NCBI GenBank assembly: GCA_951406725.2 | Contig: OX597825.1 | Coordinates: forward strand, 43,958,001 to 44,022,000 | DNA length: 64,000 nt | Direction: 5' to 3' | From: Octopus vulgaris | Taxonomy: Eukaryota | In this document: piece by piece, positions 1 to 64,000 of the stretch | How positions within the stretch are numbered: the stretch's first letter is position 1 | How the letters are laid out: every line of letters starts with the position of its first letter | Program-made: the position numbers and the translations under genes | Notes under the pieces: generated by a model | Told to the model about the DNA's origin: nothing | Database searches by the model: none | What the model saw: only the letters and a program-made list of their open reading frames with translations

Positions 1-209
1 TCCATGTTAGAAAGGGCTTTAATCAAAGTAATTTTAATTCCGTTATTCTGTAAAATAATATGTAATTAGTTTAAATGTACACAAATGCATAAAAATAATT
101 TTTAATTCCATTCGACATTCTAAAATACTATTAAATTTCATTCAATTTTAAAAAAGGTAAAATTAGACAGAACTTATGGGATGACCTTATATATATAGAT
201 TTATATGTA

Positions 210-246
<37 letters not shown>

Positions 247-336
247 GTTTAAATATTTGTTGTGCAAGATTTTTTATGTGAAGTCGTGTGTTGAAACAGA
301 TATTGTTATATTTCGGAATGGACCATTCCGAAATAT

Positions 337-341
<5 letters not shown>

Positions 342-392
<51 letters not shown>
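342..392. repeat. (TA)n microsatellite; representative of many (also ~190-246, 1016-1157, 1957-2101, 3306-3651, 4209-4275, 36265-37024, 43885-44009, 62927-62965)
   Basis: Direct dinucleotide/tetranucleotide runs; they explain the many YIYIYI/MYVC ORFs. Confidence 0.98.
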
Positions 393-1119
<727 letters not shown>

Positions 1120-1157
1120 TATACATACATATATATATATATATACATATATATATA

Positions 1158-1955
1158 ATGGGCCGTGACTGCTGAGGATATGCGTAACCTCGCAAGAAAT
1201 GAAGCCAGTATGCTCCGATGGATGTGTAATGTCAGTGTTCATACTCGACAGGGTGTAAGTACCTTGAGAGAGAAGTTGGACCTAAGAAGCATCAGTTGTG
1301 GTGTGCAACAGAGACGTTTGCGCTGGTATGGTCATGTGGCGAGAATGGATAAAGATAGTTGTGTGAAAAAGTGCCACACCCTAGCGGTTGAGGGAACCTG
1401 GTAGACCCAGCAAAACCTGGGACGAGGTGGTGAAGCACGACCTTCGAACTTTAGGTCTCACTGAGGAAATGACTAGAGACCGAGACATTTGGAAGTATGC
1501 TGTGCGTGAGAAGACCCGGCAGGACAAGTGAGGCCATTACCCGTGGCCTCTACCTGGGATGTAGCCAGTCCACTTATGCATACCTTTCCTTCTTGGAACA
1601 CAAAACTCTACTTGTGAAGACCTGTTGAGGCAAGTGAAAATCAAAATCGAAATCAAAATCGTAATCGATCAACATCAATTGAATTTGTAGCTGTGATACC
1701 AGTGCCGGTAGCACGTAAGAGAACCATCCGAACGTGGCCGTAGCCAGCGCCGCCCTGACTGCCTCCGTGCCGGTGGCACGTAAAAAGCACCAACTACACT
1801 CACGGAGTGGTTAGCGTTAGGAAGGGCATCTAGCTATAGAAACACTGCCAGATCAGACTGGGCCTGGTGCAGCTTGCTGGCTTCCCAGACCCCAGTTGAA
1901 CCGCCCAACCCATGCTAGCATGGAAAGCGGACGTTAAACGATGATGATGATGATG

Positions 1956-1956
<1 letters not shown>
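1158..1956 (+). mobile_element. RTE-clade LINE family A, 3' end with 3' UTR and (GAT)n tail
   Basis: [22 protein letters not shown]...RLRWYGHVARMD; near-identical to copies at 21.1, 24.0, 35.1 and 40.6 kb; ends in gatgatgat. Confidence 0.93.
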
Positions 1957-2011
<55 letters not shown>

Positions 2012-2034
2012 GCATATATATATATACATACATA

Positions 2035-2101
<67 letters not shown>

Positions 2102-2105
<4 letters not shown>

Positions 2106-3305
2106 AGAGTTCACGAAAAAAACAAAAGACGAAGACAAGTGGCGTACAAAACAAACAGATGTATGAGTATAACGCTCAGGAATTGAAAAAGTCTTTTAAT
2201 TTTTTAGCCTACGCTCTTCTACAGAAAGGGACACAGAAAAAAAACAAGGAGAGAAAAAAATGTGTGAAGTGGTTACCGATCTATCATGGCGACTGCAGGA
2301 CAGAAGGGTCCTGCAGGACAGGAGAGCGAAGAAGTAGGGGAAATAACAAAATAGTAATGATCCGAAAACGAAGGTACACGTGTGTGTAAGAGAGTACGTA
2401 TGTGCGTGTGAAAGAGGGCTGGTGGTCTGGACGTGTGCGTGTATGTATGTGTAGGTGTGAAAATGTGGGGATGGGAACTTGTCAGTGCTGGTGTGTGGGT
2501 GGTGTCTTGTGATGTGATGTGTAATGTTGTATGGTGTAGTGTGGTGTGGTGTGATGTTGTTGGGAAGTGGGGGAGGCGAGAGTGGGAAAAGCACGGGCGG
2601 GGTGTGGGTTCGGCTGAGGGTTGGGGTAGAGGTGAGGTTTGTGGGTAGGCAAAGGGTAGGCTCGAAGTGGGGTATGTGAGAGAGAGTGTAGGGGATAGGA
2701 TGGGGGGGATCGGAATGTGTAGGGGTGGGGTGGGCTTATAGGGAAGGTTGATGATGAAGAGGGAAGGGGAAGGTGAGTGTGTGAGGAGAGAGAGTAAGAG
2801 AGAAGAGAGAAAGAGAGTAAAAGAGAAGAAAGAAAGAGAGAGTGAAAGAGTAAGAGAGAAGATGAAAGAGTAAGAGAGAAGAGAGAAAGAGAGTAAGAGA
2901 GAAGAGAGAAAGTGAGTATGGGTGAAGAGAAGTAGGAGTGGGGGCAAGAGAGGAGAGTTGGGTGGGAGGAAGTAGGAGGGAGGGGGAGAGGAGCAAGTGG
3001 AGGAGGTTAGATGAAGGAGAGTTGAGCCCAAATGGCGTAAAGGAGTGAAGAGAGAAGATTAATCCCTGTTCACGGCGCAAACGGGAGTCAGGATGGCCTC
3101 TGTACATGGACAATCCGAACACGGACAGGTGTTGCAAAGTGTGACTGGTAAAGCGGAAATGGCGTGAGACCGGGGTGTCATTGCCGAGGCCGATGTCTCG
3201 GAGGTGTTCCGCGAACCGGTCAGCCAAGCGGCGTCCCGTTTGTCCGATGTACAGAGAATGACAGAGAGAGCAGGAGATGCAACAGATGATATTGGTGGAG
3301 GTGCA
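2102..3305 (-). mobile_element. Penelope-like element 3' fragment: GIY-YIG endonuclease plus terminal repeat
   Basis: [38 protein letters not shown]...PVSRHF...[19 protein letters not shown] is the PLE GIY-YIG pattern (YIGQT, RxxEH, E, GLN); degenerate hammerhead-like motif at ~2190-2230. Confidence 0.9.
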
Positions 3306-3332
3306 TACATATATATATATATATATATATAC

Positions 3333-3367
<35 letters not shown>

Positions 3368-3583
3368 TGTATGTATGTATGTATGTATGTATGTATGTAT
3401 GTATGTATGAATGTATGTATGTATGTATATATATGTGTGTGTGTATGTGTGTGTTTGTGTGTGTGTGTATAAATGTATGTATGCATGTATATATGTGTAT
3501 AAATATATATGTACATATAACATATACATCTATATAAATACATATATACATATTCATCAATACATATACATATATACTATATG

Positions 3584-3651
<68 letters not shown>

Positions 3652-3655
<4 letters not shown>

Positions 3656-4206
3656 AAAGGAGATCTCATGGAGAGTAAGGGCCGGATGGAAGGCATTTAA
3701 TGGCATAAGGGATGTGCTCAAGAAAAGGTTGGACAGGACTACCCGCGCCAACCTCATCAATAACACAGTTCTACCTGCAATGTTATATAGTAGTGAAACA
3801 TGGGCTACAACAAAGAGAGAAGAACAGAGATTGGTGACGGCTCAAAGAGCCATGGAGAGGTCAATGCTTGGAATCTCGTTGAGAGAGCACATCAGTAGCG
3901 AGGTCATCAGAGAGAAGTCCGGCGTGAGGGATGTCATCGTAGAATATACACGCAGCAAGTTTAGATGGGCTGGACACGTCACCCGGCTCACCGATAGTCG
4001 GTGGACCCGCGCAGTTGTCGAGTGGTACCCGCGCAAGCAGAAACGACCACTCGGAAGGCCTCCACGACGGTTGAGTTACGATTTCAGGAGGGCGATTGGG
4101 GTCACATGGATGAGAAAGCCGCGATCCAAAGAGGAGTGGACAGCGTGCTGTGACCAGCGGTGTCAAATGGACGCCGAACGGACTGATCGGTCAAGGTGAT
4201 CAAGGT

Positions 4207-4209
<3 letters not shown>
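3652..4209 (+). mobile_element. RTE-clade LINE (RTE-1-like family), 3' fragment
   Basis: [13 protein letters not shown]...VLPAMLYSSETW...QRAMERSMLGISL...KFRWAGHVTR...WYPRKQKRPLGRPPRR with no internal stops; short tandem tail tcaaggtgatcaaggtg. Confidence 0.9.
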
Positions 4210-4275
<66 letters not shown>

Positions 4276-4278
<3 letters not shown>

Positions 4279-4598
4279 TGTATGTATGTATGTACATATG
4301 TGAGATAATGGTTTCACTTTAATGGTTTCAATATCAATAGTGAAACTATTAAACTGAAAATATTTCACGTTACAATAGAGAGATGTTATTTTTTCACTTT
4401 TGACACGTAATATTGAAATATTGTAAGAGATAAGAGATTGCATTAGGCAAGAAATTGACATTTTTTTGCCCATGACACTGCATGGACCTTAAGTAAGGCA
4501 TGTATAAAATTTGAATGAAATCGGTCCGGTAGTTCTCGAGTTGTAGGGATTTACACAGTCACAAACAGACCCACATTCTCAGTTTTATATATTAAGAT
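4276..4598 (-). mobile_element. Non-autonomous Helitron-like repeat, 5' portion
   Basis: Reverse strand begins a|TCttaatatataaaactgagaatgt...ctgtttgtg, similar to 20682 on + (TCtatatatataaagttgagaatgtctgtctgtttgtg). Confidence 0.55.
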
Positions 4599-7500
4599 TG
4601 TGCGATACTTCAAAAATTAGCTGACATTCTAATTAAAAAGTATTAATTGTAATGTGTTAACATAATATTGATTACATATATCTCTGAATTAGTGTTAATG
4701 GTAAGGAGAAGCCGATGGAGAATTTTTTTTCTTTTATTGAATAAAAAAATGAATTGTCTATGATTTCGCACATGCGAGGATTGAAGCTGGACATTCTCTT
4801 TGTAAATTTCAACACTGAAAATGTAAATGTTACACTTTATAAGAATCGTTCTTCCTGGTAATGGTGGTGGTGGTAGTTTCTTTTTTGTTGACGTAGTGGA
4901 ATTGGTTACTGATGATTGCAGTAGTTTTTACCTACTGACATTGTTTCACTACGATCCTGAAATATTAGGAAGAGGGGTACGACTACCGCCGATGAGAATA
5001 GAGCTGTAAAATAGGAAGCATGAATATTTTTCAAAGAATTTTGAAAGGGTGAGTTAGGCCACACATGTCCACTGTCATTAATGAAACATAAACTTTAAAA
5101 TGGGGCACAGCACTTGCATGGCTGTTTACTTTCGAATAAATGCACAAGCGCATCGCATGTTCTAAATGGCGTTCTGCTTTTTTCTATTTATTTCAAGATT
5201 AAATCACGAGCATGTGCAGGTGGTGGTGGTGATGGAGTGGACTTATCGAGGACTTAATCGAACACGAGAATAGTGTTCATTACAAGCATAATTTCAACTG
5301 GCGAAATTGAAATTACGGCCATCTTTTAAATTGTCCGTTGATTGTCCTTTGCCTGAAAGTATTCAAAAGTAACTTTTACAGAATATACTGGATGTTACGC
5401 TTTTTTATAGAACTAGTACACGCTTTCAAGCAAAAATCTCACATTGTGGAGCAGATTTGTCATTACAGTAACATTAAGACTGTTTCATTTGAACCAAATT
5501 AAGTCTTCTTAAATTAAAAGAAAATATAAGCAAGCTTATCATTTAACACCTTGGAGTCAAAATAAGGCGATCGATTGACAGAATTTGTGTCAGACTGGCG
5601 GTATTTATTCTGCCCTCTGTTGTATAACTCTGTCACCCTATCGAAGTCGATAAAATAAAGTACAAATGTACATTATTTTATCGATTTCGGTGTTACTGGA
5701 GGTCAATTTCTCTTTCTCTAAGAATCGGTTGACCTCAATCAAATGAGGATGCCGACTGGTCCTAAGTCCAGATATAAGAGCAGAGTTGAAGCAAGGGACA
5801 AGTAGCTTCTTATATAGCTTACTAGCTTACTACAGGAACCGTTCTGAGAAATCAAAGGAAATCTTTCCAGCTCCGATGCAAACATGGCAGGTGTAGACAG
5901 CCTGAAGTGTGATGCAGAAGAGACGAATTAAGAACTAAAGATAGTCAAATGAGTTCATTAATGAGTTCAGTACAGATCAAGTTAGAAAAGTTGTTTTTTT
6001 TATCAGAACGTAAGCTTCTTAAATATTGCTTTCTTGCAAATGCAAAAGACATCAAATTTGGATCAAAGGAACAGTCGATTGTATCGAACCTGTCCGAAGA
6101 GTAAAACTGACCTTGGCAGGAAGTGGGTTCAAAGTATAAACAAGGGAACGTATCTTTTAACTATACTGCCGTTGGGAAGGTAATTGTGTTTACTACTCCT
6201 GATTCGTCACATATATCTAACTTCATTGGTTGTACGATATGTTGATCTCAATAAAGTTACAAATATAAAGAAAAAGATTCATTGGTTTTATCGACTATAC
6301 TCAAAAGAAAGGCTATGATGTGACCAGATTAATATTTGATAGTCTACAATAAACACAATATTCTATTCTCTATCAGTTGTGGTCAAGGCTCTAATAATGG
6401 GTCTAGTCATGCCTGGCTGTTGTAATGGTTGTCAAGTAATTTAAAACCACTTTATTCCATTGCGTATTTTCTTTTTGTGTCTGTCACTGTTTCAATGTAC
6501 GTGGAGTTAGGGCAGTTGATTCTTGCAATCAAATCACTACTTTCACGGGATCTGTTCTAAATTTCTATAATGTAATATAAATGTTCTCAACGAAAGAAAT
6601 TCTTTAAGAATTTCACTGAGTATTAACTCAGTAGTCAGCAAAAACCTGAAAAGGTTAAGACTTCTGTAGTTTACATTCCTGACCTACAAAAAGCAATTAT
6701 GCCCTTTGTTACTCTGAATCAAACTGTAGGAAACGATTTTAAATCTGGGAGGAGTTATTTAAATTCCTTTGAGGGAACTATCGTCATGACATTAATTGAA
6801 ATGAAAATTTCCTGTCTAATATTGTTTTTCGATATAGGAGTATACAATTGTTGTAGAAGAAATAATTTGAAATATTTTGAAATCAATTTTTCAACAAGAC
6901 AAACATGAGAAAGTAATGAATATATTTATTCTACCACTAAGGATAGGTTTAAGGAAGAAATATTTTACGTCATATTCGTCTCGGTTATTAAAATGTTTCA
7001 GGACGTTCCAATGTTGCATCATATTTCTGAAATATATTTGGATCCATTAGAAATGATCAGATTGAGCTTAAAGATAATTAATTGCTTGAAACGTATAATA
7101 TTGATGTTCCGACTGATATGAAAAATTAAATATTCCTTTTAAAATCAAATATTTCTCCAACTCCAATTCCACCAACGGAATTATTAAATAAACTTATCGA
7201 GCTGCATCTTCAAGTACTCTTCTTTAATGTAACTATAATACTTTGAAGATTTTGCTGCCTGCCAGCAAATTTATGGATCTTGGTTGTCAAATCATTTGCA
7301 TGCGAATTTAATTATGACTAACTGATATTATAAATATAATAGTTTGACTTGATAAAATAAAGTTGGTTTTATAATGCTTTGGCATGATTATAATCATGAT
7401 TATAATGTAATATTTCTGTGTATATTACAGTGGAATAGACTTGGCTATCCACGCCGTTGGCTATGGCAGTATGCTAAACAGGTGATAAATTATATATACC

Positions 7501-9705
7501 ATCCACTCAAACTTACAAGAGAGCCCTTACGTTATCGTTCGACTGTTAGAAATAGCTATCAAATATCATTCAAATCATATCTTGTCATCATGAAAACAGA
7601 ACTTAATGAAGACGGTGGTTTAGTAGACTCATTAGTGAACCGCAATTAAATACCTACGGTACTTAGAGCTCTTTTTTTCTATTCTGACTTCAAATCCTGC
7701 AGTAGTCACTTTTGCTATTTTTTCTTCTCGAATCGATAGAATAAAACATTAGTCATGTATTGGTACAAATTTAATATTTCTATATCCGAAATGTCAATGA
7801 TATAATAGAAGATATTATAGTCTTAGCTATATCAAAAGATGTAAAGGTCATTATTGGAATGCCTTTGATCATACCTTTTCTCATTCAAAGCTCAAGTAGG
7901 GTAAAGACAACAACAACAACGACAGGAGAGCCTTTACGAGGGAATACATACGCAATAATACGTACTCAATAATGTAGTCGGAAACAAACTACGTCCGGAA
8001 GAAAGGCAGGGTATTCATAGCGGGAACGCCTTTGATTATAAGTGTACGTGACCAAAGTTGGTCTAAAAAGCAACTTCTAAGGAGATGAAGTGGGATACTG
8101 AAAAGTGATCACACGTATGCGGTGACGGCTGATCCTGAGTAAAAGTTTTGGTATTTTACATTTCTAAATTTGTATGGCATCTGACCTGAGGCTGATGACC
8201 TCAGCACCGATCTAACTGATAACTCTCATCTACTCCCTAAGCAACATGTCTCTATATTGGAGAGTATAAACTGTCACTTGTTTTCGAACATCATGCTATT
8301 ACTTTATCTGCTAAAAATACTATCAAAACCAATTCTAAACCAAACACTGACGTCAAAGAAGAAGATAATGCAGTCTAGAATAGATATAACGAAAAAGACG
8401 AGGAAGTCATGGTTAGAATACCTTTCACCATAAATCTTTTCTGCAGGGCCTACATGAGAGTAAATAACAGCCACTAATCAACACCACTACCACCCAGGCT
8501 ATTAACATCATTTTCACTAATGCACCACCCCAGCCAACTACGCCTTACAGCGACATTGGTGACGATAAACGCATTTCAGCGCGATAAATCTTTGGGATAG
8601 AAAAAGTTGAAGGCTGCTCATGGAACTCGAACCCATATATTATGGAAACATGACGTTTGAAAAGTATAATTGAAGTAATAAAAAGAAACATTGACGAATT
8701 TCATATGAAATTTTACGTCTTTGAAAGATTGTTTTTATTATTAATAAAATTATTATTTAAAATATTTAACACTGTGTTGAACTCTACGGATTGAAAGAAA
8801 AGTACCGATGTCGTATTGGCTTACGAATTATTTTGCGGTGAAATTGTATGTGATGTATATACTACGATCACACACAGACACACACACACACAGAGGAAAA
8901 AGGACTTGTAAGAAGAGGACAGAGCAGTGTGGATCATCTGATCGTAAAATACGTGGCAAATCATCCCCGGACTCAAACCACAGCAGATCGATAAATATTA
9001 CAACAAAGACCTCTTCCCGACAGGTTATGAAAATGGTGCATCAGATAGTACTCAGAGGAAACCGAGGGTTCTGTGGCCTGTCGCTAATGAGAAAGGAAAA
9101 TATAAAGAGTTTGAAAACAAGGTATGTCGAGCTCTTTATAAAATGATAGACTCTGCAGTGGAGAAACTGGGAAAGTTAACAAGTTGAATTTACGATACAG
9201 AAAGGAATTATTTGTCTTTTACTGTTTATAATTTGTACTGTCTTTACTGTCCTGTTTTTGTTACCATTTTTACCCCTCCGCAAAAAAATCTCAAATTTTA
9301 TTTAATTTGCTTTTTGCAGGAAGGAATGTTTCAATGAAGTCGTGTCTCGCCTTGACCTTCGAAACGCGGAGTAGATGAAACAGAGGCGACTGAAGAAGGG
9401 AATTTTCTTTGTATTGTACGTCCTGTACTCTATTTTTTCGTTGTTTAAGAAAAATGTCCATTTCCTTGGTTTTGTGATTATGTTTTCGTTTCTCATTGTG
9501 TTCGACGTTTTTTTTTGTGTGTCCTGTACACATATATGCATGTATATATACATGTAGATGTAGGTATGTACATATATGTATGTATATATGCATATGTTTT
9601 ATTTATTAATTTGTTATTATATGACAGAACGCACGCATCCATTTCTAAGTAAGTTTGTTCAATATATATCTATCTATCTACCTACCTACCTACCTACCTA
9701 CCTAC

Positions 9706-9781
<76 letters not shown>

Positions 9782-10020
9782 AAGGGCTTTAGTCGAAGAA
9801 ATCGGCCCCAAGACCTATTCTTTGTAAGCCTAGTACTTATTCTATTGGCCTCTTTGCTGAACCGCTAAGTTACAGGGATATAAACATACCAGCATCGGTT
9901 GTCAAGCGACAGCGGGTTTCTTCAAGTTTCCGTCTTGGTCGGCACGAGACTGTAGTAAAAGGTAGTTGTCCAAGATTCCACCCGGAACTATGTGGTTGGG
10001 AAGCAAGCTTCTTACCACCG
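9782..10020 (-). mobile_element. tRNA-derived SINE family B, degenerate copy
   Basis: Reverse complement of segments seen at 16.5, 22.3 and 33.3 kb (aataagtactaggcttacaaagaata; ggtaagaagcttgcttcccaaccacat). Confidence 0.8.
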
Positions 10021-10529
10021 CTAGATTCCTTCTACATTCACAGTCGTGAACAGCCTAGGATGAAACTTGAGTGAGCTGTCATTTTTTTTATATATCTATA
10101 TGTGTGTCGAATTGAAAGAAAATACACTTCTTTTTCTGTTGAGCTGTATTGCCTGTGTCTTTGTTTTTGATTTTCTGTCTCACTCGTTTGTAGTTGTCCT
10201 CTGTGTTCCAAGCTCTTTCCTCTGTAATATCCCCCACTTTCTCGATGTTTTGTTATCTCTGTCGCATCCAGAGGTGTAGTTTTATGGCATTAAGTCGAAA
10301 TTGTGCTGATTCTGGCCCCTATGCGTTTGACGAGAGGTGTCCCATGTTTCCTTTTCCGTTAATCATTTTCTGTAAAGTTTAACTTTAATTAACCCCCCCC
10401 ACACACACACACATTACATACGTACATTTGCACACAAATGTTTCTATATCAGCGTCCTTGGTTTAGCTTGTCACATCTACATTGATTTATCAATCCGAAA
10501 AGAATGTTATCTTGAATTTTTTACGTATT

Positions 10530-11720
10530 TGGTTTTCTCCATCATTCGGCTTTATCTTCTTACCTTCTTTCCACAATACAACAAGGGCCTATTTATCTTC
10601 ACTCCGATATCACCCACATGTATGCAGATGATACAGCCCTTCCCTCCTGCTAACCTTCCGCACTGTGTATTATCCACATTTAATCTCAACTTAACCACCA
10701 AATCTAACTACATGAATAGAGACAATTCGATATCATCTTCCAATGATTTTATGGCAATCTTGTTTCTTTCAACACTTCAGAAAACTATATCGCAGTTTCC
10801 TTCAAAATTCGAACTAGTACACAAAGTCACTGTTAATGTTAAATCATTGATGGTCTCTCTAGGCGATCTCACATTCTCAGTTTAGTAAAAACTGCACCAC
10901 AAAAGGTGTTGTCGTGAGGCTGCCAGGTCACCATTCTGGTGGAGCCGCCATGTTGGATGTGTAGTGTGTAGGCCAGCTGGGTCACATTGTGCGTAAATGT
11001 CTGAAGTCGTTTCTTGCACGAGATGGTCTGTTCGAGTGCCCGAAGTGGTCTGGTCTTGAAGCTCTGCCTTCCGTGAGTGCCCAATGTGATCTATGTGAAT
11101 ACTCGAGGCCGTTCTGGCTGAATTAGCCGCCAAACGGTTTTTAAAGGGTGAAAAGGAGAGAGAATTTTTGATCACCCGAGGAGTCATATCACGGCATAGC
11201 CCTATGCTGATTTGTTGATTTACAGATCAATCACGCGAAACTGGTGACTCAATCGTAGTCTTTAACTGAATATCTTGCGGTTGAGGTTCAAATCCTTACA
11301 CTGTCTTCTTTCTATAGAGCAAGAAAATCTTTCAAGTTCCAACGATTAGCTACACTGACCAATGTTCAAGGAAAACCCACAACTCAGTATTGCTTCTATA
11401 TTTGGGATGTGCTGCTACTACACGCACAGAAGTACTAGACACATCACCCACTTACTAAGAAGTTTGCTCCCCGACACACGCCAACTTCTGCTGTCGCTTT
11501 ACTCCGCATTTTCTACCACTACTACAATGGCCTCAGCTGCTGGGACCTCGCTAGTGGTGTCAACTCTACTTAAGGATTCCTGACTCATGTTTTCATCTTA
11601 TCACTCCAAGTGTCCACCCACGCAGGTCCACACTGATCACTTTGCTCATTCCTTCTTTCTCGGATCATCTTCCATCGGGAATCCCCATCTTGACCATTAA
11701 TTAGCAGCTTTTTAACTCCC
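10530..11720 (+). pseudogene. Old CR1/L2-group LINE relic interrupted by another insertion (~10910-11300)
   Basis: atg tat gca gat gat aca (MYADDT RT motif) at ~10618; decayed C-terminal segment resembling LFYRYYNGL...HFAHSFF at 11480-11670. Confidence 0.6.
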
Positions 11721-12861
11721 ATATTTCAGGAAATCTGAAAAGTTCAAGGTCACACTCTCGTCCTTCAGACGAAACAATTGGAATGTTTTTTCTTAAAGTT
11801 TATGCTTTTTTTAAAAATTTATGCTATGAGGAGGGTGTTTCAATTAAAGTGTCTCAGTTGCAATCAGCCTGTCTTATGTACGCTTAAGACCAACTTAACC
11901 AATGTCTTCTTTTAAAACTGTAGCGATTTGACTGTTATTTCTAGCAGGCCGGGCGACAATGTAGGCTCATTATAATGTTTACTTATAAAGATACATTCTT
12001 TCCTTCTCTCTCTCTCTCTCTCTCTCGCATGCACTCACACATATGTCAAACCCACCACCACCAGCATCAGCATCAGCACCGTTAAAACTGCATTTCCGTA
12101 CTTAAATGTTCAAGAAATTCTGCAAAACAAAATCTTCTTAGGAGTCTTGTCTACTGGTCCTGTAAGATAAAATTTCAGTGAAACGAAAATAAGGTGTGGC
12201 AAAAGAGACGGGAAGGGCAAGAAAAACTAGAAAAATCAAAGTTAGTAAAGTATTCATGTGAGACGGTTAGATAGATAGAGAATGTAATTAATGTAGATGG
12301 ATAGATGGATTGCAAGAAAGAGTGTGACGGAAGAATAAAGAAAGCAATGTGTTGGATGGATGGATGGTTAGAAAGAGTGTGACGGAGGGATAGACAGCTA
12401 GCAAGATAAAGCAAATGAATAAACTGTCGAGTAACGGAGAGAGAGAGCGCGTCATATGTTGGAATGGTTAAACTGACAAAGGAGAAAAAAAAATCTTCGT
12501 AAACAAAGAAAAAAGGAGTGAGGAGAAGTGTGAACAAATGACTTCTGTGCGTAAGAAAGAGAGAGTGAGGGTGAGAGAAAGGAGGACGGGAAAAGAGAGA
12601 GCGAGAAAAGAGAGTTCTGAGTAGGTGAAAATAAAAAAAAGCAGGTGGAGAAAGGTTTAAATGGAAGGGAAATCACTGATAGTGTTTATTCGGTTGGAGA
12701 AGGAAAGGATGGGTAAAGTTTCTCCGGTTTCCTACTATCCCGCCACCCACATCCAAATCTGCCGCCATCAATCCTCCTAAGCATCACTTCCATCATCATA
12801 ATCATCACGACCACTGTACGCTTGTATCATCAGCGTGGCTGCTGCTGCTGCTACTACCACC

Positions 12862-12905
<44 letters not shown>

Positions 12906-13159
12906 CATGGCAGGTCCTTTGTGTTTCCGTTCGCTACCATCTTGACCGGTTGATAAGACACAGCTGGCTGGTCATGTTATTTAGTGCACAGGATGCTGGT
13001 GACCGACTGCAGTACAAGTAGCCTCACGGACATCTCTACATAAGCATATATATTTTATATAGATTGATAACACAAAGTTATTAAAATTGCCCTCCTAATT
13101 CGGAGACAAGAAACTGTACTTCGCTAGCTTTGTCGCTAATGCCTGCAACAATAACAGCA

Positions 13160-13360
13160 GCAGAGGTCGTTCTAACCTGCTTGAAATAGTAGCCAAATCG
13201 TCCTCAAATCACGAGCTACCGTCTTAAAAAATGATGCGACGGATAAGGTGGTCTGGGATTCTCTGTACGTAATAAAAAGATTAAATGGTCACAGCTAGAA
13301 TGCTTTTGTTCAATATCTGCTCACAGGGTTAGCTTGGGGTTAAGCAAAAATAACAACGAC
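13160..13360 (+). repeat. Dispersed repeat family ending in ...ggtcacggctggaatgcctttgatcat...ggggctaaacaacaac (SINE-like, (AAC)n tail)
   Basis: Related copies at ~7840-7920, 8010-8075, 8390-8470, 17640-17820(-), 18140-18650, 27990-28170(-), 28510-28710, 29400-29495. Confidence 0.7.
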
Positions 13361-14439
13361 ACTAAATCGTAAATTTAATTTGTGGATAAATTATATGTAA
13401 AGGAAAAGAAAAAAAAGTAAACAAGACAAATATATCATTTCTTATCGCCGTTTTTATAGCTTTCACCGAGTCTATTTAACTCTGTATCTCTCTTTACTGA
13501 GCAAGCAACAGCATCTTCATCAACAGCGATGATGGTGGTGCTTTGAAATTTCTTACGAGTTATAAGAAACTGCAATTAACAACGAAAAAAAGTGTAATTT
13601 TATCAAGCTATACAGGATTTGAACTCAGAACATGAAGGAAAATACAAAAAAAGTATAAAAAAAACGAAAAAGTTTTGGCTGGCGTAAACTATTGATTCTT
13701 CCTTCTACTGTCTTAAACCTGTCTCCCTCATTTTAGCACTATTTACAATAACAAACATCGGTGACATTATCAATAAAATATAAATAATTTTACAAGAATA
13801 TTAATAACTATTTAGTATTCTCACGCTACTATATCAACACAATTTACTACTCAACTGAAATAATTACCAGTATCTTTGAAGTGAAATGAGCTATTGGTTA
13901 AAAACATATACTCGCGTGCGCGCACATGTATACATAGATGTACATGTATACATACACGTACATTTCTTAAATATGTGTGTATTGGATGAAATCTTTGAAA
14001 AGCGATCGTAGCACGCTACCTACGTTCAGTTATTGTCCTCCTTTGCACACGTGTACACATACTCACATTCACGCACAAACGCATACAGATACTTTGCTTT
14101 TTTTTTTACTCACGTGTACACATGTATTCTTACTGACGCATACACACATAACAGCCAGGCTTATCAAGTTACATATTCGACTCCATTCATATTCTTCTAA
14201 GCTGGAAGTATTTTATACAATACACAAGTCACTCACACAACTTTTTACATTCCTACAATTATATATAGTAACATGCATACATACGTTGTTTCTTAATGAA
14301 AATACGCATACTGGCATGGAAATGTGGACATACAAACGAAAAATATTTAAAATAGATACAGTAATAAATTTATTATTTCTTCTTTGTGGAGTTGTGATAC
14401 GAATAAAACAAATAACCAGTCATTTTAGCTTTTAAGAGT

Positions 14440-14870
14440 CAGTCTCTCTTTCAACACATTCAGAAACTAATAAGAGCGAAAACGTCAGAAAGAGAGAAAG
14501 TGAGAGTGGAAGACAGAGGAAGTGAGAGAGTGGGGAGAGAGAGAAGGAAGGAAAGTGTGTGTTCTAACTTGTTCTGCTTCTAGTTTGAAATATGTAAGGG
14601 GCAAACACCATCTAGGTTCTGGGGCTTCGCCCAGGGCATATAATAGAGCATTAATGAGGAGAAACGAACCCATGAACACTCAGTCGAAAGTAGAAGTCCA
14701 CATCCTACTATCTCAGTCATTATGGCATCTCACTCTGACTTTACAACACTTTATACACATACATTCACTCACACACGTATACATACATTCACACATGATC
14801 CCATTACACGCACATATATTTCAAGTACTTCTACGTAAGTTTTGACAACGTAAACACCAAGATTTTGGCT
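14440..14870 (+). promoter_or_regulatory. Candidate promoter region (GA-rich tract, TATA-like element, CpG-retaining)
   Basis: GAGA tract 14487-14555, catataata ~14637, unique non-TE CpG-containing sequence directly upstream of a consensus splice donor; inference only. Confidence 0.3.
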
Positions 14871-15069
14871 CCGTTAAGAGAGCCAACTGTCTTGCTTAAC
14901 TTCAGACAGGGATCGATCGTGTTATTTAAATGCTTCTTTCGTGTTGCTGCTGTCGCGGAAGGAAATATTTTTACTTCAGGTCAATTAACGGAACCTTTAC
15001 TATTTATCTGTTATTACCTTGGATTTATTTAGCTGTCTTACTCGAGGATTCAAATCGCAACAATTCTAG
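14870..15069 (+). other. Candidate non-coding first exon (start approximate)
   Basis: Consensus donor CTAG|GTAAGT at 15069/15070; unique CpG-retaining sequence; CpG depletion begins a few kb downstream. Confidence 0.4.
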
Positions 15070-16531
15070 GTAAGTATCTTGGTATTCTATCTGTATCTAT
15101 ATTTCTGTTTATCTGTTTTCAGTCTATTAATCAGTCTTAACTTTTTAGTGGCTAAGAGGATTCACCAGTTGGCTCCTCCCAAAAGATAGCTTATCCGAGG
15201 TTCATCTCGAAATGTGTTTTAACATGTTGGATATCGTAGACGGGTGGTGACAAACTTCAACATTTGGGTTCAAAATCTAAAGAATCTAATAGTATATTTT
15301 TTTCAGACTAAATTTATTGATAAATATTTTCATAACATTATATTGTCGAATTTTGAATAAAGACTTATCAGAGATAGAACTTATCGTTTTGCAGCTTGAA
15401 CATCAAGTGCAAGCTAAGTTAGTCTTGCTCTAACTTTAGAATACCGGCTATCATCACTGTATCAGTGGGAGGTAAACAACTGGTGATGATGTGCGGTTTA
15501 TTACAGTGAATCATCACAGTCGATGGACTGTTATATTCGCTGCAAAATGCCAGATTCACCCACTCATTCATAGTAGAGGCACGTGCTTCTGGAAATGGTC
15601 GGAAAAGGGACGATTTCGGATAGTCATTCTCGCAAAAGTGGACAGACAGAAATGGAAAAAGAAAGAACTCAAACGTAAATGTATTTAACTGCATGTCCCA
15701 GAAAAGTTTTCCGAGTGAAAGTACGTACATTCAAAGACGCACGTATTAATATGTTATAATGTATTGCAAATATATAAATGTTTCAGAAAGTAATGTGTGT
15801 GTGTAAATTAATGTTATCTTAATAATTGTAAACGTCACCATCGAAAACATATTTCTGTGATAGTTCATTGAAATAGGAATTTTTCAGAAAGGAAACGAAA
15901 TGGTTGAGAGAGGAACGAGTCTAGTTATGTATGTATGTAAAGAAAGAGAGTGAAAGAGCATATCATGCGTAAAAAGAAAATGGGCAAACAGAAATAATAC
16001 CCCGTGGTCAATGTCGTGTTTGAACAACAAAGGCAATTGGGGTTAAAATAAATAACATGAAATGCAAATTCTTGAATAAAGAGGAGGCCAATTACTTATT
16101 GGTAACTGATGCCAACTACAAAATAAACGAAATAATTTCGGAACTCAAGAATTCTCCTAAGTTTTTGGGAAAAGCAGTCTAATTGTGTGAAGAGAAGAGG
16201 ATAGCACTTGTTTCTATCTTAATGTGCGTCATCAGCACAGTAATTATCCTATATACGAATCATTTAGACATTGAGAAAAAGGAGTAAAACACTTATGGCC
16301 TAGGGAATTGGTAGAAATGAAAATAAAATGAACTAAAATGACTTAGATTGACTATTGGCATGTATCTGAACAACAAAGACGAATAGGGATATATTAAATA
16401 ATACACAAATTAGATTCTCAATTTATTGAAACATGTTTCCCATGAAGAGAAGATAGAACAATCGTTTGGTGGCAATTGATACTTTTTCTAAACGTGGTAG
16501 ATAATCTTAAAAATCAAGAATTCTCTAAAAT

Positions 16532-16925
16532 TCACATGGCTGGTGGCAAGAAGTTTGCGTCCCATCCACATGGTTCTGGGCCTAGTCCCACTGCATGGCA
16601 CTTTGGACGAACATCTACTATGACCCCATGGAGACCAAAGCATTTGTGAGTGGATTTGGTTGATGGAAACTGAAAGTCCGTCACACACAGACGCACGTAT
16701 GCATGTGTGTGAATCTTTGTGGTGAATTTGTCCCCAACCACCACTGACAATTTGTATCGGTTTCTTTGTGCCCGTAACTTGGTGGCTCGGAAATGAGATC
16801 GATAGTATAAGTGCCAGACTTTTGAAAAAATAAGTACAAGGATCAATTTGTTCGATCAAAACCTTTCAAAGCGGTACCCCGGCGTTGCTTTGCAGTCCAG
16901 AGACTGAAACAAGTAGAAGATTAAA
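16532..16925 (+). mobile_element. tRNA-derived SINE family B, full-length but diverged
   Basis: Head tggctggtggcaagaagtttgc...ggttctgggcctagtcccactg, body ttgtgagtggatttggttgatggaaactgaaa, tail gcagtccagagactgaaacaagta. Confidence 0.8.
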
Positions 16926-18171
16926 GATAGATCTATCTGTCTGTCTACTTAACTAACATGTATCGTTTAAAAGTCAGAGTCTCCATTGATCTTTTCGGGA
17001 AAAACTCCCACAGAGGCATATTGTCTCAGTAAACACAATATACTTCAGAGGTAGACAAAACGAAATTGTGCTGGAAGTGACGGGGAGAATGACAGATTTG
17101 CATTTCCTTGTTGTTTGCGCCTTGTCAATGCCACGAGGTGAAACAACTCACTAGTTACAAAGGGATAGTAGGCTGAATAAAATTCAAATTATGCAATAAT
17201 GCATGTATATGTGTGTGTATACATGTATATGCATACTCTTGCAAGCACACACACACATGCTGTCACAACTTTGTATATTAAAAACGAAAACAGATAGGTG
17301 AAGTTTCATAAGAGCTATCCCTAACTTGTGGGACACAGAATTGGGTACTGTTTTCCTTCATTTTCAATATAATTGTTTCATATAACAGAAATTGATTCCG
17401 TAAATGATTTTTCCTCCAGAATAATTTATTATTATTATGTATTCTGCCCCCTCCCAAACTGTTTAAATGCAAGTGTGTGTTATGTGCGTGTGCTCGTGTG
17501 TGTTCATAAAATGAATGTACGTAATATATTATGTACGAGGAAGCTAATAAGTTGTTGCGTGTATACACTCTCTCGTATGTTTGTAACATAATGTTAACAT
17601 GACATGGTTTGTAATGTGATGTAAACAAGAGATTTTGTATTGTGTTTCACGATGTTGTCCCTGGACACCTGATAATTAAAGATATACCAACCGTGACCGT
17701 CTTGTATTTTTGTATATTTAGTTCTCCTTTTATCTATGTTCCTTTTTTCTTTTTTTTTATGATGCTAGGTTGTGATAGAAGAGGTGTTCAGACATTCTCC
17801 TAGTAGGTTTAGTGACATTTCTAACTGTGTCCATTCCATCCTTTAACAACTAACACTGAAGCTTAGCCCTAATCACAGCCTTAAGCCCCAACCACAACCC
17901 TTATCCATCTAACCGTCTCTCATAACACTCATCCTACACCCTAATCATAAACCCTAACAATAAACCATAAACCAGACAGACCCCTTACAAATTGCATGTA
18001 TCATCAAATGATAATGTGAGCTCAGTGTTGTTCATTACTAAACAGAGTGTAATGTCTTTGTACCAGCCTTAATCTTCCTCAATTCATGTCGCAAAACAGG
18101 AGAAAGAAAAAAGTTCAACAAAAAATATAGTCCCGATACCCCTAAACTGACGGAATGGTCATGGCCGAAAT

Positions 18172-18590
18172 GGGATCTTTTCGGTTTGAACGGCAGTTTT
18201 TAACATAATTTCTTGGAAACTAAAAAATTTTAAACTTCGTATACTGGTAGAATGTGTTTATAAAACATCTTTTTCTCTTGGCTTTATTGAGAAAATTCTA
18301 TAGTTTGTAAGATATTTGTTGTTGTTTTTCTGCAATTTCAATCAATCAGTGACGTCTATTGAGTTAAAAAGCATTCTGTGCCGTATGAATATGTCCTTCG
18401 TTTAAGAAACAGATTGGGTTTATTTACATTTGTGAAGAAAAAAAGATACCCTTCCCCCACCCCTAACCCTAACTAACACTAACTCTAAAAGAGATTGAAA
18501 TGCAATAGATCGATTCTAGGGTCATAATTATGGGTGACAATTTCATATGGCACCGCAAGAAAAAGCGGCCGTTCAAACTGAAAAGATCCC
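18172..18590. mobile_element. MITE with 23-bp TIRs and 6-bp TSD
   Basis: TIRs gggatcttttcggtttgaacggc / gccgttcaaactgaaaagatccc (1 mismatch); flanks cgaaat / tgaaat; interrupts a copy of the (AAC)n-tail repeat. Confidence 0.9.
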
Positions 18591-19794
18591 TGAAATGTCT
18601 TTTGATAATATTTATGCACAATCTTGTCTGGCCTAGGGCTAAAAACAAAAAACTAAGGAAATCGCCATCCAGTTGTTTGACCTGTAAGAAATAGTAGTCA
18701 CATCTAATCACACTGGAACAAATGGTGAATGCTGAAATGTTTTGGATCTATGAAATAGAGGTAACAAAGGAAAATTATGTTAGGGTTTAGGTCATCTCTT
18801 TCACTTTTGTTTATCAGTATCTGTGTCCGAAATTTAAGGTCCATAACAGATGCAATCAATATAAAACCTTAAGTACCGTATCCGTCATTCTAATTTTATT
18901 TACAAAGACCTCAGTCGATCTGAAACTTGTCTGGGGGGTTAGAAATACTTGCTTTACACAGAAGTATAGCATATGCATCTGTGATGTTTATAGTGCATGT
19001 TGGTTGATTCTGCTCGCACACTGACACACACCACAATATTTTCAAAATTTCAAGTTTCATTTTGTGATGTGTGTCAGTATGTATGTGTGCTAGCCTACCA
19101 TTTTTATCTCCTTCTAAATTCCGATGTAATATATCATCTAAAAGGTATTTATAAAAAATTTCATTAAAAAAATATCTATTTTTCAGAAAGTCATCAGAAA
19201 ACAGTCAACGAGTGAATTTTCCAAACTCTTTACCGTACTCTCGGAAAAACTTTTTCACTACAAATTCTGGTCTAATTGGAATCTACACCATCTGAAGCAT
19301 ATTTGTAGAAAATTTCATTAAAAATATCCATGTTTCTGAAAGTTATGAGGAAACAGTGTTAGTGAGGGTGTGTGTGTGTGTATGTATGTATGTATGTATA
19401 TACACACACGTCAGAAAAACACATACACTGTTTATTGAACACTTCATATGTAAATAATGAACATACATAGCTGCCTTTCAGTGTGTGTATTTGTCTGTTT
19501 ACATATGCATGTTTTTGTTGGCTGAAATCAAACACTGAAAAATATTCATAATACCATTTGCATTTAACAATAAAAGAAAAGTAGTGGCGACTAGAAGATA
19601 TATGGATATAGCGCCATACAACTTGAGAGTTTCGTAAATATTCATATCTTACCCATAACTCGATTTTGTTTAATGTTAAGTTACTTTTGTTTTGTATCAT
19701 AACTGACGGATAATTTGAAAACGAACAAGTACAGAAAGATTACCATATCTGCCTGCCTGCCTCTCTTATTAGTAGTAGCAGTATTAATATTAGT

Positions 19795-20680
19795 AAGGCG
19801 CGTTAGCGCACTGCACGAAATGCTTAGCTGTATTTCGCCCATTGCAACGTTCTGGGTTCAAATTCTGCCAAGGTTGACTTTGGGATCGATAAATTAAGAA
19901 TCAGTTGTGTACTAGGGTTGATCTAATCGACTGGCCTGCTTCCCCAAAATTTAGGTCTTGTACCTATAGTATTATTATATTATAAAGATTATTATTATTA
20001 TTATTATTAAAGCGAGCTGAAAGACTCATTGGCATGCTGGAAGAAATGCTTAGCAATATTTTGCATGTCGCTATGTTCAGAGTTCAAATTCTGCCGTGGT
20101 TGACTTTGCCTTTCATCCTTTCAGAGTCGATAAATTAAGTACCAGTGAAACACTGGGGTCGATGTAATCGACTGGTCCTCTCCTTCACAATTTCAGGCCT
20201 TGTGCTTATAGTAGAAAGGATATTATTATTATTAAGGCAGCAAGCTCGCAGAATCGTTAGCATGCCAGGCGAAATGCTTAGCGGCATTCTGTCCACCCTC
20301 ACATTCTGAGTTCAAATTCCGCTGAGGTTGACTTTGCCTTTCATCCTTTCAGAGTCAATAAGAAGAGTACCAGCTGAACACTAGGGTCAATGTAATTGAC
20401 TCTCCCCCCCCCCCTCTTCCCCAAACTTGATGGCCTTGTGCCAAAATTTGAAATCATTATTATTATAGAGCTGGCAGAATTGTTAGCATGCTGGGTGAAA
20501 AGCTTAGCAGTATATCGTCTGCTGCTACATTCTCAGTTCAAATTCCACCAAGGTTAACTTTGCTTTCATCCTTTTGGGGTTGATAAATTAAGAACCAGTT
20601 AAGTACTGGGTCGATGTAATTGACTATCCACCTCTCCGCAAATTCCAGGCCTTGTGCATATAGTAGAAAGGATTATTATT
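19795..20680 (+). mobile_element. Four head-to-tail copies of tRNA-derived SINE family A (Meta-domain-like core)
   Basis: Units ~19795, 20008, 20233, 20467, each with gttagca..gaaatgcttagc, B box-like gttcaaat, and (except copy 1, which has a deletion) gcctttcatcctttc..ggtcgataaattaagtaccag; (TTA)n tails. Confidence 0.9.
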
Positions 20681-20681
20681 G

Positions 20682-20790
20682 TCTATATATATAAAGTTGA
20701 GAATGTCTGTCTGTTTGTGTGCCTCACTGAAACTCGAAAACTACCCAAAGTTTATTCAAATTTACGCATGCCTTACCTACTTTGAAACAT
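20682..20790 (+). mobile_element. Helitron-like 5' fragment
   Basis: TC start, similar to the 4276-4598 reverse-strand copy. Confidence 0.5.
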
Positions 20791-21005
20791 GTGTAGAAAA
20801 TAATAAAAGGAATTCTGTAGAATCTTCGTTTAGCTCCATTTCTTCCCTTCACTAAATATATTAAACTTCAATTATGCGCGCTAAGGCACGGTTGCGACAC
20901 CCCAAGGTCGTAACTTCAACCGTGTTTTTTCTGTTGTGATTTTTGCTACCCAGGTATCGGTTAAATTTTGAATAATCCTTAACTATATTATTCATTTATC
21001 CATTT

Positions 21006-21053
<48 letters not shown>

Positions 21054-21087
21054 TTTATGCATATGTATATATATAAATATGTATATA

Positions 21088-22250
21088 TAGAAGATAGTCT
21101 TTGTATGTGGCAGATGCTCAGGAGCAATAAACACTGAAAATGTGCACTTAACAACTTCTGCCACATTCCGGGGAGAAAAACTAGAAGTAGTTGGTAGCTT
21201 CCGTTACCTAGATGACCAAGTCAGTAGTGGGGGAGGGTGCTCTGAAAGTGTAGCTGCTAGAATAAATATAGCTTGGGCAAAGTTCAGAGAGCTCTTACCT
21301 CTGCTGATGACAAAGGGCCTCTCACTCAGAGTAAAAGGTAGACTAGACTGTATGACACATGTGTATGAACAGCCATGCTACATGGCAGTGAAACATGGGC
21401 CGTGACTGCTGAGGACATGTGTAAGCTCACAAAGAATGAAGCCAGTATGCTCCAATGGATGTGTAATGTCAGTGTGCATACTCAACAGTGTTAGTACCTT
21501 GAGAGAAAAGTTGGACCTAAGAAGCATCAGATGTGGTGTGCAAGAGAGACGACTGCACTGGTATGGTCATGTGGCAAGAATGGATGTGGATAGCTGTATC
21601 AAAATGTGCCACACCCTAGCAGTTGAGGGAACCTGCAGAAGAGGTAGACCCAGGAAGACCTGGGATTAGGTGGTGGAGCATGACCATCGAAAATTGGGCC
21701 TCACCAAGGCAATGACTAGTGACCTGGACCTTTGGAAATATAATGTGCTTGAGAGGACATGGCAAGCCAAATGAGACCATAACCATGTGGCCTATGCCAG
21801 GGGTGTAACCAGCCCACTTATGCGTACCTTCCCTTCATTGGACACTGCTTGAGAAGGCCTGTTGAGGCAAGTTATATCGAAATCAAAATTGTTACCAGAG
21901 CGGCTAATTGGCGTCCATGCTGGTGTCACGTAAAAAAGCACCATTCGAGCATGATTGTTACCAGCTTCGCCTTACTAGCACTTGTGCCGGTGTGCAGGTG
22001 GCACGTAAAAAAAACACCATTTGGGCATGGCTGTTGCCAGCACTGCCTGACTGGCCCTCATGCCAGTTGCACATAAAAGCACCCGCTACACTCTCAGAGT
22101 GATTGGTGAAAGGAAGGGCATCCAGCTGTAGAAACTCTGCCAGATCAAGATTGGAGCCTGGTGGAGCCATCTGGTTCATCGGTCCTCAGTCAAATCGTGC
22201 AACCCATGCTAGCTTGGAAAGCAGATGTCAAACGATGATGATGATGATGA
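21088..22250 (+). mobile_element. RTE family A, 3' portion (CpG-decayed, frameshifted)
   Basis: EKLEVVGSFRYL...AWAKFRELLPLL...RLHWYGHVARMD...RGRPRKTW; (GAT)n tail. Confidence 0.92.
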
Positions 22251-22321
22251 TATATTTGTATATATATGTATATGCATATATATGTGTGTATATATATCTG
22301 TGTGTGTGTATATATGTATAT

Positions 22322-22470
22322 GTCCCCGTAACTTAGCCGTTCGGCAAAAGAGACCGATAGAATAAGTACTGGGCTTACAAAAGAATAAGTCCTGGGGTCG
22401 ATTTGCTTGACTAAAGGCGGTGCTCCAGCATGGCCACAGTCAAATGACTGAAACAAGTAAAAGAGAAAGA
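22322..22470 (+). mobile_element. SINE family B, 3' half
   Basis: gtccccgtaacttagccgttcggcaaaagagaccgatag...ggcggtgctccagcatggccacagtcaaatgactgaaacaagtaaaagag. Confidence 0.88.
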
Positions 22471-22982
22471 GATATGTATATATATGTATATATATATATG
22501 AGACCTTCAGGCCATTTGACATTGGGGAAGTTGAAATCACCCATAAGAAATATGATCAAGTGGTGTTCCAGTTTCATGAAGATTTCCTTCAATCTTCAAA
22601 CTTGCCTATGTGGTTTGGAGCATCTCGTGGGCAATATGTATTGCATATGACTATATTATGTTGTCTTAAGTATACAGCTAGAGTGTCACATACTGAATTT
22701 GAGTATGACAGTTAGACCTGGGGTGTAAGGTCATCATGGATGTACACAGTAACTCCACCATGGCTCCTTTCCCTTCTGTCTGTTCGCAGTATAGTATATT
22801 TTGGTACATGTACTTCTGCATCCTCTATATCAGGGCAGATGTCAGGTTTCCACATGTGCTATGCATAGGGCTTGATTGTATGCAGCAAGGTCTCACAAGG
22901 AAGAAATTTTGCTTTTATTATAATGCAAACATAAAAATGGACATTTTGCTCTCCAGCATGCTAATGATTCTGCCAGCTTGAA

Positions 22983-23023
<41 letters not shown>

Positions 23024-23282
23024 TATATTTATACACACACATACACACATATATATATATATGTAAAACTATTGTGAAGACAGTGAGCTGATAGAATTGT
23101 TAGCATGTTGGGCAAAATGCTTGTCGGAATTTTGTCCGTCTTTGTTCTGAGTTCCTTCCAAGCACTGCTGTAAAAAATGGAAGTGAGCTAGAATGTCAAA
23201 ACTTTGTGCACATGCACAACAGAGTTCAAGGTCAATCTGTGCCAAGTGGCTTCATTCTGCATGCTTTAGCTTTGTTACTGTA

Positions 23283-23663
23283 GCAACAGTCCAGATACTT
23301 ATTGATCAGACCACGTACAGCAAGGATGACATTCCAAAGGCTGGAGCAGTTTGAATGGGAAATGATGCCCCACCCACCATATTTGCCTGACATTGCCCCA
23401 TCTGATTTTCATTTATTCCGCAGTCTTCAAAATCATTTGGATAGAAAATATATGACTTCTGTAGACAAGGTCAGAACAGTACTGGAAGAGTATTTTTCGT
23501 CACAGACAAGTGAATTTTGGAAGAGGGTCCTTGCTAGTCTACCAGATAGATGGAAGAGCATTGTAGAAAATGGAGATTTTAGATTAAGAAAAACAACTTT
23601 ATCTTAATTTTGAAAAATAAAAGAAGTATTAAAAAACTGCATTATTCATGGGATTACCCAATA
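23283..23663 (+). mobile_element. mariner transposase C-terminal fragment with right TIR
   Basis: RPRTA...HPPYLPDIAPSDFHLFRSLQNHL (YSPDLAPxD motif); TIR-like end ...gcattattcatgggattacccaaTA. Confidence 0.9.
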
Positions 23664-23982
23664 CATATGAATGTCTTTATCTGAGTTTATATGTGTCTGT
23701 GGACAAGTTTTTTTGCATCCCCCTACTTCATTTCCTACATATGCTTTTTTTTTATGGTAATGCTTTTCTATGAATATGTATAAATGTAAATGCTTTCCCA
23801 AACAAAATTGCACTTCATTTTTGAATCTCCGATAAAGCGATAGCATGATAAATAAACACTCAACTATGAGTGCATTGCATCTTATAGCCAAAACAGGTGT
23901 AAGCTAATACAGTTCATGACATAATTTCTTATTCCTTTGTCATTTTAATTTCTTATATGTTTATACATACATATATATATAC

Positions 23983-25082
23983 CATCATCATCATCATCAT
24001 CATCGTTTAATGTCTGCTTTCCATGCTAGCATGGGTTGAGCGGTTCAACTGGGGTCTGGGAAGCCAGAAGGCTGCACCAGGCCCAGTCTGATATGACAGT
24101 GTTTCTACAGCTGGATGCCCTTCCTAACGCCAACCAATCCATGAATTTAGTGGGTGCTTTTTACGTGTCACTGGCACAGGTGCCAAACGAGGCTGGCAAA
24201 CGGCCACGATCGGATGGTGCTTTTTACGTGCCACCAACACGGAAGCCACTCAGGGCGGAGCTGGCTATGGCCACGTTCGGATGGTTCTCTTACGTGCCAC
24301 CGGCACTGGTATCACAGCTACAAATTCCACTAATATTGATAGATTACGATTTTGATTTTGATTTTCACTTGCCTCAACAGGTCTTCACAAGTGGAGTTTT
24401 GTGTCCCAAGAAGGAAAGAAACGCATAAGTGGGCTGGCTACATGCCAGGTAGAGGCCACGGGATTATGGCCTCACCTGTCCTGCCGGGTCTTCTCACGCA
24501 CGGCATACTTCCAATGGTCTCAGTCTTTAGTCATTTCCTCAGTGAGACCTAAAGTTCGAAGGTCATGCTTCACCACCTCGTCCCAGGTTTTCCTGGGTCT
24601 ACCTCTTCCACAGGTTCCCTCAACCGCTAGGGTGTGGCACTTTTCCACACAACTATCTTCATCCATTCTCGCCACATGACCAGACCAGCACAAACGTCTC
24701 TCTTGCACACCACAACTGATGCTTCTTAGGTCCAACTTTTCACTCTGTCAAGTATGAACACTGACATTACACATCCATCGGAGCATACTGGCTTCATTTC
24801 TTGCGAGCTTACGCATATCCTCAGCAGTCATGGCCCATGTTTCACTGCCATGTAGCATGGCTGTTCGTACACATGCGTCATACAATCTGCCTTTTACACT
24901 GAGCAAGAGGCCTTTTGTCACCAGCAGAGGTAAGAGCTCTCTGAACTTTGCCCAGGCTATTCTTAATCTAGCAGTTACGCTTTCAGCACACCCATCCCCG
25001 CTACTGACTTGGTCACCTAGGTAACGGAAGCTATCAACTATTTCTAGTTTTTCTCCCTGTAATGTGGCAGAAGATGGTCTCT
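23983..25082 (-). mobile_element. RTE family A, 3' portion
   Basis: ORFs 24748..25110 and 24520..24735 (GRLYDACVRTAMLHGSETW; GRGRPRKTWDEVV); (ATC)n tail on +. Confidence 0.93.
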
Positions 25083-25899
25083 GCGTATACACACATACAC
25101 ACACACACAATACAGAAAGAGAGATATTTATAAAGGTGTGTGTAAATCTGGGTGAGGCCAGGGAGCAGAATGTGGTTTGGTAGAGGTTTTACTGTTAACT
25201 TTTTCTGTAAGTTTCAGTTTTGACTTCTTCAGTTATGCATATTTTTGAAGAATCATTATACCAGATGTTTAAAACAAGTCTGAAAAAGATTTTTCAGAGG
25301 GACTCAAAACTGAAAAGTTACTGAAACAAAAGGGTGGGCAAAAAAAATTCTCCAACTCCTTTGAATAACATCTCTCTATTGCAGACCTACAAATCTGAAG
25401 AAATTACAATATTTGGTGAACTAGATCATTTCTGACTCTATTGTTTAGGAATGACATATGTATGTATGTGTGTGTGTGTTCAGGCCTGTATGTTTCAGTG
25501 TCAGTTTGTCTGAAGAGTGTTTTTGTGAGATGATGTTTAGTCTCTTGTCAACAGTGTCAGCCCACTTTTTTCTTATAAAGTATCCTCCTTATTTAAGACT
25601 ATTCAATGTAATTTAAAAGAAATTTGGTTTTAATTTCTGGCAGGTAGTGCATGGAAAACCACAATGGGTACCCTTATGTTGATGATACAAGCCTTCATTC
25701 TTTTCTAACATTCCTCAAACAGATATTTTCTACATGTAACCACCTAGATCCCATATGTCAAACCTGCACTGATTTCATGATTGGTGACCTTGTGAATATC
25801 TAGTAGTGGTGCCAATGTTGTCTCTTTTAACAGCAGAAAATCTCAAGCTCTATCGTTTCTTGATATGATTGAGCTTGACTATCAAGAAAACACCATTGT

Positions 25900-26290
25900 A
25901 CTACTCCACTTGCTAAACATGAGTGAGACTTAGCAAGAGTTTTAATGGTTACTTCAAATGCTGGGTGTCACATAATCTCCCCTGGTAAAGGCATATCCTT
26001 ACCATAGCCTCATTTGCATCCCCAAAATTGGCCCACCTCTTCTGGGCTAGAAAATATTTCAACACCCAACAATTACTGATGCTCTACAATGCTCAAATGA
26101 AGCTTACTGTGGACTGTTTATTCTCTCAACTGATTAGCATTAAATTACCCGCAGATACTCTCAAATCTCTGGCACCCATGCATGCTGTCCCTTCTCTCTA
26201 TCTTTTCATTTACTATAAAGACCTCTGTTCCTCATAACTGTCTGTTCCTGTACCTCTTCCATTTAGGCATTCCTATCCATTTGTTTCTCT
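25900..26290 (+). pseudogene. Old CR1/L2-group LINE C-terminal relic (an inverted relic of similar type lies at ~26520-26900)
   Basis: LAHLFWARKYFNTQQLLMLYNAQMKLTVDC resembles the LYKAQIRPxLEYC motif; SLYLFIYYKDLCSS. Confidence 0.55.
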
Positions 26291-27179
26291 ACCTTTCAGA
26301 CCTAGTTAGTCATGTAATCATGCAGTCAGAGGAAGAATTTACTCTTAAGACTTTTCTCAAGAAAATTTTAGTATGCAAAAAGTAACTGAGCAAAATTTAG
26401 AATTTGCAGCAATTGGGGATCATCATATCCTTCTAAGTTTTGTCCTATATATATATATATATTTTTTTTTTGCCTTTTGAATTTAGTGGAAGAAGCAGTG
26501 TCTATGTCCTTTGCTGGTTTTTTATGACCGGTGAACATGACACATATCAACACATGAGCAGAGCAGACATTCTAGAGGCTGTTGTTCCAGAAATGAAGGA
26601 CTATACATATTGGTTAGTGTAGAATCGGTGAGTTGGATACAAGAGTGAGGAGAAGTAGAGACATGTGTGTTTGAAGTGCCAGTCTGAAGAAGGTACAGAC
26701 CCGCCAACTGCAAAGGAATTGAGGCCATTATTGCCACAATAAAAAAAGACAGACAAAAGAGACAGGCATAGCTATAAGCTAGAGGCTAGAGTCTGTAAGA
26801 ATTTAATGTTAGTTGAGTGGCTCTTCTTTGAATGCCATCCAGGATGCCTGTGTGTGTAGAAGCAATACAGCTTGAATAATGTTATTCTTGAAGCTTTTCA
26901 AGTGTGTTTTCTTCATATGCTCTTGTTGTAATGAAGATTATAGATAGTGATGCTGAGAATCTTTTGTCTGACATACTCATGAAAAATGTCCGGCTTTTTT
27001 GTAATTGTGGCTAGTTTCTTTAAGGATCAACTCAGAAAGTGCATCTATAGGTTGATTTGTTTATGATGGCTGTGTATCCTTACAGCTAAGTGAGTTAGAC
27101 TGTTTTCATCATGGCATCAGGTAAGACATTGAGAGAAAGGAGTATCACTAGTAAGCCTCTGCATCACTGAGCCAAAGAG

Positions 27180-27570
27180 AGATCCATGCCATAGAAACAC
27201 CTGTTCCAAAGAAAGCTAAGTTTGTTTCATCTGCAAGGAATGTGATGGCATTGTGTTTATTGACTATCTTCAAAAGGGTCACACCATCAATGAAGTGTAT
27301 TATGCCAACTTGCTGAGGCAGTTACAAAATGCTATCAAAACTGAACTCCCAGGAACACTGATGAAAGGGGTTCTTATTTCAAGAAGACAATGCTCCAGCA
27401 CACAACCCCTTGCTTTCAGTGGCTGCTGTGCATGACAGTGGCTTTGAACTGGTTGATCACCTTTCTCTTCGTTTGGCCCCATCTGACTATCATCTGTTCC
27501 CTCAATAATGAAAAAACATTTGGCTGGAAACCAGTATAATGGTGATGATGCCATCATGTCTGCTGTTGAG
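27180..27570 (+). mobile_element. mariner transposase relic
   Basis: PKKAKFVSSA...FIDYLQKGHTINEVYYANLLRQL...GVL...gacaatgctccagcacac (DNAPAH)...ttggccccatctgactatcatctgttc (LAPSDYHLF). Confidence 0.85.
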
Positions 27571-30160
27571 AAAATGTTGATATCCTCTGAATGTAAAATT
27601 TATATTCAAGAGTTTAGAGGGGTGTGTACTGTGCTCCTACTGTTTACAGCAACAAACTATACTTGATTTTCGTAATGAATAGACTTCATTTTGCTGGGAA
27701 GATAAATGAAACACTAGTAAAATCAAACCTTTCTGCCTGGCAAACCAACAACAACTTAACATCTCAGCTGTGACTCATCTGTGCCACTGTAATACCCACC
27801 TTCTGTGTTGTCTACAACATTTGGGCTCCATATGCAGAATGAGAAAAAATTCCCATTCTACATGTAGAAAACAGTAAAACATCTGATATTCCTAAATGCT
27901 TCACAAGGCCTGACTTACAGCATTCATTTTTGCTGTATTCAAGCGTAATACATTTTTATACTTCTAGAAAAATTTTAGATGTATTTTGTGTTGTTGTTGT
28001 TTAGCCCTTGGTCAGTCCTGATGGAACAGTTTAAAGCAGCTTCCAAACATAATATTGTGTTATTTTCAAATTGTGAACTCCAAACTACATTCTCTTTCAT
28101 AAGATAGAAGGGTGTGACTTGAAGAAGGCTTGGTTGCTATTTCTAGCAGTTTCAGTGACCAGATAGAAGGTTCTTCATTTATATTTCTCTTTTTTCAAAT
28201 GTGTACATGGAAGGTACTGGGTTCATCTCAATATCTGCCAACATAATCATCAACAACTTTAACACCATTACAAATTCCCTTAACAACCCATCTCTTATAT
28301 AACCTTTACTATGATTCTATTGGTGAGCAGTTAGCAGCACCTTAAGTAATATGCCCAAGTTAACTATGTTTTATCAATTTAGGTAAGTTGATAAAATACT
28401 GAATTATTTGCTCATAGATTGCATATTCAAATCCATTATTTATTCTTCATTAATGATATTGGATTTTGATGTTGGTAGTCTAATGATTTAATGGAAAGAG
28501 GCTATCAAATTAAAAGAGAGCCTATATGTAGTTGCTTGACCTGCTAGAAATAGCTGTTAAATCTCCCTCAAATCTCACTCTACTGTCTTAAAAAAAGGAC
28601 ACATTTAATATTGATCATATAGTTTGGAAAAACTAAAAGATAGGATAACCACAAACTTTTGATAGCAGGTTTTTCTTAATGAGGCTGATCTGGTTTTAAA
28701 CAACAACATTGATTCATTTCAAGATAAAGATTTCTGATCTGGGAATGTTACATTTATTTGTTATCGGCTTAATTTTCTGGCTTGGCTATTGATACAGTGT
28801 TTACAGTTACTAAAGTCCCAAACTGCTTAACTGAGTATCTTGTGTCTTAATAATATGATCTAGTTATATGACCATCTATTACTCCTATTAATATTTATTA
28901 ATGACATTACAATCACTGTCACCCTTAATCAAGATCATCATCATCATAAACAGCTTCAACATAATTAGAAATGTCTGTAACAACCCAATCTGTTCCACCA
29001 CATGACTCTAATGAAAGTGATAATCCTCTGTCCTATATACATATGAGAAACTACTATCCCTTAAGAGCACCACAACTATTACCACCACCCTCCATAAACC
29101 AATTTGATATATCTCTCTACAATGGCATGAATCACCCCTACCTCTCAACATGATCACTACCTCTACTACAATATCAAACAGTTACTTAAACTCAATGTTT
29201 CTAGCAACACTTTTACCATTACCCACTATATCACTTTTACTACCACTAATATGTCTTCATTTCTGGATACCCCACCATTTCTAACACCTGTACCAAAATG
29301 AGTCAACAAGGAAGCCTCTCTGTAGCTGCTTGACCTACTATATTTAACAGCCGAATCTCCTTTGAATCATTTCCTGCCAACTTAATAAAAAGGAGTGTCA
29401 TATTAACTGATGTAGTTCTAGTTACACAGTTCCTTGATATTACTGTGATCGTAAGTCTATTCAAACCATGCTCACCTAGGGCTAAACAACAACATAGTAC
29501 CACAATAAGAACTGCCATGTCTACCTATATCCACCACTAAATTAGTAAATACCACTAATAACACTTGACTACAACTGCCACCACAGCTACACCCCTATCA
29601 CTAACAGCTCCTCATTAACACTACCAATCTTACTAGATTCATCATTAACACTACCATCCAATAAATATCACTACCACCGTTGAATTGGTACTACCACCAC
29701 CACTATCACTGCCATAATAAAAAACTCATACTAAAGTTCTGACTCAAACTATATTTATATTTTCCCTTCTCTCACTAATTATCCCATTTACTGCTATTCT
29801 TGTTATAGTCGTTATCATTGTTAGTGTGACTATCAAAATTGTTGTTTTGAGTGGATGAGTCAGTAACTCATTAAAGTCTTACAGACATGTCCGTCTAATT
29901 TAGTTTATATACACTAGCAATTTTATTAGCATTACTAAACTCTTTAAGTTAGTCACTCTATTGTGTAACATCATTACACTATTTGATCTATTCACAAATG
30001 GTTAGTCATGGCAACCGTTACTAGTTTCATTATTAATTGCTAGCAATAAGAATTCACTTGATAACTTTCTGACTGTTTGACAACTTGTCTACCTATTCAC
30101 ACGCATGCATGCTTGCTCGCTCACTCGTATCAAAAGTGAAACAATAACATCTCTCTATTG

Positions 30161-33020
30161 CAGAGGTTCTCAAACTTTTTGAGCCACTGACCCCCACATG
30201 GCCACATAATACCCTCAGCGCCCCCACCCCTATTTTTATGTATAAATAAATATTTCATATTTTACTAATTTATATATATTATGAATCATTTCATATTTAA
30301 TATATTATATAATTTGTATACAATACTATAATAATATTATAATAAATTCATAGCTTCCCCTAATCCACTGCCAAAAAAGAAACCTTCATTACGTATTCTT
30401 ACTCGATAAAATAATGCACAAATTTACAACATATATTGAAGAAGTCAGCAGTGTAGTGACATGCGTGTTTTTTAAAGGTTTTAATTACATCAGAAGGAGA
30501 AGGCTTTGGACTTTACAAAGTATCTTTGTTAGGCGTGAAATTAAATCATCGTGTCTCTTGAACAACTACATAATTTTATTTGTTATAAATTATATATACA
30601 AATAATAAACATTGGAAGTGTAGCAGATATGGCTAAGTGTGTCAAAGAAAGACATTTTTGGTGTAAACAGAGAATATATGATGATCTATGTTGACATATC
30701 ATAATACAAAACTTACAGTGAATTAATTGAATTTTCACAGAGAAGAAATAACCTTTTTCTTCAGGAATGTGAGAAAGGTGTTCAAAAGCATTAAGCTGTT
30801 GGACAAAAGTTTCCAAGATCTTCTGATGGTTTAACATTATTCACACTTCAGTTGCTGTTCTCTCTTAAAGGTACAACAGATACAAATCTTGTCACCTCTC
30901 TGTTTTGCAAAAGAACCTTTAGCAGCGACATTCAGCAAAGTGCAGTACACATGCGCAGCAATAGCATTTCAGTAAACGGAGCAAACAATATGTGAAGAAA
31001 GGTAGTTAACTCGCTTTGATATATCACTATATTATCCTGTGACAAGCCAATAAGGCATTAGGAAAAAAACGGAAGCAACATTGTGATACAAAAATCGAAA
31101 AATAAAGAACAAAATATGCAAACATACTGAGAGCAAGTGTCAGTAGTATGCTGCCCGTAAACGTAATTTCCGTATATAATTTATGACATCTAAAAAACTA
31201 TGCACAACTTTAGATGAAATAGAAATCATGAAATACAGTGGTCAATAAGTGGGTGCAAGTGCAGGTCTTGATTACTAGTAGTGTAGCAGTGGTAATGGTA
31301 CAAAAGGAAAGAAATGCATGCAACAAAGAAATGTGTAAAAAACACTGTTATAAGTCCTGTATGAAAGGAATATTGCACCAATAACAAGAGTTTGTTTGTA
31401 TAAATGACACAAAGTTTATGCATTAAAAAAGTATATGTTGCTACGTTATTCATAGCAAAAGAAAAGAGATAAAAGACAGCTCATCCATGTAGACTTTTAG
31501 GAAGGGGTTCAATAAGAAGGATGAGCTTGGTAAAGTGAAAGTAACCTCTCAACTTCAGGCTGAATAAGCCTGAGATCACTACATTCCATAATTCATAGTT
31601 TACACTACTGTTTTGTAAGAAGGCGAGCGACTGCACTGAATCCTCTCTTAACCAAATAAGATATTGGAAGGGAAATTAAAAACAATTTGACTTTCTTCCA
31701 AAGCTCCAGATAGTGGTCATGGATAGCCTTTTGAAGCCAAAATACTTGATCGTACTTGCTGAATTTAGGCTTCAATTCAATATCGTTTTGAAGAGTTATC
31801 AGCTCCTCTTCTAGCTTTCCACGCCCTTCTTCACCGATGTCAATGAAGGGGTTGACAATCTAGTCAGGAACTCGAAGAGCAAACAGATCTTGAAATCAAT
31901 GCTCCATATCTTTGTGCAGTTCAGTGAGGTGTGAGCAAAAGACAAGCAGATCCTTGTCTGCTAGTTTTCCATCCTTTTCAAAACTAGATAAGCAAGGAAA
32001 CTGGAAAAACTTCCTGCATCCAATATTGCGCTTATACATAACAAGTTTCACTTGACAATTTCACTGTGATAACCACCTCACCTCTGTGTGGAGCAGCAAG
32101 TTTTGAAAGTCTTCATCGATTTCAAAGCAAAGCTGTTGAAACAAGCAAGTGTTCAAAGCATGAGGTTTGATTTTATTCACAGCAGTGACGACCATGTTTA
32201 GGGAATCGTGAAGATGACCTCTGAGGTTTCGTGCAACAAGATGTTGTCAGTGAGTCACCCAGTGCATCACAAAGACATCAGGCAAGCTGACTTTGAGATA
32301 ACTAATGAAGCCACGATGACAGCCAGTCATTGATGGTGCACCATCAGTTTGCAGTATTATTCAGTGGGATATCCTTTTTGTCAATAAAGCTCTTGACCAC
32401 ATTGAAAATGGATTCACCCTTGCTATTAGTTTCCAATAGTCTGGCAAAGAGCAAAGTTTCCAATAGTCTTGGCATAAAGTGTCCTCTTTCACAAAACGAA
32501 CATATACGAGGAGGAGGGTATCATTACCTGGCAAAGTAGACTCGTCCAACTGCAAGCTGAATTCTGTATTCTTCAGAATTGTGTAGAGTTGGTCTTTGAC
32601 GTCTTCTGCCATTTCATCCACCCTCCTCTGGACCGAGCTATTACTCAGAGGAATACCTTTGATAATTGGCTCTGGTGCCATCTTCAGGACTTCTTTTACA
32701 GCTGGTAAGATTAGCTGTTCTCTTATTGTGTGAGGTTTGCTGAACTTCGCATTGAGAAGTGACATGTTATAAGAAGTGCGCAAACCATCACTAGATTGAC
32801 TAGATGAACTGGAGGAAAAACTTCCTATTGTTTTTCTAATGTGAAAAATTATTTTAAGGGACTGAAAATAATTCAAATTTTTTTCTTCTCTATCAGCATG
32901 CATTTTATTCAAGTGTTCTTGAAGCCTTGATGATTTCATCGCTTCGTTTGTAGAGGTCTTTTCACAAAGTAGACAGAGTGGTTGCTGTTGGTTGTGTGGA
33001 GCTGCAATAAACTCATACTA
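30161..33020 (-). mobile_element. hAT (Charlie/Buster-type) DNA transposon, decayed transposase
   Basis: TIR cagaggttctcaaact at 30161; minus-strand MKSSRLQEHL...KPHTIREQLILPA...PLSNSSVQRRV...FSLQLDEST, then TDGAPSM after a frameshift; truncated by a SINE at ~33022. Confidence 0.9.
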
Positions 33021-33021
33021 C

Positions 33022-33740
33022 CCCAACACCGCTTAACAACCAGTTTTGATTTGTATATGTCCCCGTCATCCAGAGGTTCAGCAAAAGGGACCGCTAGAAT
33101 AAGTACCAGGCACTAAATAAAAATAAATCCTGGAGTCGATTTGTTTGACTAATGCCCTAGCATTGCCACAATCTGATAATTGAAACAAGTTAAAAGATAA
33201 GGGATGTTTATATTATATATATTTATTAAGTATATATATATATTATATTTAATAATATATATATTATACCTTGGGCAAGCCTCAGGCCGAGAAAAGCCTT
33301 GTGAGTGGATTTGGTAGACGGAAACTGAAAGAAGCCCGTTGTATATATCTATATGTGTGTATATATGTTTGTGTGTCTGTGTTTGTCCCCTCAACATCGC
33401 TTAACAACCAATGGTGGCGTGTTTACATCCCCGTAACTTAGTGGTTCGGCAAAAGAGACCGATAGAATATGTACTAGGCTTACAAAGAATAAGTGCTGGG
33501 GTCGATTTGCTTGACTAAAAGGCAGTGCTCCAGAATGGCCACAGTCAAATGACTGAAACAAGTAAAAGAGTATATATACTTTTATTCTTTTGCTTGTTTC
33601 AGTCACTAGACTGCAACCCCACGACTATTGGTACTTATTCTATGGGTCTCTTTTGCCAAAACATTAATTCACAGCAACGTAAACAAACTAGCACCTGATA
33701 TCAAGCAGTGTTAGGGGACAACCCCAGACACAAACACACA
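33022..33740. mobile_element. Cluster of SINE family B pieces (33022-33200 +, 33266-33572 +, 33577-33740 -)
   Basis: Same body and tail as the 16.5 and 22.3 kb copies. Confidence 0.85.
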
Positions 33741-34208
33741 CAGGCAGAGGTCTATAATCCACTGCCCATTCAAGTTGAATTTTCTCCACTTTGATGATGT
33801 TTTACGCAATTTATTTTACCACAGCTTTCAAAATGATGCAGTGAATCATTTAATAATGTGAGAGAAGGGAATTCCCAAGGGGTGGCGGAGGGGATTTTCA
33901 CAACTACTAATTAAATACAAAGAATTTTCTGTCCAAAACAAAACCAAACTTTCAAATTATATATTTTTGAAAAATAGACGTGAATGTTCTCAAAGACTTG
34001 AATCTCAGTAGAAAAAACCTTTTTTTTAATTCTATATTTCACTGTTAGCTGTTGCAATACAGAATTAAAAGTATAGAATCTATAATTCAAACTGTAAAGT
34101 CAAAATACCAAAGATACAAAATATGAAGAATTTCCTACCTTTCTCTGAAATCATAAACCCAAGGGAAAAATAGTGGTAAATTTATAATTTCACACCAGAC
34201 TCAATATT

Positions 34209-34630
34209 GGTACTAAATAAATGGTTTTTTGGGGTGCAAACGTCTTAGTTGGCCTAATAAACTGTCGGAAATGCATTTTTTCCATGGAAAACAGAGGAGG
34301 TTGCATGGGGCGGGGTGGAACCTCAGAAATTCCCCTGCCCGGCCTTTTCATTCATTCTTTTAAGTCTTGCAAAAACTGTTTGATGGTTTTTATATATGTA
34401 CATGTGTGGTGTCAACAAAATTTTCTTTCTGGTTTATCATGTAATGCTGATAACCCAATGTTTGTAGATCTTTGTAAGCTACCCAAGAATCACTGTACAT
34501 AACTGAGCCAGGTTTGATGCATTTTTGAATTAGTGGAGGCAATGTCGCTTTCTCAAGTTTCTGACTAGTCAGACGAACAACTAAGTGACATTTGCTAATC
34601 CATTCAATGCCAGCGAATAAACACACATAA
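34209..34630 (-). mobile_element. Merlin (IS1016/ISXO2-like DDE) transposase relic
   Basis: LFAGIEW...ATLPPLIQKCIKPGSVMYSDSWVAYKDLQTLGYQHYMINQKENFVD..HI matches the Merlin pattern GSxIxSDxWxAY...HxxVNHxxxFVD; possible GGTAC terminus at 34209. Confidence 0.8.
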
Positions 34631-34773
34631 ACATTTTAATTAGAATACAAAATCTGTAAAGGGAATTACCTGATTAAATGTATGAGGTCAATTAACAGGA
34701 TTGCAATGAAAAATGCAAAGACGAGGGAGACGAGGTTAGTAAGGAGAAATATATATATATTTATATGTATATA

Positions 34774-34825
<52 letters not shown>

Positions 34826-34925
34826 TGTACATATATATATATAATTATGTGTGTATATATATATATATATATATAATTATGTGTGTGTGTGTGTGTGTAT
34901 ATGTATATATATATATATGTACATA

Positions 34926-36108
34926 TAGAAACAGTCTTGGAAGGACTGGAAGAACGGTGGTAGCAGGGAAGTGTATCAGACTGCCAGAAGGGAAGCTAGG
35001 AGGCAGGTTTATTTAGCCAGAAGGGAAGCAGATAAGAAAAAGTTTGCAAATGTTGTGCGCTGCGAGGATGAAAGACTTGAGGTATTTCGTGAGGCATGTG
35101 TACGAACAGCCATGCTACATAGCAGTGAAACATAGGCCATGACTGCTGAGGATATGCATAAGCTCGCAAGAAATGAAGCCAGTATGCTCCAATGGATGTG
35201 TAATATCAGTGTTCATACTCGACAGAGTGTAAGTACCTTGAGAGAGAAGTTGGACCTAAGAAGTATCAGTTGTGGTGTGCAAGAGAGACGTTTGCGTTGG
35301 TATGGTCATGTGTCGAGAATGGCTGAAGATAGTTGTGTGAAAAAGTGCCACACCCTAGCAGTTGAGGGAACCTGTGGAAGAGGTAGACCCATGAAAACTT
35401 GGGATGAGGTGGTGAAGCACGACCTTTGAACTTTAGGTCTCACCGAGGAAATGGCTAGAGACCGAGACCTTTGGAAGTATGCTGTGCGTGAGAAGACCTG
35501 GCAGGACAAGTGAGACCATAACCCGTGGCCTCTACCTGGGACCTAGTCAGTCCACCTGTGCATACCTTCCTTCTTGTGACACTTGTGAAGACCTGTTGAG
35601 GCAAGTGAAAATCAAAAGAAATCAAAATAGATGAACATCAATGGAATTTGTATCTTTGTGGTACCAGTGCCGGTGGCACACAAGAAAACCATCCGAACGT
35701 GGCTGTAGCCAGTACCGCATCGACTGGCCTCCGTGCTGTGGGCACGTAACAAACACCATCCGATCGTGGCCGTTCGCCAGCTTCATCTGGCACCTGTGTC
35801 GGTGGCACATAAAAACACCATCTGAGCGTGGCTGTCTGCCAGCCTCGTCTGGCACCTGTGTCGGTGGCACATAAAAAACACCATCCGAGCGTGGCCGTTC
35901 GCCAGCCTCGTCTGGCACCTGTGTCGGTGGCACATAAAATCACCCACTACACTCTCGGAGTGGTTGGCGTTAGGAAGGGCATCCAGCTGTAGAAACACTG
36001 CCAGATCTGACTGACCTGGTGCAGCCTTCGGGCTCCCCAGACCCCAGTTGAACCGTCCAACCCATGCTAGCATGGAAAGCGGACGTTAAATGATGATGAT
36101 GATGATGA
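34926..36108 (+). mobile_element. RTE family A copy with internal deletion of the RT domain
   Basis: [26 protein letters not shown]...LEVFR joined at ~35090 directly to the ..ACVRTAML segment; 3' UTR with ~62-bp tandem units; (GAT)n tail. Confidence 0.9.
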
Positions 36109-36116
36109 TATATATA

Positions 36117-36263
36117 CTAGCAGTATCGCCCGGCGTTGCTCGGGTTTGTAAGGGAAGTAACTATATAAGCATTTTTAGAGAGTTATAGCCAAAAAATAGC
36201 AAAAAAATGCATTAAAAATGGAAAAAAAATTATGGTAAATTTTTTCTTAAAGCGTTGACTCAT
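36117..36263 (-). mobile_element. Non-autonomous Helitron, 3' end
   Basis: Reverse complement of cccgagcaacgccgggcgatactgCTAG, as at 44379 and 56836. Confidence 0.85.
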
Positions 36264-36271
36264 CATAGATG

Positions 36272-36366
<95 letters not shown>

Positions 36367-36459
36367 TACAATTGTTTGTTTGTATTCTGCCTGCCTTCGT
36401 CTTTTGTTTATTTCCGTAAACCTGCCTTCGTCTTTTGTCTATTTTCATAAAGCTTCCCG

Positions 36460-36497
<38 letters not shown>

Positions 36498-36684
36498 CAG
36501 CCGAAATTGCGAGGATGATCCGGTTCTTGACTGAAGATTGAAGGCTTCGAATGTCCCGTCCGTGTTTTTTGTATCGTCTTCTAAATGTTTTGTATTTTTT
36601 ACATATATATGTATATATATAAGTAAATATATATATATGTATATATATAAGTAAATATATATATATATGTATGTATATATATAA

Positions 36685-36732
<48 letters not shown>

Positions 36733-36881
36733 GTATATATGTATATATATATATGTATATATGTATATACATATATCTGTATATGTATATATATATGTAT
36801 ATATATATATATGTATATACATATATCTGTATATGTATATGTATATATATATGTATATACATATATCTGTATATGTATATA

Positions 36882-36931
<50 letters not shown>

Positions 36932-36953
36932 CATATATCTGTATATGTATATA

Positions 36954-37024
<71 letters not shown>

Positions 37025-37073
37025 GATTTTTTTTCCCTCTGTCTTCCCTTCTCTGGATCTTTCCCTCTCCTAT

Positions 37074-37108
37074 GTTTCTGACGAAGAGCTCCGCTCGAAA
37101 TGTTAAAC
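37074..37108 (+). ncRNA. Minimal type-I hammerhead ribozyme motif (PLE type), one CpG-type mutation in the stem-III palindrome
   Basis: gttt CTGACGA a gagc-tcc-gctc GAAA tg TT aaac: stem I gttt/aaac, stem II gagc/gctc, complete core; lies in a ~175-bp repeat between (TA)n runs. Confidence 0.75.
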
Positions 37109-37418
37109 CCTCCTTCTTTCCTGTGCGTTCAATAATACTATATTTGTTCCACGTCCTTGCGTTGTTGTGTTGTTTGGTGCTTTCTTGTTTGGATTAACTT
37201 TATATATATATATCTGTATATATATATATCTGTATATGTATATATATATCTGTATATGTATATATATATCTGTATATGTATATATATCTGTATATGTCTA
37301 TATATATGTATATATATATCAATAAATCAATAAGAATAAGATTGTTAATTTAAAATAATATAACGATCTTATGAAGTGGTCAGCATGGAAAAAATAACCT
37401 TCAAAGGTAAGAATTATT

Positions 37419-37562
37419 AAAATGATAACATAGAGTATCTATGAGATACCGCCATGCTGAAAATTGCAGCCATGCTATATGAACACTTAAGGTGGTTTTA
37501 GAGTCAGATCATGGCCGCTACTTTTAGCATGGCGGTATCTCGTAGATACCCTAAGTTATAAT

Positions 37563-37566
<4 letters not shown>
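37419..37566. repeat. Imperfect inverted repeat, ~56-bp arms (MITE/hairpin element)
   Basis: aaaatgataacatagagtatctatgagataccgccatgctgaaaattgcagccatg versus catggccgctacttttagcatggcggtatctcgtagataccctaagttataatttt. Confidence 0.85.
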
Positions 37567-37611
<45 letters not shown>

Positions 37612-37612
<1 letters not shown>

Positions 37613-40580
37613 GCAATCAAGCCTTATGCATAGCACTTATGGAAACACACCTGAAACCGGACATAGCAGATGTTGAAATACACGTACCAAAGCATGTTGC
37701 ATTACGGACCGACAGAAAAGAAAGGAGTCATGGTGGAGTTGCTATGTAAATCCGCGAGGACCTCACACCCCAGGTCCTTTTGTCATACTCAAATTCGGTG
37801 TGTGACACACGAATTGTACATATAAGGCAACTTGGTGTAGTTATATGTGCTACATATCGCCCTCTAGATGCCCCAAGCCGTGTAGGCAAGTTTGAAGACT
37901 GCCTTACAAAAATAGAAGTTGTAGTCACATTAGAACAACACATAAGTGTACTTTATTTGGGAGACTTCAATCTGCCCAATGTCAGATGGCCCGAGGGCCT
38001 TTCTTTCCCAGGAATGACATGATGCCAACGAAGAAAGGTGAGGTCCCTCCTGAACCTCATCAACACTCTGTACATGGAGCAAATAATACTCCAACCAGCC
38101 AGGGCAGGTAACATACTGAATCTCTGCTTCACAAATTATATGGATCTCATCCAGAATGTGAAAGTGACACCAACACTACTCTCGGATCACAACATGGTAG
38201 AGTTGACCATGTACGGGCCAAATGAAAGCATGGACATGCAGTCTACAAGAAACTCTCAGAATCTTTCCAGCTTGAACTTCCATAAGGCAAACTGGAAACA
38301 AATTGAGAAAGAGATCCTCAAACAAAACTGGCCTGAATGTCTCTCCTCGCCAGACATCGACATGAAACTTCAACAATTCATGTCTGTAATGCAAGCCATA
38401 TGCTACAAATGTGTCCCAGAGAGAAAGGCCACTGTACACAAGAACAAAATCCCCAGAGAGAGGAAAATTCTTATGAGACGGCATACAAAAGTTTCAAATC
38501 GCCTAAACAAACAAATTGAAAGCAGTGAAAAGTCCCGCCTGAAAATAAAACTGTTGGAAATTGAAAAATGTCTGCAACTCTCCCATGAAAAGGAAAGAGC
38601 AGACAAAGAAGCCTGGGCTATAGACAACATAAAATCTAACCCCAGAGCTTTCTACAGGTATGCCAAAGAAACAGCTACGGTGCACTGTAGGATAGGGCTA
38701 CTCCTTGAAAAGGATGGCACACTCACAGGAAAACCAATGAGGGTAAGTGAAATACTGAATGAGCAATTCAAGAGTGTTTTCACTCCACCCCTTGGGCATT
38801 TCCAAATCACCAATCCAACTGACTTCTTTACCACTGCAGATATAAAATCAGAGGCAGCGACGATAGATTACATCGATATAAAGGAAGACGATGTAATAAA
38901 GGCTATAGATGAAATGAAAACAGACTCAGCTACTGGCCCCGATGGATTCCCGGCAATCCTCCTAAAAGTATGTAAGAGAGTCCTAGCAAGACCACTGCAG
39001 TTCCTCTTTCAGAGCTTCCTTGCAACTGGCAAACTTCCAAGAAAACTGAAGGAAGGTAAAATATGCCCTATTCATAAAGGAGGTAGCAGAGCGGAGGCCA
39101 AGAACTATAGACCTATCTCTCTGACCTCACACATCAGCAAGGTCATGGAACGAATAGTCAGAAGGAAACTGATCACCTTCCTTGAAGAAAATGACTTGCT
39201 GTCTGACACCCAACGTGGTTTCCGACCAGGAAGAAGCTGCTTAACTCAGCTCCTACAACACTATGACTGGGTGCTGAAACGACTGCTCAACCACTCAAAT
39301 GTGGAAGTGATATATCTCGACTTTGCAAAGGCCTTTGATAAAGTCAATCATGGAATGATATGTCACAAACTGCGTGATCTTAGCATAGTTGGAAAACTGG
39401 GAGAATGGCTTCATGACTTTCTGAAAGATAGAAGTCAGGAGGTAGTAGCCAATGGGGCCACTTCCATTAACACGCAAATAGTGAGCGGTGTTCCGCAGGG
39501 CACTGTTTTGGGACCACTACTGTTCATAATGGCCCTCTCAGTCTTGCCCTCAGCCGCGCTGAGAGCCACGATCACAAGTTATGCAGATGATACAAAAGTT
39601 TCACAGGCAATACAGAACCCTGAGGACACTAAACGCCTGCAATGTGAGCTGGACAAAATATACAAGTGGGCTGAAAAGAATAGCATGCAGTTCAATGCTG
39701 AAAAGTTTCAAGCTTTATGCTATCAGCATGCAAAAATAAATGCAATACCCAATGAATACACTGGACCCGGAGGAATTGCAATCCCAGCGGCACAATCAGT
39801 GCATGACCTGGGTATTTACATGAGTGATGACGCAACCTTTCATGTACATGCTGCTAAATTGGCAATGAAATGTAGACGACTGGCCGGATGGATTCTTAGA
39901 ACCTTTAGAACAAGAGAACAAGAAACCCTGATGGTCCTCTGGAGGACACTTGTCCTAAGCCACTTGGACTATTGCTCTCAGCTATGGTCACCATCAAGTG
40001 TCAAGCTGATCACAGAACTTGAGGCGATCCAACGTAGCTACATGAAGAAGATAGCCTCTGTGCAGAATATAAGCTACTGGGAAAGACTCAAGAGATTAAA
40101 ACCCTATTCCTTGGAGCGTAGGCGAGAAAGATATGCCATAATATACATCTGGAAGATCCTGGAGGGACTTGTCCCAAACTTTGGCATCGAGAGTTACACA
40201 AATGCCAGAACTGGGCGCCACTGCGTGGTGCCAAGGACTCCAAATTCGCCATCAAGATGTAGGACAAAATGCTGTGAGAGCCTGGGCTTCAGAGGTCCAC
40301 AGCTCTTCAATATCCTCCCGAAGAACCTGAGAGACCTGCATGGGGTGGATGCAGATGTCTTAAAAATAAAACTGGATCTCTTCCTGTCAGGTATCCCAGA
40401 TGAACCAACTTCACGGCAGGAGGTGCAGATGAGGGCAGCTGCATCGAACTCTCTCATGCACCAAATGGCAGTTGCTAAAAAGCATTTGTGAAGTAAAACC
40501 ATGTAGCAACACCAAATGGCGGTGCCCCAGCATGGCCGCAGCTCGTGAGCTGAAACTAGAATCAATCAATCAATCAATCA
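37612..40580 (+). mobile_element. CR1-group non-LTR retrotransposon, near-complete ORF2 (APE endonuclease + RT), 5' truncated
   Basis: One frame 37621-40491 with two stops (37747, 38020): ALMETHL, GGVA, YRP, LGDFNLP, SDHN; NYRPISLTS, YLDFAKAFDKV, GVPQGTVLGPLLF, YADDTK, YSLERRRERY; (ATCA)n tail. Confidence 0.95.
38038..40491 (+). CDS. 817-aa open portion of LINE ORF2 (partial endonuclease + reverse transcriptase)
   Basis: ORF track; intact RT motifs; upstream in-frame stops make it a likely pseudogene. Confidence 0.8.
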   Translation: MRSLLNLINTLYMEQIILQPARAGNILNLCFTNYMDLIQNVKVTPTLLSDHNMVELTMYGPNESMDMQSTRNSQNLSSLNFHKANWKQIEKEILKQNWPECLSSPDIDMKLQQFMSVMQAICYKCVPERKATVHKNKIPRERKILMRRHTKVSNRLNKQIESSEKSRLKIKLLEIEKCLQLSHEKERADKEAWAIDNIKSNPRAFYRYAKETATVHCRIGLLLEKDGTLTGKPMRVSEILNEQFKSVFTPPLGHFQITNPTDFFTTADIKSEAATIDYIDIKEDDVIKAIDEMKTDSATGPDGFPAILLKVCKRVLARPLQFLFQSFLATGKLPRKLKEGKICPIHKGGSRAEAKNYRPISLTSHISKVMERIVRRKLITFLEENDLLSDTQRGFRPGRSCLTQLLQHYDWVLKRLLNHSNVEVIYLDFAKAFDKVNHGMICHKLRDLSIVGKLGEWLHDFLKDRSQEVVANGATSINTQIVSGVPQGTVLGPLLFIMALSVLPSAALRATITSYADDTKVSQAIQNPEDTKRLQCELDKIYKWAEKNSMQFNAEKFQALCYQHAKINAIPNEYTGPGGIAIPAAQSVHDLGIYMSDDATFHVHAAKLAMKCRRLAGWILRTFRTREQETLMVLWRTLVLSHLDYCSQLWSPSSVKLITELEAIQRSYMKKIASVQNISYWERLKRLKPYSLERRRERYAIIYIWKILEGLVPNFGIESYTNARTGRHCVVPRTPNSPSRCRTKCCESLGFRGPQLFNILPKNLRDLHGVDADVLKIKLDLFLSGIPDEPTSRQEVQMRAAASNSLMHQMAVAKKHL

Positions 40581-40610
40581 ATATATATATATATATATAT
40601 ATATGCATAT

Positions 40611-42447
40611 ATCATCATCATCATCGTTTAGCATGGGTTGGATGGTTCAACTGGGGTCTGGGAAGCCAGAAGGCTACACCAGGCCCAGTCTGATCTGGCA
40701 ATGTTTCTACAGCTGGATGCCCTTCCTAACGCCAACCACACCGTGAGTGCTTTTTAGGTGCCACCTGCATAGGTGCCAGATCGGATGGTGATTTTACGTG
40801 CCACTGGTACAGAGGCCAGGTGAGGCTGGCAATGGCCACAATCGGATGGTGCTTTTTACGTGCCACTGGCACTGGTATCACAGTTGCAATTTCCATTGAT
40901 GTTGATCGATTTCGATTTTGATTTGGATTTTCACTTGCCTCAACAGGTCTTCACATTTAGAGTTTTGTGTCCCAAGAAGGAAAGGTATGCATAAGTGGAC
41001 TGGCTACATCCCATGTAGAGGCCACAGGTTATGGTCTCACTTGTCCTGCCGGGTCTTCTCACGCACAGCATACTTCCAAAGGTCTCGGTCTCTAGTCATT
41101 TCCTCGGTGAGACCTAAAGTTCGAAGATCGTGCTTCACCACCTTGTCCCAGGTTTTTCTGGATCTACCTCTTCCAACCGCTAGGGTGTGGCACTTTTACA
41201 CACAACTATCTTCATCCATTCTCGCCACATGACCATATCAGTGCAAACGTCTCTCTTGCACACCACAACTGATGCTTCTTAGGTCCAACTTCTCTCTCAA
41301 GGTACTTACACTCTGACGAGTATAAACACTGACATTACACATCCATTGGAGCATACTGGCTTCATTTCTTGCGAGCTTACGCATATCCTCAGCAGTCACG
41401 ACCCATGTTTCACTGCCATGTAGCATGGCTTCATACACATGCGTCATACAGTCAGCCTTTTACACTGAGTGAGAGACCTTTTGTCCCCAGCAGAGGTAAG
41501 AGCTCTCTGAACTTTGCCCAGGCTATTCTTACTCTAGCAGTTACACTTTCAGCACACCAGCTCCCAAACTGACTTGGTCACCTAGGTAACGGAAGCTATC
41601 AACTATTTCTAGTTTTTCTCCCTGGAATGTGGCAGAAGTTGGTCTCAGAGCATTTTCAGTGTTTATTGCTGCTGAGCATCTGCCACATACAAAAACTATC
41701 TTCTTAGTTAACCTTCCTTTGATATTGCTGCACCTCTTATGTGTCCATAGCTTACACTTGGTACATCTTATAGAGTATCTACCTACGCCTTTTCTACAGA
41801 TCGAGGAGGGCCATCTACCTGAAGGCGTTTGTGATTTGTCTACCTTCCTACTTATTAGGACTTTGGTTTTAGCTAGATTGACTCTAAGGCCCTTTGATTC
41901 TAATCCTTGCTTCCACACCTGGAACTTCTCCTCCAGTTCTGATAGTGACTCAGCAATTAGAGTAAGGTCATTAGCATAGAGGTGCTCCCAAGGGCATCCT
42001 GTCTTGAATTCCTCCGTTATTGCCTGGAGGACTATGATAAATAGGAGTGAGCTGAGGACTGAGCCTTGGTAGACCCCTACCTCTACCCGGAATTCTTCAC
42101 TGTACTCATTGCCAACCCTCACCTTACTAGCAGCGTCCCTGTACATGGCTCGCACAGCTCTCACTAACCATTCATCTATCCCTAGTTTCCTCATTGACCA
42201 CCAGATAAGGGATCGGGGGACCCTGTCGAAGTCTTTCTCCATGTCAACGAAAGCCAGGTACAGGGGCTTATCTTTGGCTAGGTATTTCTCCTGCAGCTGT
42301 CTTACCAGGAATATAGCATCAGTGGTACTTTTCCCTGGCATGAACCCAAACTGCATCTCATCTAAACTAACTCTCTCTCTAATTAGTTTGGCTATGACCC
42401 TCTCCGTAACCTTCATTACCTGATCCAACAGCTTGATACCTCTGTAG
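40611..42447 (-). mobile_element. RTE family A: RT domain, PHD-like finger, 3' UTR
   Basis: YRGIKLL...QFGFMPGKSTTDAIF...FVDMEKDFDRVPR...GVYQGSVLS...YAND...CRKGVG...; (ATC)n tail on +. Confidence 0.95.
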
Positions 42448-42478
<31 letters not shown>

Positions 42479-43376
42479 TGTATATATATATATATATGCA
42501 TGTATATGTATATATATATACATCTCTGTCCCTCTTTCCCTCTCTCTTACCCTCTTGCGACTTGCTGCCTCAGCCATTCCGTTCCCAAAGGCCGCTTGTT
42601 CAACATGTGTCTCCTCACCGAAAAGGTAATTATTTTTCCACGCTTGCTGATAAATTGTTTTTGTGTCTCCTTTTGTCTCAAAGCCGTAGGGCGCCTGTGT
42701 CATCCTTGTTTTTAACCGTTACTGTCTTCAAAAAAGTTTTTTTCGTTTCATGTTCGTCTCTGTTGCGTTGCATTCTTTCCTTCTGGGGCTGGCCGATTCA
42801 GAGCAGATCTCAGAATTAAACAGCTGAAATTTGCGATGATGAATCGGTTTCTGACTGAAGAAGGAAGGCTTTGAATGACCCATCTGTCTCTTATGTTCGT
42901 CCCTTCGTGTATTTCACGTTATTTATATATGTAAAGGTTTATTATATATGCATGTATATGTATATATGTATATATATGCATATGTATATATATATATATG
43001 TGTGTGTGTATGTATATATATATGTATCGGCTCTCAATTGACCAACTGTGAGGAAGATAATGATAATTTTAAATTCAAATCCAATAGTGTATTTATGTCA
43101 TAAGGAAAATCATTAACTGGAACCCGGACATACATATATACCGCTCTGGATCCTAATGTAAGCGTTATTAATACTATTATGAATGATAATAATGGTAACA
43201 TTAATGGTATTGACAACGATAATGACGCTAACTTTAATGACACTTTAGAAATTATTATGAAGTAATATAATGTACTATTGACTATGTATATTTGCATCTA
43301 GGTATTAATTTGTGTATGTTTATTATCACAATATTAAGTCGAAAAACTGAGACATTGAATGTGGAACACATATATA

Positions 43377-43881
43377 TGTTTACTAATTTATATTATTTAT
43401 TTATATCATTATGTATATGTATATTTTTATATGTATAAGAGTGTGAGTATATGCACTCATATGTATATGTATATGTTGTATTATGGGTATGCACCCACAC
43501 CCATGTGGGTATATATGTAGAGTGATTTATATTACATAATCTCCGAAGAGGCCTTATGATATTTTTGTAAATGTTTCATTTATATCTATATATTGACCAA
43601 CCATAAAGGGCTAATATTGGTAAAATGAGACATACTTATCTACATGGCCGAAACAGCTGTAAGATGTAATCTATACTTATATTTATATTTACTTATATTT
43701 ATATTCTCTTTTTATATATATTCTACTTATTATACAACATTACCCTTTTATGTACACTGATTTGTTCTGCTTTTTATATTTAACCCTACAGTCTCTTATG
43801 TGGTGGTTTAATAAAGTATGTGATTGAGTATTATCTGGTAATTGATATTTGATTTAGATGTATTTCTCCATTTTCTTATCT

Positions 43882-43884
<3 letters not shown>
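43377..43884 (+). mobile_element. ~510-bp AT-rich repeat carrying a hammerhead motif (Penelope pLTR/retrozyme-like), copy 1
   Basis: Near-identical to 56837-57376; hammerhead at 43531-43670. Confidence 0.75.
43531..43670 (+). ncRNA. Atypical type-I hammerhead ribozyme with extended helix II
   Basis: atct CCGAAGA ggcc [92 nt] ggcc GAAA cagctg TA agat; stem I atct/agat plus attac/gtaat; palindromic ACAGCTGT stem III; GUA site. Confidence 0.7.
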
Positions 43885-43928
<44 letters not shown>

Positions 43929-44009
43929 ATATATATGTATGTATGTATATATATATGTATGTATGTATATATATATATATATGTATGTATATATGTATGT
44001 ATGTATATA

Positions 44010-44379
44010 TCTCTCTATATATAAACGGCAGTTTGTCTGTGTGTGTTTCTGTGTGTCTGTTAGGTTGTACCCTCACCCTGACCACGGCTTTCAACCGATT
44101 CTGATGAAACTTGACACACACATAGCCCAATGTCATAATTCAAAACTAACGCAGCGAAAATTTTGAAAAGATCCCCCAGTTCTGATAAAAATCGATAAAT
44201 TCGACATGGGGTCGAGAATCAGAAACACAAACCACAGACTGTCTAGGGGACGCAACTCGACCTTTTTAACTAAAAACAATTTACCATCATTTTTTTCCCA
44301 TTTTTTGGCTATAACTCTCTAAAAATGCTTTATAGTTATTTCCCTTACAAACCCGAGCAACGCCGGGCGATACTGCTAG
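44010..44379 (+). mobile_element. Complete non-autonomous Helitron
   Basis: A|TC 5' end, subterminal hairpin cccgagcaacgccggg, CTAG|T 3' end, no TSD. Confidence 0.88.
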
Positions 44380-45476
44380 TATATATATATATATATATAT
44401 ACATCCATTTCAGCTAACCTTATCAATTGGTTTTTTATACTTGATATTAAACAGAGTGGTTAAGGAATACCATGTGCTTTGGAGAGATGGCAAGTGCGGG
44501 GATGATGCGATGTCATATTTATTTCATACCTACCATGGTGAAGTGCTGCAGGTGTTATGTAACTGCACTGTTATCTAATATCTATTACCCAGTGCAAAAC
44601 CAACTGGTAAGATCACCTGAAATGGATCTAAAATCCTGTACACTGTGATTAATATACCCATTCTATTGAGAATTATACAAGTACATACTTTTTCTGAAAA
44701 GTTGACAATTTGAGGATGCATTGAAATGAAATGAAAGACAGTCTTAACTCATTACCTGTTTTATACTTCAACAACTGTAACAAGTTGGAAAAAAAACACA
44801 AATTTGTATTGTTCATGACAGTTGGTTTGCATAAAACATCTCTCGTCTAGTCCTTATAATAGTCTGCTACTAAATGTGTGGAAGGAGAAAGGCAAAGTGT
44901 GCAAGTCTTGCAAAAAAAAGATTTTTGTTTGTGTGTGTGTGTGAATGAAAGCTGAATCATGACAAAGTTACTAACTAAAAGTAACAGATGTAAACTGCTT
45001 GGAAATCAGAGAAGGGCCAGGATTTTTTCTTTAACAGGTATCAAGAGCATGCACCTGCATTAAACCTTTGTAAAAATTGAACTAGGTCAATAAAATTAGA
45101 ATTAAATGAGCTCATATTGATTCACCTTTCTTTCACCTATGATGATGGAGAATTGAAGAAATTAAATGGATTTTAATTATGCAATCTGAGAAGAATGGAA
45201 ACTTGAAACAAATATGAAACCTGAGGGTCACTCCCTGGTTATGATTCAGCTGTATAATTTCAATATACGTTCATATAAATCATATACGTTGTATGTATGT
45301 GTGTGTGTGCGTGCATGCGTGTGTGTGTGTGCGTGCATGCGTGTGTGTGTGTGTGTGTATTCGGCCATAGCACAACCAATAACCAGTTGTTAGAACTCAA
45401 TATACTTATATATAACACCTCTTGGTGTACTGAACATTTTTGTTATTATTTTCTTCTTTAAATTGGTGATTCTTAC

Positions 45477-45613
45477 CTCAAAGAACAGCCATGCAACTGC
45501 CTTACAAAACCAGAAGTAAACATGAACTTTGCAACATCCAACACCTTGCAAAATATTCCACTTGATACAATACACACAGGGAGCCTTCACTAGATGCTGC
45601 CAAGCAAGCACAA
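45477..45613 (-). other. Candidate 137-bp exon on the minus strand
   Basis: ~45-nt polypyrimidine tract plus tttAG acceptor, and GAG|GTAAGA donor; one open frame with no recognisable protein. Confidence 0.4.
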
Positions 45614-45949
45614 CTAAATAGGGAAAAGGAGAAAAAGAAACAAAAAAGAAAATGAAGAAAAAGCAGTAACTTTTACTATAAACTTTCTGCAGATCTACTT
45701 GTAAAACAAACACTTTGCTAAGTTGTTATTTCTGTCGTTGCTAAAAAGATGCACTCACCAAGAAAAAAATAGGCACTCAGCTGTTATTTCTAGTAATACT
45801 GATTATTGCTTATGTTAAAACCTCATATAACTGCTCTGTCTAACTTCAAGCATTTCTATTTCATCTGATTTATGTTGCATGCCTTTTTCATCTTTTTTTG
45901 CATGTTTGTATCTGCACTAATACATTTCAGCTTTAATATTTGCATGTTC

Positions 45950-46160
45950 TAAGGTGGCAGAAACGTTAGCATGCCAGGTGAAATGCTTGGTGGTATTTCA
46001 TATGTCTTTACATTCTGAGTTCAAATTCCACCGAGGTCGACTTTGTCCTTCATCCTTTTGGGGTCAATAAATTAAGTACCAGTTGCGTACTGGGGTCAAT
46101 CCAATTGACTGGTCCCATCATCAAAAATTTTGGGCCTTGTGCCAAGAGTAGAAAACAATA
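45950..46160 (+). mobile_element. SINE family A
   Basis: Same sequence as the 19.8-20.7 kb units. Confidence 0.88.
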
Positions 46161-48985
46161 TTTGCATATTCTATTGTTCTACTGTTATGTACTCACTACA
46201 CACAACACATGCATACTTTTTCCATTCTTTAAATGAAAATTTTGCTCTCTATAGTGGCTCATGTTGGACACACAGCACAATGCTCAAGACTTTACAAACT
46301 GACAATACAAGCTTCAGTATAGCTGACTCACATCTGCAGTTTTGTTTTTGGTGTTGTCACAATCACTCTTCCATACACACATGCTCCTTGCACTATTATT
46401 TTGCTATTTGTAGTTCTATATGCCTGCTTTCACATGAACATCTTTTTCTTGGGACCTACATTCATTATAGTATTTTCACTTTCTATCTGTTAGTTTAGAC
46501 AACACTTTCTGTACATGTATACATTCTAATTGATACCTATGCCTCCAGTGGTTATTTCCAGCTCTCACTTTTAACACCATTCTATTGGATGCTGCACTGG
46601 CAACATTTTGTACTTCCCCATTTACAAGAGACTGGTCATGTCTCATATTAGCTAAAGAAGTTCACTAAATCACAACTCAGTTTGCTTTGACCAGAATTGC
46701 TAACACCATTGCCTATATTCTTTTGTACTTTCTGCACAGTTCACTTTTTGCTACAAATAATCATTTCTTAGTACAACCATACTGTGGTTGTGCATAACAG
46801 AATTACTTGGTTCAGTGCATTTGACTTGCTTCTTGCACTCTTTATTTCTACATACTTAACCACAGCAACCATATGCAGCTACATCATCAGATTCACTTGG
46901 CCTCTGCATTCTCTTTGAAGGTGCCACAGCATACTCACCACAAATGCTATATTGTTACTAACATTATATATAGCCATTTCCTGTTTCTTGCTTTCATTTG
47001 TTTCTCCCTGCAACTAACGCACTGTAAATGGATTCTTGTAAAAGACTGCTTCCTGGATTTGATCCCACAGTATTCTTGTCTTAAATCAAATTCTTGCTTC
47101 TTCAAACATTATATTTGACACAGCTAGCAACAGATACTATGCAATTGATTAAATATGCATGCAGACATATTCCAGCCAAACATTTCTACTGATGGATGAG
47201 TGACATCAATCAAAAAGAACTTTCTTAGATTAGGGAAAAAAAAAAATTAACAGTACTTTTCATGACTTCAAAATCCTAGAAGTTTTGATTTTCACCAGGG
47301 TCATCATGTTTGCTACCCAACTATGTTACTTTGGCTAGTAATGCACAAAATAAGATCTCATCTTTCACAGGTATTTCTGTGTCTCATCTACATTTACTGA
47401 CCGAATTCACATTAGTGGCAACAGTAAACATTGTGCAGTTATTTCTAACAATAAAATATTCCTATCCTGCTATTATCTTAGTTGTTTGATTGACATACAA
47501 GACACACCTAACCCTTCTTTGTGACATCTAAATTTTGCTGAATACTCTATTGAGCTATTGCTCTCAATATTTCTGTGTAATTCCACTCAGAACAAAAAAC
47601 AAACATTGATATTTACAACAAATCACATCTATCTTCACCTTCAAAAATCCTTTGCTCGCTTTTCATTCTACCTCTGAGTGCCTTTCTGTGTAATTACTTT
47701 AATCTTTCATTAAAGTCTCATTTGAGTATTTGTGGTCATCAGACATGCCTCATCACCAAATGATGACTAAATTAAAAATAATTTTTACACAGTATCTTCA
47801 ACAATCATTCAGCTTTTGTTTCATATTAACAATTATTTCCATACATGCAATATATTTTTAGTTTTCTCAGCTAAAGTGTAATTGGGCCTCAAGAGGGTGG
47901 TACAAATCTAGCAATATGTGTTTTATAGTGAAAACAAAATTTCCATTCAAATGGCAATTACCGGACAATTTCTGTTCAAGTCTGACCGTTTTAAGTCATA
48001 ATGGAAACCCAACCTATGTCGCAAATTGGCATATGAGTATTATATAAATTTTATAATTAAAAAATTTACTTTATTTTGTACATGTGAGTATATTAGCCTG
48101 CAGGCACAATAAAATGGGCCCATGGGCAGGGATTCCCCACCCCTGCTGTAGATTGAACATCAAAGCAACTCATACAAAAGGAGATTTTGTCAGGAAGTCA
48201 GATTGTGACTGATGGGTAGATTGTGTATGGGGTCAGAAGTCAACTTGGAAGGCAGGAATAAGTATATCCACAATGGACAAAAATGTGTTGACTGTATATA
48301 ACACATGAAGTAAATTAAGTCTCTTTGAAGAAAAGAAAAAGCTTAACCATTAGTGCAAACAGAAATTTAGAAGTGTTTTTATCCATTTTGATAAGTGAGG
48401 CAGAAAAATATCTTTGTGATTTTCTTCAGTCTGGAGCTTCTTTATTTCCAGGGCCCTATGAAAGTGAAAGTAATTTACTTTGGAAGATGTCAGAGTTATC
48501 TCAATGAAAAATGAGTTCACCTTTGCAAAAAAATGTTTTGAAGAAAAAACATGAAAGCTTCGGGATTTTTTAAGGACAAATGATAAATAGATTGTGTATC
48601 TTTATTGGGTAAATGTGGGGAATCATGGTGCAATTCCAGAAAATGGTGTATGTAGGGAAAAAATCATGATTTATGTGAAGTAACGAAGTTAGCACAAAAT
48701 ATAGTTCAATATTTTCTTTTTTAGTTCAGAAAGAAAACATACTCTGATTTAAAAGCATGTTTATTATATGCTAACATACAAAACATTTAGGTAACTGAGA
48801 AACAATTTAATGATGAGCTAGGAAATGCAAGCAGAAAGAAAATGTAAAAGATATGAGTCGAAGTGACAGTAAACCCCAGGATGTTGGCCCTCACAAAAGA
48901 GATAACAAAGGAAGATAAAAAATGGTAAGAAGCTGCATGGCAAACACCTGTTCAATTTATGTAAGCATAGAAAAGCAGTTGGAAA

Positions 48986-49475
48986 TATCATCATCATCAT
49001 CATCATCATCATCATTTAACATCCATTGTCCATGCTGGCATGGGTTGGATGAGTTGACCAGGGATGGCAAGCTGGAAGGTTACACCAGACTCCAGTATGA
49101 TTTGGCTTGGTTTCTATGGCCGAATGCCCTTCCTAACACGAACCACTCTGAGAGTGGTACGCAAAAGCACTCTCAGAGTGCTTTTGCATACCACTGACAT
49201 GGGTGCCATTTGCATGACACTGGTGTCTGCCATGACTGCAATTTTGCTCAGCTTGATGGGTCTTCTTCTCAAGCACAACATAATGCCAAAGGTCTCAGTC
49301 ATTGACTCCGTGAGGCCCAGGAACTCAAAAAGGGCTCAGCCATTTTGCCTTCGTGGGGCCCAATGCTCAAAAGGTGCTTTTTATATGCCAATTATGTTAC
49401 ACCAGCATCAGCCTTTTCAAGCATAGCAGATCGCCAAAGGTCTCAGTCACTAGTGAGATCCAAAGTTCAAAGATC
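48986..49475 (-). mobile_element. Old RTE family A-like 3' UTR running into the assembly gap
   Basis: (ATC)n tail, catgctggcatgggttgg, gcccttcctaac, aaaggtctcagtca. Confidence 0.75.
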
Positions 49476-49575
49476 NNNNNNNNNNNNNNNNNNNNNNNNN
49501 NNNNNNNNNNNNNNNNNNNNNNNNNNNNNNNNNNNNNNNNNNNNNNNNNNNNNNNNNNNNNNNNNNNNNNNNNNN
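49476..49575. other. Assembly gap (100 N)
   Basis: Run of N. Confidence 1.
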
Positions 49576-50389
49576 TGATTTCTAAATAAGAGATACCATT
49601 AGGTGAGCATTTAAATTTGTTTTTTGTTCTGTAATGTAGATAAGACAAGTTTTTCTTGGATAGGATGTTGAACTTGCATGTAGCAGAAGAAATTGAACTC
49701 AGTTGTATTTAGTTTATTATGTATTGGCCATTTGCAAATGCTGGTGTTGTTGGTTAAAAGCTTTCAATGGATTAGTCACTGATTCACAAATCTCGGATGG
49801 TGGCAGTAACAAGAAAGTATCCCCATTATAATCAGTTTCTTACTGATGTTTATAGTCATTGTTTAATATACATAAGGACAAAAATTCACACATGCAACAA
49901 GATCAACTACAACACACATTTATGATGGGCTTCCACACTGGTTCGATATGTTTAAATCACTTGTAATGTATTAGTTGACCCAATACTGATAGAAGACATT
50001 TGCTCAATGTGCCCTGCACATTAAGCAAAGGGTAGAATTAGGTAGATGGAAACTTAAAACCCATTGTGTGTGTGTGTGTGCTGTTTTTGTTTTATACGTG
50101 CATTCTTTCCTGGTGTATTAAAACATCAGTTAGAAACTGAATAAAATGCTGACATCCCTTTGTTAATTTCACCATTTGAAATGTAATGAACTAGCTATTA
50201 GAAGTCTACAATCACTGGCTTCTAGGTTTGAGATCAAATCTTGAACCATGCTTGAACCATATAGTTCTAAAGCTTACTTGTAAACTAAACAACTATGCCT
50301 GCTCAAAGAAAGTTTAGAGCTTGAACCCTTGTGAAGAAATATATGTTGGCAGCATATTTCTGAAAGAATAAGCAAACAATTCCTTTTAC

Positions 50390-50700
50390 TTTTTACTTTT
50401 TGCTTGTTTCAATCAATGCACTGCAGCAACGTTTAGATTCTGTATTGAAGGATTTAATCAAACAAATTAACCTCAGTATTTTTTTTAAAGTCTGGTAATA
50501 ATTCTTTTGATATTTTGCACACACACACACACACACTCAACAGGCTTCCACACAGTTTCTGTCTTCCAAATTCACTCACAAGGCATTTATTGACTTTGTG
50601 CTATTCTAGAAGATGCTTGCCCAAGGCCCCATACTGTAGGACTGAAGCCAAAAATGCATGGTTGCAAAGCAAGCATCTTAACCACACAGCTATGCCTGTA
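50390..50700 (-). mobile_element. SINE family B, diverged
   Basis: Reverse tail tttacttttt..gcttgtttc; reverse head cttaaccacacagctatgcctg. Confidence 0.7.
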
Positions 50701-51304
50701 CCTGAATTTTACTTTGATACAAGCCAGACATTTTGTGGTCAATTTAATTGCCACCATTACATTATTGGTACTTACTGGTATTTATCGATTCTGAAAGTAC
50801 AAACTACAAAATCAACTCTAATGATATTAGATCAAAGAATATAAAAGGACATAAATAAATCTCTCACTCATTGTATCCAGCACACTATCAATTCTGCTGT
50901 CACATATATTGTTTTGAAATTAATCATTGTTGTGTTGAGTTGGCTAATTCTTCAGTTATATTTTTGATATTCCATGAAATCTGAAGAAGCCATTATATGA
51001 GAAAGTTATAAGAACAAATAAAGGGAAATGGTTCAGTTGGAAATTAAAACAATATCCAGATGCTTAACTCCCCATTACAATGCAGGTACAAGTATAATAA
51101 TAATTATTTCTAACAAAGGTACAAAGTCACATACCTTAGGGAAGGGAACTTAACTGTTACTTATTTTATTGACCCTACAAAGATGAAAGACAAAATTATC
51201 TATTACAGGATTTGAACTCAGAAAATGAAGGGATGTAATTAAATACCATTTGAATTTGTCCAGTGCACTACTGATATTGCCATTTATCATTTTTACTTAA
51301 ATGA

Positions 51305-51745
51305 CAATAATAATAATCCTTTCTTCTATAGGCACAAGGCCTGAAGTTTTTGTGGAGTGGGGAGGGCTGGTCAATTTCATTGACCCCAGTACTTGACTAG
51401 TACTTACTTTATTGACTTTGAAGAGATGGAAGACAAAGTTGACCTCAACAGAATTTGAATTCAGAACGTAAAGACAGGTGAAATGCTGCTAAGCATTTTG
51501 TCCAACATGCTAACAATTCTGCCAGCTTGCTGTCTTAATGACAATAATGATAATACTTTTTACTGAAATTTGGTGGGAGTCAATTAGATCAATCCCAGTA
51601 CACAGCTGGTACTTAATTTATCGACCCCAAAAGGATGAAAGGCAACGTTGACCTTGGCAGAATTTGAACTCAGAACATAGCGGCAGGCGAAATACCACTA
51701 AGCATTTCGTCCAGTGTGCTAACATTTCTGCCAGCTTGCCGCTTT
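51305..51745 (-). mobile_element. Two tandem SINE family A copies (a third, degenerate copy at ~51100-51290)
   Basis: Reverse complement of family A: ggtacttaatttatcgacccc..aaggatgaaaggc, atttgaactcagaac, ttctgccagcttgccgc. Confidence 0.85.
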
Positions 51746-53254
51746 AATGACAATAATGATAATGACTTCTTATAAGCAGTAAACTCAGAAATACACATTG
51801 TAGGGTTGGGGGAATCTGATTACACCAATTACTACCAATTCTGTAATTATTGCAACACCTAATATACAATGGTATGCAGGATGTCATACTCGCCACTTCC
51901 TTTTATGTAGCAGCTCTATTGCAGCTATTCTCAATGGATTCTACAAGCAATATGCCAGACCAAGATAGCAGCAAGCTGCTTTGCATTTACAACTGACTAT
52001 CAAGCCAAAAAATAAAAAACAAAAAAATTAGCTTCCGGTTTTCACGCCCAGTAGAAATTTTGAGTTGAACTTTTTTTTTGTTTAGTTTAGTTTGGCTAAG
52101 TGCCATCCTCTCTAAAAATTCTTCTTCTCATTCTTTGGGATTTGGAATATGACCAAACTTATCTCGCCATGTTATCTATAAGTATTAATAATTATGAGCT
52201 TAGTTTTTTCTTCTAACAACACTCAAGTGTGTGTTGAAATTAATAATAATGAAACCAGTGATCAATAAATTATTAGAATTACATGGTTTTCATAATTCTG
52301 TTCAATTACATGAAATTCCTTTCTTCAGTAGGTAATATATATCATTCACCTGTGGCAGTGGGTGAGTATATTCTTAATGGCAACTTTTAGTTACTCACTT
52401 CTAGGCTTCATCACTAATTCACAAACACTTTTAGGCTTCATCACTAAATTGAATGTGGCTTTTTAGCAATGATGGCCCAGTCTTCAGTTACATTTCAAGA
52501 TAAAATAATTGAAATTTGATTCATTAAAAAAGAATTACATCAAAATATGTGAGGTCAAAAAGAGGAAGGCAAAAAAATGACTTTGCTTCAACATATCTGT
52601 TATTTTTTAAATAAATGTATGGATTAATTGAGTTTAGAAGAATATGTTCATTGAGAAGAATCTTTCTGGTGAAAATCTCATGAAAAATGTATTTGCTAGG
52701 AAAACTAGTGTGGCTTTAAGTGCAAAAAAAAAAACAAAAAAAAATCAGTAAATAACCTCCAAAATTGACTCTGAATCAAAATATCTCAGCTATTGAAAAA
52801 GGAAACTATACAATAGTTGTCTTCAAATGAGTTCTATGAGATAAATCTTATGGTGAAGACCTATCAAAACCTATTAATCGCAAAAGAAGTGGTATGGCTG
52901 TAAGTCATGGAAAAATAAAAGGTGATCAATTTAACAGATGAAAATATTTTTCTCTTTTTAAGGTGTTTAGCATCTGATGTCATGGGTTGCTTAGCTTAAT
53001 AGTACAGAGCACTTAACTGGAGTTTGAAAACTACAGGGTTCAGTCTTCTGTAGCACCCTACTAGCCACTTTCCCCCATCCCCCACCATTTTTGAAGGGTA
53101 TTTAGCCAATCTTCTAAACTGTTTTCACAGCTATACTGCATTCAGAATATACTGAATCTTATGGTGAAAATTTTGTCAAAATATATTTGCTACAAGAAAA
53201 GATATGCATCTTTAAGTGACAAAAAAAAAGGGTGCTAATTTTAAGAAATTAAGA

Positions 53255-54551
53255 TACCATTAAAACCCATGTAATTTACGCACTTTTTTTACAAAATTAA
53301 AAATAAACCTTAGTGGAAGTGTAAATTACATAAGTAGATCATATCTAGAATTGTTTTGAAATTTCTTTTGTTGAAAAAGGATGTACAAAACATAAACATT
53401 CGTATCAGAAGTTGACTCATTTAATGGGTTTTAACAGAAAGTTGACTCATTTAATAGGTTTTAACCAATAAAAATAATGGCTTAAATATAAGGAAGTTGA
53501 CTTTTATTTATGCTGGATGGTATAATGCTTACTTTTCCTGTATAAATTTACTAAAACCATTAAACGGTTAACTACTTTTTGAAGTCTGACGTTCCTGCTG
53601 GTAAATATAGTCCAGGCCACCTTTTACATTGTTTTGGAGTTTCTACCTATCACAATGGAGCACCATTGACATACATAGTGATATGGAAATTCCTGACTAA
53701 GAAAAATGAAATAATATGGATAATCTTCATTGTATATTTTCTATTTTTGTCTGTTTATTACTAGGCACAGTTTTAAGTTTGTCATCCTGTTTATGCCAAT
53801 TTCAAACATTGGCTTCATTAACATTAAAATGCCTTCTGGCCACATTCAAATGTATATTCAACATTTTTAATTTCTCCTTCACAGTAAATGATTCATAAGT
53901 TCTACCTATACTGACAATAATGGTAATGACAAATTTTTAAGGTTTCTTCACATTTTATAAGTGTGAAAGGATCAAAATTTCGATACTCTATATCAAAGGT
54001 TCTGACAAGAATAGGCAGAAAAGAATTCTGTTTACATAATAGGTTTGATCGGTCACCTTCCTCTGTCGGTCTAGTAAAGTGTCATCCAAGTTGATGTTTA
54101 TTGGTAATTAAATTTAGTTTGCAACACTTATGCATATTTATCAGCTTTGTTTTTGTTGGTAATTCTTATCAACAACCTTTCTTGTGATCATGATTTGAGA
54201 AGACATATAGCAGTATGCTAAAGATCGGACATAATCTCTTGTGGGCAAGAAATATAAAATAAAGTTTGTTATGAACAACACAAACACTTGGTAATTTAAT
54301 TGCTTTCAGTGTGATGATACCTGTTAAACAGAAATTATTTTTATTTAATGAAAATTTCATAAAATCTAATTATAAGTGAAATTATGCTAAATTTAACTAA
54401 ATTGAAAACCTTTTCCCCCTGGCTATACTGGCATTTCTGAAAACTTTTGGGTGTTAATTTTACATGAGTAGAAGCCTTTTTAACAAATTTTATCCTGAAA
54501 ATCACCTGTGTAAATTACACAGGTGCACAAATTACATGTGTTTTTACACTA
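53255..54551 (-). mobile_element. Old pogo/Tigger-like DNA transposon
   Basis: Degenerate TIRs TAccattaaaacccatgtaatttacgcac / gtgcacaaattacatgtgtttttacacTA (22/29 match); minus-strand HTH relic ESFTVKEKLK...ARRHFNVNEANV*NWHKQ at ~53740-53905. Confidence 0.65.
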
Positions 54552-54963
54552 TTTTTAACTTTTTAAGAGAAAGATAGCATAATTTGAACTCAAATTAAAG
54601 CATTCATAGAGAAAACCCCATCTAAAAATATTAAGCATAAAAAATTTTTGTTTTTTTATTTGATTACTTATTAATTTTTATTGTTCTGTTTATGTATTAA
54701 AATATGTACTTATTTAAAACATATTAAAATAAAAAATTTCACTCATTAAAAAAAATAATTATTAATCAATGAGAATATAAAATTATTTTATTATAAAAAT
54801 TGCTTAAAGATATATTTATTTGTAACAGGTATGCTGCTGTTAATCCTTTGTTATTTTTAGGTGCAAACAAAATTTCCCAGTTTGAACAAAATCTATATTT
54901 TAAAAATATTTACAAAAGTATAATTTTTTTCAATTATAAAGGTAAATATAATTAATTATAATG

Positions 54964-55696
54964 ATAGAGGTATTTCGTGTTGCAAGACAGTATGTGAGAG
55001 AGAATCGTGATGTGGTAGGAGAGAAATGTGTCCGCATGGATGATGGTTCACTTGCGCTAAATGAGGATGCAAAGAGAGCGGTTTGGAGATGCCACTATGA
55101 AAGGTTGCTGAATAAAGAAAATGAATGGGATAAAGAGAGTCTGCCAAATGTCAACCCAACAGAGGGACCAGCCATCCAAGTTGACAGTTCCAAGGTAGTT
55201 AAGGCAATTAGAAGCATGAAGACAGGGAAAGCCCCAGGCCCATCAGGAATTACTGCAGAGATGCTCAAAATATCTGGCAGTGTCGGCTATAACCTAGTCA
55301 CCCATATAGTTAACCAGGTGATACACGAAGGAGTCATACCCAATGACTGGTGTAGCAGCATACTAGTCAACTGCTACAAAGGTAAAGGAGACACCCTAGA
55401 TACAAATAATTACAGAGGTATCAAGCTGTTGGATCAGGTAATGAAGGTTACAGAGAGGGTCATAGCCCAACTGATTAGGGAGAGAGTCAACTTGGACGAG
55501 ATGCTGTTTGGTTTCATGCCAGGGAAAAGCACCACTGATGCCATATTTCTGGTGAGACAGCTGCAGGTGAAATACCTAGCCAAAGATAAGCCCCTGTACC
55601 TGGCTTTCGTTGACATGGAGAAAGCCTTTGACAGGGTCCCCCAATCCCTTATCTGGTGGTCAATGAGGAAACTAGGGATAGATGAATGGCTGGTGA
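54964..55696 (+). mobile_element. RTE family A internal fragment (N-terminal half of RT)
   Basis: EVFRVARQ...MKTGKAPGPSGITAEMLK...YKGKGD...NYRGIKLL...FVDMEKAFDRVP; overlaps the 41.5-42.4 kb copy. Confidence 0.93.
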
Positions 55697-56092
55697 GTAG
55701 AATGCATCGGGTCATGCCAGGTCCAGTTTTTAAAATTTAAACTCCAATTAAGCAAAATTTACAGAAAACTCACATTCTGGTGTGTATGTCAAATGCTTTT
55801 CTTAGTCTGGTTTACAGCACACGCAAACGCACACACACAGTGTGCAACGAATAAACTGAAACTAATTCACTGTCTGTGTGTTGACAGGTAGACAATAGAA
55901 TGCGATGGCGATGTAATATTTGTTTCTGTCTATCACGCTGATAGATACGAGTAAAATGTATGGCAAGCTAAGAGATAAGTGTGAGTGAAAATGTTCTTGG
56001 AAGAGAGTAAATAGCGACAGAGTGATTTGAGGAAGACTAAACTGAAAGTATGAAACAGTGTTTATGTATAAACAGACGACACTTATATATAG
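55697..56092 (-). mobile_element. Probable Helitron-like non-autonomous repeat truncating the RTE fragment
   Basis: Imperfect GC hairpin (atcgggtcatgccaggt) at one end; reverse-strand ctatatataagtgtcgtctgtt at the other. Confidence 0.4.
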
Positions 56093-56108
56093 TTATGTAT
56101 GCATCCGT

Positions 56109-56438
56109 TTAACCCTTTCGTTACCAAACCGCCCGAATTTACCTATTCATATTTAAATGAGAATATCAGAGTAAATCTCTTTAGTACATTCGTGAAAACA
56201 CGTATTATACTTCGTAAACACTTCAAATACAGTTTTGTACAAAAATCGAAGTGTAATTTTAATTCCGTGAATTATGGGAGATTTTTTTCCGAAATTTGTT
56301 CCTATTGTGTTTTCAAAATTTGTAATTCTGACAAAAAATGGATTCGAATTTCATTATATCAAGCAGCGAGTCAGAATTCGAAGGATTTTCTACTGAAGAC
56401 CTTCATAAATCTAACTCTATGACTGAAAAAAAAAAGCA
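56109..56438 (+). mobile_element. piggyBac-like element 5' end
   Basis: TTAA|CCCTTT terminus; acidic ORF start MDSNFIISSSESEFEGFSTED; CpG-rich; truncated by a Helitron. Confidence 0.6.
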
Positions 56439-56836
56439 TCTTTATATAAGAGTGAAGTTGTGTGTCTGTCTCCTACGATTTAGATTCGTAACTACTCCCA
56501 CATTTTGCGGTGCAGTTTAACCAAAAGCGGGTATCTTATAGTCGTGATTCATATCGAGCCCTTCTGGGTATTAGCGCGCGTCTACGATGAGTCTACGATT
56601 TAAAAAAAATTTACCATCATATTTTTCCATTTTAATGCATTTTTTTCGCTTTTATATAAGGGAAGTAACTCTCTAAAAATATCTACGATGTGTCAACGAT
56701 TTAAAAAAAAAATTTACCTTAATTTTTTTTCAATTTTTAATGCACTTTTTTTTGCTATTTTTTGGCTATAACTCTCTAAAAATGCTTATATAGTTATTTC
56801 CCTTACAACCCGAGCAACGCCGGGCGATACTGCTAG
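56439..56836 (+). mobile_element. Non-autonomous Helitron (different 5' half, same 3' end as the 44010 copy)
   Basis: A|TC start; cccgagcaacgccgggcgatactgCTAG|T end. Confidence 0.85.
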
Positions 56837-57450
56837 TGTTTACTAATTTATATTATTTATTTATATCATTATGTAAATGTATATATATTTTTATATGTAT
56901 AAGAGTGTGAGTATATGCACTCATATGTATATGTATATGTTGTATTGTGGGTATGCACCCACACCCATGTGGGTATATATGTAGACTGAGTTATATTACA
57001 TAATCTCCGAAGAAGCCTTATGATATTTTTGTAAATGTCTCATTTATATCTATATATTGACCAACCATAAAGGGCTAATATTGGTAAAATGAGACATACT
57101 TATCTACATGGCCAAAACAGCTGTAAGATGTAACCTATACTTATATTTATATTTACTTATATTTATATTCTCTTTTATATATATTCTACTTATTATACTA
57201 CATTACTCTTTTATGTACACTTTTTTATGTACATTCCTTTATGTACACTGATTTGTTCTGCTTTTTATATTTAACCCTACAGTCTCTTATGTGGTGGTTT
57301 AACAAAGTATTTGATTGAGTATTATCTGGTAATTGATATTTGATTTAGATGTATTTCTCCATTTTCTTATCTTGTATTAGTAATTTGTGGTAAATCATTT
57401 TACCTTTGCCCATATAATACAGTAAATGAATTGATTGCATCGCAATCCTT
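56837..57450 (+). mobile_element. Hammerhead-bearing pLTR-like repeat, copy 2
   Basis: Matches 43377-43884; core CCGAAGA at 57007, but GAAA changed to AAAA at 57114. Confidence 0.75.
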
Positions 57451-57956
57451 AACATTTATGTATTAACTTTGTTGGGTACTTCACTAGCAGTATATATATG
57501 TTATCCCATGGAGGGTTGCATTTACAACCCCTATCTCAATTTGTATTTATATATATATATAGAGAGAGATTAGAGACAGGTATTCTCTGTATAGAATACA
57601 CTTTGTAGTGCTCAAGAGATTTGAATTTGAGAAGGTAGAGGAGTAAATGTAAGGACAAGCAAGTTAGGTAAGTCAATTTTGTACATATGTACATTTTTTT
57701 GTATTAAATGTATTTAATATTTTCATAAAATTGACTTACCTAACTTGCTTGTCCTTACATTTACTCCTCTACCTTCTCAAATTCAAATCTCTTGAGCACT
57801 ACAAAGTGTATTCTATACAGAGAATACCTGTCTCTAATCTCTCTCTCTATATATATATAAATACAAATTGAGATAGGGGTTGTAAATGCAACCCTCCATG
57901 GGATAACATATATATACTGCTAGTGAAGTACCCAACAAAGTTAATACATAAATGTT
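57451..57956. repeat. Long palindrome: 230-bp arms, 46-bp spacer
   Basis: 57451-57680 is the reverse complement of 57727-57956, with one difference seen in the (AT)n(AG)n tract. Confidence 0.97.
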
Positions 57957-57994
57957 TACGTATAAAAAAGTTTGAATTACACAGAATAGAAATG

Positions 57995-58580
57995 ATATCA
58001 GGAATTAAAGATGAATAAGAGTGGAATATCAGGAATTAAAGATGAATAAGAGTGGAATATCAGGAATTAAAGATGAATAAGAGTGGAATATCAGGAATTA
58101 AAGATGAATAAGAGTGGAATATCAGGAATTAAAGATGGATAAGAGTGGAATATCAGGAATTAAAGATGAATAAGAGTGGAATATCAGGAATTAAAGATGA
58201 ATAAGAGTGGAATATCAGTAATTAAAGATGAATAAGAGTGGAATATCAGTAATTAAAGATGAATAAGAGTGGAATACCAGGAATTAAAGATGAATAAGAG
58301 TGGAATATCAGGAATTAAAGATGAATAAGAGTGGAATATCAGGAATTAAAGATGAATAAGAGTGGAATATCAGGAATTAAAGATGAATAAGAGTGGAATA
58401 TCAGGAATTAAAGATGAATAAGAGTGGAATATCAGGAATCAAAGATGAATAAGAGTGGAATATCAGGAATTAAAGATGAATAAGAGTGGAATATCAGGAA
58501 TTAAAGATGAATAAGAGTGGAATATCAGGAATTAAAGATGAATAAGAGTGGAATATCAGGAATTAAAGATGAATAGGAGT
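57995..58580 (+). repeat. 31-bp minisatellite, ~19 copies
   Basis: Unit atcaggaattaaagatgaataagagtggaat, period 31 (57997, 58028...), few substitutions, no spacers. Confidence 0.97.
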
Positions 58581-60399
58581 TTTACAAGTCCAGCAGCTGT
58601 TTCTGGAGGCTTGGTGATCCAAAATAATGTTTGTAACTTGATTCCATCATCAGATAACACTAGTCTTTGTCTTCAGGGAAGAATTTTACATTTGAGGTGT
58701 TGACAGAATGGAGTTTAAAGATGGAATGATTTTGTGTATTAGAAAGAAGAGTTGGGGGTGTTTAGATAGAGAGTAGTAGGAGGAGAAAATAGATTTTGGG
58801 GTTAGGGTTAATAATGAGGCTAATGACAGTAGTAGAGGTAGAAGGTTAGAGGAAGAGGGAAGGGTGGTTTAGGTAGTATGTGAGTGATAACCTTTGTGTT
58901 AGTTTGTATGAAGGCTATAGAGTTAAAGGTTGAGATAGTGAAAGGGCATGGCTATTTTCTGAGGGAAACAAGCTGACTGGTCCTCCCCCCACTACTCTCT
59001 ATCTACCCCCACACACACACACACAACTCCTCTTTTTAACCCCAGAATCATGTGGTTGGGAAGCAAGTTTAACTTTTCTAACATGGAAGAGCCCCAAAAT
59101 TGATTTTCAAAGCTTGAATGCAATAAAAAGTTTTATAGGAAACATTTTATGCAACTGAAAGAACATTGTTTATTCAGTATAATGCATGAAATTTGATGCA
59201 TTTTATATGACACTCTCTTCACAAAAATGACAAATCATTGTTGCGATTAAATTTAGCTACTTCTGAAAATTTCTTAAATCATGTAATACTCATTGACTGT
59301 TGAATATGACAACTGAACTCATGTGGAAGATACTGTACTAGCAACTATAGGAAGATCTTTAGATGGAATCAAATGAAGGAAAAGAAATTTACTTTTATTT
59401 AATGTTTATGTTTTCTCTTTCCTTCTGTCTTTTTCTCTTTTTTTTTTTGTTTCTTCCTTCTACTCCTTTTTTCCCAAAGAAACAGAATTTTTTTTAGTGC
59501 AAATATAAAGAATAGACACACACACAAACAGACAGAAATGTATGTACATATGCTAATTAGATATGTTTATTTCTTAATTCAGTCATTTGTTTTGTCTGTT
59601 TTCCCATGCTGATGACTAAAATCACAGGAGCTTGAGAGGTGAATGGCAAATGGTTAGAGGTGGGGATAGAAGGAGATGCAGTGAGTAGTGAACACAGCTG
59701 GAGGCATGGTCAATCATGAATATCAGTTGGAGGGGAAGGTGGATAAAGTATGTATTTGTCAGGGAGGTAAAAAGATGGCAGCAAAGATGATGTGATGTGT
59801 GTGGGGTGCAAGAGAGAGATGCATTGAGGGACAGTGTCAGAGATACATATGGGTGGAAATGGTGAGGGACAAGCAGTTGGAGGTGCGCTGCAGCTGGCAG
59901 AATGAGGGTGTGAACAGGTAAAGAGGGTGAAAGAGACTTTCATTAGAAAATAAGGTAGGAAGAGATGATACTGAGAATGAGTGAGAAAAAGGAAATGATT
60001 CCAGAGAGAATGAATAATAGGGGAATGAAATGTATGTAGTTCCACTCTCATAATTACAACAGCTGAGTGAGTTGTGCATTAGTCAGAAGAGTGACAGAGG
60101 AGTTGGGGTTAGGAAGATGGGATGTAGGAAAATGGATGTAAAAGGGATTGTCATCAGGGACAGATTTGCTGCAGGGGCATAGACATAAGCAATATGCTTT
60201 TAGGGCCTCTGCTTTGCTTAAATGAATGCGAATGTCAAACCCTAAATCTCATCATGGTTCAAGAATGGCTGACTGAGAATTCTCATGATCATATGATTTC
60301 TAATGTGTGACATGAAAACATGGAATTCTGCATTTGGGGCAAGTGAAGGAAGTGATAAGTAGCCTTAGTTCTAAATATTTGTTGGAGATGTGGTCAAGG

Positions 60400-60710
60400 G
60401 TATAGCGGGCAACATTGTTGATCACCTTCCCTATTCTCCTGATTTAACTCCATCTGACTATCATCTACTCCCCAGCAAGAAAAAAAACACTTGGTTGGGA
60501 ATCAGTTTCGCAGTGATGATGATCAGTTGTTGATGACTTTTTTGACTAACAGGATGAAAGCTTCTTTGCCAAAGGAATTCTAGCACTGCAACACAGACGA
60601 AAAATGTGTGTGGGCTGCCAGGCTGATTCTGTTGAAATATAATCCTTACTTGGTTACATTCCATGACAGTAACTTGGTCAACCTATGTCCTTTTCAGCCA
60701 ACCCTTGTAC
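60400..60710 (+). mobile_element. mariner relic, 3' end
   Basis: gatcaccttccctattctcctgatttaactccatctgactatcatcta (DHLPYSPDLTPSDYHL); end cttttcagccaacccttgTA. Confidence 0.8.
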
Positions 60711-62296
60711 CTTAAGTTTAAAAATGAAAACAAAAAACAAAACAAAAAAAAAACAAAAGCAAAACTATGGCAGGGACAATTATAAAAACAATGCAAAAGA
60801 ATGTTCACTTCATAAATTCCTTATATTTTGGGCTGCACACTCATCTACAGATGAAAACAGTTTAAGAAATATCCTTGAGGGTAACATCAGTGGTTTGTCT
60901 TTGGTTGCTATACTGATTGCACCAGCATTGGCCACAGCAATTTTTTTTCACTTTGTAGAAGCTTTCCATTAAATTCTTGTTTCATACATTATAATGCTTC
61001 CAACAAACTACTACATTCTCCTAATGAAATATCACTGGGTCAGATATACAAAGTAAAAGACTTGTTAGTAGCAGATATTATTGTTAAGTGGTTATTGCCT
61101 CCCTCTTTATTATCTGTTAGTAGATTCTTTGATGTATGTGTGCATGCATGTGTGTGTTTATGTATTTATATATATTACATGGAAAAATGCAAGCAAGAGA
61201 AATAATATTCTTAAGATTATAAACCTGGAAAACCACAGGACAAGTTATTATGCTTGGAAAAGTTCAAGACAAGTTATTACATCTGGTAAAGTACAGAACA
61301 AGAAAATGTTTACTTTTCGAAGTGTAATAACTTGTCCTGTGCATTTCCAGGCTTATAATCTTATGAATATTATTTCTCTTGCTCGCATTTTTCCATGTAA
61401 TCCATGTTTTTTCTAGGCTATACTATCATGCTAATTAATGTGTTAAACGTGTTGTTGATATTTTTTCCTTACCTCAATGATGCCAGTGACATATATTGAA
61501 TTCCCCTTATAGACCTATGTTCATTAAAAAGTATAAAACTATATTATCAACCTCAAATTTGAGAAACAAACACTCATAACATTTTTCTTTTAAAACTTCA
61601 TTGCATGAGATTGATACCATGAAATTCCTGAAATTGAGCTCTATCATTTAAGCTTAATTAAAAATAGCTTGTTTTTAAAATAAAAAAGTTAATTATACTT
61701 AAATCCAGTTTTTTGCTCTTTTGTTTTTCATGATATTTTACCTCACAACTTTTTCAATACCAATTTTTGTTACATGGGACCATAACTATGAAATTCTTTA
61801 TGCTTTCTTCTACCATTGAAGCTAAGAGAAGTATATTTTGATGTAAACTTTTTTCTACAGGACCAAATCTTAATTTTTTATGTCAATGATTTTTAATTTG
61901 GTTAAGAACTGAATTAGTGACAAGTTCTGAAAGATGCTACATGTGAGTAAATTGCGGTCTTAAGAATATCATTCAACTACTACCATAGTTATGGTATGAT
62001 ATGTACAACACGCATAATATTCTACAATATAAAGCATTATGCATACATGCACACTACTCACACACACACATACACACACACATGCTTGATACAAACAGAA
62101 AAATAGAACTCAAAATATGAGTATAGATTTTATTGATAATTAGTAGCAGTTGCAGAGTAACTTATGAGCCAAGAGTTTTGTGCATTGATAAATGCCGAAC
62201 ACACCAAACTCTCAGCCGTTGAGTCACTCTGTAACTTAACTTAACCAATTATTAATAATATATTAATAATATTACGCACACACACACATATATACA

Positions 62297-62343
<47 letters not shown>

Positions 62344-62344
62344 G

Positions 62345-62923
62345 ACAGGGTCGCCCCAAAGTAGGTTTACAGATATTCCGCTATCTCTTTCACATTCATA
62401 TATTAACAGTTTAGATCTTAATTATAAAAAAAAACATGAAACCATTATTCTATGCTAATTTAGTTAATTTTGTCAAGCTCCCTTTTCAGCTGACAGTAAG
62501 AGACTACTTTAATCAAGCCTTTCCATAGCTTTAGTTTGCAAGACAGGGCAGCATTGAATGGCTACCATGTTCACATGACCTGACACCGGTCGGTTTCTTT
62601 TTTTTGGAATGTTGTAAAGCACAAGGTTTATGAGAAGAAACCCAAAACAGTAAATGAATTAAAAGATTACATTTTTGATGCATTTGCTGAAATTGATGGA
62701 TATCAGAATTTGTGCTGCACTGAGTGTCAGAGTGTTTGGAAGAGGTTTGAAGTATGTTGCAATGTTGAATGAGGACATTTTGAGTATCTGAGAGATTAAA
62801 CATTGTCTGTTTCAGATGTGCATAAACAATATGATTGTAAGATAGGAATTTAAATGTAATAGAATATTTTAAAAGAAATTTAAAGTGCCTATGTGATAAC
62901 TGTAAACCTACTTTTGGGCCACC

Positions 62924-62927
<4 letters not shown>
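62345..62927 (+). mobile_element. Internally deleted Tc1/mariner-superfamily element with both TIRs
   Basis: 32-bp TIRs acagggtcgccccaaagtaggtttacagatat / ataactgtaaacctacttttgggccaccctgt (3 mismatches); internal EWLPCSHDLTPVGFF resembles WPPRSPDLTPxDFF. Confidence 0.88.
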
Positions 62928-62968
<41 letters not shown>

Positions 62969-63240
62969 ATATTGCTGTCTGGTTGAGAAGTAAACTTCTC
63001 AATGTAGTTTCCAATACTTTGGTTTTCTGCACACCATCATGGGAAGATATATTCTAGTATAACACTAGATTGGCCTGTGCCTTGTGAGTTTAGTGGATAG
63101 AGTGTGTGGAAGCCTGTGGAGGTATGGTTGTATGGCTAAGAAGCATGTTTCTCAACCATGTAGTTTTGAATTCAGTCCCACGTCATTGTAGTGGGCATGT
63201 GAATGATGATGATGTTTGTGTGTATGTGCATGTGTGTGCG

Positions 63241-63289
<49 letters not shown>

Positions 63290-64000
63290 CATAGCTTGTG
63301 TAACTTGTCTTGCAAGTTATGTGGTCACCTCACAAGTGCTTCTGTCATGAAAGAAGCACTCAGTGTACTCTGTAAAGTGCTTGGCATTAGGAAGGGCATC
63401 CAACCATAGAAACTATGCCAAATCAGACACTGGAGCCTGGCTCTTCAGATCCTGCTAAGCAAGTTAACTTTCATACTTTTAAAAAGAGATAAACATCCCA
63501 TCTATTGTACATCCATTAATGCTATATTACCTGAAGAAATGAATCAGTGAAGATGACCAACCTGATACACATGGATACTACAGACTACGCTGTAATCATC
63601 CCAGGAATATGGACTGTGATCTTAAGAGACATTTGATGTGTTGAAACGTACATAGTAATGCTTTAAATGTTTATAAATTCCATCCAAGGATTAGTGTTAT
63701 TATTATTATAATATATATATAAATATAAAATTACATATCTATACATATAAATTTGACATGGACAATTCTTTCTTGTCTTGGGATTCATGGTCAAACAAAT
63801 GAGTGGAATTGTGCAAAAAATTACACAGGTATGTAGAATGATCCAGTGGTGATGCTGGGCTTTGTATTTTTTCATAGCTCCCATGGTTACCAAGATAATC
63901 TACTATAATAATACTTTTGTGTTTATGAATGAGAAAAGAAGGGGTGATAGATGAATAAGGAAAGGGTGATGTCATATTTTTTTCATACCTCCCATGGCTA

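Follow-up and report, generated by a model that had tools for sequence, protein, structure and literature searches.

A Type-I Hammerhead with a Long Helix II and C at Core Position 4 in a Hydra-Clade Penelope-like Element of Octopus vulgaris

Introduction

Penelope-like elements (PLEs) of the Hydra clade are defined by the RWK, DKT and CxCX5C motifs, by the absence of CCHH and by CxxC/CxH; they insert into (TA)n and are generally shorter than 3 kb (PMC8557442). The clade has already been recorded in Octopus bimaculoides, where it is represented by Hydra-1_Obim (PMC8557442). In File S2 of the same work all Hydra rows have a hammerhead core with U at position 4 (U4), and the published loop 2 comprises 3–10 nt (8 nt in Hydra-1_Obim).

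The role of the hammerhead in PLEs is open: its in-vitro activity is low, and in one reconstituted system it is dispensable and no RNA ends are found at the cut. In that system, the Poseidon element PAc, hammerhead cleavage is protein-assisted and could be dispensed with in vitro (PMC11167929). Replacement of U4 by C has been described for a viroid hammerhead variant, which is much slower in vitro, though sufficient and viable in vivo (Perreault 2011, PMC3088659).

The locus considered here lies in a stretch of Octopus vulgaris DNA of 64,000 nt (contig OX597825.1, positions 43,958,001 to 44,022,000 of the forward strand), which is called the window below. Its motif is a type-I hammerhead located in the 3' UTR/pLTR of a Hydra-clade PLE that encodes a reverse transcriptase (RT) and an endonuclease (EN).

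Results

The Hammerhead Motif

Sequence inspection confirmed the motif at 43531..43670 (Table 1). All parts of a type-I hammerhead are present in the correct order: C3–A9, G12–A14, the A15.1–U16.1 pair and an NUH site (GUA), with the cut predicted after A17 at 43661. Position 4 is the sole exception in the core, since it carries C in place of the U of the canonical CUGANGA. The ordered junctions, the GUA site and the paired stem I, which had been proposed in the first-pass annotation, were thus confirmed. A relaxed descriptor, allowing any base at position 4 and a helix II span of up to ~150 nt, finds this motif as the one site in the 64-kb window and gives one match in 200 dinucleotide shuffles. 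Scanning against Rfam yielded no hammerhead match at E ≤ 1, and nearly all matches obtained were to microsatellite-driven miRNA models. The published descriptor requires 'cuganga' and limits loop 2 to 10 nt (PMC4209133), so that the motif would indeed be missed by descriptors with a short loop II, as was expected.

Table 1. Positions in the window of the hammerhead parts and of the two copies of the element.
Feature	Position	Strand	Basis
Helix I, 5' strand: ATTAC (43531–35), ATA bulge, ATCT (43539–42)	43531..43542	+	Sequence, constrained folds
Core C3–A9, CCGAAGA (U4C variant)	43543..43549	+	Genome-wide exact 24-mers; anchor-sampled copies
Helix II: GGCC (43550–53), paired 92-nt extension (43554–43645), GGCC (43646–49)	43550..43649	+	Fold z, between-family covariation
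GAA, G12–A14 (43650–52); palindromic stem III ACAGCTGT (43653–60); N17 = A (43661)	43650..43661	+	Duplex energies; copies starting at the cut
Helix I, 3' strand: AGAT (43662–65), GTAAT (43666–70); first bases of the predicted 3' product	43662..43670	+	Sequence, constrained folds
Copy 1: 5'-truncated 3' end (3' UTR/pLTR) of family-A Hydra-clade PLE	43028..43885	+	95% match to the L061 3' UTR
Copy 2: same family, +426-type 3' end, broken core	56837..57545 (end approximate)	+	Sequence comparison

The whole 161-nt region folds no better than shuffles (z −0.77). Helix II alone reaches a fold z of −2.2 in copy 1, a stability that 4 of 150 shuffles equal, and of −2.95 in the common type; it is conserved and covaries between families, in agreement with the earlier view that the insert is structured. 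Helix I comprises 4 bp next to the core, and the unconstrained fold of copy 1 favours a shifted helix I. For stem III the intermolecular duplex of ACAGCTGT is worth −11.1 kcal/mol, versus +2.4 for the monomer hairpin, so this helix is predicted to pair only as a dimer. The assignment to type-I PLE hammerheads with a palindromic stem III was upheld.

The Element

Both copies belong to a dispersed and abundant family, called A here: an exact 24-mer located downstream of the cut occurs 870 times genome-wide. The upstream walk from the motif leads through a 1.9-kb UTR to a GIY-YIG endonuclease and an RT, which occupy a single ORF with the endonuclease at its C-terminus; the element is ~5.5 kb long including the pLTR. 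One near-full-length locus (L061) comprises, in order, an inverted 5' copy, a 5' pLTR starting 10 nt above the cut, the RT-EN frame with one frameshift, the UTR, the hammerhead and the 3' end. Sister family B has intact RT-EN frames of 955–960 aa. The three family-A RT matches with at least 97% identity contain open frames of only 399–458 aa, none of which is full, and family A may no longer be active.

The hallmarks of PLEs were found, namely the pLTR, 5' truncation, inverted 5' copies and the hammerhead within the pLTR. The 5' ends in family A are variable, and two 3' ends occur at about +252 (64/96 copies) and +426 (28/96) from the cut; both are TTGTA and, in the copies inspected, run into (TA)n. 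The RWK and DKT motifs, the CxCX5C linker and CxxC are present, and the GIY-YIG core contains no CCHH cysteine pair. CxH is seen in family B and in several family-A copies and is lost in L061. By these diagnostic motifs and by insertion into (TA)n, family A is assigned to the Hydra clade, the typical length of which it exceeds. Twenty related full-length loci were compared, and a hammerhead is assignable in 15 of them. The Pfam scan of two pieces of the L061 frame returned nothing at E ≤ 0.1. Many protein homologues carry PF26215; among the 120 matches listed, the only named eukaryote is represented by an Octopus sinensis protein (91% identity over one third of the query).

The repeat had been regarded as non-autonomous and retrozyme-like. 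A ~510-bp non-autonomous PLE derivative, or a retrozyme making small circular RNAs, would agree with the short and non-coding nature of most copies, but it is very improbable. The family-A loci examined show neither a fixed 5' end nor tandem units, and copies run on without a break into the 1.9-kb UTR and the RT-EN ORF; L061, L062, L065 and L118 contradict this reading. The sequence in question forms the 3' end of a Hydra-clade PLE coding for RT-EN; neither label was retained, and the retrozyme reading was rejected.

In the related family C1 the anchor recurs four times with a spacing of 3624 nt (G000:C1:119514306-119525204), forming a head-to-tail array of unit-length elements. A subfamily of A (L048, L051–L053, L056, L131 and L146) has lost ~60 nt just upstream of the core, and its new flank yields a continuous helix I of 7 bp.

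The Two Copies in the Window

Copy 1 is the counterpart of the last 858 bp of L061. It is flanked by TA-rich microsatellites and has a 3' end of the +252 type (TTGTA, then (TA)n). It is a dead, 5'-truncated insertion carrying an intact motif. Copy 2 keeps the palindrome and the cut site and has two lesions: GAAA>AAAA (G12A, 57114) and, in helix II, GGCC>AGCC (G>A at 57014), by which the first helix II pair is broken. Because of these changes it is not an intact ribozyme. The G-U to G-C difference between the copies, earlier taken for a helix-keeping covariation, turned out to be a one-sided C>T private to copy 1, C being present in 35 of 35 sampled copies. The supposed ~510-bp repeat unit is the mere overlap of the two truncated copies (Table 1).

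No splice joint was found across copy 1 in assembled contigs, which by their nature cannot reveal RNA ends. A possible 97-nt coding exon with AG/GT borders lies at 44455–44551 (+), and one unique contig covers the exon together with its borders; if this exon is real, copy 1 would be located, in sense orientation, within an intron. The 3' end of copy 2 and its flanking DNA form a perfect 230-nt inverted repeat (57451–57680 and 57727–57956, 46 nt apart), which is either a fold-back duplication or an assembly artefact. Repeats at ~44010–44378, ~56440–56836 and near 36138 (−) end in a hairpin (CAACGCCGGGC) and CTAG; judging by this signature, they are presumably Helitron-like. One of them abuts the 5' end of copy 2 and another lies just beyond copy 1. 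A tandem array with a 31-nt period (~20 units) occupies 57995–58614.

C at Core Position 4

The first-pass annotation suspected that C4 could be a family trait and not a deviation from a CTGAAGA consensus. This was borne out by family-A exact 24-mers, which occur genome-wide 142 times with CCG versus 3 times with CTG. Copies sampled by a downstream anchor carry C4 in 33 of 35 cases, and a second sample of 26 contains 20 C, 2 T and 4 unparsed copies; CpG decay and query bias as sources of C4 were rejected on the basis of these anchor-sampled copies. At this position no alternative letter reaches the 10% level in contigs of four sequencing runs. The remaining core positions and the bases of helices I and II are kept as the majority state in family A.

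Family A', with 92% RT identity to A, was sampled at 30 loci, in a sample that leans to its query; of the 24 copies parsed, 22 carry CTGAAGA. Families B, C1, C2 and C3 have U4. In the RT tree family A falls outside A'+B, at a fork that is open as to the A/A'/B root, and the outgroups are U4. Since A stands in this position and the outgroups have U4, parsimony suggests that C4 in family A is likely derived.

The core was also claimed to be an unusual variant. This holds for the fixation of C4 in family A; the U4C substitution is precedented in a viroid (PMC3088659), and, having been described there, the change itself is already known. The literature searched contained no retrotransposon family in which U4C is fixed, and surveys of PLE variants (Lunse et al. 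2017) may describe such cases.

The Long Helix II

Helix II spans 100 nt in families A and A', 85–86 nt in B, 55 nt in C1, 57 nt in C2 and 53–54 nt in C3. In most families it folds well (z from −1.8 to −7.4), that of family A being less stable than that of B. A comparison of nine sequences drawn from A, A' and B shows changes on both sides in 7 of 31 pairs (7 of 27 helix II pairs). The double-sided changes amount to 16 cells, a value reached by 0 of 500 shuffles (13 of 500 for pairs), with 1–5 cells in slid controls; this covariation rests on ~3–5 related lineages. Helix I in the same set shows no covariation within A/A'/B.

The 8-nt palindrome that forms stem III is not the same in all families; A, A' and B share one. 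Its palindromic nature in the other families is partly a matter of construction, because a palindrome was required by the scan. Conservation of the long arm suggests selection on structure. Retrotransposon hammerheads with a long stem II, or Terminon loop-2 variants, were not found in the literature searched; the supplements of PMC4209133 and of the preprint (10.64898/2026.07.22.740005) may list some.

Further hammerheads with other palindromes (L021, L020, L114, L165 and L166) have helix II spans of 59, 44, 25, 77 and 22 nt, respectively. They belong to families without a traced ORF.

Genomic Evidence for Cutting

More than half of the sampled family-A copies (52/96) extend across the site, and in many full-length elements the entire motif is present in the 5' pLTR. 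Because of this, uncut or re-ligated RNA can be regarded as the main template.

Family-A 5' ends are enriched just downstream of the cut. The 0..+19 bin contains 12 of the 64 ends at risk (Fisher p 0.007), and in a second sample, for which the bin had been fixed beforehand, it contains 9 of 42 (p 0.0002). The bin is AT-rich and can absorb ends through (TA)n microhomology; it shows a weak excess in family B (4 of 53 ends, p 0.09) and none in C1 (0/63).

A stricter genome-wide probe took the 25 nt that follow a chosen offset and demanded that each of the three letters before them differ from the element. At the cut, family A gives 7 matches at 6 loci. The controls at −16, −12, −6, −2, +4 and +11 give 0, 0, 0, 2, 0 and 2, that is, 4 over six fair offsets. 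With all 6 loci the binomial p is 0.001; if ambiguous junctions are dropped, it becomes 0.005 (5 loci) or 0.018 (4 loci). Offsets +2 and +9 (both 0) were kept outside the main test, since TA flanks cannot pass their three-letter prefix. Copies with such exact starts are few (7 of the 406 matches of that 25-mer); two of the seven lie at fold-back junctions where AGAT provides 4 nt of microhomology, and others permit a shift of 1–2 nt. One insertion (L314/L380) is composed of an inverted arm and two direct pieces, all starting at the cut.

The U4 families behave similarly. In family B there are 6 matches, 5 of them true starts (L389, a core variant and not a truncation, is left out), against 0 at −12. 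In C1 there are 7 matches at 6 loci versus 2, including several fold-backs in which each of the two arms stops at the cut. The signal in the C4 family A is no weaker than in these U4 families. The simplest reading of the exact starts is that the RNA has a 5' end at the nucleotide predicted. Since these starts exceed the controls, the U4 sisters are alike and most copies read through, cleavage in vivo appears likely but infrequent, and the motif probably still cuts in the cell.

Short fold-back insertions of C1 (L392–L395, L398) have arms that end at most 2 nt from the cut and are joined by 1–3 extra letters. In L401, L402 and L400 the inverted arms break at nearly one place before the direct arm, which suggests a preferred template-switch point.

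The same data could be explained by a ribozyme that is inactive in family A. U4C would then have been fixed because PLEs transpose from unprocessed RNA, and the ends near the cut would result from structure stalls and microhomology in AT-rich, self-complementary sequence. Insertion of hammerhead mutants in vitro and the lack of RNA ends at the cut in PAc (PMC11167929) agree with this, as do the read-through of 52 of 96 sampled copies, the AGAT/ATCT microhomology adjoining the cut, the lower stability of helix II in A than in B, and the fact that none of three candidate family-A ORFs is intact. However, the peak falls precisely on the predicted nucleotide, and the offsets around it have low counts; it recurs in B and C1 despite their different downstream sequences; and in family A the other core positions and the helix I/II bases are retained as the majority state. 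Inactivity is therefore considered unlikely.

Cutting in trans is a still less probable alternative: the C4 core would be nearly dead, and family-A RNA would be cut by the U4 cores of the sister families A' or B. The three families share the ACAGCTGT palindrome, A' additionally shares the ATCT strand of helix I, U4C lowers activity in vitro (PMC3088659), and in the established double-hammerhead model each core cleaves the site of its partner. Nevertheless, cutting in trans needs co-expression and trans pairing, whereas a partner in cis is supplied by the pLTR-ORF-pLTR transcript, and the larger U4 families do not surpass A (6 loci) in their exact-start signal.

Discussion

The preferred explanation combines a type-I hammerhead of a Hydra-clade PLE, a long helix II shared by related families, a likely derived C4, and a likely cut after 43661 that is made by the dimer at low efficiency; taken as a whole, it is held to be reasonably probable. 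In a transcript of the pLTR-ORF-pLTR type, or of a tandem locus, the two ACAGCTGT palindromes could pair to form stem III and hence a double hammerhead. This would cut slowly, perhaps with the aid of the protein of the element, as in PAc. The endonuclease would nick (TA)n, and reverse transcription could start internally at +252 or +426, downstream of the ribozyme. On cut RNA the RT would run off at the cut, producing copies and fold-backs that begin there; on uncut, re-ligated or circular RNA it would read through, producing longer copies and pLTRs, as in most copies. The tolerance of U4C could be explained by cutting being slow and not a strict requirement.

A broader proposal is put forward only tentatively: a subclade of Hydra elements in octopus may have turned helix II into a conserved arm of 50–100 nt, perhaps a protein-binding folding aid, and with this arm one family may have multiplied to many hundreds of copies while relying on a U4C core with remaining cutting activity in vivo. 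If this is true, the cut-start copies and fold-backs in three families would be direct genomic evidence of PLE hammerhead cleavage in cells, and cleaved PLE RNA would serve as a template.

The families form a natural series, with helix II of 53, 55, 57, 85 and 100 nt and with U4 versus C4 in otherwise close relatives. Together with cut-start copies as a simple genomic read-out, this series makes the role of the PLE hammerhead testable. Descriptors of the 'cuganga, short loop 2' kind undercount PLE ribozymes. The hammerhead class, the Hydra clade (recorded in octopus) and the U4C change itself are already known. Relative to the literature searched, the long helix II and the family-wide U4C are new variant traits of a PLE hammerhead; the genomic evidence for cutting in vivo is modest.

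Comparison with Known Systems

Hydra PLEs (Craig et al. 2021, PMC8557442) resemble family A in the C-terminal GIY-YIG, in RWK, DKT, CxCX5C and CxxC/CxH, and in the absence of CCHH. They also share insertion into (TA)n, inverted 5' copies and a type-I hammerhead near the 3' end; the likeness of the octopus element protein to Hydra-1_Obim was judged by eye only. Hydra elements are mostly shorter than 3 kb, whereas the octopus element is ~5.5 kb long with an ORF of ~960 aa (intact in sister B). The Hydra rows of File S2 have CTGANGA and a loop 2 of 3–10 nt, in contrast to CCGAAGA and a helix II span of 100 nt in family A (PMC8557442).

Minimal PLE hammerheads (Cervera & de la Pena 2014, PMC4209133) are, like that of family A, of type I, with a short helix I, a palindromic helix III suited to dimers, G10.1–C11.1 and a location in the pLTR. 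Their descriptor contains 'cuganga' with loop 2 of no more than 10 nt, and the core variant reported is U3-A8, not U4C (PMC4209133). The viroid U4C (Ambros & Flores 1998 via PMC3088659) is the same core change; it concerns one viroid variant, whereas in family A C4 is fixed across hundreds of retrotransposon copies. Animal non-LTR retrozymes (Li et al. 2026, 10.64898/2026.07.22.740005) share the type-I hammerhead and PLE origin, but they are short, tandem, non-coding units; family A, by comparison, represents the truncated tail of an element with coding capacity.

Poseidon PAc of Anolis (Frangieh et al. 2024, PMC11167929) is similar to family A in having two internal sites of RT initiation downstream of the hammerhead, AT-rich targets and a mostly unprocessed template. 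The initiation sites of PAc are 30–40 nt apart inside the ORF, whereas those of family A are 174 nt apart in the pLTR. In PAc, according to the published account, RNA ends at the cut were not observed (PMC11167929); in family A, by contrast, some genomic copies begin at the cut.
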